A stretch of DNA of 64,000 nt. Origin: Limnochordia bacterium (GTDB lineage: Bacteria > Bacillota > Limnochordia > DTU080). The stretch lies in assembly GCA_050951545.1 (NCBI GenBank), contig JBMNJG010000016.1:64001-128000 (forward strand). Direction: 5' to 3'. The notes under the pieces are model-generated. The model was not told the origin of the DNA and searched no databases. It saw nothing but the letters and a program-made list of their open reading frames with translations. Made by a program: the position numbers and the translations under genes. This document shows, piece after piece, positions 1 through 64,000 of the stretch. Numbering within the stretch: the first letter of the stretch is position 1; each line of letters begins with the position of its first letter.

Positions 1-41
1 TGTGACAGGCTCAGAGCGTCCAACCCAGAGGTGAGGGCATC

Positions 42-956
42 TTGACCACTAGTTCTACGCCGACGGACCCGACGGTTAGTGTGGAAACCCTTCTCGATCC
101 TGAGTTTCTGCGTCAGCTAGAGCGAGTTCGCTTCTCCCCGCGCTGGGCTATCACTGAACGCGAAATCGGCGAGCACCCGAGCAGTCGCCATGGAGTCAGC
201 GTCGAGTTCGCAGATTATCGCGAGTATCAGCCTGGCGACGATTTCCGTGCTATCGATTGGACACTTCTCGCCCGGCTCGACCGCTTGTACGTGAAGCTGT
301 TTCGTGGCGAGGAGAATCTACGCCTCGAGTTGCAGATCGATGCCAGTACCTCTATGCATTTTGGTCATCCCACAAAGCTCGCCTACGCCATCCGCCTGGC
401 TGCTGCTCTAGGCTATGTCGGCCTGCACCGAAGCCACCGGGTGCGAGCCGTCTTTTTTGGCAGCCAGCCCTACCGGCTCTTGCCTAACGCCCGCGGTCGG
501 CAGGCCGCGACAAGCCTCTTCCGCTTCTTGGCTCAGGGAGGCGATGCTGGCTCTACCGATATCAACGCCAGCCTAAGGCAACTAGCCCTTCAGAGCAGCA
601 GTAGCGTCACTGTCTTGATATCCGATCTCTTGGATCCTGCCGGATATGCGAGCGGACTGGACGCTCTGTTGCGGAGCGGTCGTCGAGTGGCGATCATCCA
701 TCTGCTATCCCCAGAAGAGCTAAACCCTGAGGTCTCAGGGGAGTTCGAATGGCTCGATGCCGAGACTGCGCAGACAGTGGAGATCTCTGTGGATCGTGAT
801 ACTCTGGCACTCTACCAAGACACCCTGTCAGAATGGTTCGCAGAGATTCGCACTTTCTGCGAGACGAGGCGCATCCCCTATTTCCACGTGGCGACCAATG
901 CGCCACTTCCCGACGTGGTACTCCGCCATCTGCGTCAGGGAGGACTCCTCGCATGA
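42..956 (+). CDS. DUF58 domain-containing protein (MoxR-associated)
   Basis: GxSVEFADYREYQPGDDFRAIDW motif, IDASTSM MIDAS-like motif, LISDLLD; typical DUF58. Confidence 0.9.
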   Translation: MTTSSTPTDPTVSVETLLDPEFLRQLERVRFSPRWAITEREIGEHPSSRHGVSVEFADYREYQPGDDFRAIDWTLLARLDRLYVKLFRGEENLRLELQIDASTSMHFGHPTKLAYAIRLAAALGYVGLHRSHRVRAVFFGSQPYRLLPNARGRQAATSLFRFLAQGGDAGSTDINASLRQLALQSSSSVTVLISDLLDPAGYASGLDALLRSGRRVAIIHLLSPEELNPEVSGEFEWLDAETAQTVEISVDRDTLALYQDTLSEWFAEIRTFCETRRIPYFHVATNAPLPDVVLRHLRQGGLLA

Positions 957-2824
957 GCCTACTCTCTCCGTGGTGGCTACTGCTACTTCCTCTGCTCTAC
1001 CTAGTCATCCTCCTGCATACACTGCACCCGCAACGCCACCGCGTGCTGATCCCCAGTGTCTTGCTGTGGCAACGTGTGCTGCGAGAGCTCGCCTCCGACG
1101 CCCGCTGGCGCCGGCTGGTAGCCAACTTGCTCTTGCTGGTACAGCTGCTTATCCTAGCTGGTCTCATCCTTGCCCTCACCCATCCGGCCCTTCTTTTTTC
1201 CGCCGCTCGGGTCAGGCAGGATGTGGTCCTCGTCGATACCTCACTCAGTATGAGCGCCACTGACGTGTCGCCCCACAGGCTGCAAGCCGCCAAAGAGAAG
1301 CTGCTAAAGCATGTCAAGGCTGACCGTCCACGACGCATAGTGATCATTGAAGCGGGCCCCAACCCCGCAATCGTGTACCATGGCCCCGCTTCGATGGCCG
1401 CTTTGCAGACGGCCTTGCGCAGAGTGGAGGCTACTGATGGCGCTACGGACTGGAATCGGACGGCACTTCTCGCTCGCTCCTCCCTCTCCTCTGATAACGA
1501 CCGGATCATCCTCGTAACTGACGGAGCTTTCGAGTCTGGAGAGCTGTCGCTCTTGGCAGAGTTGACACCCAAGGTACCGATCCACGTGATCCAAGCTGCA
1601 GGCCACGGCACAAATGTGGGCATCACGGCCTTTGAGGCCCGACAGATGGGCACCTCGCTCTCAGAACACGAAGTGTTGATCACGGTGGCTAACAACACTC
1701 CGGATGACGTGGATGTACCCCTCGTGCTTCGCGGCTCACAAGGACAGCTGGGGCAACGTCGCCTCCGCATCCCTGCTGGTGAGAATCGCGGTACTACGTT
1801 CACCCACATCTTCTCTAGTCAAGAGGTGCTACAGGCCGAAATCATCTTCCGTGATGCCCTGGCCACTGACAACAAGGCCCATCTCACAGCGTATCCTCCT
1901 ACACCCACTCGCGTCCTGTTGGTCGGTCCAGGCAACTATTTCCTCGAGCGAGGACTGCGGGTCTTTCCCCAGGTCCGGCTCGAGCGCCGCCTGCTCTATC
2001 CTGAGGGTGGCGACTACGCCCTTGTCATATTCGATCGCCTGCCAGTTCCGGAGAGCTTCTGCGGTACTGCCTTATACTTGGCTGGCACGATGGCTGATCA
2101 AGCCCTCGGTGATTTCCCCTCGCCAGAAATCACTTGGTGGAATCGCTCCCATCCTCTAACCCGTTTCGTGAACTGGGCCGACGTGGGCCTGCTCCGCACG
2201 TTTCTCATGGATCGCCAGCGAGGTGCGCATGTGCTTGTAGAATCGGAAGCAGGCCCGGTGCTGCAGCTGATCGAAAACGATCAGGCACGCATGCTCACGC
2301 TGAGCTTTGCCCTCGAAGAGAGTGACTGGCCGCACAAGGTCGGTTTCCCTGTTTTCTTGAGCCATCTTCTTCAATGGGCGCATCCGGAAGGCTGGGAGTT
2401 TGTCCGCTCCCCGCTGAGCGCAGGAGCCACAGTCATGCTACCGCGTTTTCTGGCCGACAAGGATGGTTGGCGAGTACGCACCCCAAGCGGCGAGACATTG
2501 CGAGTGAAGCAAGACACAGGCGGCTCCTTTGATGCAACGGTTACCGCAGGAGTATACACCGTGGAGAGCACAGCTGGGGAATACGCCTTTGCCGTGAACG
2601 CAGGCTCACCGACTGAATCCGATCTGCGTCCTCGCCTCGTGTTGCCGCAAATCACCAGTGAGCCCACGCAGGAGCGCGCCTATCATCCAGCTTCCCTCTG
2701 GCGCCCATTGGCACTGTGGGCCTTGCTGCTTCTCGTCGTTGAGAGCTGGCTCTACACAAACAAGGTACGTCGGCCAGTGAATCTCGACTGGCGCAGGTGG
2801 TTGCGTAACAAGGAGGTGGAGTAG
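953..2824 (+). CDS. BatA N-terminal / vWA domain membrane protein
   Basis: ATG at 953 overlaps the upstream stop (ATGA), GGAGG RBS; N-terminal LLSPWWLLLL..IPSVLLW BatA-like segment; DTSLSM MIDAS; VTDG; C-terminal TM helix. Confidence 0.85.
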   Translation: MSLLSPWWLLLLPLLYLVILLHTLHPQRHRVLIPSVLLWQRVLRELASDARWRRLVANLLLLVQLLILAGLILALTHPALLFSAARVRQDVVLVDTSLSMSATDVSPHRLQAAKEKLLKHVKADRPRRIVIIEAGPNPAIVYHGPASMAALQTALRRVEATDGATDWNRTALLARSSLSSDNDRIILVTDGAFESGELSLLAELTPKVPIHVIQAAGHGTNVGITAFEARQMGTSLSEHEVLITVANNTPDDVDVPLVLRGSQGQLGQRRLRIPAGENRGTTFTHIFSSQEVLQAEIIFRDALATDNKAHLTAYPPTPTRVLLVGPGNYFLERGLRVFPQVRLERRLLYPEGGDYALVIFDRLPVPESFCGTALYLAGTMADQALGDFPSPEITWWNRSHPLTRFVNWADVGLLRTFLMDRQRGAHVLVESEAGPVLQLIENDQARMLTLSFALEESDWPHKVGFPVFLSHLLQWAHPEGWEFVRSPLSAGATVMLPRFLADKDGWRVRTPSGETLRVKQDTGGSFDATVTAGVYTVESTAGEYAFAVNAGSPTESDLRPRLVLPQITSEPTQERAYHPASLWRPLALWALLLLVVESWLYTNKVRRPVNLDWRRWLRNKEVE

Positions 2825-2826
2825 GC

Positions 2827-5661
2827 GTGCGCTTTACCTCTCCTGCCTGGTTACTGCTTCTCGCCATCATACCCCCAGTGATGCTGACCTGGCGTAGATA
2901 CCTGCGATCACCCGGGGTCGCCCGCATCGTACGGGCTGTCACCTTCTTGAGGGGTAGCGCCATGCTACTCCTGGTCTTGGCTCTAGCAGGCGCGCAGTGG
3001 ATGATGCTTAACAGAGGAGTCGATCTACTTTTTCTTGTGGATGTTTCCGAGAGCGTCACCAGCCCCCAGCGCAGTCTCGGACTAGACTTCGTTCGCCACA
3101 CAGCGCATCAGATTGGTCGAAACGACCGAGCGGGGCTCATCGCCTTTTCGGGTGAAGCGCTTATAGATCAACCGCTGGGAAGCAACCTAACCCAACTGCG
3201 CCAGATCGAATCTACCCCCACTCGTAGCGAAACCGATCTGCAATCTGCTCTGGAATTAGCTCTGTCCTATGGCGATGTGCAGCGCAATCTCAGGGTTGTG
3301 GTTATCAGCGACGGCCTGAGTACCCGCGGTGACCCCGAGTTTCTACTGCCCTCGTTTAAGGATCGAGGTGTACCCATCGATGCTTTCCTTGTGGGTGCCC
3401 CACCCGAATCAGAGGTTTCCATAGAGCAGGTGGCCGCTCCAGCCCACGTGCAAGAGAACCAGCCTTTTGGTGTCCGCGTGGTCGTCGGCGCCACGCAGAC
3501 AACAACGGGCAGACTCTGGCTCTTCCGCAACGGCAGCCTTGTCTCTGAGAGGAGCGTACAACTAGAGGCGGGCCGGAATGTCTTTGACTTCGCAAATCTC
3601 AAGGAGTCTGCCGGCCTTACTCGCTTCGAAGTTCGCCTGGAAGCTGCTAAGGACACCCTTCAGCAAAACAACGCTGGCTATGTAACCGTCACCGTCGATG
3701 GCCCAAGCAAGGTACTGATCATCACAGACAGTCCTACAGGTTCGGCCGCCCTCATCAGTGCCTTGCGGCGCAATAGTATTCCAACCGAAGTGATCAGCCC
3801 CGCCATGCTGCCCGCCAACGCTACTGCACTAGCGGCGTTCTCGGCGATCTTGATACACGACGTGCCTGCCCTGAGCTTCTCACGAACCCAGTTGGAGCAG
3901 ATCGCCTCGTATGTGCGCGAGCTCGGTGGCGGTCTAGTCAATATTGGCGGCCATAACAGCTATGGTCTAGGGGGCTACTACAAGACGCCACTAGAAAGTG
4001 TACTCCCTGTAGCCATTGATGTCTCGCAAACAGTCGTCATGCCCTCGCTGGCCCTTGTGCTCATCTTAGACAAGTCGGGAAGTATGGCCAGCCTACAGGG
4101 CAGGCGTGACAAGATCACTCTGGCCAAAGAGGCCGCACTGGGCGTTTTGGATGTCATGTTGGACCATGATCTTTTTGGTGTTCTCGCTTTTGACAGTGAG
4201 CCTTACTGGGTAGTACCCCTGCAGCTCACCAGTGATCGTCTGGGCATGGCCCATCAGATAGGAGCCATCGGTGCAGGTGGTGGAACGGATCTTGGACCTG
4301 CCATGCTAGAAGCCTACAAGGCTCTGTCTGCTGCGGAGGCCGTGGTCAAGCATGCCATTATCCTCTCTGACGGACAATCCATGGAATACGACTTCCCTGC
4401 TGTTACCGCCCTCTTGCACAGTACAGGTGCCACCGTGAGCACCGTAGCCATTGGTGAGGACGCAGACCGTCACCTACTAGCCACTATTGCCCGTATGGGA
4501 GATGGTCGTTTCTACTACACCGATGATGCGGACACTATCCCACAGATCTTCGCTACTGAAGCGTTTGTGGTCTCCAGACCGCTCGCCGTAGAAGAACGCG
4601 TACAACCCAAGACACGCCAGCCTGCAGCATTCCTGGCAGGGATCCAGATGGACCGCTTGCCCTCGCTCTCAGGCTACGTCTTGACATCGCCCAAAGCGAC
4701 ATCCGCCATTCACCTCGAATCAGAGGATGCCAACCCTATTTTGGCCTCCTGGCGCCATGGGCTGGGGCGTGTCGTCGCCTTTACGTCTGGCGCAACCACA
4801 ACCTGGGCAGCAGATTGGCTACGCTGGCGGGATTTCGGAGCTTTCTGGAGCCAGACTGTGCGCTGGGCCATGCGCCCCGAGCAACCTTCACAGCTACGAA
4901 CGCATTTCGATATTCACGAAAGCCAGGCGACCATTGTGGTTGACGCCATCGATGCCCAGGGCCGTTTTCTGAACTTCCTGCAGTTACAGGCTGAAGTCCT
5001 TTCCCCCAGCGGAGACAGCCAACGCCTGACACTTGAGCAAACAGCGCCGGGCCAGTATCAGACGCAGTTCTCTACTGGCGAAGAGGGCGCCTGGTTGGCT
5101 GCCGTCGCCGACCCGAACCGCCCCGACTTTGACAAGCCTTTCGTAGTAGGCACTGTGCTCCCCTACTCCAATGAGTATCGCTTGATCGGACAAGATAGCA
5201 GCAGTCTAGAGCGGCTGGTCATGGCGACAGGTGGAACGCTGTTCGCCAGTGAGACGATGCCTTCAGGTAGTGAGCTGAAGGCTCTCCTACGTCATCCCCA
5301 TCCCGTACGACATCCGGTCTCTCTATGGCCAGTTCTGCTGTTTGTGGCTTTTCTTCTTTTTCTACTCGATATCACCATCCGCTATCTGCCACCTGCCACG
5401 CTACGACAACTAGAACTCGCCCTTTGGGGCAGCACATCTGTGATAGCCACAAGCACTGGTGTTGAGCAGATCGAAGAGACAGCAGAGGAAGTGCCCGCAG
5501 GTATCACCCTCGAGATAGCGCCCCCGCCGCGCCTAGAGGACTTGATTCAGCGTCGACGCCAAGCCGACTTGAGCTCTCAGCCACTCCTACAACCAGGAAG
5601 ATACCTAGCTCGCCTTCGTCGAACCCGCAGACACGATAAGCCACGAGACGAAGGTCAGTAA
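2827..5661 (+). CDS. Double vWA domain membrane protein with a glutamine-amidotransferase-like domain
   Basis: MIDAS motifs DVSES and DKSGS; GGLVNIGGHNSYGLGGY and LASWRHGLGRVVAFTS GATase-like segments; AGGAGG RBS. Confidence 0.85.
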   Translation: MRFTSPAWLLLLAIIPPVMLTWRRYLRSPGVARIVRAVTFLRGSAMLLLVLALAGAQWMMLNRGVDLLFLVDVSESVTSPQRSLGLDFVRHTAHQIGRNDRAGLIAFSGEALIDQPLGSNLTQLRQIESTPTRSETDLQSALELALSYGDVQRNLRVVVISDGLSTRGDPEFLLPSFKDRGVPIDAFLVGAPPESEVSIEQVAAPAHVQENQPFGVRVVVGATQTTTGRLWLFRNGSLVSERSVQLEAGRNVFDFANLKESAGLTRFEVRLEAAKDTLQQNNAGYVTVTVDGPSKVLIITDSPTGSAALISALRRNSIPTEVISPAMLPANATALAAFSAILIHDVPALSFSRTQLEQIASYVRELGGGLVNIGGHNSYGLGGYYKTPLESVLPVAIDVSQTVVMPSLALVLILDKSGSMASLQGRRDKITLAKEAALGVLDVMLDHDLFGVLAFDSEPYWVVPLQLTSDRLGMAHQIGAIGAGGGTDLGPAMLEAYKALSAAEAVVKHAIILSDGQSMEYDFPAVTALLHSTGATVSTVAIGEDADRHLLATIARMGDGRFYYTDDADTIPQIFATEAFVVSRPLAVEERVQPKTRQPAAFLAGIQMDRLPSLSGYVLTSPKATSAIHLESEDANPILASWRHGLGRVVAFTSGATTTWAADWLRWRDFGAFWSQTVRWAMRPEQPSQLRTHFDIHESQATIVVDAIDAQGRFLNFLQLQAEVLSPSGDSQRLTLEQTAPGQYQTQFSTGEEGAWLAAVADPNRPDFDKPFVVGTVLPYSNEYRLIGQDSSSLERLVMATGGTLFASETMPSGSELKALLRHPHPVRHPVSLWPVLLFVAFLLFLLDITIRYLPPATLRQLELALWGSTSVIATSTGVEQIEETAEEVPAGITLEIAPPPRLEDLIQRRRQADLSSQPLLQPGRYLARLRRTRRHDKPRDEGQ

Positions 5662-5720
5662 GGTTCTCGCTCGCTTCGGCGCCCAATATACTTGATGAAT
5701 AGAGAACAAATGTCTGGGAG

Positions 5721-6347
5721 GTGCAAGGCGTGAGTCCAACAAGAGCACGCAGTGTACGAGCGAGGACCTGGCTTGTGGCTGGCGTTGTTGTGCTGCTTAT
5801 CGCGGCCATTGCCATCTGTTACCGCACTGGGTCCGTGCGAACCACCAAGATCACCATCTACCAACCAACTGGTTTCAAGGCAACCGAAGAGGCCGACGGC
5901 CAATGCTGGACTGGGTCTCTGGCAGCACCTCGAGCTGGTGCTTACCGCTGCGCTGTAGGAAACTCTATCTTTGATCCGTGCTTTGCCACAAATGGAGCAG
6001 TAGCGTGCCCAGTCGGCGACCCGGCAGAGAACCAGGGGCTTTTGATACGTCTGACGGAACCTCTGCCGACCCCACCCGATGCCTGGGAGAACCCGCCTGA
6101 TCCCGCCAATCCTTCACCATGGGACATGCGACTGCTCGGTGGCGGCTACTGTGGGGTCCTTACTGGTACCCGTCCGCCCGAGTTCCCCCTTGGCTGCACG
6201 ATTCCCGAGTTCCCCGAAGGCGCGCTGTGCTCGATGCCAGTGCCACTAGCGCACAGGGCAGGTATCTACGCCACCACATGCGGCGTCTGGAATGGAGAAG
6301 AGTTACTGCAGCCGCGGATCTACTTCGTAACCAGGATGTGGCTGTGA
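5721..6347 (+). CDS. Secreted or membrane-anchored cysteine-rich hypothetical protein
   Basis: GGGAGG just upstream (true start may be GTG 5730); N-terminal hydrophobic helix; 8 Cys in the mature part. Confidence 0.7.
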   Translation: MQGVSPTRARSVRARTWLVAGVVVLLIAAIAICYRTGSVRTTKITIYQPTGFKATEEADGQCWTGSLAAPRAGAYRCAVGNSIFDPCFATNGAVACPVGDPAENQGLLIRLTEPLPTPPDAWENPPDPANPSPWDMRLLGGGYCGVLTGTRPPEFPLGCTIPEFPEGALCSMPVPLAHRAGIYATTCGVWNGEELLQPRIYFVTRMWL

Positions 6348-6446
6348 CAGAGCAGCTACCATGTGTTTTCGACGTAGATGACGCGTTTTCTGCCAGATCT
6401 CATCAGGCGAGGGCAGCACTTATCCACTGCCCTCGCTGCTTGAGTG

Positions 6447-6854
6447 TTACTCTCCAAAGAAGCGCTTAATCTCCAGCTCTGCTGTCTCTGGCGAGTCGGA
6501 AGCGTGAACCATGTTGTAAGGGTTGGCTACAGCAAAATCGCCCCTAATGGAGCCTGGGATGGCTTCTACTGGATTGGTGGCTCCAATAAGGTTGCGCACA
6601 TGACGGATGCAATTCGAGCCCTCCAGGATGGCCATCGCCACTGGTCCTGCAGTGATCGCCCGTATGAGTTCTGGGAAAAAGGGCTTGTCCGCGTGATGCC
6701 CGTAATGCACGCGGGCTACATCCTCTGAGATGGTCGCCATCTTCAGGTGCGTGACCCTGAGTCCTTTTTGCTCGAATCGCCGCAGAATCTCACCGATGAG
6801 GCCCCTTTTCACTGCTTCAGGCTTGACGATCACAAATGTCCGCTCCACCAGCAA
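6447..6854 (-). CDS. ndk: Nucleoside diphosphate kinase
   Basis: ERTFVIVKP, PGSIRGDF and NMVHASDS motifs. Confidence 0.97.
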   Translation of the reverse strand: MLVERTFVIVKPEAVKRGLIGEILRRFEQKGLRVTHLKMATISEDVARVHYGHHADKPFFPELIRAITAGPVAMAILEGSNCIRHVRNLIGATNPVEAIPGSIRGDFAVANPYNMVHASDSPETAELEIKRFFGE

Positions 6855-6862
6855 TCAGCTCC

Positions 6863-6967
6863 TTATCTGCGTCGGGTCGAAAGCCAGCTGCGCAGCTGAT
6901 CCGGCCCAATGATAATCAGGGCCAAGACGAAGATCACCACGAGTTCTTCAAGACCAATGCTGAACAC
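6863..6967 (-). CDS. Short TatA/TatB-like protein (34 aa, apparently truncated)
   Basis: Manual translation MFSIGLEELVVIFVLALIIIGPDQLRSWLSTRRR*; GAAGGTG RBS; resembles the TatA/B N-terminus (G..EL..I...AL...GP..L). Confidence 0.65.
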   Translation of the reverse strand: MFSIGLEELVVIFVLALIIIGPDQLRSWLSTRRR

Positions 6968-7064
6968 CGCGTCCACCTTCTTTGGCCGTCATCGTGTCAA
7001 GGGAAAACTTGCCACATCATGATTATAGCATGACGCGCGCCCAAACCCGACTCGATCCGCAGTT

Positions 7065-8060
7065 CTAGAAGGACCGATGCACTACCATGTCGGCGAGATT
7101 GAGAAGCGCCTCACGCACATCGGTGTGGGCAGATACGGGCAGGACGCTTTTTGCTCGGCGGACAAGAGACTCAGCAACATCCAAGCTGTACTCTATTCCC
7201 CCGTTTTCCCGTATGATGTCCATCACCTGAGGCATCGCTTTCTCGGTCGAGGAGCTATCAGCCAAGCACACTCTCAGGGCAGCTTGTGCCTTTGGCTGGT
7301 TCAGGGCGTAGATGACGGGCAACGTGACGATGCCAGACACTAGATCACTACCTACAGGTTTGCCCATCACCTGCGCCTCAGCAGTGAAATCCAGTACATC
7401 ATCGACCACCTGAAAAGCCAAGCCCAGCAGGCGCCCGTACTCACCCATAGCCACCACGCTGCTAATCGAGGCACAGGCCACCAGCGCGCCAGCTTGGCAA
7501 CACGCGGCGAAAAACAGAGCAGTCTTCTTCTCAATACGCTCAAAGTAGTCGGCCTCTGTCTGAGCCAGGTTGCCTAGATTGGCATTCTGCGTGATCTCCC
7601 CCTCACACATGCTATGAATCATGTGGGAGACAAGCATAACCGTCTCCAAGAGACCGACTTCAACTAGAAGACGCAGCGCCCGAGCAAGCAGAGCATCGCC
7701 TGCGAGAACCGCCTGATGGTTGCCCCACACAGAATTTACGGTCGGCCTTCCCCGACGTGTGTCAGCGACATCAATGATATCGTCGTGAACAAGGGTTGCC
7801 ATATGAATGAGTTCCATTGCTGTAGCCACAGGGACAGCCACCGACACATCCTCGGCGAAGAGCCCCGCCGAAAGGAGAGTCACCAGTGGCCTGACGCGCT
7901 TACCCCCTCCCTCGAGCAAGTGTAGAAAAACCCTCTTGGCCTCAGGCGTGGCGTCCGTCAGTGCAATCCGCAGACTCTGCTCTACACAGCTTAGAGCCTC
8001 ACCCGCTTTAGGGAGAGCCTCCCGGAGCACGTTCACGCTTATCGTTACCCTCTCCCACAT
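7065..8060 (-). CDS. hepT: Polyprenyl (heptaprenyl-type) diphosphate synthase catalytic subunit
   Basis: GGKRVRP, VHDDIID..RRG, FQVVDDVLD, GKPVGSDL. Confidence 0.9.
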   Translation of the reverse strand: MWERVTISVNVLREALPKAGEALSCVEQSLRIALTDATPEAKRVFLHLLEGGGKRVRPLVTLLSAGLFAEDVSVAVPVATAMELIHMATLVHDDIIDVADTRRGRPTVNSVWGNHQAVLAGDALLARALRLLVEVGLLETVMLVSHMIHSMCEGEITQNANLGNLAQTEADYFERIEKKTALFFAACCQAGALVACASISSVVAMGEYGRLLGLAFQVVDDVLDFTAEAQVMGKPVGSDLVSGIVTLPVIYALNQPKAQAALRVCLADSSSTEKAMPQVMDIIRENGGIEYSLDVAESLVRRAKSVLPVSAHTDVREALLNLADMVVHRSF

Positions 8061-8117
8061 GCTGTTTGGTCAGCTCAAGTTTTCCCTACATGAGGTACCA
8101 CCATACCTGCCCTCCGC

Positions 8118-9233
8118 CTACAGACGAACGCGCAGATTCATCGCCTCTCCCACCCGCCAGACCCGGAGGCTGAGGGTGCCACCAAAACCAGCCTCCCGTA
8201 CGGCGGCCGCGAGATCCTCCATTGAATGTATCTGCTGGCCGTTCGCAGCCACAATGATATCTGCGGGCTGCAACCCAGCCGCAGAGGCTGGCGTTTCAGG
8301 CAACACACGAGTCACAAAAGCGCCATAGTCCGCAGGCAGGGGGGTAGCCGTGTTCTGGCGGATAGCCCGAGCCAGTGCCGGAGTCAGTGTTCCGCCGATC
8401 GCACCCAAGCGCAGAGGTCGCCCGTGGCGCAGGATCTGCTGCATGCTGTCTATGGCGTCAGTAATGGGAATGGAAAAGCCGAGCCCCTGAGCCTCTATCC
8501 CTGCGACCTGGCGCACCACAGCCGTGTTGATGCCGATCACGCGTCCTGCCAGATCAACAAGAGGACCGCCGCTGTTGCCGGGATTGATTGCGGCATCGGT
8601 CTGGATGAGGTTCTGGAGAGGAGGTCCTTGAACGGGCCCTACTGCCAGCTCCCGGCCCAAGGCACTTATGATGCCAGTCGTTACAGAATAATCAAATCCA
8701 AAGGGGTTGCCGATAGCGATCACTTGCTGACCCACACGCAAGGTGTGCGAATCGCCGAGAGGAGCCACGGGTAGATCCTCGGCTTCGACCCGTATCACCG
8801 CCAGGTCGCTTTGGGGATCCGTGCCAATGACTTGGCCAGCAAAACCTCGTCCATCAGGCAAAAAGACATCAATCTGTGTTGCGTCTCGAACTACATGGTA
8901 ATTGGTCAGCACATATCCTGCTGAATCAATGATGACTCCTGAACCAAGCCCATATGATTCAGTGAAGACTGGCCCAAAAAGTGAAGCCACCTGCACGCGC
9001 TCAGTGACTGCGATTTTAACGACACTACCACCCACACTGCGTACAGCTCCTACCACGGCCTGTTCCGCCGAGCTGTCGGCAATCTGGGAGACACCCGCAG
9101 CGCGCGGTAGCGACTCCTGAGGTGTCCCCTGCCAGCTTCGTCGACCAGCGGCGGCTCCGACAAGCAGAACGAAAGTGACAGCGAGGATAGCTGCCCTTTG
9201 GCGTCTTGGCATATCCCTCTCCCCCTGCGACAC
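8118..9233 (-). CDS. HtrA/DegP-family serine protease with PDZ domain
   Basis: LTNYHV, DLAV, IQTDAAINPGNSGGPL; C-terminal PDZ; start may be ATG 9212. Confidence 0.93.
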   Translation of the reverse strand: MSQGERDMPRRQRAAILAVTFVLLVGAAAGRRSWQGTPQESLPRAAGVSQIADSSAEQAVVGAVRSVGGSVVKIAVTERVQVASLFGPVFTESYGLGSGVIIDSAGYVLTNYHVVRDATQIDVFLPDGRGFAGQVIGTDPQSDLAVIRVEAEDLPVAPLGDSHTLRVGQQVIAIGNPFGFDYSVTTGIISALGRELAVGPVQGPPLQNLIQTDAAINPGNSGGPLVDLAGRVIGINTAVVRQVAGIEAQGLGFSIPITDAIDSMQQILRHGRPLRLGAIGGTLTPALARAIRQNTATPLPADYGAFVTRVLPETPASAAGLQPADIIVAANGQQIHSMEDLAAAVREAGFGGTLSLRVWRVGEAMNLRVRL

Positions 9234-9273
9234 GCTTCACATACAGGCGTAGTGTGCCGCAGGGAGAGTACGG

Positions 9274-10710
9274 CTACACCGCGTCCATTACCAGTTGACG
9301 CGCATCGGCCTCGAGACTGGCTAACGCTTCATGGCTAGGCGCTTCCAGGTAGATGCGTAGCAAGGGTTCTGTACCCGAAGCACGAACTAGCATCCAGCTA
9401 CCATCTGTGAAAACATACTTGGCTCCATCGAGGGTGATCACATCCGCCAAGAGGCGGCCTCCCACCGCTTGCGGTGGACGCTCCCGAAGCTGCGCTAGCA
9501 AAGGTGCCTTCTTCTCCTCCGGATAGCGCAGATCCACGCGCTTTGACGCGCATGGACCCACTCGCTGTGCCCAGGCCTGTAGGTACTCCCGGAGTGGTAA
9601 CCCCGTGACCGCCCGCACCTCAGCCACGAGCAAAGCGGCTAGCACCCCATCTTTCTCTGGAATGTGCCCCTGTATGCTCAGACCACCGCTCTCCTCGCCA
9701 CCAATGATCACAGGCTCTTTGCGCATCCAATCGCAGACATGCTTGAAGCCCACAGGGGTCTCATGCACCGTCAACCCGAAATGTGCTGCCAAGCGATCGA
9801 TGAGATGCGTCGTAGCCACTGTGCGTACGATTGATCCCTGTAGATGACGCGTCTCGACCAAGTAGGGTATCAGCAGGGCGATGACCTCGTTTGGTGATAG
9901 GTATGTACCATCGGAATCAATGATCCCGAATCGGTCAGCATCACCATCTGTGGCCAACCCGAGATGGACCTCGCCTACCCGTACCAGCTCGACAAGGTCC
10001 GACAGGTATTGCGCCTGAGGCTCCGGTGTGACACCTCCAAACAGGGGATCGCGCTTCACCCGCAAAGATATGACCTCTACCCCGGCTTCTCTGAGAATCT
10101 CCCCAACGCAGGTTCGGCCGGATCCGTGCATGGCATCATAGCCTACCTTGATGCCAGAGTGACCTATCGCCTCCAGATTGATCAACTGCCGCAGTGAAGC
10201 GAAATAACTAGGGCGTGGGTCAAGCGAATGCACGCTGGGCCCGTCTGCCAAGAGAGATCGTCTCAGACCCACCTCGCCGCTCATAACGCGGCTCAGATGG
10301 TGCTCGATGTCTGAAGTGATCTCAGGTGTCGCCGGTCCGGCATAAGCAGGGATGAACTTAATACCATTGTACTCAGGCGGGTTATGACTAGCCGTGAACA
10401 TGATCGCCCCTGCTGCGTCGAGCTGAAGCACAGCATGGGCAGCCACCGGAGTTGGCACATCCGTATCAGGTAACCACACATGAATACCATTACCCATCAT
10501 TACCTCTGCAGCTTCTTTCGCGAAACGTTCCGCCAAAAAGCGTGCATCGTGGGCAATCACTACTCCTTGCTTGTGTGCGCCCTCCTGTTGCAGATGCTCG
10601 GCGATCGCCTGACAGACTAGGCGAACATTGGAGAACGTGAAAGCATCACACATGATCGCTCTCCAACCGTCAGTGCCAAAACGGATCGTTGATGCTCCAA
10701 CCAAGCCCAT
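9274..10710 (-). CDS. Phosphoglucomutase/phosphomannomutase family protein
   Basis: FGTDGWR, TASHNP, DGDADR, GGEESGG, RASGTEP. Confidence 0.95.
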   Translation of the reverse strand: MGLVGASTIRFGTDGWRAIMCDAFTFSNVRLVCQAIAEHLQQEGAHKQGVVIAHDARFLAERFAKEAAEVMMGNGIHVWLPDTDVPTPVAAHAVLQLDAAGAIMFTASHNPPEYNGIKFIPAYAGPATPEITSDIEHHLSRVMSGEVGLRRSLLADGPSVHSLDPRPSYFASLRQLINLEAIGHSGIKVGYDAMHGSGRTCVGEILREAGVEVISLRVKRDPLFGGVTPEPQAQYLSDLVELVRVGEVHLGLATDGDADRFGIIDSDGTYLSPNEVIALLIPYLVETRHLQGSIVRTVATTHLIDRLAAHFGLTVHETPVGFKHVCDWMRKEPVIIGGEESGGLSIQGHIPEKDGVLAALLVAEVRAVTGLPLREYLQAWAQRVGPCASKRVDLRYPEEKKAPLLAQLRERPPQAVGGRLLADVITLDGAKYVFTDGSWMLVRASGTEPLLRIYLEAPSHEALASLEADARQLVMDAV

Positions 10711-10890
10711 CCCCTACCTTGTCTCGTTAGTCGACGCACATGCGCCTCTCGCCTACAGCTTCTCCCATTTCTACCCGTACCTTACTCACTTGCACTTACT
10801 TACCGTACCAACATGGGTTGGGAGGGATCTCCCATCGCAGGGACTGAGCGCCACCGCAGCGAAACGCAAAAGGAGTTAAGGGGGAGCCAC

Positions 10891-11799
10891 ATGCCCTGGA
10901 CTAGAATACCGTTTCTCTTCTTACTCATTTTCCTTCTGCTCGTGAACTGCCCTCAAAGCCCGCGTCGCCGCGGCCTTATTACCTACATGCCCGAACTGGA
11001 GTGCACCGACCAGAAGATCAACCCCAACGCTTCTTCAGTGCGATTGGTAACCTATAACATCCACCACGGGGCCGGCATTGACGAACGAGTAGACCTGGCA
11101 CGGGTGGCCTCCACGCTGACAGCCACTAACGCTGATATCATCTTTCTCACTGAAGTAGACTCCCACTGGCGTCGAAGTGGATACGCTGACCAAGCTGCCG
11201 AACTGGCCACAATGCTCAAACTGCCGTATATGGCCTTTGCACCAGCGGTTATGCGCCGCGAAGGCTCAGGGACCGCACTGTATGGGAACGCTTTGCTTAG
11301 CCGCTTCCCCATTGAATGGGCCGAACGCAAACCTCTCCCTACCAGCCCCCTGCAAGAGCCGCGAGTCGTCCTATCAGCTGTGGTACGCTTAGCGGACGAC
11401 ATCTCCCTGCGCATTGTTGGCACTCACCTCGGCCTGAGCCATGCCGACCGCCTCGCTCAGGCCGCTATTCTCAGGGAAATGGGGACGGCATACGAAACAG
11501 ACCTCCGGGTGCTGATGGGCGATCTCAATGCCGTTCCCGACTCACCCGAGCTACAGATACTGCTTGGCACTTCAGAGGAGGGTGACCACTCCCCCCGCTG
11601 GGCGGATCCTATGCAGGGCAGCAAGGCACCTGCCACTTTCCCGGCTTATGCGCCACGAAACCGCATCGACTTTATCCTCGTCCCTGAGAACCTAAGCGCT
11701 AAGGTGACTGTCTACACTAGCCCCTTCTCCGATGCTTCCGATCATCTTCCTGTGCTAGCTGAGCTGTCTTTGGCAGAAGGTGGCTCCCACCAGCAGTAG
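10891..11799 (+). CDS. Endonuclease/exonuclease/phosphatase family protein (exported)
   Basis: TYNIHHG, THL, MGDLNA, RIDFI, SDHLPV; GGGGAG RBS before ATG 10891. Confidence 0.88.
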   Translation: MPWTRIPFLFLLIFLLLVNCPQSPRRRGLITYMPELECTDQKINPNASSVRLVTYNIHHGAGIDERVDLARVASTLTATNADIIFLTEVDSHWRRSGYADQAAELATMLKLPYMAFAPAVMRREGSGTALYGNALLSRFPIEWAERKPLPTSPLQEPRVVLSAVVRLADDISLRIVGTHLGLSHADRLAQAAILREMGTAYETDLRVLMGDLNAVPDSPELQILLGTSEEGDHSPRWADPMQGSKAPATFPAYAPRNRIDFILVPENLSAKVTVYTSPFSDASDHLPVLAELSLAEGGSHQQ

Positions 11800-12918
11800 A
11801 CGCATGATCTGCTCAGCGGCATCCTCCAGAAATGTCGGGGAACCCTCGATCGCTTCCGCTAGTGTCATAGGGCGGCGCACGAGGCTAAAGACAGCGTCAA
11901 AACCATGGGCATGCAACTGCCGCGCATCGTCAGCCACAGAACCGGCCAACGCAATCACTGGTTTGCCGTACCTGACGGCCACCTCTGCCACCCCCGCAGG
12001 CGCCTTTCCAAAAGCAGTCTGGGAATCAATACCGCCTTCTCCAGTGATGACCAGATCGGCTGCGCTAACCAGGGCCTCTAGCCCCACCACGTCTACCACA
12101 ATGTCGACGCCTCGTTTCATGCGCGCTGGCAGAAAAGCCAAGAGCCCTGCACCCAGGCCACCAGCAGCACCTGCACCGTGAAGCTCGCCTACTGCCTTAC
12201 CCAGTTGAGCAAGGATCACATCCGCGTAATGGGCCAAAGCCGCATCAAGTTCAGCTACCATCTGGGGAGTGGCTCCTTTTTGCGGACCGTAGACGGCACT
12301 AGCCCCACTGGGCCCACACAGCGGGTTCGTGACATCACTGGCCACCACGATCTCCATGCTGGCCACAGTCGGATCCAGCCTTGAGGCATCGATGGTATGT
12401 AGGCGCGCCAGGGCGGCTCCTCCCGGAGGCAACTCCGCACCAGCGGCGTCCAACAACTGGATACCCACGGCCTGGGCCATACCTGCACCGCCGTCGTTCG
12501 TCGCGCTACCGCCTATGCCCACAATCGCCTTTGAGCAACCTCTGGCGGCCGCCGCTAGCAACAGTTCGCCCGTACCCCGTGTGGTGGTAACCCTGGGATC
12601 ACGCTTCTCGGGAGGGACGAGCACCAGACCAGAAGCCGAAGCCATCTCGATAACCGCGGTTCGCCTGTCACCGAGAATGCCAAAGAAAGCCTCTACGGGC
12701 TTACCTAACGGGCCAGTGACCGTCACGGCCACCTTCTCACCGTCAGTAGCATCCACAAGCGACTGTACAGTGCCTTCTCCGCCGTCTGCCATGGGCACCT
12801 CACTCAGTTGTGCCTGCGGCAGCACTCGACGGATGCCCGTCGCGATGTGTTTGGCCACCTCGCGAGCACTAAGGGATCCCTTAAACTTATCCGGAGCGAT
12901 TAGGATTCGCATGATCAC
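11755..12918 (-). CDS. glxK: Glycerate kinase (GlxK/GarK family)
   Basis: IAPDKFKGSL, MADGGEGT, GGSATNDGG, GAGAAGG, ITGEG. Confidence 0.95.
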   Translation of the reverse strand: MIMRILIAPDKFKGSLSAREVAKHIATGIRRVLPQAQLSEVPMADGGEGTVQSLVDATDGEKVAVTVTGPLGKPVEAFFGILGDRRTAVIEMASASGLVLVPPEKRDPRVTTTRGTGELLLAAAARGCSKAIVGIGGSATNDGGAGMAQAVGIQLLDAAGAELPPGGAALARLHTIDASRLDPTVASMEIVVASDVTNPLCGPSGASAVYGPQKGATPQMVAELDAALAHYADVILAQLGKAVGELHGAGAAGGLGAGLLAFLPARMKRGVDIVVDVVGLEALVSAADLVITGEGGIDSQTAFGKAPAGVAEVAVRYGKPVIALAGSVADDARQLHAHGFDAVFSLVRRPMTLAEAIEGSPTFLEDAAEQIMRLLLVGATFCQRQLS

Positions 12919-12984
12919 ACCCCACTAAAGGCGAATACATTGCTGTTGAGCTTCTCCGTCCCTCGGTGGATACCCTGCGCCCAC

Positions 12985-13009
12985 AAAAAAACCCCCGTGA
13001 AAGGGGGTT
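12985..13009 (-). terminator. Intrinsic terminator after the 44-aa ORF
   Basis: Minus strand AACCCCC-TTTCAC-GGGGGTT followed by a T run. Confidence 0.75.
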
Positions 13010-13041
13010 ATGCGAGTTACAGTATCTGATGGTATACAGGG

Positions 13042-13176
13042 TTACGCTTCCACGAACTCGACGACCTTGCCGGAAGCGAAAATAAGCTTAGCGATACGGT
13101 TCCCCTTCCAGATGATGCGCACGCCTTCCTGCGGCGAGACCGAGACCTTGCTCTTCTGCGCAACCTTGATGGCCAT
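13042..13176 (-). CDS. Small hypothetical protein (44 aa)
   Basis: Manual translation MAIKVAQKSKVSVSPQEGVRIIWKGNRIAKLIFASGKVVEFVEA*; GGGAG RBS, own promoter and terminator. Confidence 0.7.
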   Translation of the reverse strand: MAIKVAQKSKVSVSPQEGVRIIWKGNRIAKLIFASGKVVEFVEA

Positions 13177-13215
13177 GTACCCACTCCCTACCCGCACGGC
13201 TAAACCAACACTTGC

Positions 13216-13244
13216 ATTATACTTGCGTCAACGAGCTATCACAA
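13216..13244 (-). promoter_or_regulatory. sigma-A-type promoter for the 44-aa ORF
   Basis: TTGTGA-N17-TATAAT on the minus strand. Confidence 0.6.
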
Positions 13245-13526
13245 CCCAAAAACCCAGAAAGCACCTCTGCCAACAACACCCAGGGGTTGAAAGACACGAT
13301 CGTCACACGGCGAAAGGCCCGTCATACAAGAGTGTCATCGGCTTTGGCACCGCTGATTTGTGGAAGACGCACACGCGAAACGGCGAGCCCTATCCCTACT
13401 TCTGGCTCAGTGTGGTGGCACTCACCACTTGCTGCCTGACCGAGATCTCCAGCGCACATGCGTCATGTAAGCCTCAAGACCATCACAGGCAAGGAACGCA
13501 GGCAAACACTGATGCAGCTGATAACA

Positions 13527-13557
13527 GAAACGCCCGGAACGTATGTTCCGAGCGCTT
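13527..13557 (-). terminator. Terminator downstream of tRNA-Arg
   Basis: AAGCGCTCGGAAC-ATAC-GTTCCGGGCGTTT hairpin. Confidence 0.7.
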
Positions 13558-13563
13558 GCTACG

Positions 13564-13639
13564 TGGTGCGCCCAGCAGGACTCGAACCTGCGCACCCGGC
13601 TCCGGAGGCCGGTGCTCTAATCCGCTGAGCTATGGGCGC
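13564..13639 (-). tRNA. tRNA-Arg (CCG)
   Basis: 76-nt cloverleaf, anticodon arm CCGGC-CT-CCG-GA-GCCGG, GTTCGA T-loop, encoded CCA. Confidence 0.97.
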
Positions 13640-13912
13640 CTATCTTTACCTCCGCATTATAGCAGAGAGCCGGGCAGCCTGCAACCCAAACTCCGATGGC
13701 GAGTGCATACGGAAGTCGCGGTGAACGGGTGTTCTCACGGCTGCTACGCCGCCTTTCCACGCACCCAACAGATTCAGTTCGACTGTGACTGGGATTCCAA
13801 CTGCGCCCTTCCCACCTGCTAGCGTCTTCAACAATCGTGATCAGTTGGGTCGGGGTAGGGCCGCGCTAACCCGTCGTGGGTCGATGCCCAGGCTCGTCGT
13901 GGGCGGTACACA

Positions 13913-14236
13913 GGTCGGTTACATCGCCTGATTTGGCAAGAAACGGGCGATGCTCACTGGTTTCACTTCCGTCAGTCCCGGACCCGGGTGGTGAGTCGGG
14001 GCCCGGGGTCGGTTACATCGCCTGATTTGGCAAGAAACGGGCGATGCTCACTGGTTTCACTTCCGTCAGTCCCGGACCCGGGTGGTGAGTCGGGGCCCGG
14101 GGTCGGTTACATCGCCCGATTTGGCAAGAAGAGGGCGATCTCACTGGTTTCACTTCCGTCAGCCCCGGACCCGGGTGGTGAGTCGGGGCCCGGGGTCGGT
14201 TACATCGCCCGATTTGGCAAGAAGGGGGCGATGCTC
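13913..14236. repeat. Tandem array of about 3.4 copies of a 93-94 bp hairpin-containing unit
   Basis: GGTTACATCG recurs at 13917, 14011, 14105 and 14198; units differ at only a few positions. Confidence 0.95.
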
Positions 14237-14522
14237 CAGTCTCATCTTCGATCACAGGGAGGCCGACCAGGCGACGGGGCGGGTTCTGGGCAAGGCAAGA
14301 TGGCTATTGAGCGGAACATTGTGATTTCGAGGCGGTTACAGCCGGTAGTGGGGCGCCCGTTGGCGCACCACTGGTCTGCTATTGTCACGACTTGTGCCGA
14401 GGGCACCGGGCGAGGGCATAGGGGCACCTGCTCTAGCGAGCGGCAGCGAGAGGTTGCTGAAACCCCTACTGTGAAGGGGGACAGATGATTCGAGGCGATG
14501 GCGCACTCTTGGCCGTCGTTGG

Positions 14523-15626
14523 CTATTCGCTGGCGGCATCACTGGTGGGCGCCCAGCCACCCTTAGCCGTCTCGCGGTAGAAGCGGCTCCTCAGATCGAG
14601 GTACCTGAGGAGTTTCTTGTTAAGGTCGCTTCGCAACGGCAGCAGTTGGCCAGCCTTGAACTTCATGGTGAGCCAGGACAGGTCCTTGGCATGGATCACA
14701 ACCAACGTGACGTTGTTCTTCTCACACAATTCACGCTTGGTCTTGTCACGTTCCATCTGCTTAGCCACCACGTCAGCCGAGAACCGTTTGGTAGGGGTGT
14801 AGTGTTGTGGCCCGTTAAACTCAAAAGCCACCGCCTCGAGGCCATAGTGGCGGTCGAGCTCCAGTAACATGCCAGTAGCCGGGTTGACGAGAAAACGGGG
14901 AGACGCGTTGTCTTTGTGGTCATCGGAGTCGAAAATAGCCGATAGGTATTCCTGCATCAAGGCCTGTCCGAAGAACTCAGCCTCGTCGAGTCGCTGCTGC
15001 GCCGCTAGCAGTTCATCCATGTACCTGCGGGCGACCGGGTTGCAGAGGCTGAAGCAAATGGGAGCCTGCTTGTGCTCTTGCTGCATCTCCAGCCAGCCCA
15101 GCTTCGCCAGTTGTCGAGCAGCCCGCTTGACCGTCTTGGCGTCTAGACTCATCATCCGGGACACAGATGCATATGTGAACACGCCCTGCAAATTACGGTA
15201 ATCGGGCGTGGCCTGCAGTGCACCATAGACCACCTTGGCCTGAGCACTGACCTCCGTGGCGATGATCAGCTCAGTAGGCATAACCACCCTTGGCCCCGAC
15301 AGCTCTTTTGCTGGGGCCTGGTTGACGCCTGTGGGCAGATTGTACCAGCCCTCAGTGGTTAGCTTTGCCGTAGCCTTGCGGACGGTGGGTCGGGACAAAC
15401 CGGTACGAGCAGCCAAGCGAGTGGGCGACAGACGAGCTCGCTCCCCCAACTCAGCGTCGAGTGTGAGGGCCAGCCAAACTACCTTATCCGTCGCTCTTAA
15501 CTGGCTAGTGAGCAGCAACGAGATCGGCACGCGAACCTCTTCGATATCCAAGGGCGCCACCTCCAGCCAGAATGTCTGTTCGGTTCCCGAATAAATGTTC
15601 GACACACTCCGGTAGAGTTCCTCCAT
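14523..15626 (-). CDS. Tandem winged-helix protein with C-terminal Vsr/DUF559-like nuclease domain
   Basis: Two internal repeats ending TVRKATAKLTTEGW and TVKRAARQLAKLGW; C-terminal FLVNPATG..LELD..VAFEFNGPQHY..RDKTKRELC..VTLVVI; exact start uncertain. Confidence 0.75.
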   Translation of the reverse strand: MEELYRSVSNIYSGTEQTFWLEVAPLDIEEVRVPISLLLTSQLRATDKVVWLALTLDAELGERARLSPTRLAARTGLSRPTVRKATAKLTTEGWYNLPTGVNQAPAKELSGPRVVMPTELIIATEVSAQAKVVYGALQATPDYRNLQGVFTYASVSRMMSLDAKTVKRAARQLAKLGWLEMQQEHKQAPICFSLCNPVARRYMDELLAAQQRLDEAEFFGQALMQEYLSAIFDSDDHKDNASPRFLVNPATGMLLELDRHYGLEAVAFEFNGPQHYTPTKRFSADVVAKQMERDKTKRELCEKNNVTLVVIHAKDLSWLTMKFKAGQLLPLRSDLNKKLLRYLDLRSRFYRETAKGGWAPTSDAASE

Positions 15627-15704
15627 GAAAAGGTCGATTCAGACAAAACCAGAGGCGGCGTGCACCCAGCTCTTGAAAGCGAGGCGCGATGGCACGTTTT
15701 CCGG

Positions 15705-15830
15705 TCGTGATGGGGGCATCTGGGTAGAACAGTGCTAGCCCGCCGCGGTGACCAGTGCCGTCCTGCCAAAGCAGACCCGTGCACACACCGGTTACATCAC
15801 CCAATTCGGCAAGAGACGGCCGATGCTTAC
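15705..15830. repeat. Degenerate direct-repeat copy of the 13835-13960 region
   Basis: TCGTGAT..GGGTAG..GCTAGCCCG..GGTTACATCACCCAATTCGGCAAGAGACGGCCGATGCT is colinear with the copy preceding and starting the array. Confidence 0.75.
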
Positions 15831-15957
15831 CAGTTCGACCGCCCCAAGCGGATATCAACGTGCAATAACAGCGGGGAAAGAAAGAGGACCATGGCTATTT
15901 CGCCAAGGCCGCCGCTGTGCCCTCCAAAGCCAGGCCGAGTATCCCGTAACCCTCACG

Positions 15958-16641
15958 CTAGCGATTGTCTTCACGTGTCTGTACGAGAAGCCTACCTGAG
16001 CTGTCTATGAGCGCCAGCAACACATCGCGAGCCTCAATGAAACCCTCTTCTGCTAACCGAGTGCGAAGCCATGCCTCATCCAAGTTTATGGCTCGCAATG
16101 CGCCGTAATCGATTTCGCCATCAATCACTAAGGTATGCGTCGGCCCCTCATACTCCGTTCGCAGACCAAGATCCGCTGGCGTAAGTGTGCGCCGCTGCGA
16201 TTTTGGCAGGACGGATAGCTCACCATCACATTCGAGAATTGCCATCTCCACGTCCATGAGGTTGTGATACCCTCGCACCCGCAACTGCTCCATGAGCTCG
16301 GTAATACCGTACCGCAATCTACGCATCTCATGGTGCACCAATCGCCCATCGCGCACGATTATCGAGGGCTTACCCGAGATCAGATGACGCACGGTTCTGC
16401 TAGCAAGGCATAAGCGTGAGAGCCCGATCTCCAGAGCAACCAAAGTGACTATAGGAACCACACCCAACATTAGGGGTCTTTGGGGATCTTCAATAGGTAT
16501 GGCTGCAGCTTCGGCCATGATAATGGCCACGACCAGATCCAGCGGACCCAGAGAGCCCAATCCTCGCTTCCCCATGGTCCGCAGTGTGATGAGCAGAAAG
16601 AAATAGAAGAAAACCGTACGGAGACAGGACGTAAGCAACAT
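15958..16641 (-). CDS. DUF421 (YetF-like) membrane protein
   Basis: LRTMGKR..L...DLVV, GKPSIIVRDG, AILECDGELSV, LVIDGEI. Confidence 0.9.
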   Translation of the reverse strand: MLLTSCLRTVFFYFFLLITLRTMGKRGLGSLGPLDLVVAIIMAEAAAIPIEDPQRPLMLGVVPIVTLVALEIGLSRLCLASRTVRHLISGKPSIIVRDGRLVHHEMRRLRYGITELMEQLRVRGYHNLMDVEMAILECDGELSVLPKSQRRTLTPADLGLRTEYEGPTHTLVIDGEIDYGALRAINLDEAWLRTRLAEEGFIEARDVLLALIDSSGRLLVQTREDNR

Positions 16642-16829
16642 GGAGTGACCCCCGTGAAACTGGTCCGATACAGGGTACCCGAAGCAAGCGACCTTCATTC
16701 GTTTGCCTTTCCCAGTTCCCCTACAGCGCTTGAGATTGACATGTGACAGACATATGAGTATCTTTATTGTGTTAATCACTATTCTAGCGTATACTTAAGG
16801 GGCAGCAAATAGAGAAGGAGGGCGAAATC

Positions 16830-18074
16830 ATGAAGAAGATTGCTGCCATCATCCTGATCACCGCTGCAGTGATGACTTTGACGTCGGTAACCGCCCGTTT
16901 GGAGAAGGCCCAGCTTACGCTCAGCTGGTGCTGCGGTCAAGAGGCCCGTCGAACCATTCTTGAAGAGACTATCGCTGATTACATGGCCACACATCCAGAC
17001 GTACAGATTGATGTCATCAATCCGGCTGGCTACTCCACCGTAATGAAGACCTGGGTCGTCAGTGGCAATGCCCCTGACATCATGTGGTACGGTGTGAACT
17101 GGCCAGCCCTTATGGATTTTGTGATGCCAGTGGATGAAATGCTGGCCAAGACTCGCCTCGATCAGAGCATCCATCCTGGTCTACTGAAACTCCTGCAATG
17201 GGAGGGGCGCACCTGGGGAGTGCCCTACGGTGCAGGAGCTCACGTGATGTACTACAATAAGGACCTTTTCGACCGCGCCGGACTACACTACCCGGGTGCC
17301 GACTGGACGTGGGACGAAGCGATTTCCATGGCCAGGAAACTAACCGTGGACAGTGACGGCGATGGCCAACCCGATCAGTGGGGGCTGAACCTCGACGCAG
17401 AGTATCAGATCCATGGCCTCTTGTACGGTGGCGACTTCTATGCATCCGACAAACGCCAAGCACGCTTCGATAACCCCGTCACCGCTAAGGCAGTACAGCT
17501 CTATGCCGAGATGAAAGCGGGCATTGAGCGAGTATGGGGCGGCAAGTTCGCCGACGGAAATGTAGCCATGGCCTCCGACGGAGCCTTCACCTTAGAGGTG
17601 GCTCGCAAGTACCTGTTCGATTGGGACCTTACCAATCTGCCCCAGCTGATTGTGGACGACAAGAGTTACCGCTCGAATTTCATGGGCCCGGAGTCATGGC
17701 TGATCTCCAAAACCGCAAAACACCCTGCTATCGCCCTGGAGATCGTGGCGCTGTTGCTCAGCGAGGAGGTCATGGGCAAGTGGGGTCGCTCTGGTACCTC
17801 CATCCCCTCACAGCCACGTATAGCCCTCAAGCACTTCGTGAGCACCGCCACGCGCGGCGAAAACATGGCAGCCTTTGTGCAAGCACTGGATTACGGCTAC
17901 GTTCAGCATCAAACGCATCCCATCGGCCTCGAAATCCAGGGGTGGATGTATGCCCAGCAACCCTGGAAGGATATGTGGGCGGCCCAAACACCTGCATCCA
18001 ATGCCCTGCCGGAGCTTGAGAAAGGCGTTAACGTCATGCTCGATGAGTACTGGTCCCGAAAGGGGGCAAAATAG
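16830..18074 (+). CDS. Carbohydrate ABC transporter substrate-binding protein
   Basis: Signal peptide, PDI, YYNKDLFDRAGL..P...WTWDE; AAGGAGG RBS. Confidence 0.9.
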   Translation: MKKIAAIILITAAVMTLTSVTARLEKAQLTLSWCCGQEARRTILEETIADYMATHPDVQIDVINPAGYSTVMKTWVVSGNAPDIMWYGVNWPALMDFVMPVDEMLAKTRLDQSIHPGLLKLLQWEGRTWGVPYGAGAHVMYYNKDLFDRAGLHYPGADWTWDEAISMARKLTVDSDGDGQPDQWGLNLDAEYQIHGLLYGGDFYASDKRQARFDNPVTAKAVQLYAEMKAGIERVWGGKFADGNVAMASDGAFTLEVARKYLFDWDLTNLPQLIVDDKSYRSNFMGPESWLISKTAKHPAIALEIVALLLSEEVMGKWGRSGTSIPSQPRIALKHFVSTATRGENMAAFVQALDYGYVQHQTHPIGLEIQGWMYAQQPWKDMWAAQTPASNALPELEKGVNVMLDEYWSRKGAK

Positions 18075-18089
18075 CACGGTGATCGCTAT

Positions 18090-18120
18090 CTTAGGGTGAC
18101 AGTCCGGCTGTCACCCTAAG
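18090..18120. terminator. Strong hairpin after the SBP gene
   Basis: CTTAGGGTGACAG-TCCGG-CTGTCACCCTAAG perfect 13-bp stem, no long T tract. Confidence 0.6.
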
Positions 18121-18217
18121 CGATGACTTTGTCGTTGTCCGGCGACACACAGCATATTCGCCTCTTGATTTTGCGGACGCGGTCGGCTATACTTGCTATG
18201 CTTGACAGAATGCGTGG

Positions 18218-18293
18218 GCGGATGTAGCTCAGTTGGTAGAGCATCAGCTTCCCAAGCTGAGGGTCGCGGGTTCGAGACCCGTCATCCGCTCCA
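18218..18293 (+). tRNA. tRNA-Gly (CCC)
   Basis: Cloverleaf, TCAGC-TT-CCC-AA-GCTGA, CCA end; upstream TTGATT-N17-TATACT. Confidence 0.97.
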
Positions 18294-18302
18294 TTGTTTT
18301 TG

Positions 18303-18378
18303 GCTAGTGTAGCTCAGCTGGCAGAGCGGCCGCCTCGTAAGCGGCAGGTCGAGGGTTCGAGTCCCTCCACTAGCTCCA
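18303..18378 (+). tRNA. tRNA-Thr (CGT)
   Basis: Cloverleaf, GCCGC-CT-CGT-AA-GCGGC, CCA end. Confidence 0.97.
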
Positions 18379-18590
18379 CAATGACAAGCACGCGGCGAAA
18401 GCGTACGCTGCGTGCTTCTCTATTTACCGCCAACATCCGCTAGGTCTAGGGTGATTGGCGGGCTCGTCCCTTTCCCTATCCGAAGAGCCATCGAGATGTG
18501 CCCGTCATTAGGTCGATATGGGAAACTCCGCTATGTAGATGCTGGACTGAATCGCCGACCGTAGGCGCCTGCCATCAGGTGTCATGGTGG

Positions 18591-18902
18591 TCAGTGCGGG
18601 GTCAGCCTCAGGTCGTCGGTGAGAAAAAAGCCACCAGCTTGACCAATCAGTGCCCAATCGAACTGGAATGGGTGCGCCGCGGTGACACCCCACACCTCGA
18701 ATCGGCGCTCTGCGTCCATGCGGCGAGCGCACCTACCCAACGCCTGTAAATCATCCCAAGTCCAACCGACCTGCGGTCCTGAGACACCCGCGGCCGCAAG
18801 AACCTCTGGGTTGTAGAACATCCCCTCTATCTGCAGGAACGCCGGAAGACTGTACAGTCTTCCTTCAACGGTGTTGTCTGGCATAGTGGCAGGAAAGAAC
18901 AA
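18591..18902 (-). pseudogene. Fragment of a carbohydrate ABC substrate-binding protein gene
   Basis: GRLYSLP...MFYNPEVLAAAGV..P..GWTWDDL internal SBP motif without signal peptide or C-terminus. Confidence 0.75.
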
Positions 18903-19146
18903 ATGACCACGTTGTCTTCGTCAGGTGCAGCCCGAACAAAAGGCGACCAGTTTGCCCCATCCGTACTTGTGCTAATGTAAGCATCTCGCTCAACCCGTAG
19001 ATGCATTTTCCCCCCTGAGGTATAAGAGGGTTGTTACCTGAGCTGGTGAATAAGTACGTCAGTTATTTGTCTTTTGAAAGGCCCGGCGTCCGGACGCCCG
19101 ACCCTACCGCCATGATCTGGCGCAATAGGAGGCGACTCATGCCGAA

Positions 19147-20040
19147 ATGAAGGAGCTGAATGACTTGGCCGCACCATCAGGTGTCATCGTTGCCATGGAT
19201 ACCCCATTCTCTGATACTGGCGAGTACTCCTCCGAACGCACTCGCCGACTGGTCGACTTCCTACTCGCTAGAAAGGTCTCGGGTCTTTTCATCGCCGGAG
19301 GGACTGGCCTGGGCGGTGTACTTTCTATTGACGAACGAATGTCATTGACCGAAACCGTGATGCAGCATGTGCCCAGTGGATTCCCAGTTTTGGTGCACGT
19401 GGGCAGTACCACTACCGCCGATAGCATCGCTCTGGTCCAACACGCCGCCGAGCATCGAGCACCAGCTGCCGTACTATCGTCACCAGAGTGGTTTCATCGC
19501 CATGAGATAGAAGCTGTCACCGAGCACTTTCAGCTTGTCTGTGAAGCAGCCCCTAGCATGTCCATGTATTTTTACCGTCGCTCCTGGGATTCGTGGAGCC
19601 CAGCCACCATTAGCACGCTGCAAAACCAGCTACCCAACATTGTCGGCGTAAAAGACAGTGCGAATGACATCACCCTTCACCTAGAGTTTCTGGCCCTTCC
19701 CAGGCTGGCCATCTTTCAAGGATATGAACCTCTTGCCACCGCCAGTATTCTGGCTGGTGCCAGAGGCCTCGTATCGGGACTCGCCACCATTTTCCCCGAG
19801 GCCGTGGTCAGTCTGTACAACAAGCTGCTCTCTGGGGACCTCGCAGCGGCCAAGGCGCAGCAGGCGCTGGTCAACCAGCTTGTCACGATCACCTACAAGC
19901 CCTCACCGTATCGAAGGTTCAAAGCAGTGTTACATGCCCGTGGATGCCCGGTCGGAGAGGTACGTCGGCCCTTCCGACCCATCGATGCATCAGAAAAGGA
20001 GGCATTGATGCAGCAGCTGCAGATTCTAGACGTCTTGTAG
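19147..20040 (+). CDS. DHDPS/N-acetylneuraminate lyase family aldolase
   Basis: TPF, GGTG loop, LS.DER, Schiff-base Lys in VGVKDS. Confidence 0.88.
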   Translation: MKELNDLAAPSGVIVAMDTPFSDTGEYSSERTRRLVDFLLARKVSGLFIAGGTGLGGVLSIDERMSLTETVMQHVPSGFPVLVHVGSTTTADSIALVQHAAEHRAPAAVLSSPEWFHRHEIEAVTEHFQLVCEAAPSMSMYFYRRSWDSWSPATISTLQNQLPNIVGVKDSANDITLHLEFLALPRLAIFQGYEPLATASILAGARGLVSGLATIFPEAVVSLYNKLLSGDLAAAKAQQALVNQLVTITYKPSPYRRFKAVLHARGCPVGEVRRPFRPIDASEKEALMQQLQILDVL

Positions 20041-20197
20041 ACTACAACTCCTCTGGGCAAAACTGCCTCCTACCTTGACGGCAGTTTTCGCTTGCAGCTG
20101 ATCAACAAGACGCGTGACGTTTTGCAGCCGTACCGTTAGTGTAGAAGAAGACCGGGACTCTCCTTTAGAGGGCCCCGGCGCCTTGGCTTACACGTAA

Positions 20198-21232
20198 TCA
20201 CGTGTAAGTGATGATCGTCCCGAGATGGTTCTGCGGTTCGTCAAGTAGCCCGTAACAAGCGACATCGGCTTTCTCCACTGGCACGCAAGTCGTCACCAGA
20301 TCCTTGACATTGAGTTTTCCTTCCGCTACCCAGCGTACAAAGAGACGAAGGTTCGTCTGCGTCGTCCAACGCACAAAGACCGCAGGGTAGTCTTGGCCAT
20401 GCTCATAAGCCGCATCGTGATAGCCCGGACCAGTTCGCGCCGAGCTTCGCACGTCGAGGTTACCGAGACCAGCCCCCATGGTGTGAGTCAAGGTCCCGCC
20501 AACACTCACGACGCGTCCATAGGCATGGGTATCCGGCGACCGCTTCATCATCCGGTACACATCAGGAAACACCAGGTTTGCCGCTTCCCCAACACAGAGA
20601 AAGGCACAGTCCAACCCCTGCCCACCCGTAACCTCAGCCACGCGAGACACGGCTGCATCACCCGTGTCTGTTGATGCCAAAGAGACGCCAGCCTTGCGAG
20701 CGATCTCGACGGGCAACTGCAAGGGGTCAAAGGCCTGTACACGCGCCCCGGCAATCTGGCAGATCTGGGACACGAGCTGCCCCACCACGCCGAGACCCAT
20801 CACCACAACCTCTTCGCCCCAAACAACCCCACCACGCCGAACAGCTTGCATGGCGGTACCCGCTAAGTTAGTGAAAGCACCTTCTTCGTAACTAACGCTG
20901 TCCGGCAGCGGAACTACCAGATTCTGGGGCACAGTCGCGTAATCCGTGTGCTTCGCTTGTCCGCCCATACAGGCCACGCGCTGGCCCACCTCATAGCCCT
21001 GGCAGCCCTCGCCCAAGGCGATGACCTCACCCGCATTCTGATATCCAAAGGACCTGAACTCACCCTCCGGACTACGCTCTTTGCCTCTCAGTCGACTCAG
21101 CTCAGTGCCAGTACTGATCAACGATGCATGCACTTTGACAAGCACTCTTCCCGGTTCAAGAGGTGGTATGGGCTCCTCTTGCACCTGTATGTATCCTGTG
21201 CTGTTGCGCGTCACCACACGGCGCGTCTTCAT
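20198..21232 (-). CDS. Medium-chain (zinc-binding family) dehydrogenase
   Basis: SLISTGTE, GYQNAGEV, GLGVVGQL Rossmann motif; TAAGGAG RBS. Confidence 0.88.
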   Translation of the reverse strand: MKTRRVVTRNSTGYIQVQEEPIPPLEPGRVLVKVHASLISTGTELSRLRGKERSPEGEFRSFGYQNAGEVIALGEGCQGYEVGQRVACMGGQAKHTDYATVPQNLVVPLPDSVSYEEGAFTNLAGTAMQAVRRGGVVWGEEVVVMGLGVVGQLVSQICQIAGARVQAFDPLQLPVEIARKAGVSLASTDTGDAAVSRVAEVTGGQGLDCAFLCVGEAANLVFPDVYRMMKRSPDTHAYGRVVSVGGTLTHTMGAGLGNLDVRSSARTGPGYHDAAYEHGQDYPAVFVRWTTQTNLRLFVRWVAEGKLNVKDLVTTCVPVEKADVACYGLLDEPQNHLGTIITYT

Positions 21233-21356
21233 CCGGAAATACACTCCTTATGTTTGGGGGATTGTGCCACTCTCCGCTTCGCAAAATGACAGCAGCACAT
21301 ATGTCTCTGCACTTCGATCCGAAACAGATGATCACCTGTTTGATTCTACAAAGCCA

Positions 21357-21394
21357 AAACGCCTTCCCGAAAACCGCTTAGGGAAGGCGTTTTT
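21357..21394 (-). terminator. Terminator downstream of tRNA-Val
   Basis: AAAACGCCTTCCC...GGGAAGGCGTTTT inverted repeat. Confidence 0.75.
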
Positions 21395-21397
21395 GTG

Positions 21398-21474
21398 TGG
21401 TGGGCAGAAAGGGACTCGAACCCCCGGCCTCTACGATGTGAGCGTAGCGCTCTAACCAGCTGAGCTATCTGCCC
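21398..21474 (-). tRNA. tRNA-Val (CAC)
   Basis: Cloverleaf, CTACG-CT-CAC-AT-CGTAG, CCA end; upstream TTGACA-N17-TAAGAT. Confidence 0.97.
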
Positions 21475-21530
21475 TCTTGCACACCCAATCTTATCGCGCT
21501 CAGATCACCTTGTCAACCCTCGAAAATCAT

Positions 21531-22814
21531 CTACAACAGCTGATGACGCACGATAGTCTGCTCACGACCGGGCCCTACTGACACGATGGCAATCGGCACA
21601 CGACTTACCTCAGACACCCGCCTAAGATAGGCCTGGGCATTATCTGGGAGCTCTTCACACGTGGTGATGCCAGAGATATCCTCTTGCCAACCGGGCATCG
21701 TCTCATAGATGGGCTCACACCGCTGCAAGACCTCGACGCTGCTGGGAAACTGCTCAAGATGCTTTCCGTCACATCTGTAGGCTACGCACAGCTTAAGCTC
21801 ATCAAGACCCGACAAGACATCGAGCTTCATCACGGCTAACGTAGCCAGCCCGTTCACCCGCGCTGCGTAGCGGGTAATCACGCCGTCAAACCAGCCAACA
21901 CGCCGAGGTCGCCCCGTGGTCGTACCAAACTCTGCACCCTGGGTGCGAAGCTCCTCTGCTAGTCTGCCTCCCAGCTCCGAAGGAAACGGGCCCTCACCTA
22001 CGCGTGTGGTATAGGCCTTAACCACACCTAACACGTTGCCTAACAGATGCGGCCCCACTCCACTTCCTGTGGCAGCGCCGCCCGCGGTGGCAGACGACGA
22101 CGTCACAAAAGGATAGGTGCCATGGTCTATATCGAGCAAGGTTCCCTGCGCTCCCTCAAATAGCACCCGTGCCCCTTGCTCGAGTCGCGCATGGAGTAGT
22201 GATGAGGTGTCAGTAACCATCGGGGCCAGACGTTGGGCAGCGGCGCCGCACTGCTCCAAGATCCCGTCTATAGAAAGCCCAGGGTGACAATAGAGCGCAC
22301 CCAAAAGCGCGTTCTTGCCGGGCAGTACTTCCTGCAGGCGTCTGCGAAAACTCTCCGGCGTCAAGAGATCGACCATGCGCACCCCACTGCGCGCCACCTT
22401 ATCAACGTAGGCAGGGCCAATACCTCGACCAGTCGTGCCTATGCGCTTGCCGGCCCGCTGCTCTTCCTCAAGCTTGTCCAGCAGTCGATGATAGGGCAAA
22501 ATGACGTGCGCACGTTCGCTAATCGCCAGTTGTACTGGGCCGATGCCCCCCTGTTCAAGGCTCTCGAGCTCCTCGACCAAGAGCACCGGATCCACAACCA
22601 CGCCGTTGCCGATCACGCATAGCGTCCCAGAGTGAATGGCACCGGAGGGCACGAGGTGCAGCTTGAACACCCGTCCATTGACCACCACTGTGTGCCCAGC
22701 ATTGCTGCCACCTTGGTAGCGCACCACCACCTGAGCTCGCTCTGCCAAGAAATCCGTGATCTTCCCTTTGCCCTCGTCTCCCCATTGTGCCCCAACAACA
22801 ACAACCGACGGCAT
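21531..22814 (-). CDS. purA: Adenylosuccinate synthetase
   Basis: GAQWGDEGKGK, GTTGRGIGPAY, EFGTTTGRPRR. Confidence 0.99.
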   Translation of the reverse strand: MPSVVVVGAQWGDEGKGKITDFLAERAQVVVRYQGGSNAGHTVVVNGRVFKLHLVPSGAIHSGTLCVIGNGVVVDPVLLVEELESLEQGGIGPVQLAISERAHVILPYHRLLDKLEEEQRAGKRIGTTGRGIGPAYVDKVARSGVRMVDLLTPESFRRRLQEVLPGKNALLGALYCHPGLSIDGILEQCGAAAQRLAPMVTDTSSLLHARLEQGARVLFEGAQGTLLDIDHGTYPFVTSSSATAGGAATGSGVGPHLLGNVLGVVKAYTTRVGEGPFPSELGGRLAEELRTQGAEFGTTTGRPRRVGWFDGVITRYAARVNGLATLAVMKLDVLSGLDELKLCVAYRCDGKHLEQFPSSVEVLQRCEPIYETMPGWQEDISGITTCEELPDNAQAYLRRVSEVSRVPIAIVSVGPGREQTIVRHQLL

Positions 22815-23060
22815 GGATCACATCGCCCCCCCGTGGTGCGGGTGAGCACTTGGACGCTGAAGAGAGCCAGCTGCCTCCAGTGCTCCGACTGCGGTTCAAT
22901 CTTAAGCAAAGCGTGACCTCGTTGTCAACTGAAGACGCTCCAAGACCAGCAAACGACAAGCCACATGAACCATCGCCGGGGACTATTTCGGTGTGACCCC
23001 TCTCAACATAGTGTAGATGAGGTATCTAGCAGAAAGAGCACCAAAAGGAGGTCGAGGAAA

Positions 23061-23249
23061 TTGCCCAGCTTCTGCCAGGAGCTGCGCCAGGCCATCACGA
23101 ACATTGATCAAGCCATAGGCAACCTACGCAATGCTCGAGCTTTGTCTACCCGCCTCACCACAAGGCGCATCCTCAATCGCAATATCAACACCCTTCTGGC
23201 CGTGCGAGCCTCCAAAAGGCGGCTTCGTGATAGACGCTGCAACGATTAG
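23061..23249 (+). CDS. Small Arg-rich helical protein (62 aa)
   Basis: AAAGGAGG RBS then TTG at 23061; MPSFCQELRQAITNIDQAIGNLRNAR...RRLRDRRCND. Confidence 0.65.
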   Translation: MPSFCQELRQAITNIDQAIGNLRNARALSTRLTTRRILNRNINTLLAVRASKRRLRDRRCND

Positions 23250-23303
23250 TCGGCCCTTCGCCACACGGCGTGGGCCCTCTGGCCCACGCCTGTGTCTACG
23301 CGG

Positions 23304-24068
23304 CTATCTTCCTGACTGCATATATGAGCACAGATCAACAAGCGAGCACCGTGGGTTACACGCCTCTGACGAGAGACACTTGTATCGTCCTAGGCGATAC
23401 AGACACGTAGTATCACCGTCAAAGACCCTGTCCACCACACTCTGTATCTCTTCTTTGACAACCGCCCAAGCCTTGGTACCATCCACCAGTCCCAGGCGCA
23501 CTAGGGCCCGTCTCACATGCGCGTCGCAATAAAGCGTCTCACTTCTGCTCAGACTAGTCCACAGGCCAGCCTCATGCATACAGCGGCACACCCACCGGGC
23601 TCGGGTATGGATCTGTCGGAACTCCTGGAGAGCCTGCACGACCTCCCTGGAAGCATAAGACTGCTCATACAGCCGATTCAGGTCACCGCCGTACACATCG
23701 TGCAGTCTTTGGGCATTCTCATAAAGAGCCATTGCCTTTTTTCCACGGTCGACGATCCCCCGATACTCTGCACCCAGCACTTCACCAAGTCGATGCATGT
23801 CCTGCTCCCGCATCTGCAACATGCGCCCGAGATCAAGCAGCCCATTCTGACGAAGCGCTTCACAGGTTGTCTCAGCAACGGCTTCACTCACCCGGGCCGC
23901 CAAAAGAACGCCCAAGACCAGCAGCTCCCACCGCCCCTGCGAATTTGTCAGGTCAATCTGCACCTGTAGCCCTTGAAAGAGACCAGGTGTCTCCAATCCC
24001 TGTACCAAGCCACACACGCGCTCTGCCAGGCTCTCAGTGGCACCAGCTCCAATTTCCAGGTTCGCCAT
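23304..24068 (-). CDS. Endonuclease III/HhH-GPD-like protein with putative [4Fe-4S] motif
   Basis: ELLVLGVLLAA, CDAHVRRALVRLGL, C-terminal C-x5-C-x3-C-x5-C. Confidence 0.65.
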   Translation of the reverse strand: MANLEIGAGATESLAERVCGLVQGLETPGLFQGLQVQIDLTNSQGRWELLVLGVLLAARVSEAVAETTCEALRQNGLLDLGRMLQMREQDMHRLGEVLGAEYRGIVDRGKKAMALYENAQRLHDVYGGDLNRLYEQSYASREVVQALQEFRQIHTRARWVCRCMHEAGLWTSLSRSETLYCDAHVRRALVRLGLVDGTKAWAVVKEEIQSVVDRVFDGDTTCLYRLGRYKCLSSEACNPRCSLVDLCSYMQSGR

Positions 24069-24212
24069 GCTACAGCCCCCCATAACAAAACACCAGTTGG
24101 CTCACGAGCCAGCTGGTGCCTAAGGAAAGGGCTTTTCCACCCTAAGTATACCACCGACAATGTGGAGGCGCAAGCGATTTGGCTGGCCACCTGTCAAGGC
24201 GGTTGATGGGCC

Positions 24213-24983
24213 TTACTTCTTCAGGAACAACCTCTCTGCGTTCTCACTGGTCTGAGCCGCCACATACCGCGGGCTCTTTCCATGAAGCTGCGCCAAAGCT
24301 TCAGCCACCTTCGGCACGAACGCTGGCTCGTTACGCCGCCCTCGGAAAGGCGTCGGTGCCAGATACGGTGCATCGGTCTCAAGCAGAATGTGCTCGAGCG
24401 AGATCGTCTTGAGCACCGCTCGAAGCTCGTGCGCATTGCCAAAGGTGATCGGGCCACCGACTCCCAAGAACAATCCGTGATCCAAGGCCTGCTGCGCTAC
24501 ATCCAGGCTACTCCAGAAACAATGCATCACTCCCGAGAGGGGAGCGAAGGCCGACAATTGCGCTAAGATGTCCGCATCGGCTTCCCGATTGTGCACCACT
24601 ACAGGCAACTCATGATCCCGAGCCAGCTGTAGTTGCGCCCGCATCGCCTCTTTTTGCATCTCCCTTGGGGAAAAGTCGTAGTGGTAGTCCAGGCCTATCT
24701 CGCCGACGGCCACTACCTCAGGGCTGGCGAGCAGCTCACGCAACCGCTGCTCCACCGCCGTACCCCAACCTACTGCCGCGTGAGGATGCACACCCGCGGT
24801 GGCCTTGAGAGTGGGGACCTTTGCCGCAAGCGCTGTAACAGCCTCAGACGAGGCCAGATCATCAGCCACATTGAGCATCCACTTCACCCCAGCATCGTGC
24901 GCAGCACGCACCACCTGCTCAAGGTCATCGGCAAAGGCCTCGCTGCACAGATGGGCGTGCGTGTCTACCAACTGGAGGCTCAC
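24213..24983 (-). CDS. tatD: TatD family DNase
   Basis: DTHAHL, GVHPH, GEIGLDY, LETDAPYL. Confidence 0.95.
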   Translation of the reverse strand: MSLQLVDTHAHLCSEAFADDLEQVVRAAHDAGVKWMLNVADDLASSEAVTALAAKVPTLKATAGVHPHAAVGWGTAVEQRLRELLASPEVVAVGEIGLDYHYDFSPREMQKEAMRAQLQLARDHELPVVVHNREADADILAQLSAFAPLSGVMHCFWSSLDVAQQALDHGLFLGVGGPITFGNAHELRAVLKTISLEHILLETDAPYLAPTPFRGRRNEPAFVPKVAEALAQLHGKSPRYVAAQTSENAERLFLKK

Positions 24984-26938
24984 CGCACCGTAGCTCCGGG
25001 AGCAATCTCCTCTGCCACCGTCACCACACCAAGCTTGCCTTCACCATCGACAGCAGCCAGAAGCATGCCCTCAGATAGCTCTCCCCGTAGCTTCGCTGGC
25101 TTGAGGTTGGCCACAACAACAATTCTCTTGCCAACCAATGCCTCGGGAGCGTAATGCTGAGCAATTCCGGCCACAATCTGTCGCTTCTCGTCGCCCAGAC
25201 TAACCTGCAGCTTCAGCAGCTTGTCAGCTCCGACAACCCGCTCAGCAGACTCCACCACAGCCAGCCGCAACTGGACCTTCGCGAACTCGTCTATCGTGAT
25301 AATGCCTTCGTTTTCCGGTTCAGCCGTTGCCACCTGATCATCCTTCCTCTCTTGCACTGCGCTTGCCCCAGCCTGGGGCTCTTCCTGTTCCTCTTGCGCC
25401 AGCACTTCGCTCAGATCGAGCCGTGGGAACAAGGGGTCACCCTTTGCTGTGCGTGTACCCGCCAGAATTCCTCCCCACGCCAGGTCTACATAGCCCTGCC
25501 GCTCCAAAGCAGTGAGCCCCAGCTGTCGCCAGATCTCCTTGCCCGATGCCGGCAAGAACGACGTGAGCATAAGCGCGATGATGCGCAACGCTTCACAGAC
25601 ATGATACATCACCGTATGGAGACGCTCGCGCGTAGAAGCCTCCTTGGCTAAGCTCCAGGGCTCGGTCTCGTCGATATACTTGTTTACGCCGCCGACCAGA
25701 CGCCATAGCTCCACCAAGGCGACGTTTACTTCGAGCTTCTGTAGATGCCGATCGACGCCATCGACGACTTCCGCAGCAAGCTGCTGAAACCGCAGATCGA
25801 TAGGTTCAGGTGCCCCTGGTTGAGGCACTACCCCATCGCAGAAACGCTCGAGCATCGAAAGACTACGATGCAGAGCGTTGCCAAGGTCGTTTGCGAGGTC
25901 CGCGTTGATCCGCTCTGCGAGGGCTCGGCGTGCATACTTGGCATCCTGTCCGAAGGGCACCTCCCGTAGCAGGAAATAGCGGATAGCATCCGTACCGAAC
26001 TCGTCGATAAGAGCGTTGGGATCGACCACGTTCCCCTTGGACTTAGACATTTTCCCTGAATCGACTAGCAGCCACCCATGGCCATACACTTGCTTGGGAA
26101 GTGGCAGACCAAGAGCCATGAGCAGAGTGGGCCAAATTATGGAATGGAAGCGCAGGATATCCTTCCCCACCACATGTACATCCGCTGGCCACCAAGCTCT
26201 GAATCGAGCCTCGTCCGCAGGATAACCAATGGCGGTAAGGTAATTCGACAGGGCATCGATCCAGACGTAAATCACGTGTTCCGGATCAAAAGGTACTGGT
26301 ATGCCCCAATCGAAGCTTGTGCGTGATACGCATAAGTCCTCAAGGCCCTGCCGGATGAAGCTTACCATTTCGTTACGGCGAGTAGCTGGCTGGATGAACT
26401 CCGGGTGTGCCTCGATATGAGCCAGCAACCGCGGCCCATACGCCGACATCCGGAAAAAGTAGCTCTCTTCCGTCACCCATTCCACGGGTCTGCCGCAGTC
26501 AGGACAATTGCCGTCTACCAGGCGATTCTCCACACAGAAAGTCTCGCACGGGGTACAATACCAGCCCTCATACTTGGAGCTGTAAATGTCGCCCTGCTCG
26601 TAAAGCTGACGAAAGATCGCCTGTACCACCTGCGTATGACGGGGTTCGGTGGTACGGATGAAGTCATCGTAGGAGACCCCCAGCCGCTTCCATAGCGCTT
26701 GAAAGGTAGCCACGATCGCATCAACATACTCCTTGGGGTCCTTACCTTGCACAGCGGCAGCGCGTTCGATCTTTTGCCCATGCTCATCAGAACCCGTAAG
26801 AAAAAACACTTTCTCTCCTTTGAACCTGTGCCAGCGAGCCAGGGCATCACAGTACACAGTGGTATACGCATGCCCGATATGCAGTACATCGCTGGGATAG
26901 TAAATAGGCGTTGTGATGTAGAATCTGCCTTCTGCCAC
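24980..26938 (-). CDS. metG: Methionyl-tRNA synthetase with C-terminal tRNA-binding domain
   Basis: FYITTPIYY, HIGH, KMSKS, OB-fold tail; AAAGGAG RBS before GTG 26938. Confidence 0.98.
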   Translation of the reverse strand: MAEGRFYITTPIYYPSDVLHIGHAYTTVYCDALARWHRFKGEKVFFLTGSDEHGQKIERAAAVQGKDPKEYVDAIVATFQALWKRLGVSYDDFIRTTEPRHTQVVQAIFRQLYEQGDIYSSKYEGWYCTPCETFCVENRLVDGNCPDCGRPVEWVTEESYFFRMSAYGPRLLAHIEAHPEFIQPATRRNEMVSFIRQGLEDLCVSRTSFDWGIPVPFDPEHVIYVWIDALSNYLTAIGYPADEARFRAWWPADVHVVGKDILRFHSIIWPTLLMALGLPLPKQVYGHGWLLVDSGKMSKSKGNVVDPNALIDEFGTDAIRYFLLREVPFGQDAKYARRALAERINADLANDLGNALHRSLSMLERFCDGVVPQPGAPEPIDLRFQQLAAEVVDGVDRHLQKLEVNVALVELWRLVGGVNKYIDETEPWSLAKEASTRERLHTVMYHVCEALRIIALMLTSFLPASGKEIWRQLGLTALERQGYVDLAWGGILAGTRTAKGDPLFPRLDLSEVLAQEEQEEPQAGASAVQERKDDQVATAEPENEGIITIDEFAKVQLRLAVVESAERVVGADKLLKLQVSLGDEKRQIVAGIAQHYAPEALVGKRIVVVANLKPAKLRGELSEGMLLAAVDGEGKLGVVTVAEEIAPGATVR

Positions 26939-26965
26939 CAGCGGGCTCCTTTCTGCTGTGAAATA

Positions 26966-27240
26966 CAAAAAACCTCTGTCCCCACAGGGACGAGAGGCCA
27001 TCTCGTGGTACCACCCTGATTCACTCGTCACCGAGCCTCATACTCAGGTACTCCCGCATGCACTGCGGTTCGTATACCCTGCGCTCTAACGGGCGCCTAC
27101 GCCCTTACCCTACACAGATCAGCTGATCCTTCAGGAGGGAGCTCTGGGGCCATGTTCACTAGCAGATCACGCGCCGGCTCACACCTGTCCCGGCTCTCTT
27201 GTAGCGTGCCTCTACCACTTACTCTTCCCCGTCATCGCCG
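26966..27240 (-). promoter_or_regulatory. T-box riboswitch (Met, AUG specifier) with terminator
   Basis: GCGATGACGGGAAGAGTA..AGAGAG..GGTGTGA..GAAC-ATG specifier; AATCAGGGTGGTACCACG T-box; CCTCTCGTCCC..GGGACAGAGG-T6. Confidence 0.93.
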
Positions 27241-27440
27241 AACCTTCCCCCACATCATAGTTTCCCCGCTGGCCCTCTGTCAAGCCATAGTGCAAGTTCA
27301 GGCAATCACCTCATACAATTCACAGGGAGCGCATGGGCGCCCGACCCTACGGGCGGCGGCCCGCCACGAGCTATGAAAAAGAAAGGCGTTCATGTCGATG
27401 TTACAGCGTAGAAGGGTCTTCAAAGAGGAGGCGATCGCGC

Positions 27441-27887
27441 ATGGGAACTGGTACCGCCGTACTCGTCATTATCCTGCTGGCTGGTCTGTTAGGTGGAAAC
27501 GATCTGGTCTCAGTGGCCTCAGGGCTCATGCTCGCCCTACAACTCGCGGATGTACCTGGCATGTTCGGCTTTCTTGAGACCTATGCAACGCAGCTCGGTA
27601 TTACGTTCCTCTTCATAGGACTGCTTCTCCCCTTCGCGACAGGACAAATGGGGCTAACCTTGGCTGCCAAGTCGATTCTCTGCACTCGGGGCGTCGTAGC
27701 CATTGCCATCGGTGCCCTGGGAGCCTATCTGGCTGCCGAGGGGGTCAGCTTGCTCAGTACCAGGCCCGAGACTATGGTAGGCATGGTGATCGGCTCTGTG
27801 CTAGGTGTCTCGTTCCTGGGCGGCATTCCTGCAGGACCCCTGGTAGCTGCTGGGCTCGCCGCTCTAGTCTACAAACTCGTGGAGTAA
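27441..27887 (+). CDS. DUF441 membrane protein
   Basis: GSVLGVSFLGGIPAGPLVAAG motif; GAGGAGG RBS. Confidence 0.88.
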   Translation: MGTGTAVLVIILLAGLLGGNDLVSVASGLMLALQLADVPGMFGFLETYATQLGITFLFIGLLLPFATGQMGLTLAAKSILCTRGVVAIAIGALGAYLAAEGVSLLSTRPETMVGMVIGSVLGVSFLGGIPAGPLVAAGLAALVYKLVE

Positions 27888-27912
27888 AGACCACGATAAA
27901 CCCGTGCACACA

Positions 27913-27941
27913 TTGACTGTCCTGGAAAACGCAACTATACT
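27913..27941 (+). promoter_or_regulatory. sigma-A promoter of abrB
   Basis: TTGACT-N17-TATACT. Confidence 0.65.
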
Positions 27942-27990
27942 TGATCTGTCATAGCATACGGATTTAATCCAAATGAGGGAGCCCATGGCA

Positions 27991-28311
27991 ATGAAGACTA
28001 CGGGCATCGTACGCCGAATCGACGAACTAGGTCGCATCGTCCTTCCGATCGAACTGCGCCGCAACCTGCACATTGGTCAAAGGGATGCTTTGGAAATCCA
28101 CGTAGAAGGCGACAAGATTATCTTGCGGAAATGCGAGCAAGCGTGTGTCTTCTGCAGCAGTAAAAACAGCCTTCACGTGTTTCACGACAGGCCTGTCTGT
28201 GCATCGTGCTGGACGGAAATGAGCCAGACGAGCCTCCCAGAGAGCAGCTCAGCTTCCACGAAGGCTACGACCAATCCTGGCGCTTCGCCTCGCCAGACAG
28301 CGTCAAACTGA
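27991..28311 (+). CDS. abrB: AbrB-family transition-state regulator
   Basis: MKTTGIVRRIDELGRIVLPIELRR and C-terminal CVFC..CxxC; metG-abrB-rsmI synteny. Confidence 0.92.
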   Translation: MKTTGIVRRIDELGRIVLPIELRRNLHIGQRDALEIHVEGDKIILRKCEQACVFCSSKNSLHVFHDRPVCASCWTEMSQTSLPESSSASTKATTNPGASPRQTASN

Positions 28312-29155
28312 TCTGGTAAACGAGACGTCGGGGCAAGCCAGTCTCTTTCACCACCGCACGCACGGCATCGGAGCGCGACAGCCCCTGCTGCACATACGTA
28401 CGTAGCAAAGCAGCAACCTCATCCTCAGACGCAGAGCTAGCCGTCCGGGTGAGAACCGCGGGGTCCTGGCCTGCAATCACAATCACGCACTCGCCTCGGG
28501 GTTGGCTAGTCTCAAAGTGGCTCATAAGCGAGCGCAAACTGCCCCGAACACACTCCTCATGCATCTTCGTCAGTTCGCGAGCAACCGCCGCGGGTCTGTC
28601 GCCCAATGAAGCGTGCAAATCCTCCAGCGTCCGCAGCAGACGATGCGGAGCTTCATAGAGCAGCATCGTCCGCCTTTCCATAGCCAACTCTTGCAGACGC
28701 TCTTGGCGCGCAGTGCCAGAGCGGGGGAGAAAGCCCTCAAACGCAAAGCGTTCACTGCCTAAGCCGGAGACCACCAGAGCGCTCACTGCGGCCGTTGGTC
28801 CGGGAACTGGTACCACCCGAATGTCCGCAGTAATAGCTGCTTGCACGAGCACCTGTCCCGGGTCTGAAATACCCGGCATCCCGCCGTCACTTACCAGAGC
28901 AATACTCTGACCTGCCTGCATTCTACGTATCAAGAGCGCACACCGAGATTGCTCGTTATGCTGATAGTAACTGATCATCGGCTTCTTGATACCCAACCTG
29001 GCGAGCAAACGGCCCGTGCGGCGTGTATCTTCAGCTGCGACGAGGTCGACCTCCTGCAAGATCCTGATTGCACGCTGGGAGATGTCCTCTACGTTACCCA
29101 AAGGTGTTCCTACAACATAGAGGACTCCAGGCTCTGTAGTCACCGCCAGGCTCAA
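28265..29155 (-). CDS. rsmI: 16S rRNA (cytidine1402-2'-O)-methyltransferase
   Basis: LYVVGTPLGN.ED, AEDTR, SDGGMPGISDPG, ARELTK.HEE. Confidence 0.96.
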   Translation of the reverse strand: MSLAVTTEPGVLYVVGTPLGNVEDISQRAIRILQEVDLVAAEDTRRTGRLLARLGIKKPMISYYQHNEQSRCALLIRRMQAGQSIALVSDGGMPGISDPGQVLVQAAITADIRVVPVPGPTAAVSALVVSGLGSERFAFEGFLPRSGTARQERLQELAMERRTMLLYEAPHRLLRTLEDLHASLGDRPAAVARELTKMHEECVRGSLRSLMSHFETSQPRGECVIVIAGQDPAVLTRTASSASEDEVAALLRTYVQQGLSRSDAVRAVVKETGLPRRLVYQISLTLSGEAKRQDWS

Positions 29156-30174
29156 CTCCCTGCTGCGTCTTGTGTACGCTTCGGCCTACGCTTGCGCCAA
29201 CGGCGTCGCTTTCCAGAGCCTTTTCCCTTGGCACTGCCTTTTTTCGCGGGTGAAGTTGATGAAGGTGACTCCGGTCTAGGCCGCTCATTTGAGACCTCCG
29301 CATTACTAGCCACCCGCGGAGTCTCATTTCGCTGACTACACGCCTGCTTCACAGCATCAACAGCAGGCTGTGTTAGGCAGCCGCGTTCTAACTGGTCCCA
29401 GCCAACTGTGATCCGTGTGCCTTCGGGCAACTGGACTGCGGCATTCTCGCGCAGAAGGTTTACGGCGACAACTCGAGCCTCACCGTTGGGGGCGGATATC
29501 GTGTCGCCAAGCTTTGGCTGTCGCATACGCGCATCTTGATAAGCGTGCGCCTCATAGCGTAGACAGCATTTCAGACGCCCACACAATCCTGAGATCTTCC
29601 CAGGATTCATCGACAGCTCCTGCTCCTTGGCATGTCGAATAGAAACCGGAGAGAAGTCACCGATCCATGTTGTGCAACACAGGCAACGCCCACATACGCC
29701 CACTCCGCCTAGCATCTTGGCTTCGTCGCGGACCCCCACTTGCCTGAGCTCAATACGGGTATGCAGTCTGCCCGCGAGGTCTTTAACGAGCTCGCGAAAG
29801 TCGACACGCTGCTCAGAGGTGAAGAAAAACACCAGCTTGCTCTTGTCGAAAGCACATTCGACTCCGACTAGCTTCATCTCTAACCCGAGGGCTTCTATGC
29901 ACTTCTGAGCGATGGTGAAGGCCTCGGTTTCGCGTTCTCGATTGTCACGGGCCTGACACAGATCCTCCTCGGTGGCAGAACGCACCACTCTCTTGAGCGG
30001 CTGCGTGATCTCCTCTTCGACCACCAAGCGAGAACCGATCGCCACCTCCCCGAGCTCTGTGCCGCGCACGGTCTCCACGATCACATTGCTCCCAACTTCA
30101 ACCTGCTGACCATCCGGGCTGAAATAATAGATCTTACCTGCCTTCTTGAAGCGCACTCCAATGACTTCTATCAC
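29152..30174 (-). CDS. ricT: PSP1-domain protein RicT/YaaT
   Basis: GVRFKKAGKIYYF, RVDFRELVKDL, ISGLCGRLKCCL. Confidence 0.93.
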   Translation of the reverse strand: MIEVIGVRFKKAGKIYYFSPDGQQVEVGSNVIVETVRGTELGEVAIGSRLVVEEEITQPLKRVVRSATEEDLCQARDNRERETEAFTIAQKCIEALGLEMKLVGVECAFDKSKLVFFFTSEQRVDFRELVKDLAGRLHTRIELRQVGVRDEAKMLGGVGVCGRCLCCTTWIGDFSPVSIRHAKEQELSMNPGKISGLCGRLKCCLRYEAHAYQDARMRQPKLGDTISAPNGEARVVAVNLLRENAAVQLPEGTRITVGWDQLERGCLTQPAVDAVKQACSQRNETPRVASNAEVSNERPRPESPSSTSPAKKGSAKGKGSGKRRRWRKRRPKRTQDAAGS

Positions 30175-31147
30175 AGGGTATTCCCCTTTGCATCTGCATT
30201 AGCATCACATCGAGCACCAGGCGTTTGTTCGCGTTACGCGACAAATGCCTCCTGGCCTCAGCAATGGCCACCAATGCCTGTTGGGCCGCGGCCTGCCACT
30301 CAGCGGCTTCCTCGTCGAGCAGCTGCATGGCGTCGATACTCGCCACTGATAGCTCTGAATCAAGGGACCGATGCCACACATCACGAAACCAGGCTGCCAT
30401 CATGTCCAGCCAACCGTGCAGGTCCTTTTCTGCTTCCAGTTCAGATGCGATAGGCCACACGGCCTTTAGCCTCTCACGACGCAAGGCCGTACACCATGAG
30501 GCTACGCGATCGCGCTGAGCTATGACGGTCTCAGGATCTAGCTCTAGCGCCAGCCCTGGCCTGCCCCCGCTCAAAGCAGCCAAGAGAGCAGCCTGCTTAG
30601 GGTCCAAACCGCGCTCAGCCTGAAGCCATGAGGCGATCACCGAGGCTGGCACCGGATGCATCCCTACAACCTGACAACGGGAGTGAATAGTAGGCAGGAT
30701 AGCGGCAGGTTGGTGAACGATAAGCATCATGACGCCGCTGCCTGGAGGTTCCTCCAAAACCTTGAGCATGCTGTTTTGTGCTTGCTCGGTCAGTGCCTCG
30801 GCATCATCGAGCACACAGACCTTGTAGCGTCCTTCATAGGGGCGCAGGGCAATCTGCGACTGCATGTCCCGCACCTGCTCAATGCGCAGACTAGAGCCAT
30901 TAGGCGTCAGCCAGTGGAGGTCCGGGTGATTGCCGCTATCCACTCTACGGCAGCCCCGACAGGCCTGACACGGAGCTTCCGTCGGTGAGTTTTCACAGAG
31001 GAGGGCCTGGGCAAACAGGCGCGCCAAGCGGGCCTTGCCGATACCCTTGACCCCCGAAAACATGTAGGCGTGCGCCACCTGCCCTGACGCCACAGCCGAG
31101 CGCAGAGAGTTCACCTCTGCCTTGTGACCAGCGATATCCCAAGGCAC
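30134..31147 (-). CDS. holB: DNA polymerase III delta-prime subunit
   Basis: HAYMFSG..GIGK, HPDL, LKVLEEPP, LPTIHSRC. Confidence 0.93.
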   Translation of the reverse strand: MPWDIAGHKAEVNSLRSAVASGQVAHAYMFSGVKGIGKARLARLFAQALLCENSPTEAPCQACRGCRRVDSGNHPDLHWLTPNGSSLRIEQVRDMQSQIALRPYEGRYKVCVLDDAEALTEQAQNSMLKVLEEPPGSGVMMLIVHQPAAILPTIHSRCQVVGMHPVPASVIASWLQAERGLDPKQAALLAALSGGRPGLALELDPETVIAQRDRVASWCTALRRERLKAVWPIASELEAEKDLHGWLDMMAAWFRDVWHRSLDSELSVASIDAMQLLDEEAAEWQAAAQQALVAIAEARRHLSRNANKRLVLDVMLMQMQRGIPCDRSHWSALQEGR

Positions 31148-31284
31148 GACCTCGCCCCCTTGAAAATCGTGTTAGGCTGTGCAGGCGTATCGGAGGCTGC
31201 TCTGAGTGTTCGCCGTATGTGACAAAAGCTTGCTACCGGTGACGCCCACGTCATTGCCAGCATAGCAGAAGGCAGAACTGAGTG

Positions 31285-31953
31285 TCAATTAGCGCTCTGT
31301 TCCAGCCATGGCCACCGCTTCAGGCAGTTGGCCCAGATTGTAGCTGCGACGAACTCTCGCGACTCTCCGGCTACGCTCAGCAGCTGAATGCGGGGCGTCT
31401 CGCGCGCCAGAGCGAGATAGCCTTCATACACTCTCTGCTGAAAATCCAGGCCACGCTGCTCAATCTGGTCTAGCTCTCTTCCGCGCGAGTAGCACGCCTG
31501 AGGGGGAATAGCCAGCAAAAAGGTGATATCAGGAAGAAGACCCTGTATAGCCAGCTGGTTTATTTCCCGAACAACCTCGTCCGAGCGACCCGCGGCCCAG
31601 CCTTGGTAGGCAAGACTGGAGTCCACATACCTGTCGCAGACGACAATCGCCCCCCGTTCCAGTGCTGGCTTAATCACATGCTTCACGTGTTGGGCACGAT
31701 CCGCCGCCAGCAGGAGCACCTCCGCCTCCCAGGTAAGCGGCTCTTGCACAGCTGAACCAGAGCCAACCTGCACTCCGAGAAGCCAATGACGTACCGCCAG
31801 CCCCAGCTGTGTCCCACCCGGTTCGCGAGTCAGCACGACGTCATGCTTCAGAGCCTGCAATCGCGAGGCCAGTAGCTTGGCTTGCGTGGTTTTCCCCACG
31901 CCGTCGGGGCCCTCAAAGGAGACGAATAGACCTCTCAAGATGTCATCCTCCAA
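31285..31953 (-). CDS. tmk: Thymidylate kinase
   Basis: FEGPDGVGKTT, TREPGG, DRYVDSSLAYQG. Confidence 0.96.
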   Translation of the reverse strand: MEDDILRGLFVSFEGPDGVGKTTQAKLLASRLQALKHDVVLTREPGGTQLGLAVRHWLLGVQVGSGSAVQEPLTWEAEVLLLAADRAQHVKHVIKPALERGAIVVCDRYVDSSLAYQGWAAGRSDEVVREINQLAIQGLLPDITFLLAIPPQACYSRGRELDQIEQRGLDFQQRVYEGYLALARETPRIQLLSVAGESREFVAATIWANCLKRWPWLEQSAN

Positions 31954-31968
31954 CCATAGACAAGCGAT

Positions 31969-33405
31969 TCAGGCCACCACAGTCACTGCCCCATCACCAG
32001 CATCGCCGCGTATGTGGAACCCAGACTCTTTGGCTCGACGTAGGTATTCCACGACCTCTTCGGTGACCACCTCACCCGGTACCAGTACTGGTACACCAGG
32101 TGGATACGGACACAAAGTCTGTCCAGCTATGCGTCCTACTGCCGCGCCCCAACTCACGCGTTCACACTTGGCTTGAGCTGCTTGCCGCGGGCTCAGCACC
32201 ACGGGTGGCAGACCCGGATAGGCAAGCGCCTGTCTTCGCGATCGCGGCAACGTCTGACGTAGAGCATCGATCGCCGCCACCAGGCGCCTGCCGTGAGCCA
32301 TATTGTCGCCCAATCCTACAAGAGCCACGCAGTAGCGTGTATCGGCCATCTCCACTTGTACTCCGAATTCCAAGCGTAAGGCAGCTGCCAACTCTAGGCC
32401 GCCGACGCCCTCACAGCCTACAATAAGTCGCGTCGGATCCCAGCCGTGAGCAATAGCCTCAAGATCATCGGCAGCCAGACAGCACACCCCTGGAAGAGCT
32501 CCCAGGGCCTCTCGCAGCTCATCAGCCACCCTAATGGCTTGAGTCCACAGGGATTCGCCTTGCGCCTCCATCTGTGCCCGAGCGCTATCGAGAGAAGCTA
32601 ACAGCAGTGAAGAAGGGCTGGTTGTCTGCAACACACCCAGGGCCCGTTCCAGAGCCTCAATATCTGCATCGACCGCGGCATGTAGCATCGATGCTTGAGT
32701 CAGGGCGCCTAGCGTCTTGTGAGTGCTCTGAGCAACCACGTGCGCCCCGCAGGCCAGAGCTGGCCGGGGAAAGCGCGGATGAAACGCGTAGTGAGCGCCA
32801 TGAGCTTCATCCACTAGCAGCCAAACACCATGAGCCTGTGAAAGGGCTGCGATAGCTTGAAGATCCCCACACAGCCCATAGTAGTTCGGGTAGGTGACCA
32901 CGACTGCCCGAGCTTCAGGAGCCCGTTGGAGCGCATCCGCATATTCCTCAGGTCCAACGGGCAACGGCACCTGCGTGACTGGATCAACGCGCATAGGAAC
33001 ATAGCAGGGCATGGCCCCTGAGAGAACCAAGCCCCCGGCCACGCAAAGATGAGCCTGCCGAGGGACAACGACCACGTCCCCCTCCCTCAGAGCGGCAACC
33101 AACATGGCATGGACTCCACCACTGGTACCGTTCACTAAGAACCTAGTCCATGCCGCCCCAAACAGTGCAGCTGCCCGCTTTTCCGCCTCGAACAGAAGCT
33201 GATCCCAGCTGTGATTCGATGAGGGGTCATACAACACGTCTGACAGGTCACACTGCAGTGCAGAACCCATGGATGCTTGCAGCCATCTAGAAGCTCCACG
33301 TCCCTGCTTGTGACCCGGTGTATGCCACGACTGCACGTTGTGCCGAGCGTAGGCGACGACAGCGCCTAAGAAGGTTGGATCACCCTCGTATTTCTGATTA
33401 CCCAT
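31969..33405 (-). CDS. Orn/Lys/Arg decarboxylase (YaaO-like, PLP fold I)
   Basis: HTPGHK, NGTS, VDEAHGAH, QSTHK, PYPPGVP. Confidence 0.92.
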   Translation of the reverse strand: MGNQKYEGDPTFLGAVVAYARHNVQSWHTPGHKQGRGASRWLQASMGSALQCDLSDVLYDPSSNHSWDQLLFEAEKRAAALFGAAWTRFLVNGTSGGVHAMLVAALREGDVVVVPRQAHLCVAGGLVLSGAMPCYVPMRVDPVTQVPLPVGPEEYADALQRAPEARAVVVTYPNYYGLCGDLQAIAALSQAHGVWLLVDEAHGAHYAFHPRFPRPALACGAHVVAQSTHKTLGALTQASMLHAAVDADIEALERALGVLQTTSPSSLLLASLDSARAQMEAQGESLWTQAIRVADELREALGALPGVCCLAADDLEAIAHGWDPTRLIVGCEGVGGLELAAALRLEFGVQVEMADTRYCVALVGLGDNMAHGRRLVAAIDALRQTLPRSRRQALAYPGLPPVVLSPRQAAQAKCERVSWGAAVGRIAGQTLCPYPPGVPVLVPGEVVTEEVVEYLRRAKESGFHIRGDAGDGAVTVVA

Positions 33406-33420
33406 GCGTTGACACCTCTG

Positions 33421-34569
33421 CTATAACGAACAAGGGGGTATCTGCACAGGCATCCTTGACTCGATGGACTCTGCAGCTGCAGCTGCTATGGCGGTGCTGT
33501 CCCTTGCGACCACGATGGAGTGTAGCGGCTGTCGCCCTGTCTTGACGCAGTCGACAAACTCCTCTATCAAGCCTGTGTCTCCCCCACCATGGCCGCCTCG
33601 GCCTGCTTTCGGTCGGTGCTCTTCAACCTCATTTGTGAAGCGCTTCGCCACACGGATCCAGAAGTTACCTGGGTTATCAAAAAAGGCTGTCATCTTACCT
33701 TTGTCTCCGACCAGAGTAAACTCCCTCGTGTACTCCGGAGTGAAGTGGCATTCTGTGTAGACAGCCCTCGTGTTGTTATCGTACTCGATGATCACCTGGG
33801 AGTTGTCCTCGACGTCACAGGCCCGGGAAAAGACGCAGAAATCCTGGACACCCTTCTCCTGGGCGTCGCGCAATACATGTGGGCAGGAGTCAGCCTCGTC
33901 ACAGGTAGAACAGCGCTTATCCTCTGGCGCCTGCCCTCCATACACATTGAGCCCGCCCACGGCATACACTTTGCTCGGCCGTGAGTCCATGAACCAGTTG
34001 ACAAGATCGATTGTATGCACGCCCTTCTGCAGCAACAGGCTGCGCACAAACGACTTCCGGCTGTACATGTTATGGTAGAAGTACTTGTCGCCTACCGACA
34101 CGTTATCTATCGCTTGACCCATGACTACATGGCCGATGACTCCCTCATCCAGCAGCTCCCGCATACGAGTAAACAGTGTGCAATGCCTCAACTCTAGCCC
34201 CACCATGAAAACCCTATCTTTGGCATGGGAGTGCCAGGCCCTAACCAAACCGTCACACTGTTCTACAGTCTGCGCCATGGGCTTCTCTAGCAGAACGTGC
34301 TTGCGATGCTTGAGTGCCTGGAGAGCATTGTCGTAATGGGCATGATCGGACGAGGCCACCACAACTGCGTCGATCCCTTCACTAGCGAGCATCTCATCCA
34401 AGGTTGCGAACACGTTGGCCTCGGGATAGCGCTGATGCGCCTCTGCCCGCCGCTCCTCCCCCAGCTCCGCGATGGCTACCAGTCGGGAGCCAGGGTGCTC
34501 ACCAAACACCCTGCAGAAAAAGCGCCCTCGTCCACCAAAACCGACCACGCCAACACCGATCCGTTCCAA
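33421..34569 (-). CDS. Gfo/Idh/MocA family oxidoreductase
   Basis: GVVGFGGRG, HVLLEKP, GGHGGGD. Confidence 0.92.
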   Translation of the reverse strand: MERIGVGVVGFGGRGRFFCRVFGEHPGSRLVAIAELGEERRAEAHQRYPEANVFATLDEMLASEGIDAVVVASSDHAHYDNALQALKHRKHVLLEKPMAQTVEQCDGLVRAWHSHAKDRVFMVGLELRHCTLFTRMRELLDEGVIGHVVMGQAIDNVSVGDKYFYHNMYSRKSFVRSLLLQKGVHTIDLVNWFMDSRPSKVYAVGGLNVYGGQAPEDKRCSTCDEADSCPHVLRDAQEKGVQDFCVFSRACDVEDNSQVIIEYDNNTRAVYTECHFTPEYTREFTLVGDKGKMTAFFDNPGNFWIRVAKRFTNEVEEHRPKAGRGGHGGGDTGLIEEFVDCVKTGRQPLHSIVVARDSTAIAAAAAESIESRMPVQIPPCSL

Positions 34570-34914
34570 AACTGTCTGCCCCCTCGTTACTACGTGAACT
34601 GCGAAGCAGGTATGCTGAGCTCAGATGAAGGATTACGCTCGTATACCCAAGTTGCAGTGTGGACTTCACCGAAGTCCCCTGTAGGTCCTGCTGTTTTTCC
34701 ACCCTACCTTCGTTGTGGGTGCCGCTGTACCATCGACGACCACCCTCACAGCCTTGGGGACTTCACATGCATTGCCTCGCCTTTCTTTTTTTGCCCAGTC
34801 GTCACTGTTTCGTCACATTCGCGTGTTATGGTATCATATACAAGGCGGGCAATCACTGCCGCTCGCATATGAGCCACGAAGATCAAGCCTGTTCTCAGGG
34901 AATATTAGCAGGGA

Positions 34915-36123
34915 GTGATGGCTGTGCGTTGGAGTAAAAGCTGGAAAGGCATTGCTGGAGCCATTGGCCTCACCGTCATCGTTCTGAGTTGTCTCTACGC
35001 GCTACCAGCCTCGCGTTCCAGCGTTCCAGGTGCCCTGGCAGCGCCCGGAGCACCTGCCAGCAGTGTCCAACTGCTCGCTGGTCTGGGGCCTTATGCTGTA
35101 GCCGATGTGGCCGAAGCGGTTAGCCCGGCGGTCGTCTACGTTGAAGTGGAATACAAGGCACAGGAGCGAACCCCGGGTCGCCAGTCCTTCGGAGGATCCC
35201 CGTTCGGTGATCTCTTTGACATGTTCTGGTATGGAGTGCCACAGATTCCACAGCAAGCGATATCGCAGGGAACTGGCTTTGTCATCTCTCAAGATGGGCA
35301 GGTGCTCACGAACCAGCATCTCATAGACAACAGCAGCAACATCCAAGAGATCAGGGTCTACGTGCACAACCGCAAAGAGCCCTACAAGGCAGAACTGCTC
35401 GGATTCGACTACCAGCTTGACCTAGCTGTACTCAAGATCAACGCCCGTGAGAAATTCCCAGTTGCGCAACTCGGGGATTCCGACAAGACGCGTGTAGGTG
35501 AGTTCGTCGTAGCCATCGGCAACCCCTACGGCAAGGACTTTGACCACACGGTGACAGTAGGTGTCTTGTCTGCCAAGGGACGCAAGATACAGATCCCAGA
35601 TACGACCCGTGGCGAGTTGCGCGAGTACACGAATCTTATGCAGACAGACGCGGCTATTAACCCCGGGAATTCCGGTGGTCCATTGCTGAACCTGCAGGGT
35701 GAAGTCATAGGCATCAATACCGCAGTACGCGCTGACGGCCAAGGCATCGGATTCGCTATCCCTATCAATGTGGCCAAGGAAGTCGTTGAGGATCTAGTCA
35801 CGAGGGGTAAGGTACAGCGGCCGTTTATTGGTATCTCCTATGGTCCTATATCGCAGGAGATCGCCGACTATCTCAAACTATCCGGTACCGAGGGCGTGCT
35901 GATCAGCGAGGTCGTCCAGGGATCCGCGGCTAGCAAAGCTGGCCTCCAGCCCTGGGACATCGTACGCAAAATCGAAGATCGCGAGATCAAGACCGTTGAT
36001 GATGTGCTCAAGATCACGGAGAATATGAAAATCGGAGACAAACTCCGCTTCATGGTGGACCGAGTGGCCAGTGGTAGAACACGAAGCGTCTCCATCTTGG
36101 TCACAGTTGGGGCTAGAGACTGA
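34915..36123 (+). CDS. HtrA/DegP-family serine protease with PDZ domain
   Basis: LTNQH, DLAVLK, QTDAAINPGNSGGPL. Confidence 0.94.
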   Translation: MMAVRWSKSWKGIAGAIGLTVIVLSCLYALPASRSSVPGALAAPGAPASSVQLLAGLGPYAVADVAEAVSPAVVYVEVEYKAQERTPGRQSFGGSPFGDLFDMFWYGVPQIPQQAISQGTGFVISQDGQVLTNQHLIDNSSNIQEIRVYVHNRKEPYKAELLGFDYQLDLAVLKINAREKFPVAQLGDSDKTRVGEFVVAIGNPYGKDFDHTVTVGVLSAKGRKIQIPDTTRGELREYTNLMQTDAAINPGNSGGPLLNLQGEVIGINTAVRADGQGIGFAIPINVAKEVVEDLVTRGKVQRPFIGISYGPISQEIADYLKLSGTEGVLISEVVQGSAASKAGLQPWDIVRKIEDREIKTVDDVLKITENMKIGDKLRFMVDRVASGRTRSVSILVTVGARD

Positions 36124-36234
36124 CACATCCTGAACCTAGGCTTCACATACCCCCCCTAGTGGACGGTCACCAGCGTCTTGGCAGGTGGCCGTCGCTTGTT
36201 GAGGGGCTACGTACGAAACAAAGGTGGGTCTCAG

Positions 36235-36945
36235 GTGCAACATGGCCGGATTCTTGTTGTCGAGGACGAACCCAATGTCTCGGAGCTCGTCGCCCTCTAT
36301 CTCTCCCGTGAAGGCTATGAAGTACAGGTGGTGGAAGACGGGGAGTCCGCTCTGCAACAGTTCGCTACCTGGCGGCCAGATCTGGTCGTGCTTGACCTTC
36401 TTCTGCCGCGTATCGACGGGTGGGAAGTTTGTCGACAGATTCGTGGCCGATCGCAGACCCCGATCATCATGTTGACCGCTCGTACAGATGATCTCGACCG
36501 GATTCTCGGTCTTGAGATGGGCGCCGACGACTACGTCTCCAAGCCTTTCAACCCTCGAGAGCTGGTGGCTCGGGTGCGCGCGGTCTTGCGCCGCTCCAGA
36601 GCCACGCCGTCGACTGGCCTGCAAGCGGTGATCAGGCTGCCGGAACTTGAGATTGATCGCGACAGGCACTCTGCCCATGTAGCTGGTGAAGAGGTACGAC
36701 TCACACCCAAGGAGTTCGATCTTCTTTGGTTACTGGCGAGCAATCCCGGGCGTGCTTTCAACAGGCAAGAGCTCCTAGAGCATGTGTGGGGCTTTGATTT
36801 CTTCGGGGACGATCGTACTATTGATGTGCACGTCAAACGCTTGCGACGCAAACTGGAGCCCGAAACGCATCCCTATCGCTATATTCACACGGTGTGGGGT
36901 GTCGGCTACAGGCTAGAGGCGTTGCCTGTAGAGGAAACTCGGTAG
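36235..36945 (+). CDS. OmpR/PhoB-family response regulator
   Basis: ILVVEDE, LDLLLP, GADDYVSKPF, RTIDVHVKRLR, TVWGVGY. Confidence 0.95.
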   Translation: MQHGRILVVEDEPNVSELVALYLSREGYEVQVVEDGESALQQFATWRPDLVVLDLLLPRIDGWEVCRQIRGRSQTPIIMLTARTDDLDRILGLEMGADDYVSKPFNPRELVARVRAVLRRSRATPSTGLQAVIRLPELEIDRDRHSAHVAGEEVRLTPKEFDLLWLLASNPGRAFNRQELLEHVWGFDFFGDDRTIDVHVKRLRRKLEPETHPYRYIHTVWGVGYRLEALPVEETR

Positions 36946-36986
36946 GCTGGCCCTTCCGGCGTGGCAGGTATTAGGAGGGTAGAGCT

Positions 36987-38804
36987 ATGCGTTCCCTCTT
37001 TGCTCGCCTATTTCAGGCTCAACTCGCTGTCGTGTTGATAGCCCTTCTGGCGCTAGGGTTCTCTTTATCCTACATGTACACCCAATACATCTTCTCCTGG
37101 AAAGAACGGGAGCTCACCCGAATAGGAGAGCGCCTTGCTGCCGAATTCGGAACAAGCGCCCTGCCACTTCGCATTAGCCGTGTCCGGGCCCTGCTCGAAG
37201 CAGCCCACGTCTACGGTGATGCCAGTATATGGGTGATTAATACAGATGGGGTCGTGCTTGTTGGCTCACCAGGCGCCCAAACCACCCAAAGTGTGCAGCT
37301 CAACGAATCCGAGGTACGAGCACTATTCTCGGGGCAGATTGTGCGCCAGCGTTCTGCGGGCAAGGAAGCCTCCGAGCCCTCATTCGCTGTGGCCGTCCCC
37401 ATTAGGGGTCGTTTTGGAGTAGCTGGCGCGATTATCCTGAGCGCTCCCTTACTCGGTGTCATGCGCATAATCGAGGAGGGGCATCGGCTCATCTTCTGGT
37501 CAGGGGTGTTGGCGGCAGCCCTAGCGGCATGTGTAAGCTTCTTTTTCTCACGTCGCGTGGCTGAACCGCTGCAAGAAATGCGCTCCGTCGCCCTTGACAT
37601 GGCGCAAGGAGATTTTCGGCGTCGCGTCCGCGTCCGCGGCCGTCGTGACGAGATCGATGAGCTATCTATGACCTTTAACGAACTAGCAACGCGACTGGAC
37701 TCAACAATCCGCGCCCTGGCCGAAGAGAAAAGCAAGACGGACTCATGTATCGCAGGACTATCCGAGGGAGTCTTGGCCATTGACATTGATCAGCACATCA
37801 TTCTCATCAATGATGCGGCTACGCGCCTTCTGCAACCCTTGGACGTTCACCTCGGTGACTCACTACTGAACCTAGAAGATGAGGAAGAACTGCTCGCAAA
37901 CGTAAAAAAAGGCTTTTCGGACGTGTTAGAGAGCGAAGAGCCGCAAGCCTTTTCACTTCACTCCGCCACACGCACCATCATGGTCAATATCAACCCGGTC
38001 AAGAGCCCTGAGGACGACTTACTGGGAGCCGCGGCTCTTCTCCAGGATGTAAGCGAGAGACATCGCCTTGAGAAGATGCGACGGGATTTTGTCGCGGATG
38101 TCTCGCATGAGTTGCGTACGCCACTTACCTCAATATACGGCTTTGCTCAGGCCATTCTTGATGGTGTGGCCAGCACGAAAGAACAGGTGCGTCGCTATCT
38201 GGGCGTCATCATGGACGAGAGCCTACGCCTGATTCGTCTCACAAACACCCTCACAGACCTCTCCCGAATCGAAGCGCAACACGTCCGGCTCGATCTGGAA
38301 CCAGTGTCATTGCCTGAGGCTGCCTCAGACGCCATCGCCTCTTTGGAGCCCCAGTTTGCAGAGAAACACATCACGGTCCAACTTGATCTGGATGAAAACC
38401 TACCGCCCGTTTGCGCTGATGCCGACCGCCTCGAACAGATCCTGCTCAATCTGCTAGACAACGCCGCCCGTCATGCGCCCGAATCGGGCTCAATTCTCGT
38501 ACGAGGGCGAGTCTGTAGTGACTCCTGCGTTGAACTGTCCATAGAGGATAACGGCCCAGGTATCCCCGATGAGGAGCTTCCATACATTTGGGAGCGTTTC
38601 TACAAAGTGGACAAGGCGCGCCGCCAAAACCGCACTGGTGGCACGGGGCTGGGCCTCGTTATCGTCAAGCGGCTCGTAGAGTTGCACGGAGGAGATGTGC
38701 GCGCTGAAAACACCCCAAGGGCAGGAGCGAAGTTCACGGTCACGCTTCCCACAGCATCTGATGCGACGTCTGTAGCTGCTATCAAAGACGGTATTTTATA
38801 CTGA
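36987..38804 (+). CDS. Sensor histidine kinase (HAMP/PAS, ResE/WalK-like)
   Basis: Two TM helices, VSHELRTPL H-box, NLLDNA, DNGPG, GTGLGL. Confidence 0.95.
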   Translation: MRSLFARLFQAQLAVVLIALLALGFSLSYMYTQYIFSWKERELTRIGERLAAEFGTSALPLRISRVRALLEAAHVYGDASIWVINTDGVVLVGSPGAQTTQSVQLNESEVRALFSGQIVRQRSAGKEASEPSFAVAVPIRGRFGVAGAIILSAPLLGVMRIIEEGHRLIFWSGVLAAALAACVSFFFSRRVAEPLQEMRSVALDMAQGDFRRRVRVRGRRDEIDELSMTFNELATRLDSTIRALAEEKSKTDSCIAGLSEGVLAIDIDQHIILINDAATRLLQPLDVHLGDSLLNLEDEEELLANVKKGFSDVLESEEPQAFSLHSATRTIMVNINPVKSPEDDLLGAAALLQDVSERHRLEKMRRDFVADVSHELRTPLTSIYGFAQAILDGVASTKEQVRRYLGVIMDESLRLIRLTNTLTDLSRIEAQHVRLDLEPVSLPEAASDAIASLEPQFAEKHITVQLDLDENLPPVCADADRLEQILLNLLDNAARHAPESGSILVRGRVCSDSCVELSIEDNGPGIPDEELPYIWERFYKVDKARRQNRTGGTGLGLVIVKRLVELHGGDVRAENTPRAGAKFTVTLPTASDATSVAAIKDGILY

Positions 38805-38952
38805 AGAGTCGCACCATCCCCACTACGACACTGGGCAGCGTCAGCACGTAAGCAGAAAGAGATATGACTAGACTGGGGGGAAGCGAGCCTATCACCTGCA
38901 TAAACAGAAGAGCCAACCCCAGCCCCAGCATAGCAAGAGACCCAACAACCAA

Positions 38953-39972
38953 CTAGGAGGCCTCCTTATCCTCAACCGGAAGCATCTGCGCATCTCGATG
39001 CCGCCAGCATCGAACTCTGTGGAACTCACTCAAAGTAAACTCGGGAGGCTCCTCGGTATCACACAAACCCTTAATCGCCTGTGCGCAGCGCGGGAAAAAC
39101 CGACAACCGGGAGGCGGCTGAAGCAAACTTGGGGGTTCTCCCGAAGGAACCACTCGCATCTGCTTTGCGTTATCAGCATCTGGATCGGCGATCGCTTCAA
39201 GCAAAGCTTGTGTGTAGGGATGGCTCGGACGGTCCAAGAGATCACTAGTCGTTGCTTGTTCTACTACCTTAGCACCGTACATGACGAAAATGCGCTCAGA
39301 GAAGTAACGCACCGTAGACAGATCGTGGGTGACGTAAATCGTGGCCAGATTCAGCTCTTCTTGCATGCGCTGCAAAAGTTGAAGGATTTCCACCCTCACT
39401 GACGCGTCCAGCATCGACACTGGTTCATCAGCCACTAGCAGCTTTGGGCCAAGGATCTTGGCTCGGGCCAGCACAAGTCGCTGTTGCTGACCGCCGCTAA
39501 GCGTGTGAGGGAACTTCTGGAGAAAATCCTCCACGGGAGTCAGTTTCATTTCTGTTAGAGCCTGCCGGATGCGCCATTCGCGCTCCCGTCTGCTGGGGAT
39601 GCCGTTGATGCGCAGCGGTTCATCAAGTATCTGCTGTACTGACATGAAAGGAGGCACAGCAGCGTAGGGATCCTGTTGTACATAACCGACCTGAGCACGA
39701 TACCACTTGATGTAACGCGGCTCGATCCCACTGACTAGGCGATTTTCAAACACCACCTCGCCCTTCGTAGGCGTTTCAAGCCCCAGAATGGTCTTGACCA
39801 GGGTGCTCTTGCCACAGCCGCTTTCCCCGACGATGGCGAGACATTCTCCCCGCCTCAGATCAAAATTAACCCCATCCAAAGCCCTGACGTACCCCACGCG
39901 GATAAAACCCCAGCGTCTCATCTCAAACCAGGTATGCAGGTTACGCACCGAAAGAAGAACCTCGTTCCGCAT
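38953..39972 (-). CDS. Peptide ABC transporter ATP-binding protein (OppF/DppF-like)
   Basis: GESGCGKST, LSGGQQQR, HPYT, PPPGCRF. Confidence 0.93.
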   Translation of the reverse strand: MRNEVLLSVRNLHTWFEMRRWGFIRVGYVRALDGVNFDLRRGECLAIVGESGCGKSTLVKTILGLETPTKGEVVFENRLVSGIEPRYIKWYRAQVGYVQQDPYAAVPPFMSVQQILDEPLRINGIPSRREREWRIRQALTEMKLTPVEDFLQKFPHTLSGGQQQRLVLARAKILGPKLLVADEPVSMLDASVRVEILQLLQRMQEELNLATIYVTHDLSTVRYFSERIFVMYGAKVVEQATTSDLLDRPSHPYTQALLEAIADPDADNAKQMRVVPSGEPPSLLQPPPGCRFFPRCAQAIKGLCDTEEPPEFTLSEFHRVRCWRHRDAQMLPVEDKEAS

Positions 39973-40028
39973 TCTCTCCCCCGCCCGCTGATCGTGCTGA
40001 ATTATTTGGCAATTATGAGGACACAGGT

Positions 40029-41006
40029 CTACTGGTACATCCAGCACTTCACCTGACGCCCATCGTCCGTGCTTACCATAGCCGGCTCTTCCCTATCACA
40101 TGTCGGCATGCGTTTGTGACACCGATCCGCGAAACGGCATCCCGAAGGAGGGTTGATCAGACTGGGCGGCTGACCAGGAATGAACTCCAACTCCTTCTTC
40201 TCACGAATGGTGGGCACGCTTGCCATCAGTTTCGCTGAGTAGGGGTGAAGCGGCTCGGTGTAGAACTTGTCGGCTCCAGCTAGTTCCACCATCTGACCAG
40301 CGTACATAACTGCCACGTCATCCGCCAGTTCGCTTGCGGTTCCTACGTCATGGGTAATGAAAATGAACGTGGTACCCAACTCGCGCTTGATCTGCTTAAG
40401 CACGTTCATGATGTTTGCTTGCGTAAGCAAGTCCAGTGCCGAAGTGGGTTCATCGAGAATCACCACATCGGGATCTGAGATCAGCGCCATGGCGATCGCC
40501 ACACGCTGACGCATACCGCCACTAAGTTCAAAAGCGTACCGGTTAAGGAAATCCTGTGGCAGCCCCAGCAGATTGAACACATGCCTGACCTTCTCGTAGG
40601 CTTGACGCTTACGACGCACCTGACGATGCACAAAAAGCGGCTCCGCCACCTGATAGTCCACTTTCAATACAGGGTTCAATGAGTTCATCGCTGCTTGAGG
40701 AACCAGAGCCAACCTCTGCCAGCGCACATCCAGACGATAGCGACGATTTCGGAGGGTCATCGTGTCCAAATCACCCAGGAAAACGCTACCGCTGTATGTC
40801 TTCACGTTACGGGGCAGAAGCCGCAAAAGCCCTCGGCCCAAGGTGCTCTTGCCGCAGCCGGACTCGCCAAGCACTGCCATGGTCCGCCCCTCATCCAAAG
40901 CGAAGCTAACCCCGTCTACTGCCTGTACAGTACCCATACGGGTGCGAAAATGTACTACTAGGTCCTCCACTCGCAATAGACCAGCGTTTGTGTTTGTCTC
41001 TCCCAC
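40029..41006 (-). CDS. Peptide ABC transporter ATP-binding protein (OppD/DppD-like)
   Basis: GESGCGKST, LSGGMRQR, PPSGCRF. Confidence 0.93.
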   Translation of the reverse strand: MGETNTNAGLLRVEDLVVHFRTRMGTVQAVDGVSFALDEGRTMAVLGESGCGKSTLGRGLLRLLPRNVKTYSGSVFLGDLDTMTLRNRRYRLDVRWQRLALVPQAAMNSLNPVLKVDYQVAEPLFVHRQVRRKRQAYEKVRHVFNLLGLPQDFLNRYAFELSGGMRQRVAIAMALISDPDVVILDEPTSALDLLTQANIMNVLKQIKRELGTTFIFITHDVGTASELADDVAVMYAGQMVELAGADKFYTEPLHPYSAKLMASVPTIREKKELEFIPGQPPSLINPPSGCRFADRCHKRMPTCDREEPAMVSTDDGRQVKCWMYQ

Positions 41007-41008
41007 AA

Positions 41009-42343
41009 TCAGCGCCCCCTCAACCTGGGATTGAAGATGCGGTCGAGGGCAAAGCCGACCATGGCGAAGCCCAGTCCCGTGACCATCAACAGGACCGCTG
41101 GCTCCAGAACCCAGTAATAGTAGCCCTTGAACATGGCCCCGTTGGAAAACGCATCCTGCAAAAGCTTGCCCCAGGTCGGCAAGACGGGATCACCCAGTCC
41201 AAGCAAGGCTAATGATGCCTCGAGAAACACGTAGCTCGGAATCAGCGTGACAAAAGTCGGAATCAGCACCGGAATCATGCGTGGCATCATGTAGCGGAAA
41301 ACAAGACGCATGTTGCTCGCACCATACGCCCTTGCCGCGTCCATGTAGGGGGCCTCCTTGATCTGTAGAAACACCGAACGATAGGTCTTGATTCCGCCGC
41401 CAAAAATGCTGAAGAGAATGACCACACCCAGCATCATCCAGATGCTGCGCGAGTAGAGCGTGCCCACCATGATCAGGATAGGCATCAAGGGCAGGATCAT
41501 ATTGACCTCCGTGATCCTCTGGATGAGCGCGTCCACCCATTTGCCATACCAAACACCAATCGCGGAGATGATGAACGTCGCGATTGTCGAGCCCAACGCA
41601 GCCAGCAAACCAAAGGCGAGAGCTAGGGGAGTTCCCCACATCAGAGCCAGCATCAGATCGCGTCGCATGTGATCGGTGCCAGCCCAGCCATGCACCTTTC
41701 CGTATACGACGAGCTTGGCGTCGAAATCGGAGAACTCGTCAAAGAGGTAGCCCTGCATTTCCAGTTGATAGGTGCCCCTCAGCAGCTCGCCGTTCTTATC
41801 CGAAAAGAGCCCTACTTCCGCAGGCACCTCTCCCAACTCCTTAGTGACTCCCTTGTCCAGGGAGAGGTAGACTCGCTGCGCGGGGCTGATAGCCTGTGCC
41901 TCCAGCTCGATTCGGCGCCCATCTGGCATGACCCAGGTGGTCACCACAAAAGGACGTTCGGCTTCCTCCGGCGATGTGAAGAAGAGCATGACCTCAGAAG
42001 GAAAGTCATCATAGTCAAAATCAAAGCTCAGAGTGGCATTGACCATCCGGAGACCGTCAAGATCCTCCTCGGTCTTGGCCCCCTCGACACCCTGGGTCTT
42101 GACAATCAGAGTTTCAGGAAGGTTACTCTTCTGGAAATAGTTGACCCACTTGGGCTTCGCGTTCCTAGGACTCTCTGCCCAGATGTCCTCATCACCGCGC
42201 CACAATTCGATGGCTTTCTCATAGGGAATGGTGGCTACTGTGTAACCAGCCAACCCGATCAGACTGAAGATGAGTAGCAACCCCAATAACGCCGTTGGAT
42301 ACCTGACCAGCTCTTTGAGACCTTGCCGTAGACTATTCATCAC
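41009..42343 (-). CDS. Peptide ABC transporter permease (OppC-like)
   Basis: GTDHMRRD, YMDAARAYGAS EAA loop, LGLGDP..PTWG. Confidence 0.92.
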   Translation of the reverse strand: MMNSLRQGLKELVRYPTALLGLLLIFSLIGLAGYTVATIPYEKAIELWRGDEDIWAESPRNAKPKWVNYFQKSNLPETLIVKTQGVEGAKTEEDLDGLRMVNATLSFDFDYDDFPSEVMLFFTSPEEAERPFVVTTWVMPDGRRIELEAQAISPAQRVYLSLDKGVTKELGEVPAEVGLFSDKNGELLRGTYQLEMQGYLFDEFSDFDAKLVVYGKVHGWAGTDHMRRDLMLALMWGTPLALAFGLLAALGSTIATFIISAIGVWYGKWVDALIQRITEVNMILPLMPILIMVGTLYSRSIWMMLGVVILFSIFGGGIKTYRSVFLQIKEAPYMDAARAYGASNMRLVFRYMMPRMIPVLIPTFVTLIPSYVFLEASLALLGLGDPVLPTWGKLLQDAFSNGAMFKGYYYWVLEPAVLLMVTGLGFAMVGFALDRIFNPRLRGR

Positions 42344-43473
42344 GGTCTATCCTCAGCCCCAACTCGCACCCTTGGATCGACAAGAGCGTAGATGATGTCG
42401 AGAAAGAACACTGTGACGGCCAGCAGATAAGCGTACAAGACCGTCGACCCCACGATAACTGGGGTATCGAAAAGATGAATGGCCTGGTACAGAAGCTTGC
42501 CGAGACCCGGCCAGTTGAAGACTGTCTCCAGGATGATACCACCCATCCAGACACTGATTAGCATCAACACAAAGTTGGTGATGATGTATGGCAGGGTTGG
42601 CCGCAACACATAGCGCCGCTCCACAGCGCGACCTGAGAGCCCCTTGGCCTTCGCCATCTCCACGTAATCCTCGCTGGAATAGATGAGGAAGAAGGTGCGC
42701 CAGCTGTAGATCAGAAGAAAAATGCCGCTAATGAACTGGGCAGCCACTGGTAGTACCAGGTGCCGCAACACGCTCAGTGCATACGCCTTGGGCTCAGCTG
42801 GTGGAGGCGCGTCGACCATACCTCCGTAGGGCAACACTCCAAGCACTGCACAGAAAATCAGAATAAGAAAGAGGCCATAAAACCATGCTGGTGCCGCCGA
42901 CGTTGGCGTCAAGGCAATGATCAGACGGTCAAGTATCCCACCGTAGTGGCCCGAGAGCCACAAAGCTGCGAAGATGGCGATGAAGAAGATCAGTATCTGC
43001 GCAGTCCCCCACAAAAGCAGCGTAGCAGGAAGCCTTTCTATGAGAATCAATCGAACCTGCCGGGAGCCAGTATCACTACTCATCCGCTCCGCTCGTCCCA
43101 GATTAAGTGTCAGGCCTTGCCACAGGTAGCCAAAGCTTCTCAGCAGAAAAGGCCGATCCAAGCCCAAACGCTCGATCTCAATCTGCATCATCTCATCCTG
43201 CAGCGCGAGACGCTCTTCGGGCGTCATATCCTTAACCAGTGGATTGTTCATGAAGCTCAACCCAACCTGCTCCTGGATCTCAGCCTTCCGGATCTCATCT
43301 ACCTTGCCACCCATATTGGCAATGATCACCGTAAGATAGACAGCGATTACCACAGTGAAACCAATTGAGATCGCCCTAACGATTGAGTAGCGAAGAATCC
43401 TAAGCAAGGTGCCACCGAGATCCTTCAGACGCGAGCGACCTACACCCACTTCCGCTGTAGCCGTCTGAGACAT
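42340..43473 (-). CDS. Peptide ABC transporter permease (OppB-like)
   Basis: DYVEMAKAKGL, ETVFNWPGLG, YALVDPRVR. Confidence 0.92.
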   Translation of the reverse strand: MSQTATAEVGVGRSRLKDLGGTLLRILRYSIVRAISIGFTVVIAVYLTVIIANMGGKVDEIRKAEIQEQVGLSFMNNPLVKDMTPEERLALQDEMMQIEIERLGLDRPFLLRSFGYLWQGLTLNLGRAERMSSDTGSRQVRLILIERLPATLLLWGTAQILIFFIAIFAALWLSGHYGGILDRLIIALTPTSAAPAWFYGLFLILIFCAVLGVLPYGGMVDAPPPAEPKAYALSVLRHLVLPVAAQFISGIFLLIYSWRTFFLIYSSEDYVEMAKAKGLSGRAVERRYVLRPTLPYIITNFVLMLISVWMGGIILETVFNWPGLGKLLYQAIHLFDTPVIVGSTVLYAYLLAVTVFFLDIIYALVDPRVRVGAEDRP

Positions 43474-43570
43474 GAACTCACTCCCACCCCATGCCATCGA
43501 GAGACCGTGCGGGGGTCGGTAGGACCCCCGCACCACGAGCTCTTACCTACATTTGCGCCAATATCCCGCC

Positions 43571-46042
43571 TTACGGTAGTGTCATGAACTGCAGGTTGTC
43601 GAAAGACGGAATGCTCACTGCGTTTGGTGCCACCACGATCTCGATGCGGCTGGCGCCGACGGGCAGCTTCGCGGTCTCCTGCGGTGATAGGTCAATCTGC
43701 CATTGACCATCCTTGAAGGCTTTCGCCTCACCGATCAAGATCATCGCATCCTTCGAGTCAAACACCATGTACTTGACGTAGTCCACATCCTTGCGAAGGT
43801 AGGGGTTCCCGTCAAAGGTAATTGCCAGGTTAAAGGTAGCCCCTTTGCTCTTGTTGATGCGGCTCGGCCCAGTCAGATCAGCCTCTGCCACCTTGGGCTG
43901 CGCAAACCCGGCCCACTTCTCGGCAGAATCCGGGAACTGCTCAAAGCGCTTCAGCACAGCGATCTTTTCTACTGAGCGGACCTGATCCAGATACAGGGGA
44001 CCCGTGCCGACCCAGAAGTGCTTCTTCGACTGATTCCAGTTTTTCAGGTTGGCATAGCGATCAGTTGCCTGCTTTGCAGTGACATACTTACCGAGCGTCG
44101 CAGCGTACGGAATGTATGCCTCTGCTGCAGCCTGATCCAGCTGCTTGCTTAGGATGCTGAGGCTGGGTCCAGCGACGAAGCTCAACCACTCACTCTTCTG
44201 CTTGTCAGCCTTCGCCGCGCTGAACGCAAGCTCATTGGTCTCCTCGGTTCGCACGCCCAAAGCGAGATTGTGCCAGGCTCCAGGGCCCTGTGAATAGAAG
44301 GGCCACATCAGGTTGGCAGCATCACGCGCCACATACTCTGCATCGAGGAAAACCTGGTCAGTGTAGTACTCGATGACCACCGGGTTCTCTTTCACAATGC
44401 GGATGCCCCTGAACGCCTCCTGGAAGCTGCGCAGGGAAACCTGGGCCGAGCTATCGAAAAGTTTGCTCTCGGGTTTGCCCCGATCGAAAACCAAGGCAAG
44501 CTTGATGACCATGTCAGCCAAAGAGAACGAGCTACCATCGTGCCACTTCGTGTCGCGCAATAGGTTGTCATCATAGTGGACGACGACCTTAGACTTGGCA
44601 GTCAGCCCCGCTTTGCCTGCCTCTGAGATGGTAATGAACTTTTGCGTCTTGGCATCCCAGTCGATCCAGGCATCGGCCGGCACCTGAATCTCCTCGGCAA
44701 ACTTTAAGTCCACCCAGTCGAGCGTCTTGGTAACTGGTAGACCCCCGAGATGCGTGACTTCCGCCTTCTTTACCCTCTGCGGACGGAATAGCCCCGTAAA
44801 CGGGTCAGGCATCGTCGCGCTCTCGCCAGTGCCGCGGATGATCATCATGTCGTAGACCCAGTTGGTTCCAGCGAGCGGGTTCCAGGGTTCAACCAGCATG
44901 CTGGCGTTACCGATAGTAACTCTGCCACCCACCTGTTCCGGCTTGCGAACTGTAAGGCCCCAAATCCATGAGGCCGACATGCCCGCGCCCACATCCGTAG
45001 CCATGAGGGTGTTGGCGGAACGCGGCCACACGCTGACGCGATCGACCAGCCAGACACGTACAGAGTCCTTCATGGAAAGATCGAGCGCTTCAGCAAAGAG
45101 GGCGCGCCGTTCGTCCATAGTGTGGAAATCACCATTCTCCAGCTTCATCGCTACCTCATCGAGCCGAGGACTGGGGTGGTAGCCCATCCACAGCGGCGAG
45201 TTCATCCCTCGCTGCGTATAGAAGAAGCTGAAGTTATCGGAGAGGTCTCTATTGACGAGAGTGCTTATCCAGCCACCAGTATAGATGTGCCACTTTCCTT
45301 GAGAGGGCTCACTCGCGTTCCAAATCGGAGTCGCGTCAGCACCTCTTTTGTACTGCCTGTCTACAGTAAAGCCAACCTTTTCCAGCTGTGTGGCCACGTA
45401 GTCACCCATCACCCGGCGCTCATCCTCTGTGCGAATGAGAAACACCAAGGTAACAGGCTCACCACGGAAGTGCCACTTCCCACCGGACAAGGAAGCACCG
45501 AGCTTGGTCATCTCGCTAGAGATCACCTGCTTGGCCTTCTCGAAGTCATGGCCGTACTTAAGCTCAACCTGCCGGATGACGTCTGCATAACGAGCGTAGT
45601 CTGCAAAAGCAGTGTTCAGTGCCGTGTACCGTGCTGATCCCAAACCGCCCAGTACCTCTTTGGTGAGATAGTCGCGATCGATCAGCCAGTTGACCGCCTC
45701 GCGGATGGCGGGAATGGCAAACGGATTGAGCTTGCCCGTGCCCGTGAATACCGGGCCTGCCGGGTTAAAGGTCAGCTCGTTGTACGAGCCGAAGGAAACC
45801 TCGTAGTCCAGTTTCGGCGAAGCCTTGATCTTCTTGAAAAGATCAGCCTGGGAAACACCCAATGTATAGATATCGAACTCACCGGACTCAATACGAGCCA
45901 CGGCCTTGTTCTGATCCTCTTCCATAACAAAGACGACTTCGTCGACCCATGCGCCTGTGCGAGCTGCAGCCATTGTCGTGCCAGCCACGACGAACATGAG
46001 CGCCATCATCGCTGCCGAAATCCATGTGATTTTACGACTCAT
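43571..46042 (-). CDS. Large peptide/oligosaccharide ABC substrate-binding protein (family 5)
   Basis: Signal peptide MSRKITWISAA.., NPF..IREAVNWLIDR, KWHDGS.F, GTGP; GGAGG RBS. Confidence 0.88.
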   Translation of the reverse strand: MSRKITWISAAMMALMFVVAGTTMAAARTGAWVDEVVFVMEEDQNKAVARIESGEFDIYTLGVSQADLFKKIKASPKLDYEVSFGSYNELTFNPAGPVFTGTGKLNPFAIPAIREAVNWLIDRDYLTKEVLGGLGSARYTALNTAFADYARYADVIRQVELKYGHDFEKAKQVISSEMTKLGASLSGGKWHFRGEPVTLVFLIRTEDERRVMGDYVATQLEKVGFTVDRQYKRGADATPIWNASEPSQGKWHIYTGGWISTLVNRDLSDNFSFFYTQRGMNSPLWMGYHPSPRLDEVAMKLENGDFHTMDERRALFAEALDLSMKDSVRVWLVDRVSVWPRSANTLMATDVGAGMSASWIWGLTVRKPEQVGGRVTIGNASMLVEPWNPLAGTNWVYDMMIIRGTGESATMPDPFTGLFRPQRVKKAEVTHLGGLPVTKTLDWVDLKFAEEIQVPADAWIDWDAKTQKFITISEAGKAGLTAKSKVVVHYDDNLLRDTKWHDGSSFSLADMVIKLALVFDRGKPESKLFDSSAQVSLRSFQEAFRGIRIVKENPVVIEYYTDQVFLDAEYVARDAANLMWPFYSQGPGAWHNLALGVRTEETNELAFSAAKADKQKSEWLSFVAGPSLSILSKQLDQAAAEAYIPYAATLGKYVTAKQATDRYANLKNWNQSKKHFWVGTGPLYLDQVRSVEKIAVLKRFEQFPDSAEKWAGFAQPKVAEADLTGPSRINKSKGATFNLAITFDGNPYLRKDVDYVKYMVFDSKDAMILIGEAKAFKDGQWQIDLSPQETAKLPVGASRIEIVVAPNAVSIPSFDNLQFMTLP

Positions 46043-46313
46043 TATGTCAGTGCACCTCCAGAACTCTTGTGCTACCTGTACCTCTGACACAGACCGCCTG
46101 ACCTTTGCATCAGCAGTTCTGCGCCTTCGCCGAACTGCAAAGCCAGACTCAGGCGCCACCTGCAGTTGCCACCCCTTGCCGCTGCACCTCCCGCGCCAGT
46201 AATGTCTGCACCAATAGACGATCACATCATCTCCTCTACATCCCGCGGTCGCCCTGCCAAACGTCTCTGCTCATGAGTTAGGGTGAGATTCGGCAAACAT
46301 TCCTCATTCTCCT

Positions 46314-47534
46314 TCATGAATCAGACAGCGTCTCGACAGACGGGGGGGCGAAACGCTCAAGTTCGGCCACAGGCCTCCACGAAGTGGAGCGGGCCCATGC
46401 AACTCCTACCTCCGAAGGCAGGCCACCCTCTTGGGCGCATGTCTCGAAATGGGACTCTATACCCACAATCTCCGTGGCCATAGTTCCTGCCTCTTCATAG
46501 CGGCGGGAGTGAGGCGCGCTCACTTCGTGGATCCGTCCGCTCGACATATAGGCACCGTTTTGAGCCCGCACGAGATGCAAAGACTCGCTTACGGGCGAGA
46601 GCAGCTGCTCCTTGCCAGCAAGCGTAGCCAAGAAATTCCTATACATCAGTTCGGTACTTCCTGTTCCTCGGTATTCCTCAACGAATTGCGTTTGGTTGTC
46701 CAGTTGCACCGTCAGGCGGTTGTTCTCGAAAACGGCTTCACCACGGCTTCCTATCACACGGTAGTAGTGTGGTTTCTGCGTTGAGTTGCAGTATGTAGCC
46801 AAGTACAGGACCTCAACTCCATCTGCCGCCCGGACCCGTACAGTAGCCGTATCTTCCATCTCAGCACGAGGAATCGCTCGGTACATTTCCGCCCGCACCT
46901 CATGAGGGACGAGCAAGCTTCCGGGTCGACAGGAGGCAAAGTACAGGCAGTTGTTCAGCATGTGTGCCAAGGCATTGCACATAGGTCCGTCAAGAGCATA
47001 GGCATCGCCAACACGGAACTTACCTGCCCACCGATTACGCAAGTAGTAAGCATCTTTGCGCTTCCAAAGACCAACGCCTACCACACGATGTATCTGCCCC
47101 AAAACTCCTTCGGTCACCAACTGCTTGATCCGCTTCACCATCGGAGAACTCAGGTACTGAAAGTCAATACCACAAGGCAGCCCAGCCTCAACAGCTGCCT
47201 TAGCCATGGCCACCACGTCCTGCACAGTCACTGCGGCTGACTTCTCACACAGCACTGGGTAACCGCTCCCTAACGACGCCACTACCATGCTCCGGTGAAG
47301 ATGCAGGGGCGACGCGACTGCCACCATGTCGAAGCCACCCTTGGCCAGCATCTCCTGCCAATCCCGGTATACCACCACCCCGGCCTGCTTCAGCTGGCTT
47401 ATCACATCCGCCTGGCCGACCTGATCAATCTCTGCTGCAGCCACCAACCTGGCCAGACCTGCCTGCTCAAGTGCCCTAAGTGAACGTCTGTGCGTTTCTC
47501 CGTAACCACCTAGACCGATCAAGGCTACATCCAT
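46314..47534 (-). CDS. Gfo/Idh/MocA family oxidoreductase
   Basis: ALIGLGGYG, VLCEK; GGGAGG RBS before ATG 47534. Confidence 0.88.
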   Translation of the reverse strand: MDVALIGLGGYGETHRRSLRALEQAGLARLVAAAEIDQVGQADVISQLKQAGVVVYRDWQEMLAKGGFDMVAVASPLHLHRSMVVASLGSGYPVLCEKSAAVTVQDVVAMAKAAVEAGLPCGIDFQYLSSPMVKRIKQLVTEGVLGQIHRVVGVGLWKRKDAYYLRNRWAGKFRVGDAYALDGPMCNALAHMLNNCLYFASCRPGSLLVPHEVRAEMYRAIPRAEMEDTATVRVRAADGVEVLYLATYCNSTQKPHYYRVIGSRGEAVFENNRLTVQLDNQTQFVEEYRGTGSTELMYRNFLATLAGKEQLLSPVSESLHLVRAQNGAYMSSGRIHEVSAPHSRRYEEAGTMATEIVGIESHFETCAQEGGLPSEVGVAWARSTSWRPVAELERFAPPSVETLSDS

Positions 47535-47688
47535 TGGATCTGCCACTCTCAAAGCCCTCCCGCTAAATCGTGTTACGCTGTGCGACTTAGCAAACATGCC
47601 CGGCGTACCGCAAGGCGCGCCCGTCTATCCACGAGCGCGCCTGTAGAGGCCCCGTCCATGTTTCTAGAGTCTGGACTCCTCTGTCATT

Positions 47689-47916
47689 TTAGAGACCTCG
47701 TAGGCTGTCATCGACTCCAAAAGCGACATGACAACCCGCCCTGTACTTAGTCACTCTGCCGTTCTCCACAACGGCGGTCATACTGAGTACCTCCACGCCC
47801 TGGATATGCTCCAAGGTCTCGGCAGCCTCACCCACCGCTTGGTTTACAGCGTCTTCCCAGCTTTGCTCCGATTCACCTACTAGCTCGATTACGCTGGCAA
47901 CCCGAAACTCACTCAA
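47689..47916 (-). CDS. Dodecin family protein
   Basis: VIELVGES..SWEDAV..AV, VENGRV..YR....VAF. Confidence 0.88.
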   Translation of the reverse strand: MSEFRVASVIELVGESEQSWEDAVNQAVGEAAETLEHIQGVEVLSMTAVVENGRVTKYRAGCHVAFGVDDSLRGL

Positions 47917-47978
47917 GTGCTCACCTCCTGGCTATAGCGCTAGTGGCATTGTTCCGCAGCACAGGAGGCTTTATGAAT

Positions 47979-48004
47979 CGGCCCGGGGAGCTCCCCGGGC
48001 CGAT
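47979..48004. terminator. GC-rich hairpin downstream of hppA
   Basis: CGGCCCGGGG-AGCT-CCCCGGGCCG palindrome. Confidence 0.6.
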
Positions 48005-48022
48005 CTGCCATGCGTCTGCAAA

Positions 48023-50131
48023 TTACAGCAGGTGATTGGCAATGATAAACGAGGCAAAGACCACAGAAACCATAGAGATCAGCTTGATCAGAATGTTCAG
48101 GGATGGGCCTGACGTATCCTTAAATGGGTCACCTACAGTATCACCAATAACAGCTGCCTTATGGGAATCCGATCCTTTGCCGCCAAAGTTTCCTTCCTCG
48201 ATGTGCTTCTTCGCGTTGTCCCACGCTCCGCCTGCTGAAGACATCATGATGGCCAGCATAAACCCAGCGGAGACGGCTCCAGCCAACATCCCCACGACAC
48301 CCTGCACGCCCAAGATCAGCCCAGTGACCACAGGGGCGATCACGGCGATCAGTGTTGGGGCAACCATCTCTTTCTGAGCAGCGCGGGTGCAGATGTCGAC
48401 ACAACGCGCGTAGTCAGGCTTGGCCTTGCCCTCCATCAGTCCCTTAATCTCCCGGAACTGACGGCGCACCTCGACCACGATCTGCTGAGCGCTGTTGGCT
48501 ACTGCCTGCATCGTGTAGGCCGAGAAGATGAAAGGCAGCACTGCCCCTAACAAGATGCCCACCAACACTCGGGGATCGAGCAGACTGAAGGACACGTCGA
48601 CCACCACACCAGCCTTCTCAGCCAGAATGATCACTTGCTCCTTGTATGCTGCAATGAGGGTAATCGCGGTTAACGCTGCAGAACCTATGGCGAAACCCTT
48701 GCCAGTGGCCGCCGTAGTGTTACCCAAGGCATCCAGCGCATCGGTACGCTGCCGCACTTCCGGCTCTTGATTCGTCATCTCTGCCACTCCGCCGGCGTTG
48801 TCGGCCACCGGACCGTAGGCATCCGTGGCCAAAGTGATACCCAAAGTGGAGAGCATCCCTACCGCAGCAAAACCGACACCGAAGAGACCAAGGTTGTAGT
48901 TTTCCATGCCCCCTGAGGCAAAGAAAGCGATAAGAATAACCGCTCCCACAACAACCGCAATTGGTGCTACAGACATGAAGCCCACAGACAAACCTCGGAT
49001 GAGAACTGGAGCAGGGCCAGTGCTTGCCGTTTCGGCAATCCCGCGAGTCCACTTGTACTCAGCTGACGTGTACCACTCGGTAAAGACACCAATAAGAACG
49101 CCACCTACCAAACCAGAGAGCACCGCTATATACACACCTGTGCCAACTTCGGTGCCCAAAAGGTACCGTAGCAGGGGGAAAGCTACCAGAGCCACGAGTA
49201 CTGAACTGATCCAGACTCCCTTGCGCAGGGCCTTAAGAAGCACCGCCTGGGTAGCCTCTTCGCTGGAACGGACGAAAAACGTGCCTATGATCGAAGCTAA
49301 CACGCCAATAGCCGCCAGTACCATAGGTGCGGTAACACCCTCGATAGACAGACCTGCCGCGGACGCCAGCGCCGCTGTAGCCACAATGGAGCCCACATAG
49401 GACTCATACAGGTCTGCGCCCATACCCGCTACGTCACCCACGTTATCACCGACGTTATCCGCAATAACCGCAGGGTTACGCGGGTCGTCTTCCGGAATCC
49501 CCGCTTCCACTTTACCCACCAGGTCTGCACCCACATCCGCGGCCTTGGTAAAGATTCCTCCACCGACGCGAGCGAAAAGCGCCATGGAGCTAGCACCCAT
49601 ACCGAAATTCAGCATCGTACTGGTGATGTTGGCGATACGAACCGCGGTCTCGGCATCACGGTAGAACCAGTTAAGGAAGTAAAACCAAACAGACAGATCA
49701 AGCAGTCCTAGGCCAACCACTACCAAACCCATCACAGCGCCGCTGGAGAAAGCCATCTGTAGAGCGCCGTTCAGACTTCCCTTTGCGGCATTGGCCGTGC
49801 GAGCCCCCGAGGCCGTAGCTATTGTCATGCCGATGTATCCGGCGAGGGCAGAGAAGAACCCCCCTGTCAGGAATGCTAGGGGTACGAAGATCACCATATA
49901 GCCGAGCTGAACCAGAACCATCATTATCACGAAAACAACCGCAAAGAAAACAGCTACACCCGTATACTGCCGTTTGAGATATGCTCGCGCACCCTCACGT
50001 ACCGCCTCTGCAATAGCTACCATGTCTGGGGTACCCTCGTCATGCGACTTCACTTTGGCTGCGAGGTAACCAGCAAACAACAGCGCCAGGATCGAGCCGG
50101 CGGGTGCCAGCAGCAATAATGAGTATTCCAT
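48023..50131 (-). CDS. hppA: Membrane pyrophosphatase, K+-dependent (likely Na+-translocating)
   Basis: [26 protein letters not shown] (K+-dependent signature), [10 protein letters not shown]. Confidence 0.96.
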
Positions 50132-50287
50132 CGCGAATGCCAGCCTCCGTTTCACATATGCTACCACTTATCACTTGGACAGCGACTTTGGCCTACTGTG
50201 GACCCATGTATGTCCAAGAGCTATGCAAGTACGCAGGGAACCCTTGGCGAAGGGAACAGCCCCGGTTCGAAATGCATGTATGCCCCC

Positions 50288-50337
50288 TTCTCTGCTCCGA
50301 TTTGGGTACTGCTTCGGCAACCCCTAACCTGAGACCT
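50288..50337 (-). promoter_or_regulatory. Candidate Na+-sensing (DUF1646-type) riboswitch aptamer
   Basis: Minus strand GUCUC-AGGUU-AGGG-GUUGC-CGAA-GCAGU-ACCC-AAAUCGGAG-CA-GAGA; compact two-stem fold in the hppA leader; family match from memory only. Confidence 0.45.
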
Positions 50338-50448
50338 TTGGGTCCGAACGCTCCAAGCTATCTTCATTCGACTTCACTTGGAATCTTCCTGCGCGACAAC
50401 CACAAAATCCACCCTGGCATGGCGCACGAGCTACCCATGCCAGGGGCC

Positions 50449-51465
50449 CTAACGGGTTCCATCCACGCTATGGCTGAAATGAGATCCAAAGAATGACTCC
50501 AGATCGCGCTCCATCTCAGCTGGGCGTACCGGATTGAGCAGGCCCAATTCCCACAGCACCCACACCAAGAGGAGACCCGCCACCGCTACACACACTGTAA
50601 CCACGGGGTTCCGACGCCGTCGACGAACCTCGAGCCACGGGGCAATCGCGGTCATGGACGATCCCGCCGGCTCCTGCAGTTCTCGACGAGCTTTGCGTTG
50701 CGCCGCCGCTTCTACCGCAACACGGGTGAACTCACGGAAAGCACGGCTCTGGGAGGAATGCGATAGCCGACCTGCCACGCTCATACTGACACCCACAGCC
50801 CTGACATCAGGAATCAACGCCAATAGCCCCATCTGCAAACGCTGACCATCTGTATCGGAAAACGGGCCGTGAATCGCGATCTCTTTGCTGACCGGATCGG
50901 CCTGGACCTGCGAGAGATCGCTTTGGCGGATGCCGAGATAAGAAGACACGTGCCTAACCGTTGCCTCCGCTGTTTCCTGCCATAGGCGACGGACCATCAC
51001 ACTCAACGCCCATCCGTAAACCCCTGACCAGACCAGGGTTGCAGAAAGACCTATGAACAGAAACGGCACGATATGCCCGACAGACCAAGGTGTTCCCGCG
51101 GGGGTCATGGTCACCTTGGCAAAAAGCCCAAAGGCCAAGGCGCCCGCCACCCATTCCCATGGCAACCGCCACCAAACCTGCGCCGACCACAACCGCCGAT
51201 GTGGGCGGGTCACCAGGGCCAGCGCCACTCCGACCAGCCCAAACAGATACAAAGGCACGGCCCGAGGTGCTACTGGCTGGGAAGCTATCTCACCAGTTAG
51301 ATTGCTGATCATGGGGGATGAAGAGATCTGATGTGCTATGCGAAAAAGCAATGCCGTAGAGAGGCTGGCGATAGCCCCCCCGGAGCAAAGAAGATAGAGA
51401 GGTCCATAGGCGATCATAGCGTCCCGAAGGATCACATCCTGCTCCCGTGATATCATACCCACCAA
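50449..51465 (-). CDS. Hypothetical multi-pass membrane protein
   Basis: 338-aa ORF with about 5 hydrophobic segments; GAGGGGGG RBS; no family recognised. Confidence 0.65.
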   Translation of the reverse strand: MVGMISREQDVILRDAMIAYGPLYLLCSGGAIASLSTALLFRIAHQISSSPMISNLTGEIASQPVAPRAVPLYLFGLVGVALALVTRPHRRLWSAQVWWRLPWEWVAGALAFGLFAKVTMTPAGTPWSVGHIVPFLFIGLSATLVWSGVYGWALSVMVRRLWQETAEATVRHVSSYLGIRQSDLSQVQADPVSKEIAIHGPFSDTDGQRLQMGLLALIPDVRAVGVSMSVAGRLSHSSQSRAFREFTRVAVEAAAQRKARRELQEPAGSSMTAIAPWLEVRRRRRNPVVTVCVAVAGLLLVWVLWELGLLNPVRPAEMERDLESFFGSHFSHSVDGTR

Positions 51466-51727
51466 ACTGAACCCCCCTCAACTAACAATCCCTCTGCCCT
51501 GCGTCGGCATGAGCGCCTCTCATTGCCATGGCGCCATCACGCTGACTCATCTGGCGCCCTGACATATCCATATACTACGCCGCCAGCTGTCACTATTGTT
51601 CTCCACGGTAGTGGCCAGCTCCTACCTTAGTCAGCTCAGGTCGCTGCCAAGCCTTTGACTTTCTCTGCTTGTATGGTAAACTGATGATCGAAGTGACTAG
51701 TCGCTTTACGGAAAACTGAAAAGCGTA

Positions 51728-51850
51728 TCATCTCCGAAGCCCTGTTTTTTAGGGTACGGGGGACCCGTTTCATGGGGTGAATCCTGAATTTCAGGTAGGG
51801 CAACTTGGGTGTCCGAACCCGTCAGCTAACCCCGTAGGAGTACACCAAGC
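51728..51850 (+). promoter_or_regulatory. c-di-AMP riboswitch (ydaO/yuaA)
   Basis: CCGAAGCCC..GGGTACGGGGGACCC..TGGGGTGAATCC..GGTAGGG..CCGAACCCGTCAGCTAACCCCGTAGG matches the ydaO consensus. Confidence 0.9.
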
Positions 51851-51954
51851 GGATGTACCAGTCCATGTTGGATCTGGGCATGCGCTTTTTGTGTTTTCAC
51901 GACCTTTTTGTCGGTTGCGCCAGCACTTCTAGAATAGTGGCGAGGTGAAATGTC

Positions 51955-53466
51955 TTGAAGCAGTGGTGGAATCGTTATCAGGGCGATGTCGTCGGCGGTA
52001 TAACAGTCGCCATCGTGGCGTTGCCTCTCGCCTTGGCGTTTGGTATCGCTAGCGGTGCCGGGGCGGCTGCTGGTCTGTACGCAGCCATCTTTGCTGGTTT
52101 TGTGACCTCACTGTTTGGTGGTAGCGAGGTTCAAGTCAGCGGTCCCACTGGGGCGATGACGGTCGTACTGGTAAGCCTTATCCGCGACTACGGTATTCAA
52201 GGCATGTGCCTTGCTGGCGCCATGGCTGGTCTTATGCAGTTGGCTCTGGGAGCGGTGGGATTAGGTCGGCTCGTAAAGTACCTGCCTCAACCAGTCATCT
52301 CTGGGTTCACCAACGGCATCGCCATCATCATCTTCGCCTCCCAGCTAGACAGCGCTTTCGGTAGTCCAGTCATAGCAGTGGTCACGATCGTGGCCATTGT
52401 GCTAGCCAGCCTTTTTGCCAAACGGATCCCTTCGTCACTCTTAGGTCTTGCCGCTGGTATCCTCGTCAATGAGCTCTTTGTTCACACAACTCACGTGGTC
52501 GGCCCAATTCCCACGACATTGCCGAGACCCTCACTCGCCCTGCTGCCTCTAGCTAACATGGCCAACCTGCTGATGCCTGCTTTCACCATCTGTCTTCTAG
52601 GTAGTATCGAGGCTCTTCTCTCCGCAGAGGTGGGCGATGCCATGACAGGACAGCAGCACGACAGCAACCGTGAACTCATTGGCCAAGGCCTCGGTAATCT
52701 GGTATCGGCATTAGTGGGTGGCGTGCCTGTTACAGGCGCCATCGCCAGAACGGCGGTAAATGCAAAAAGCGGTGGCCGGACGCGCTTGTCGGGGATGATT
52801 CACGCAGTCATCCTGCTGCTGACTATGCTGCTGTTTGGGCAGTGGGCCCAGGAGATACCCTTGGGTGCCCTGTCAGCAATCTTGATGGTTACGGCAGTAG
52901 GCATGGTTGATTGGCGGAGTTTCTCGCATATTCCGCGTACCCGCTGGTCCTACACAGCGACACTGCTTATCACTATGCTCCTCACAGTTGTCCAAGATCT
53001 AACCGTAGGGGTAGCTGTAGGGGTTGCTGTAGCGGTACTCTTTGTGATCGTTGAGTTGGCCAAACTACCGATGATCATGCCACCCGAAAGCCACCATGTG
53101 CAGGCCCTGCCGTCCGTTCCGCCACGTGTCAATGTGACATCGCTCACGGGCCCGCTCCTCTTTCTCACCGTCCGCGGGCTCACTGACGAACTCGACGAAC
53201 TCCCCAAAGACCATGTGCAGGTAGTCGACTTCTCTCAAGTGTCAACGATTGACGAATCTGCTGCGCTCGCCCTCAGAGATCAGCTCGAAAAGCTCCAGGA
53301 GCGCGGCGTGCGCATCTACCTAGGAGGCCTTCAGAGGGCCCCCTTAAGAGCGCTCATACGTCTGGGTTTACTGGAGACTCTTGAACGACGCCGGGTATGC
53401 AAGAGCCTCTCTGTCGCCTTAGCCAGAGCTTCGGAGGAGGCGGCTCAGATGCGTGAAGCTGCCTAG
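51955..53466 (+). CDS. SulP/SLC26 family anion transporter with STAS domain
   Basis: GITVAIVALPLALAFG, SGPTGA, DSNRELIGQG, GAIART; C-terminal STAS. Confidence 0.95.
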   Translation: MKQWWNRYQGDVVGGITVAIVALPLALAFGIASGAGAAAGLYAAIFAGFVTSLFGGSEVQVSGPTGAMTVVLVSLIRDYGIQGMCLAGAMAGLMQLALGAVGLGRLVKYLPQPVISGFTNGIAIIIFASQLDSAFGSPVIAVVTIVAIVLASLFAKRIPSSLLGLAAGILVNELFVHTTHVVGPIPTTLPRPSLALLPLANMANLLMPAFTICLLGSIEALLSAEVGDAMTGQQHDSNRELIGQGLGNLVSALVGGVPVTGAIARTAVNAKSGGRTRLSGMIHAVILLLTMLLFGQWAQEIPLGALSAILMVTAVGMVDWRSFSHIPRTRWSYTATLLITMLLTVVQDLTVGVAVGVAVAVLFVIVELAKLPMIMPPESHHVQALPSVPPRVNVTSLTGPLLFLTVRGLTDELDELPKDHVQVVDFSQVSTIDESAALALRDQLEKLQERGVRIYLGGLQRAPLRALIRLGLLETLERRRVCKSLSVALARASEEAAQMREAA

Positions 53467-53799
53467 ACGTGGCCAACTGGTCCGCTCTCTCAAGAACCAG
53501 GAGTACGAACCCGATACTGCAGGCCCCTAGAAAGGAATGCATGTCGGCGACCACCACGACATAACACGATTTCCAAAGGAGCGTATTTCTACTGTGGCGT
53601 GTTTCTCAAGATCCGCTGATGCTGTCTCCAACAGCTCAGGCTCCCATTCGCTGTCGCTATCGTCCTTTCGAAGAGGCCAGTACAGGGGCGCCGTCGTGCG
53701 CACCGCTAGCGTCCCCTTCTCGCCCGCAAACTGCTGGGTAACGGATAGGCCAGAGAGCCTCAGCCGTCATACCCCGACAACGTGGGAGCATCGCCGGGG

Positions 53800-54645
53800 C
53801 TAGTCGCGCTGGAGATAGCGCGCGGCGTTCTTCTCCACCTCATGACGACGCGGCATCGTCAGTAGTTCCAGAAGGTCGTCGGCCCGGCACACAGCGACAC
53901 TGCGCTCCCCACCGGGCCTATCAGGGCGCAACACGCTTACTAGTTCATAGGGAGGTTCAAGAACAAAAGGCTTGATTTCCGCAACGCGTTGCACTGCCTC
54001 TTTCGCCGCCCGATGAATAAGCTCCCGCGCCACTTGAGGATGTAGATGAACTGCCGCCCCGTTAAACACCTTGTTCTGGCCCCCTGTCAGACCGACGCTC
54101 GAGCGCTGCTGAAAGCCCTCCTTTACTGCAGCAGTGACGATATTTGGCACTAGAGCACGCGCCTCTTCACACGCCGCCTTATCGCCAGTCAGCAGAATGT
54201 GAGGCACGCCAAAGTATCCGGTGAACAGGAAGTTAATCCCCATCTCTCCCACAGAAAGGTCGTTGATCAAGAGCTCCTCTTGGTTGAAACTCCCTGTGTG
54301 GCAAAGGTGCGCCCCCTTGGTGTTCGCCTTGGCGTGCTGCCCAACGCTGAAGGCTGCGGCGAATCCGCGATCACACAGAAAGGGATAGCCCATTGGTCTT
54401 CCCGCGAAAAGCCGAGCCCGGCGATGCAGTAGTTGCGGATTGATGGAGCCATGCCCGTGACCGTCAACTACCAAGAACTCAGTCGCCCCGGCCTCAATGG
54501 CGCCTTCAATCGCAGCGTTCACCTCCAGCGTCAGAAGCTCCCTCGCCGTCTCGTAATAGCGGCGGTCTGGTGCACAATAGTCGTCGGAATCGATCACTCC
54601 TGCTACGCCTTCCTGGTCAGTCATGATGTAAATGCGCATACCCAT
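53800..54645 (-). CDS. dppA: D-aminopeptidase (peptidase M55, DppA family)
   Basis: IYIMTDQEGVAG, VDGHG, HLCHT, TGD. Confidence 0.88.
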   Translation of the reverse strand: MGMRIYIMTDQEGVAGVIDSDDYCAPDRRYYETARELLTLEVNAAIEGAIEAGATEFLVVDGHGHGSINPQLLHRRARLFAGRPMGYPFLCDRGFAAAFSVGQHAKANTKGAHLCHTGSFNQEELLINDLSVGEMGINFLFTGYFGVPHILLTGDKAACEEARALVPNIVTAAVKEGFQQRSSVGLTGGQNKVFNGAAVHLHPQVARELIHRAAKEAVQRVAEIKPFVLEPPYELVSVLRPDRPGGERSVAVCRADDLLELLTMPRRHEVEKNAARYLQRD

Positions 54646-54717
54646 TCTCCTCCCAGTTTCCGCTGTGAATTGCCACCCTCTGTGTTGTTCGCCGTTGGAA
54701 ACAAATCCTTCCGAATG

Positions 54718-54927
54718 CAGCAAAAGCAAACGTCCCGCACTTGGCAGGACGTTTAAGGGTTTTGCCGGCGGCGAGCTACTCTCCCGCGCCTTCAGCTGGC
54801 CTTTGCTTCGCAAAGTCTCAGCTGTGGCACCGGTTGCCCAGGGGCAACCCTGTCAGCTCCAGCAAAAGCAAACGTCCCGCACTTGGCGGGACGTTTAAGG
54901 GTTTTGCCGGCGGCGAGCTACTCTCCC
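54718..54927. repeat. 68-bp direct repeat of 5S rRNA 3' end plus terminator (54718-54785, 54860-54927)
   Basis: CAGCAAAAGCAAACGTCCCGCACTTGGC(A/G)GGACGTTTAAGGGTTTTGCCGGCGGCGAGCTACTCTCCC twice, one mismatch. Confidence 0.92.
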
Positions 54928-55021
54928 ACAGGGTTGCCCCTGCAGTACCATCACCGCTGGAGGGCTTAACTGCCGTGTTCGGGATGGGAACGGGTGGGTC
55001 CCCTCCGCCATTGCCACCGAC
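54905..55021 (-). rRNA. rrf: 5S rRNA
   Basis: CACCCGTTCCCATCCCGAACACGG..GTTAAG..GATGGTACTG..GGGAGAGTAG. Confidence 0.97.
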
Positions 55022-55101
55022 AAAGTCTCCAGGTGCTGTGCACCCTCACAACTGCACAGAAGATAAGATGACGATTGCTGCCTGAGAGCTTACTACTTTT
55101 A

Positions 55102-58085
<2,984 letters not shown>

Positions 58086-58352
58086 GATTAAGCCCGCGTG
58101 TGCTCTTTTGAGCCACGCTAGGTTTGTAAGTCTCCTCAGGCAACTAGGAGTCGCCATGATGGTCGAGGGACCATCAAACGATCTCCATACACACCTCACC
58201 GCGTCGATGTCAGTCGCGGCAGGTGTGTGTATCGTCACCTTTTCTCCTCTGTGCAGTTGTCAAGGTGCAAAGACTGCTCCAGTCCCTGGCAACTAAACAG
58301 CGTACATCAGCAAGGGCCGACCTAGGAGTAGCCAAGACTGACCGCCTTGGCA

Positions 58353-59872
<1,520 letters not shown>

Positions 59873-60130
59873 GCTGGTATCATTACGGTGCTAGGCACCG
59901 GAATAATCTTGGATGCTTACCTGGCTTCTTCGAAATTACTCGTAGAAGCTCGCACCTCTCAGAGTTGCTACTCCGAGAAGTGTTCATAGGTTTCTCAAGC
60001 TCGCAACCAATCCATTACGATCGGCGCTCGCTTTCCCTTGCTTCTTTTTGCACGCTGTTTAGTTGTCAAGGACCAGAGTGTGCCGCCCGTTAAGCGCTTC
60101 TCAAAGCAGTGCTCTCGAGGCAGCTTGTGC

Positions 60131-60241
60131 ATTGTATCATGCCACCTTGGGCATGTCAAGCGTCTCGCTTTGTGGGCCCAGCTTCGTAGCTCGAACGTGA
60201 CCCACGATGGTTATTATAGCCTGCCCCCAAAGAGAACACAA
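60131..60241 (-). promoter_or_regulatory. Tandem rRNA operon promoters P1/P2
   Basis: TTGTGT-N17-TATAAT (60241-60213) and TTGACA-N17-TACAAT (60159-60131). Confidence 0.75.
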
Positions 60242-60291
60242 TACCCACATCCGCGATCGGGATATTGTCGCAATCGTCGAGACTAACCCTG

Positions 60292-60552
60292 TCACGCCAA
60301 CACGTAACGTAGCACTATGAGCAGTGCCATGCCCGGCACACCCAGACAGCCAGCGACCAACGCGGTGACTGGATTGACACCCACCCGCAGCCCTACAGGC
60401 TGAGCTGCCACATTCATGACCATGACCAAAGCTAGGCCCAGCAGACCCCGGACCATAAACCGCAAGATGAGTCTTCCGAGTGCCAGCAAACGCTGACCAG
60501 CCCCAAACAGCAACAACAATATAACTCCCAACCCCACAACCGTCAGTGCCAT
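60292..60552 (-). CDS. bofA: Pro-sigmaK processing inhibitor BofA family protein
   Basis: VGVNPVTALVAGCLGVPG motif; recR-yaaL-bofA synteny. Confidence 0.88.
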   Translation of the reverse strand: MALTVVGLGVILLLLFGAGQRLLALGRLILRFMVRGLLGLALVMVMNVAAQPVGLRVGVNPVTALVAGCLGVPGMALLIVLRYVLA

Positions 60553-60588
60553 TCGGTGCCACCCCCCGACAAAAGAACCTGTGCCCGC

Positions 60589-60894
60589 CTAGGGTAGCTC
60601 CGAGAGCAGCTTGCTTACCTCAGCCACGCCGAAGTTGATTCTCAGACCCTCAGATCGCGCCTTTTTGAGAAGGTATACATACTTTTTTTCCGCAGCCTCC
60701 ACACAGAAAATCGCGTGGTCCACCAGATCGGGATCAGTGACATTATCAAAGTACGAGCAAGCCTGCAACCAATCATGCCTTGCCCGCTCAACCGCCTCCT
60801 GAAGCTCAGGCACACGCGCTGGCTGTGTACTTGAGCTGTCCACGACCAGTTGGTTAGACACCATGTCCAGGAGATAGGACCACAACTTTGCCAT
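60589..60894 (-). CDS. yaaL: YaaL / DUF2508 family protein
   Basis: W..A..YFDNVTDPDLVDHAIF..EAAEKKYVYLLKKAR. Confidence 0.9.
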   Translation of the reverse strand: MAKLWSYLLDMVSNQLVVDSSSTQPARVPELQEAVERARHDWLQACSYFDNVTDPDLVDHAIFCVEAAEKKYVYLLKKARSEGLRINFGVAEVSKLLSELP

Positions 60895-60986
60895 CTGCGT
60901 TTGCCTCCCCGCGCCCTGCGAGTGGGGACTACCACTTGCATTATAAGCACGGGTGTCTCTGGTTATTCCGGTAGCAAAGAACGATT

Positions 60987-61586
60987 CTACAGCTCGCGCC
61001 GTCCCTCCAATGCACGAGCGAGAGTCACTTCATCGACGTACTCTAGATCACCACCAACAGGCATACCGTGGGCCATGCGCGTGACCCGAATCCCCAATGG
61101 CTTGAGCAAGCGCGCCAGATAGAGCGCTGTGGCCTCACCTTCGGGATCGGGATCTGTCGCAATCACGATCTCCTTCACCTGGTCATCTTGACAGCGAACC
61201 AGCAATTCCTTGACACGCAGTTGAGCGGGACCGATTCCTTCCATAGGCGATATGGCTCCATGAAGGACATGGTAGCGCCCCCTGAACTCACGAGTACGTT
61301 CCACAGCCACCACGTCGCGAGGTTGCTCCACAACGCAGAGCATGCTTGCGTCTCTACCAGGAGCTGTGCAGATTCGACACGGATCTACGTCCGTAATGTT
61401 GCAGCATACCGAGCAGTAGACAGTATTCTCTTTGGCCTCGATGATAGCTTGAGCCAAGCTGCGCGCTCGTTCGATGCTTCCACTCACTACATGAAACGCG
61501 AGACGCTGAGCTGTCTTTGGCCCAATCCCCGGCAGCCTACCTAACTCCTCGATCAGCCGAGCAATAGGTCGCGCGTATGCGTACAT
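60987..61586 (-). CDS. recR: Recombination mediator RecR
   Basis: [14 protein letters not shown]4 zinc finger, EGEATA TOPRIM. Confidence 0.98.
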
Positions 61587-61588
61587 CT

Positions 61589-61912
61589 TCAGAAGAGGCC
61601 CCCGGGAAGACCTGGGATGTTCACATTGCCTGTCACCTTCGCCATCTCAGCTGCAGCCATCTCCTGGGCCTGCCGCAGGCCCTCATTGACCGCGAGCATG
61701 ACGAGATCTTCCAGCATCTCAACGTCATCGGGGTCCACTGCAGCAGGATCGATATGCACTTCCTTCACTTCCTGATGGCCACTGACCACCACCCGTACTA
61801 CGCCACCACCTGCTGTGGCTTCCACCGTCTTCGCACCCAGCTCCTCTTGCACTTGCGCCATCTGGGCCTGCATTTTCTGTACCTGCTTCATCATTTTCTG
61901 CATGTTCATCAT
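61589..61912 (-). CDS. ybaB: YbaB/EbfC nucleoid-associated protein
   Basis: [24 protein letters not shown]. Confidence 0.96.
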
Positions 61913-61937
61913 GATCTAGCTCATCCTCCCGACCAAC

Positions 61938-63689
61938 CTAGTCCTCCTCAGATGCTTCGTCCGCATCTACGCGCCTGAGCTTGCCACCGAAAAACTGTAC
62001 CGCCTTCGATACACTGGGAAACTGCATCATATCCTCTTCCTGAGAAACAGGTGGGCCACTTTGCTTCTCTTCTGCACGTTGGTCGTCATTCGGCCTGGCG
62101 TCGCCTGCTGGTGCAGGGGGATCACCGACAACCGTAGAAACCTGAATGAGCCTGCCGAGTACCTTTGAGATCGCTTTTTCCACTTCAGTCTTATGACGAG
62201 CATCCTCAATGTTCGCCTGATGGAATCTATGCCTGGGAGAGAAATAGATGACCACCCGATGTCCTTCGACAACGCCCGGCACTCCCTCCCGCAAAAAAGC
62301 CTCAGTAGATATCATTCGCTCTTCTCTCAGCAACGAAAGTACGCTCGGCCACTCTGACTGCAACTTCACAAGTTCATCAGTGGCGGTGCTCTGGTGTTGA
62401 GCGGCGATCTCAGGTTCCTTGGGTTGCGCCTGGGTATGCTTCGCCTCCGCCCCAGAGACAGCACTCTCGCCCGATGTTACCTCCATCGCAGCGGGTCTGG
62501 AACTTGAGGAGACGCGACGAACAAGCTCCTCCAAATCTGTGAGACGCTGTGCCAATTTGCTCAGCTCATCTTGTGCATCCACAACAGCTTCTGAACGTGC
62601 CTGACTTCCCGCCACGGCCCTCACCATAGCAATCTCCATAGCCATTGCTGGGCTTGTCGACCAACGCAACTCCGCGTCCACCGCTACAAGAGCATCCACC
62701 ACGTTCAGCAACTGATCAAGCCTACAGTGAGTCACTTCCTTGCTCATCGTCTCCCGCTCTGCCTCGTCTGCCACCACGAGGTCTGGGACGGCGGGAGCCG
62801 CCTTGAGCAACACCAAGTCGCGAACATAGGCCGTCAGATCCCGCGTCAGCTGCTTGACCTCAACGCCTTCATCAAGTAGTGCGTTTGTTAGCTGAACCGC
62901 ACCACTCAGATCCCCCTTCAAGATATAGCCAACAAGCTCGACAAGTGCTTCCCGCCGTACGATTCCCAAAACATCCGTAACGGTTGCCACATTCAGCTTT
63001 CCTGGTTCCGCCGCCAAGCACTGATCCATCGTAGCTAGCGCATCACGCATACTCCCCTCAGCATGCCGGGCAATAAGTGCCAGTGCCTGGGATTCCGCCT
63101 CAACCTTTTCCACGCCCGCTACATGCTTTAGATGACCAGCTAGCTGTCCTGAGCTAAAGCGGCGAAAGTCGAACTTCTGGCACCGCGAGAGTATGGTGGC
63201 CGGTACTTTGTGGGCTTCTGTCGTAGCGAAGACAAAAACGACGTGACTCGGCGGCTCCTCAAGAACCTTGAGTAACGCGTTGAAAGCCTCATTGGTCAGC
63301 ATGTGCACTTCATCAATGATGTAGACCTTGAAACGACCCCCGGTAGGAGCGTATCTTACGCGGTCACGCAATTCACGGATCTCATCGATGCCTCGGTTAG
63401 AGGCTCCATCAATCTCCAAGACATCCACAGCAGCTCCGCGCGTGATATTCAAGCAGCTATCGCATTCGTTACAGGGGGCTCCCGTCGGTCCATGTTCACA
63501 ATTGAGCCCTTTCGCCAGAAGGCGAGCAAACGTAGTTTTTCCAGTGCCCCTCGGACCAGCAAACAAATAGGCATGAGCTACACGGCCTGTGTCTAGGGCA
63601 TTGGTTAGCGTACGCACAATATGTTCCTGTCCCACGACCTCCGAGAAAACCTGAGGTCGCCACCTCCGGTAAAGCGAAAGATACGCCAT
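61938..63689 (-). CDS. dnaX: DNA polymerase III gamma/tau subunit
   Basis: LYRRWRP, GPRGTGKT, IDEVHML, TILSRC. Confidence 0.97.
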   Translation of the reverse strand: MAYLSLYRRWRPQVFSEVVGQEHIVRTLTNALDTGRVAHAYLFAGPRGTGKTTFARLLAKGLNCEHGPTGAPCNECDSCLNITRGAAVDVLEIDGASNRGIDEIRELRDRVRYAPTGGRFKVYIIDEVHMLTNEAFNALLKVLEEPPSHVVFVFATTEAHKVPATILSRCQKFDFRRFSSGQLAGHLKHVAGVEKVEAESQALALIARHAEGSMRDALATMDQCLAAEPGKLNVATVTDVLGIVRREALVELVGYILKGDLSGAVQLTNALLDEGVEVKQLTRDLTAYVRDLVLLKAAPAVPDLVVADEAERETMSKEVTHCRLDQLLNVVDALVAVDAELRWSTSPAMAMEIAMVRAVAGSQARSEAVVDAQDELSKLAQRLTDLEELVRRVSSSSRPAAMEVTSGESAVSGAEAKHTQAQPKEPEIAAQHQSTATDELVKLQSEWPSVLSLLREERMISTEAFLREGVPGVVEGHRVVIYFSPRHRFHQANIEDARHKTEVEKAISKVLGRLIQVSTVVGDPPAPAGDARPNDDQRAEEKQSGPPVSQEEDMMQFPSVSKAVQFFGGKLRRVDADEASEED

Positions 63690-63841
63690 GTTTTGCCACC
63701 CCGCACCTAGTCTGTCGACCAACTTCTGCACTAGGTTAGCTATCTCCTGTGCTAGCAGCTGGCAATGATCGAGCTTCAGATTAGACCAATGGCGGAAACA
63801 AAGAGGCCTATGCGGACGCTTGTTCGCATAGGCCCAAAAAT

Positions 63842-64000
63842 GCCGTGCACCTGCCGTCGAATAAGACGTTCGGGCGATTCTCCAGCAGCCAACTCAGACC
63901 AGGCACCCTCGCGGCACCCAAGATAACTACTTACCGCTGCTTCCTTCCGGACCTGACGGGGTTCGTAGCCTCTTGCTGCGCGAGACCCAATCCTCAACGT
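63842..64000 (-). ncRNA. ffs: Signal recognition particle RNA, large type (3' part; 5' end outside the window)
   Basis: TCAGGTCCGGAAGGAAGCAGC helix-8 motif; 3' end GGTGCACGGCA; upstream of dnaX. Confidence 0.93.

What the first reader, a model, noticed from the sequence alone, without database searches (positions are those of the whole stretch)
13835..15840. Candidate repeat-associated nuclease element: tandem winged-helix plus Vsr-like nuclease gene bracketed by hairpin direct repeats
Seen: a lone 367-aa gene (14523-15626, minus) lies between tRNA-Arg and a DUF421 gene. A same-orientation repeat occurs on both sides: one degenerate copy upstream (about 15705-15830) and a 3.4-copy array downstream. 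I see no transposase, integrase or cas gene in the window. Known analogies: REP/RAYT systems pair palindromic repeats with a cognate nuclease, and iteron-type initiators bind direct repeats through winged-helix domains. Inference: this may be a selfish or domesticated module whose protein binds and nicks its own repeats, or uses a repeat-derived RNA. I do not recognise it as a named system.
Basis: partly seen in the sequence, partly recalled or inferred. Interest (0 to 1): 0.82.

Follow-up and report, generated by a model that had tools for sequence, protein, structure and literature searches.

The report
Multi-copy nuclease element with terminal repeats
The flagged gene and its flanking repeats form one copy of an undescribed, roughly 2-kb selfish DNA element that has spread to many sites in this bacterial genome and encodes a DNA-binding protein fused to a homing-endonuclease-type nuclease instead of a normal transposase.

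Summary
In detail: a 94-bp x 3.5 tandem array (13913-14236), a 367-aa gene (14523-15626, minus) and one degenerate repeat copy (15790-15827).

The gene is not lone. The 3.64-Mb genome holds 7 copies of the whole ~1.9-2.1-kb block.

There are 21 more loci of three sister subfamilies (~50% aa identity). Two of these carry their own tandem arrays (units ~405 bp and ~260 bp). These share the core GGTTAYRT with family A, on the strand opposite the gene.

Two same-genus genomes have the tRNA-Arg/DUF421 site empty and contain no homologue.

Six of 7 copies are intact, with dN/dS 0.13-0.40.

The protein has two winged-helix domains resembling phage replication initiators. Its C-terminal domain matches phage homing-endonuclease families and, weakly, DUF2726.

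No transposase, plasmid or Rfam match was found, and there is no covariation for an RNA.

Best reading: an undescribed IS-like selfish element whose nuclease acts on its own terminal repeats. The mechanism is inferred, not shown.

The parts
13708..15848 (.). Approximate extent of the insertion relative to two same-genus genomes (empty site). The edges are uncertain by tens of bases.
   Evidence: In G001:C7 and G002:C70, glycerate kinase, tRNA-Arg and DUF421 are collinear, with only ~78-155 bp where the window has ~2.3 kb.
13740..13912 (+). Left terminal region. It is shared (81% over 13740-14139, near-identical over the last ~90 nt) with the copy at G000:C5:215707-217734, which also sits 5' of a tRNA-Arg gene. 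The last ~22-60 nt are recognisable in 5-6 of 7 copies.
13913..14236 (+). Tandem array of the 94-bp unit (3.5 copies). Each unit starts with the GGTTACATC core and an imperfect 8-9-bp stem. Copy number varies from 2.5 to 4.6 among the 7 element copies.
14237..14522 (.). Conserved non-coding spacer between the array and the 3' end of the gene (column identity about 0.91-0.97 across 7 copies).
14523..15626 (-). Gene for the 367-aa protein. It has wHTH 1 (aa ~43-94), wHTH 2 (aa ~114-196) and a Vsr/DUF2726-like homing-type nuclease domain (aa ~220-317). Residues D258, E269, G272, H275, Q290, R293, D294 and K297 are invariant; N271 is nearly invariant. The start codon is uncertain (residue 1 or residue 8).
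15627..15789 (.). Conserved upstream region. Its last ~60 nt (GCTAGCCCGCCGCGG...GTGCACACACC) is a diverged direct repeat of the sequence just left of the array.
15790..15835 (+). Solo terminal repeat forming the right end of the element. Similarity among copies, and to metagenome contigs of other copies, stops at 15827-15835 (...CGGCCGATGCT/YACYRGTT).
   Evidence: loose end at 15827

Best explanation
Window ~13.7-15.85 kb is one copy of an undescribed IS-like selfish element of a Bacillota genome. The element carries a single gene. Its product joins two winged-helix DNA-binding domains (replication-initiator/DnaD-like) to a Vsr/DUF2726-type nuclease domain of the kind found in phage homing endonucleases.

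The element is bounded by same-orientation copies of a terminal repeat whose core is GGTTAYRT. One of the two terminal repeats has been amplified into a tandem array.

Shown here: multi-copy dispersal, exclusive gene-repeat linkage, subfamily-specific (cognate) repeat units, an empty site in congeners, purifying selection on the protein, and an internally deleted derivative of a sister subfamily that keeps both ends.

Inferred, not shown: the winged helices read the repeat units, the nuclease cuts or nicks at or beside the conserved core, and host replication or repair then copies the element to new sites. Repeated cutting and re-synthesis or unequal exchange at the repeat would make the arrays. 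The asymmetric ends (no inverted repeats, a precise right end, a ragged left end) fit a strand-specific, one-ended copy mechanism better than cut-and-paste.
For: 1. Copy number and linkage. There are 7 copies at 96-100% aa identity and 90-96.5% nt identity over 1.8-1.9 kb. All 33 of 33 motif hits in the genome lie at those loci, and the reversed-pattern control gives 0.

2. Cognate arrays. Subfamily B2 (15 loci) has ~405-409-bp units x2-5.7 directly 5' of the gene. B3 (4 loci) has ~255-282-bp units 3' of the gene. A, B2 and B3 all carry [CG]GTTA[CT][AG]T on the strand opposite the gene, on both sides of the gene in many copies; the background is 0.074 per kb per strand.

3. Precise end. At least 9 of 14 B2 copies examined end in the same ~60-nt terminal sequence (...GCGTGGCCCC) and then diverge (genome-wide ends). 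C12:189427-190847 keeps the 3' end and the array but lacks most of the gene.

4. Empty site. G001 and G002 (same genus, 95% and 91% complete) have the syntenic site without array or gene, and have 0 protein matches.

5. Selection. Six of 7 A copies are intact; pairwise dN/dS is 0.13-0.40, with mean dN 0.017 and mean dS 0.073.

6. Protein. HTH_36, HTH_24 and HTH_IclR score above the Pfam cut-offs and GntR meets its cut-off (27 of 27 bits). phrog_8102 'replication initiation protein' matches aa 114-186 at E 1.9e-9. phrog_559, phrog_9084 and phrog_7140 (HNH/homing/intron-encoded nuclease) match aa 266-317 at E 5e-8 to 7e-5, and reach 1e-11 for sister protein P0005. The domain is 32% identical over 123 aa to phage 0305phi8-36 ORF194 'homing nuclease'. 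DUF2726 matches 16 of 40 relatives.

7. Populations. In metagenome contigs of three DNA runs from three studies, depth over the element is ~3-15x that of its flanks, and contigs bridge both junctions at this same site.

8. Wider family. There are 401 50%-identity clusters at E<=1e-30. The gene is multi-copy in other genomes (G009 14 matches, G004 20 matches). Tandem repeats are enriched next to homologues (0.53-0.74 per kb within 1 kb against ~0.2 per kb at 3-5 kb, 70 loci).
Against:
- The C-terminal profile finds no solved structure (0 hits at E<=10), and the window protein itself does not hit DUF2726.
- No target-site duplication or inverted terminal repeat could be established.
- Only 1 of the 6 A loci compared with congeners (the seventh, C4, was fetched but not searched) gave a clean two-sided empty site. 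The others lie in variable regions.
- Copies differ by ~4-10% at synonymous or non-coding sites, so there is no sign of very recent movement. Contigs of the 4 runs laid showed no empty-site or circle joint.
- The left end is ragged among copies.
- In other genomes the GGTTAYRT core and flanking direct repeats are mostly absent: 4 of 33 loci had direct flank repeats, 1 of 33 had inverted ones. Arrays of period >=40 lie near only 18 of 75 homologues.
- The tandem-repeat enrichment is partly confounded by intergenic DNA.
Confidence: 0.6

Rival explanations
1. Homing rather than transposition. The tandem arrays are a pre-existing dispersed satellite. The gene is a free-standing homing endonuclease that cuts gene-less arrays and is copied into them by recombinational repair.
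For: The C-terminal domain matches phage homing-endonuclease families and a phage 'homing nuclease'. Gene-less arrays of the B2 unit exist, e.g. C10:60283-61401, C14:354-1053, C14:7971-8669 and C2:185169-185895. The gene is flanked on both sides by repeat units.
Against: Family A has no gene-less array: 33 of 33 motif hits lie at gene loci. At the window locus the congeners lack array and gene together. The terminal solo copy is a distinct, conserved variant rather than a split array unit.
Confidence: 0.15
2. Integrated mini-replicon or satellite. The protein is an origin-binding initiator (tandem winged helices, as in lambda O, DnaD or RepA) with a nicking domain. The arrays are its origin repeats, and copies arise by integration of an episomal form.
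For: The wHTH region hits phage replication-initiation PHROGs (phrog_8102 at 1.9e-9; also phrog_270, phrog_391 and phrog_186). The arrays lie directly beside the gene, as with rep-iteron modules. B2 and B3 units contain 2-3 internal GG(G)AAA-type boxes (consensus; my reading). Short-period arrays, each of a different unit, flank the G009 copies.
Against: There is no match in 72,556 plasmids, and phage matches cover only the nuclease domain. No integrase is present in the element. Units of 94-409 bp are far longer than classical iterons (17-22 bp, recalled). All 28 loci are chromosomal. No circular joint was seen in the contigs laid.
Confidence: 0.12
3. An ordinary expanded family of host transcription regulators (as annotated: 'HTH domain protein', 'ArsR family') whose flanks happen to be repetitive.
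For: Sources name relatives only as HTH or ArsR regulators. The strongest Pfam hits are regulator-type wHTH families.
Against: Non-coding flanks are co-duplicated at 90-96% identity. Both congeners lack the gene. A nuclease-type C-terminal domain with invariant acidic and His residues is conserved. Copies sit at unrelated loci.
Confidence: 0.03
4. RNA-based system. The array is transcribed and processed into unit RNAs that guide or regulate the nuclease (CRISPR-, TIGR- or OMEGA-like).
For: One metatranscriptome run has low-depth contigs (2-3x) over the array (14092-14207) and the gene. The repeat unit can form two stems.
Against: Units within an array are near-identical, with no spacers. Folding is no better than shuffles. 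There is no Rfam hit. Stem changes are uncompensated. The 49 B2 units show compensatory change in only 3 of 81 and 2 of 72 predicted pairs on the two strands. The RNA library may contain DNA (warning).
Confidence: 0.05

Closest known systems
EDxHD / Vsr-like homing endonucleases (I-Bth0305I; phage Hef-type). Source: Taylor et al. 2011, PMC3239194; passages read.
   Same: Both have N-terminal HTH-type DNA-binding modules plus a C-terminal Vsr-like nuclease, and both are selfish genes. The residue pattern D...(13)...N...(4)...H...D in this family parallels Asp196/Asn208/His213/Asp222 of I-Bth0305I. That mapping is my comparison with the paper's text, not an alignment to 3R3P. The best phage match is a 'homing nuclease' of the same phage, 0305phi8-36.
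   Different: The DNA-binding part here is two winged helices, not NUMODs. The gene is not in an intron or intein. It is dispersed at 28 unrelated chromosomal loci with its own terminal repeats and arrays. No sequence-level hit to the solved structure was obtained.
IS200/IS605 and IS91/ISCR/Helitron-type elements (HUH single-strand or rolling-circle transposons). Characterisation recalled; Replitron paper listing seen.
   Same: Both are small one-gene elements without inverted terminal repeats and with asymmetric ends. They have same-orientation subterminal structures, one precise and one variable end, and no clear target duplication.
   Different: No HUH/Y1 or Rep domain is present. The nuclease here is of the PD-(D/E)XK/Vsr type. 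Tandem amplification of the terminal repeat is a regular feature.
REP/RAYT systems
   Same: Both pair a nuclease gene with cognate flanking repeats in one genome.
   Different: RAYTs are HUH Y1 enzymes, usually single-copy, with hundreds of REPs scattered away from the gene. Here the gene is multi-copy and every repeat lies at a gene copy.
Iteron-binding replication initiators (lambda O, RepA/pi, DnaD-like; recalled, with PHROG hits)
   Same: Both have tandem winged-helix domains and direct repeats next to the gene, specific to each protein subfamily.
   Different: Units here are 94-409 bp, not ~20 bp. A nuclease domain is fused. The elements are chromosomal and multi-copy, and there is no plasmid homologue.
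PD-(D/E)XK proteins in transposition or recombination (Tn7 TnsA; Rpn/Transposase_31; TnsA listed as clade 59 in PMC3424549)
   Same: A restriction-endonuclease-fold nuclease serves DNA mobility.
   Different: TnsA works with the DDE transposase TnsB. Here no second protein is encoded, and no TnsA or Transposase_31 profile was hit.

Membership tests
EDxHD / Vsr-like homing endonucleases | Vsr-like catalytic domain with conserved Asp, Asn/His, His and Asp active-site residues | tested here: inconclusive
   For: D258, E269, H275 and D294 are invariant and N271 is nearly invariant. PHROG homing/intron-nuclease families hit at E 2e-7 to 1e-11. Phage 'homing nuclease' ORF194 is 32% identical over 123 aa. 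DUF2726 hits 16 of 40 relatives. Against: the C-terminal profile gives 0 PDB hits at E<=10, ORF194 does not hit 3R3P, and no structure model was possible.
EDxHD / Vsr-like homing endonucleases | Gene sits in an intron, an intein or a single cognate site and spreads by homing to the empty allele | tested here: not met
   28 loci in unrelated contexts, carrying their own non-coding ends.
Insertion sequences / transposons (general) | Multiple copies with shared, defined ends at unrelated loci | tested here: met
   There are 7 A copies. The right end is sharp at ...GATGCT(+8). The B2 right end is identical in >=9 of 14 copies. The left ends are ragged.
Insertion sequences / transposons (general) | Empty site in related genomes | tested here: met
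   G001:C7 and G002:C70 are empty at the window locus. Five other A loci gave no two-sided synteny.
Insertion sequences / transposons (general) | Recognised transposase (DDE, DEDD, HUH, serine or tyrosine) | tested here: not met
   Pfam and NCBIfam give only HTH families. The IS21 hit has E 0.013 and 15 bits against a cut-off of 160.
Insertion sequences / transposons (general) | Terminal inverted repeats and target-site duplication | tested here: inconclusive
   No inverted repeats were found between the ends. A possible CCCAARC duplication at the window site and CATTG at one B2 copy are too weak to claim.
REP/RAYT | HUH Y1 (TnpA_REP) nuclease | tested here: not met
   No such profile was hit.
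REP/RAYT | Repeats dispersed through the genome away from the gene | tested here: not met
   33 of 33 motif hits lie at the 7 gene loci.
Iteron-type Rep initiators | Tandem winged-helix DNA-binding domains | tested here: met
   wHTH 1 scores above the Pfam cut-offs. wHTH 2 hits phrog_8102, phrog_270 and phrog_391, and Crp/MarR wHTH chains in the PDB profile search at E 0.005-0.01.
Iteron-type Rep initiators | Carried on a plasmid or phage replicon, with short iterons at an origin | tested here: not met
   No plasmid match was found. Units are 94-409 bp. All loci are chromosomal.
Pfam DUF2726 (PF10881) | Score above the Pfam gathering threshold | tested here: not met
   The window protein has no DUF2726 hit. 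Among relatives, 16 of 40 hit at E<=10, best 7.9e-4. For the C-terminal domains alone, 6 of 28 hit, best 0.013.

The most novel reading that the evidence does not exclude
A new class of prokaryotic transposable element. Its sole protein is a winged-helix-guided Vsr/PD-(D/E)XK nuclease, with no DDE, HUH, serine or tyrosine enzyme. The protein recognises directly repeated termini and drives a nick- or break-initiated copy mechanism. As a by-product, that mechanism amplifies the terminal repeat into subfamily-specific tandem arrays of 94-409 bp. This would link homing endonucleases, replication initiators and insertion sequences in one lineage of several hundred protein clusters in Bacillota.
Probability: 0.35. 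Interest if true: 0.85.

Novelty: new variant of a known kind. Interest (0 to 1): 0.74.

Why it matters
All established bacterial IS families rely on DDE/DEDD, HUH, serine or tyrosine enzymes (recalled). A dispersed one-gene element built on a homing-type Vsr-like nuclease with replication-initiator-like winged helices would add a mobility route.

It would also explain a protein family of at least 401 clusters at 50% identity that databases label merely as HTH or ArsR regulators.

It gives a natural case of a sequence-specific nuclease tied to cognate repeat arrays of very different unit length. That makes it a tractable model for how minisatellite-like arrays arise in bacteria, and a source of new DNA-recognition modules.

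Practically, these elements are likely to break short-read assemblies of digester and landfill Bacillota, and they are mis-annotated as regulators.

Tried and rejected
The ESM Atlas search by features gave only sub-threshold leads (0.83-0.84; DUF559 in 26% and DUF2726 in 14% of members).
- PDB by sequence: the whole protein and profile A1 hit only wHTH regulators. The C-terminal profile A2 hit nothing.
- PADLOC: only insignificant wHTH hits, so there is no defence-system assignment.
- Rfam: only the tRNA.
- Promoter and terminator scan: nothing useful.
- RNA structure: the fold of the A unit is not better than shuffles. B2 units show no meaningful covariation.
- Empty sites at five other A loci: only one flank, or a different insert, in G001 and G002. 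The C6 right junction could be placed to within ~6-25 nt. The seventh A locus (C4, L135) was fetched but not searched.
- Conservation of the GGTTAYRT core or of flanking direct repeats in distant homologues: not found.
- Metagenome scan for the A motif: 2 contigs. One is the C6-type copy of the same species. The other has no similarity to the element beyond the motif.
- Laid contigs: no joints, so neither excision nor circles were seen, and stretches without cover prove nothing. RNA contigs at depth 2-3 are not evidence of transcription.
- Subfamily B1 (2 copies) has no detectable array or core.
- The '1 TGA' flags are simply stops upstream of the B2 start codon.
- Literature: searches for tandem repeat / winged helix / Vsr / mobile element / nuclease, DUF2726, restriction endonuclease-like / insertion sequence / transposase / winged helix / tandem repeats / multicopy, I-Bth0305I and Vsr-like / transposon / terminal repeats / prokaryotic listed no paper describing such an element. 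Only listings and abstracts were seen, except for passages of PMC3424549 and PMC3239194. Supplements were not consulted and may hold family lists.
Full report
**1. What is in the window**

- TRF reports a single array at 13913-14236: period 94, 3.5 copies, 96% matches.
- The 25-nt motif occurs four times in the array and once at 15790, always on the + strand, against 0 expected.
- The ORF 14523-15626(-) encodes 367 aa.
- tRNA-Arg(ccg) is at 13564-13639(-).
- The right-hand neighbour is a DUF421 protein and the left-hand one is a glycerate kinase.

The 'hairpin' is less solid than the repeat. The unit folds no better than shuffled sequence. The 8-bp stem of array units is disrupted without compensation in the solo end copies of all elements.

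**2. The gene is not lone**

A six-frame search of the window's own 3.64-Mb assembly (16 contigs, 93.9% complete) finds 7 loci encoding the protein at 96-100% identity. One of these, on C6, is broken into two pieces. A further 21 loci encode relatives at about 50% identity, and there are two small fragments.

Alignment of the 7 copies with 2.5-kb flanks shows a shared block of about 1.9-2.1 kb. Its order is:
- array of 2.5-4.6 units;
- a conserved ~290-bp spacer;
- the gene;
- a conserved ~160-bp upstream region;
- one solo repeat.

The right end is sharp. Similarity stops 0-8 nt after ...CGGCCGATGCT (window 15827-15835) in the copy alignment, at the junction with a congener's flank for the C6 copy, and as a loose end at 15827 in metagenome contigs.

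The left end is ragged. All copies begin near the first unit, and 5-6 of 7 share 22-60 nt before it. The window copy and the C5:215707-217734 copy share about 170 nt more (13740-13912). Both of these lie just 5' of tRNA-Arg genes.

The ~60 nt before the first array unit and the ~60 nt before the solo unit are diverged direct repeats of each other. The element therefore has ~110-nt terminal direct repeats, one of them expanded.

**3. Sister subfamilies show the same design with different units**

The 21 more distant loci fall into three groups.

| Subfamily | Copies | Copy-to-copy nt identity | Array unit | Array position |
|---|---|---|---|---|
| B1 | 2 | 97% | none detected | - |
| B2 | 15 | ~90-93% | ~405-409 bp, x2-5.7 | immediately 5' of the gene |
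| B3 | 4 | 92-99% | ~255-282 bp | 3' of the gene |

Array data come; B1 was checked.

In A, B2 and B3 each unit carries the core [CG]GTTA[CT][AG]T on the strand opposite the gene. A further single copy of the core lies on the other side of the gene:
- 7 of 7 A copies (in C13 the core is AGTTACAT, so the regex listed only 6; it is visible);
- 2 of 4 B3 copies;
- 5 of 15 B2 copies.

The genomic background is 0.074 per kb per strand.

At least 9 of 14 B2 copies examined end in the same ~60-nt terminal sequence and then diverge. At C12:189427-190847 the 3' end of the gene is fused to the array with most of the gene missing, as in a non-autonomous derivative. Gene-less B2 arrays also exist.

**4. 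Evidence that the block is an insertion**

Of 40 related genomes searched, 13 have homologues. The two same-genus genomes, G001 and G002 (95% and 91% complete), have none.

Both keep the glycerate kinase - tRNA-Arg - DUF421 synteny. Only ~78-155 bp separate the tRNA flank from DUF421, where the window has ~2.3 kb.

Sequence divergence of 71-85% identity blurs the edges. The insertion is roughly 13708-15848, and no target duplication can be claimed.

Five other A loci lie in regions without two-sided synteny.

In contigs of three DNA metagenome runs from three studies, flank depth is 31, 6 and 20. Depth over the element is ~137-461, ~18-58 and ~81-295. Contigs bridge both junctions at this site, and no empty-site joint was seen. 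Runs of 17 studies (bioreactor, digester and landfill metagenomes by their labels) hold at least part of the element; 17 of the 24 runs listed hold half or more of its sampled words.

**5. The protein**

Pfam places a winged helix at aa 43-94, with HTH_36, HTH_24 and HTH_IclR above cut-off and GntR exactly at its cut-off. A second winged helix at aa ~114-196 is seen by phage replication-initiator families (phrog_8102 at 1.9e-9, plus phrog_270 and phrog_391) and by weak Crp/MarR matches.

The C-terminal ~100 residues match several sources:
- PHROGs annotated as HNH/homing/intron-encoded nucleases;
- the free-standing 'homing nuclease' ORF194 of Bacillus phage 0305phi8-36, at 32% identity over 123 aa;
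- DUF2726 in 16 of 40 relatives, best E 7.9e-4.

Steczkiewicz et al. 2012 place VSR, DUF559 and DUF2726 in one PD-(D/E)XK clade that includes a group I intron homing endonuclease (passages).

Invariant residues across 40 relatives are D258, E269, G272, H275, Q290, R293, D294 and K297; N271 is nearly invariant. Their spacing resembles Asp196/Asn208/His213/Asp222 of I-Bth0305I as described by Taylor et al. 2011 (passages). That mapping is my inference.

No transposase, integrase or defence profile is hit, and there is no plasmid homologue.

Six of 7 A copies are intact, and pairwise dN/dS among them is 0.13-0.40. The protein is therefore under selection.

**6. The wider family**

A profile search of 1.84 billion representatives finds 401 clusters at E<=1e-30 and 2411 at E<=1e-10.

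Named records are MAGs of Symbiobacteriaceae, Limnochordia, Thermaerobacter and other Bacillota. The nuclease domain alone also appears in a few Promethearchaeota MAGs.

The gene is multi-copy in other genomes (14 matches in G009, 20 in G004), but the copies there are only 65-83% identical at the DNA level.

Association with repeats in other genomes:
- Arrays with period >=40 lie within 2.5 kb of 18 of 75 homologues, against 4 loci with such arrays further out.
- Tandem repeats of any period >=8 reach 0.53-0.74 per kb within 1 kb on either side, against ~0.2 per kb at 3-5 kb and 0.125 per kb inside the gene (70 loci).
- This is a real but partly confounded enrichment, because gene ends abut intergenic DNA and short-read MAGs collapse arrays.
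- The GGTTAYRT core and flanking direct repeats are not conserved outside this genome.

**7. How it most likely works**

Shown: a one-gene block with its own ends has multiplied to 7 (and, with sister subfamilies, 28) sites. It is missing from congeners. It keeps its protein under selection. Each protein subfamily is paired with its own repeat unit built around a shared core.

Inferred:
- The winged helices read the units. The units contain one (A) to three (B2) GG(C/G)AA-type boxes by my reading.
- The nuclease cuts at or near the core.
- Copying follows by host replication or repair.
- Arrays arise from repeated cutting and re-synthesis or unequal exchange at the terminal repeat.

Direct rather than inverted termini, a precise end and a ragged end favour a strand-asymmetric, one-ended process. 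This is functionally like IS91, Helitron or IS200/IS605, but with a different enzyme.

I hold 'selfish mobile element' at about 0.85 and 'this protein is the mobility nuclease acting on its own repeats' at about 0.5. The combined statement is given 0.6.

**8. Rivals**
- Homing into pre-existing arrays fits the nuclease family and the gene-less B2 arrays. It does not fit family A, where no gene-less array exists and the empty site lacks array and gene together.
- An integrated iteron replicon fits the initiator-like winged helices. It lacks any plasmid relative, integrase or circular form.
- An ordinary regulator family is excluded by the co-duplicated non-coding ends.
- An RNA-guided system has no support from structure or covariation.

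**9. Novelty**

Five literature searches listed nothing describing such an element, and databases name the protein only as an HTH or ArsR regulator.

I file it as a new variant of known kinds (IS-like selfish elements; homing-type nucleases). The bolder reading, that it is a new transposase class, is at about 0.35.

Noticed in passing
G000:C5:1458-3086, C6:153894-159109, C9:15169-16945, C16:153015-157743 (all outside the window): CRISPR-like arrays with two repeat types (GGTCAATCCCCGCGTGTGCGGGGGAGCC and GTTTCAATCCACGCCCCCGTGCGGGGGGCGAC) appear in the genome-wide TRF listing. The genome therefore has CRISPR loci even though the window shows no cas gene.
   Followed up: no
G000:C16:38327-38910 (outside the window); also C6:82375-82996, C11:82585-83748, C7:558103-558807, C2:145828-146613: Other long-period tandem arrays (142 bp x4.1 at 99% identity; 311, 611, 339 and 210 bp) that are not linked to the gene family. 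They were not examined and some may be coding repeats.
   Followed up: no
G000:C7:660020-660065 and C11:1508-1555: The flank of one B2 left end and the flank of another B2 right end are the two arms of a long perfect palindrome (core CGGAAGTCCTGATCAGGACTTCCG). This hints at insertion into or beside a palindromic, terminator-like or REP-like target.
   Followed up: partly
G000:C16 near 1-2100 and C7 near 457700 (B2 left ends): A remnant resembling the B2 right terminus (...CCGCTATTTTTTGCGTGGACCCC) lies 15 nt outside the B2 left end in 2 copies. This is what a head-to-tail or circle junction, or insertion next to an older end, would leave.
   Followed up: partly
28 family loci in G000 versus tRNA genes: Five of 28 loci have the gene within 1 kb of a tRNA gene (A: 887 and 827 nt; B2: 533, 694 and 379 nt). 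With 51 tRNAs in 3.64 Mb, about 0.8 would be expected by my rough hand estimate, which suggests a preference for tRNA-proximal intergenic DNA.
   Followed up: partly
L159, L163, L165, L167, L169 (G009 loci): Each G009 homologue is flanked by short-period tandem repeats of a different unit (10-27 bp, e.g. 14 bp x3.4, 13 bp x3.2, 9 bp x9.9, 12 bp x5.8). The pattern is iteron-like and copy-specific.
   Followed up: partly
L120, L122, L123, L124: The nuclease-domain motif FEFNG[PA]QH also occurs in Promethearchaeota (Asgard) MAG contigs. The matches cover residues ~220-316 only.
   Followed up: no
L187 (EF583821.1:114861-115373): Phage 0305phi8-36 ORF194, annotated 'homing nuclease' (170 aa, free-standing between a hypothetical gene and one upstream of thymidine kinase), shares the whole C-terminal module of this family. 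It does not hit the solved I-Bth0305I domain of the same phage by phmmer.
   Followed up: partly
window 15605-15626: The start codon of the gene is uncertain. The ESM Atlas record starts at residue 8, relatives align only from about residue 25-30, and other copies have GTG or other codons at the annotated ATG.
   Followed up: no
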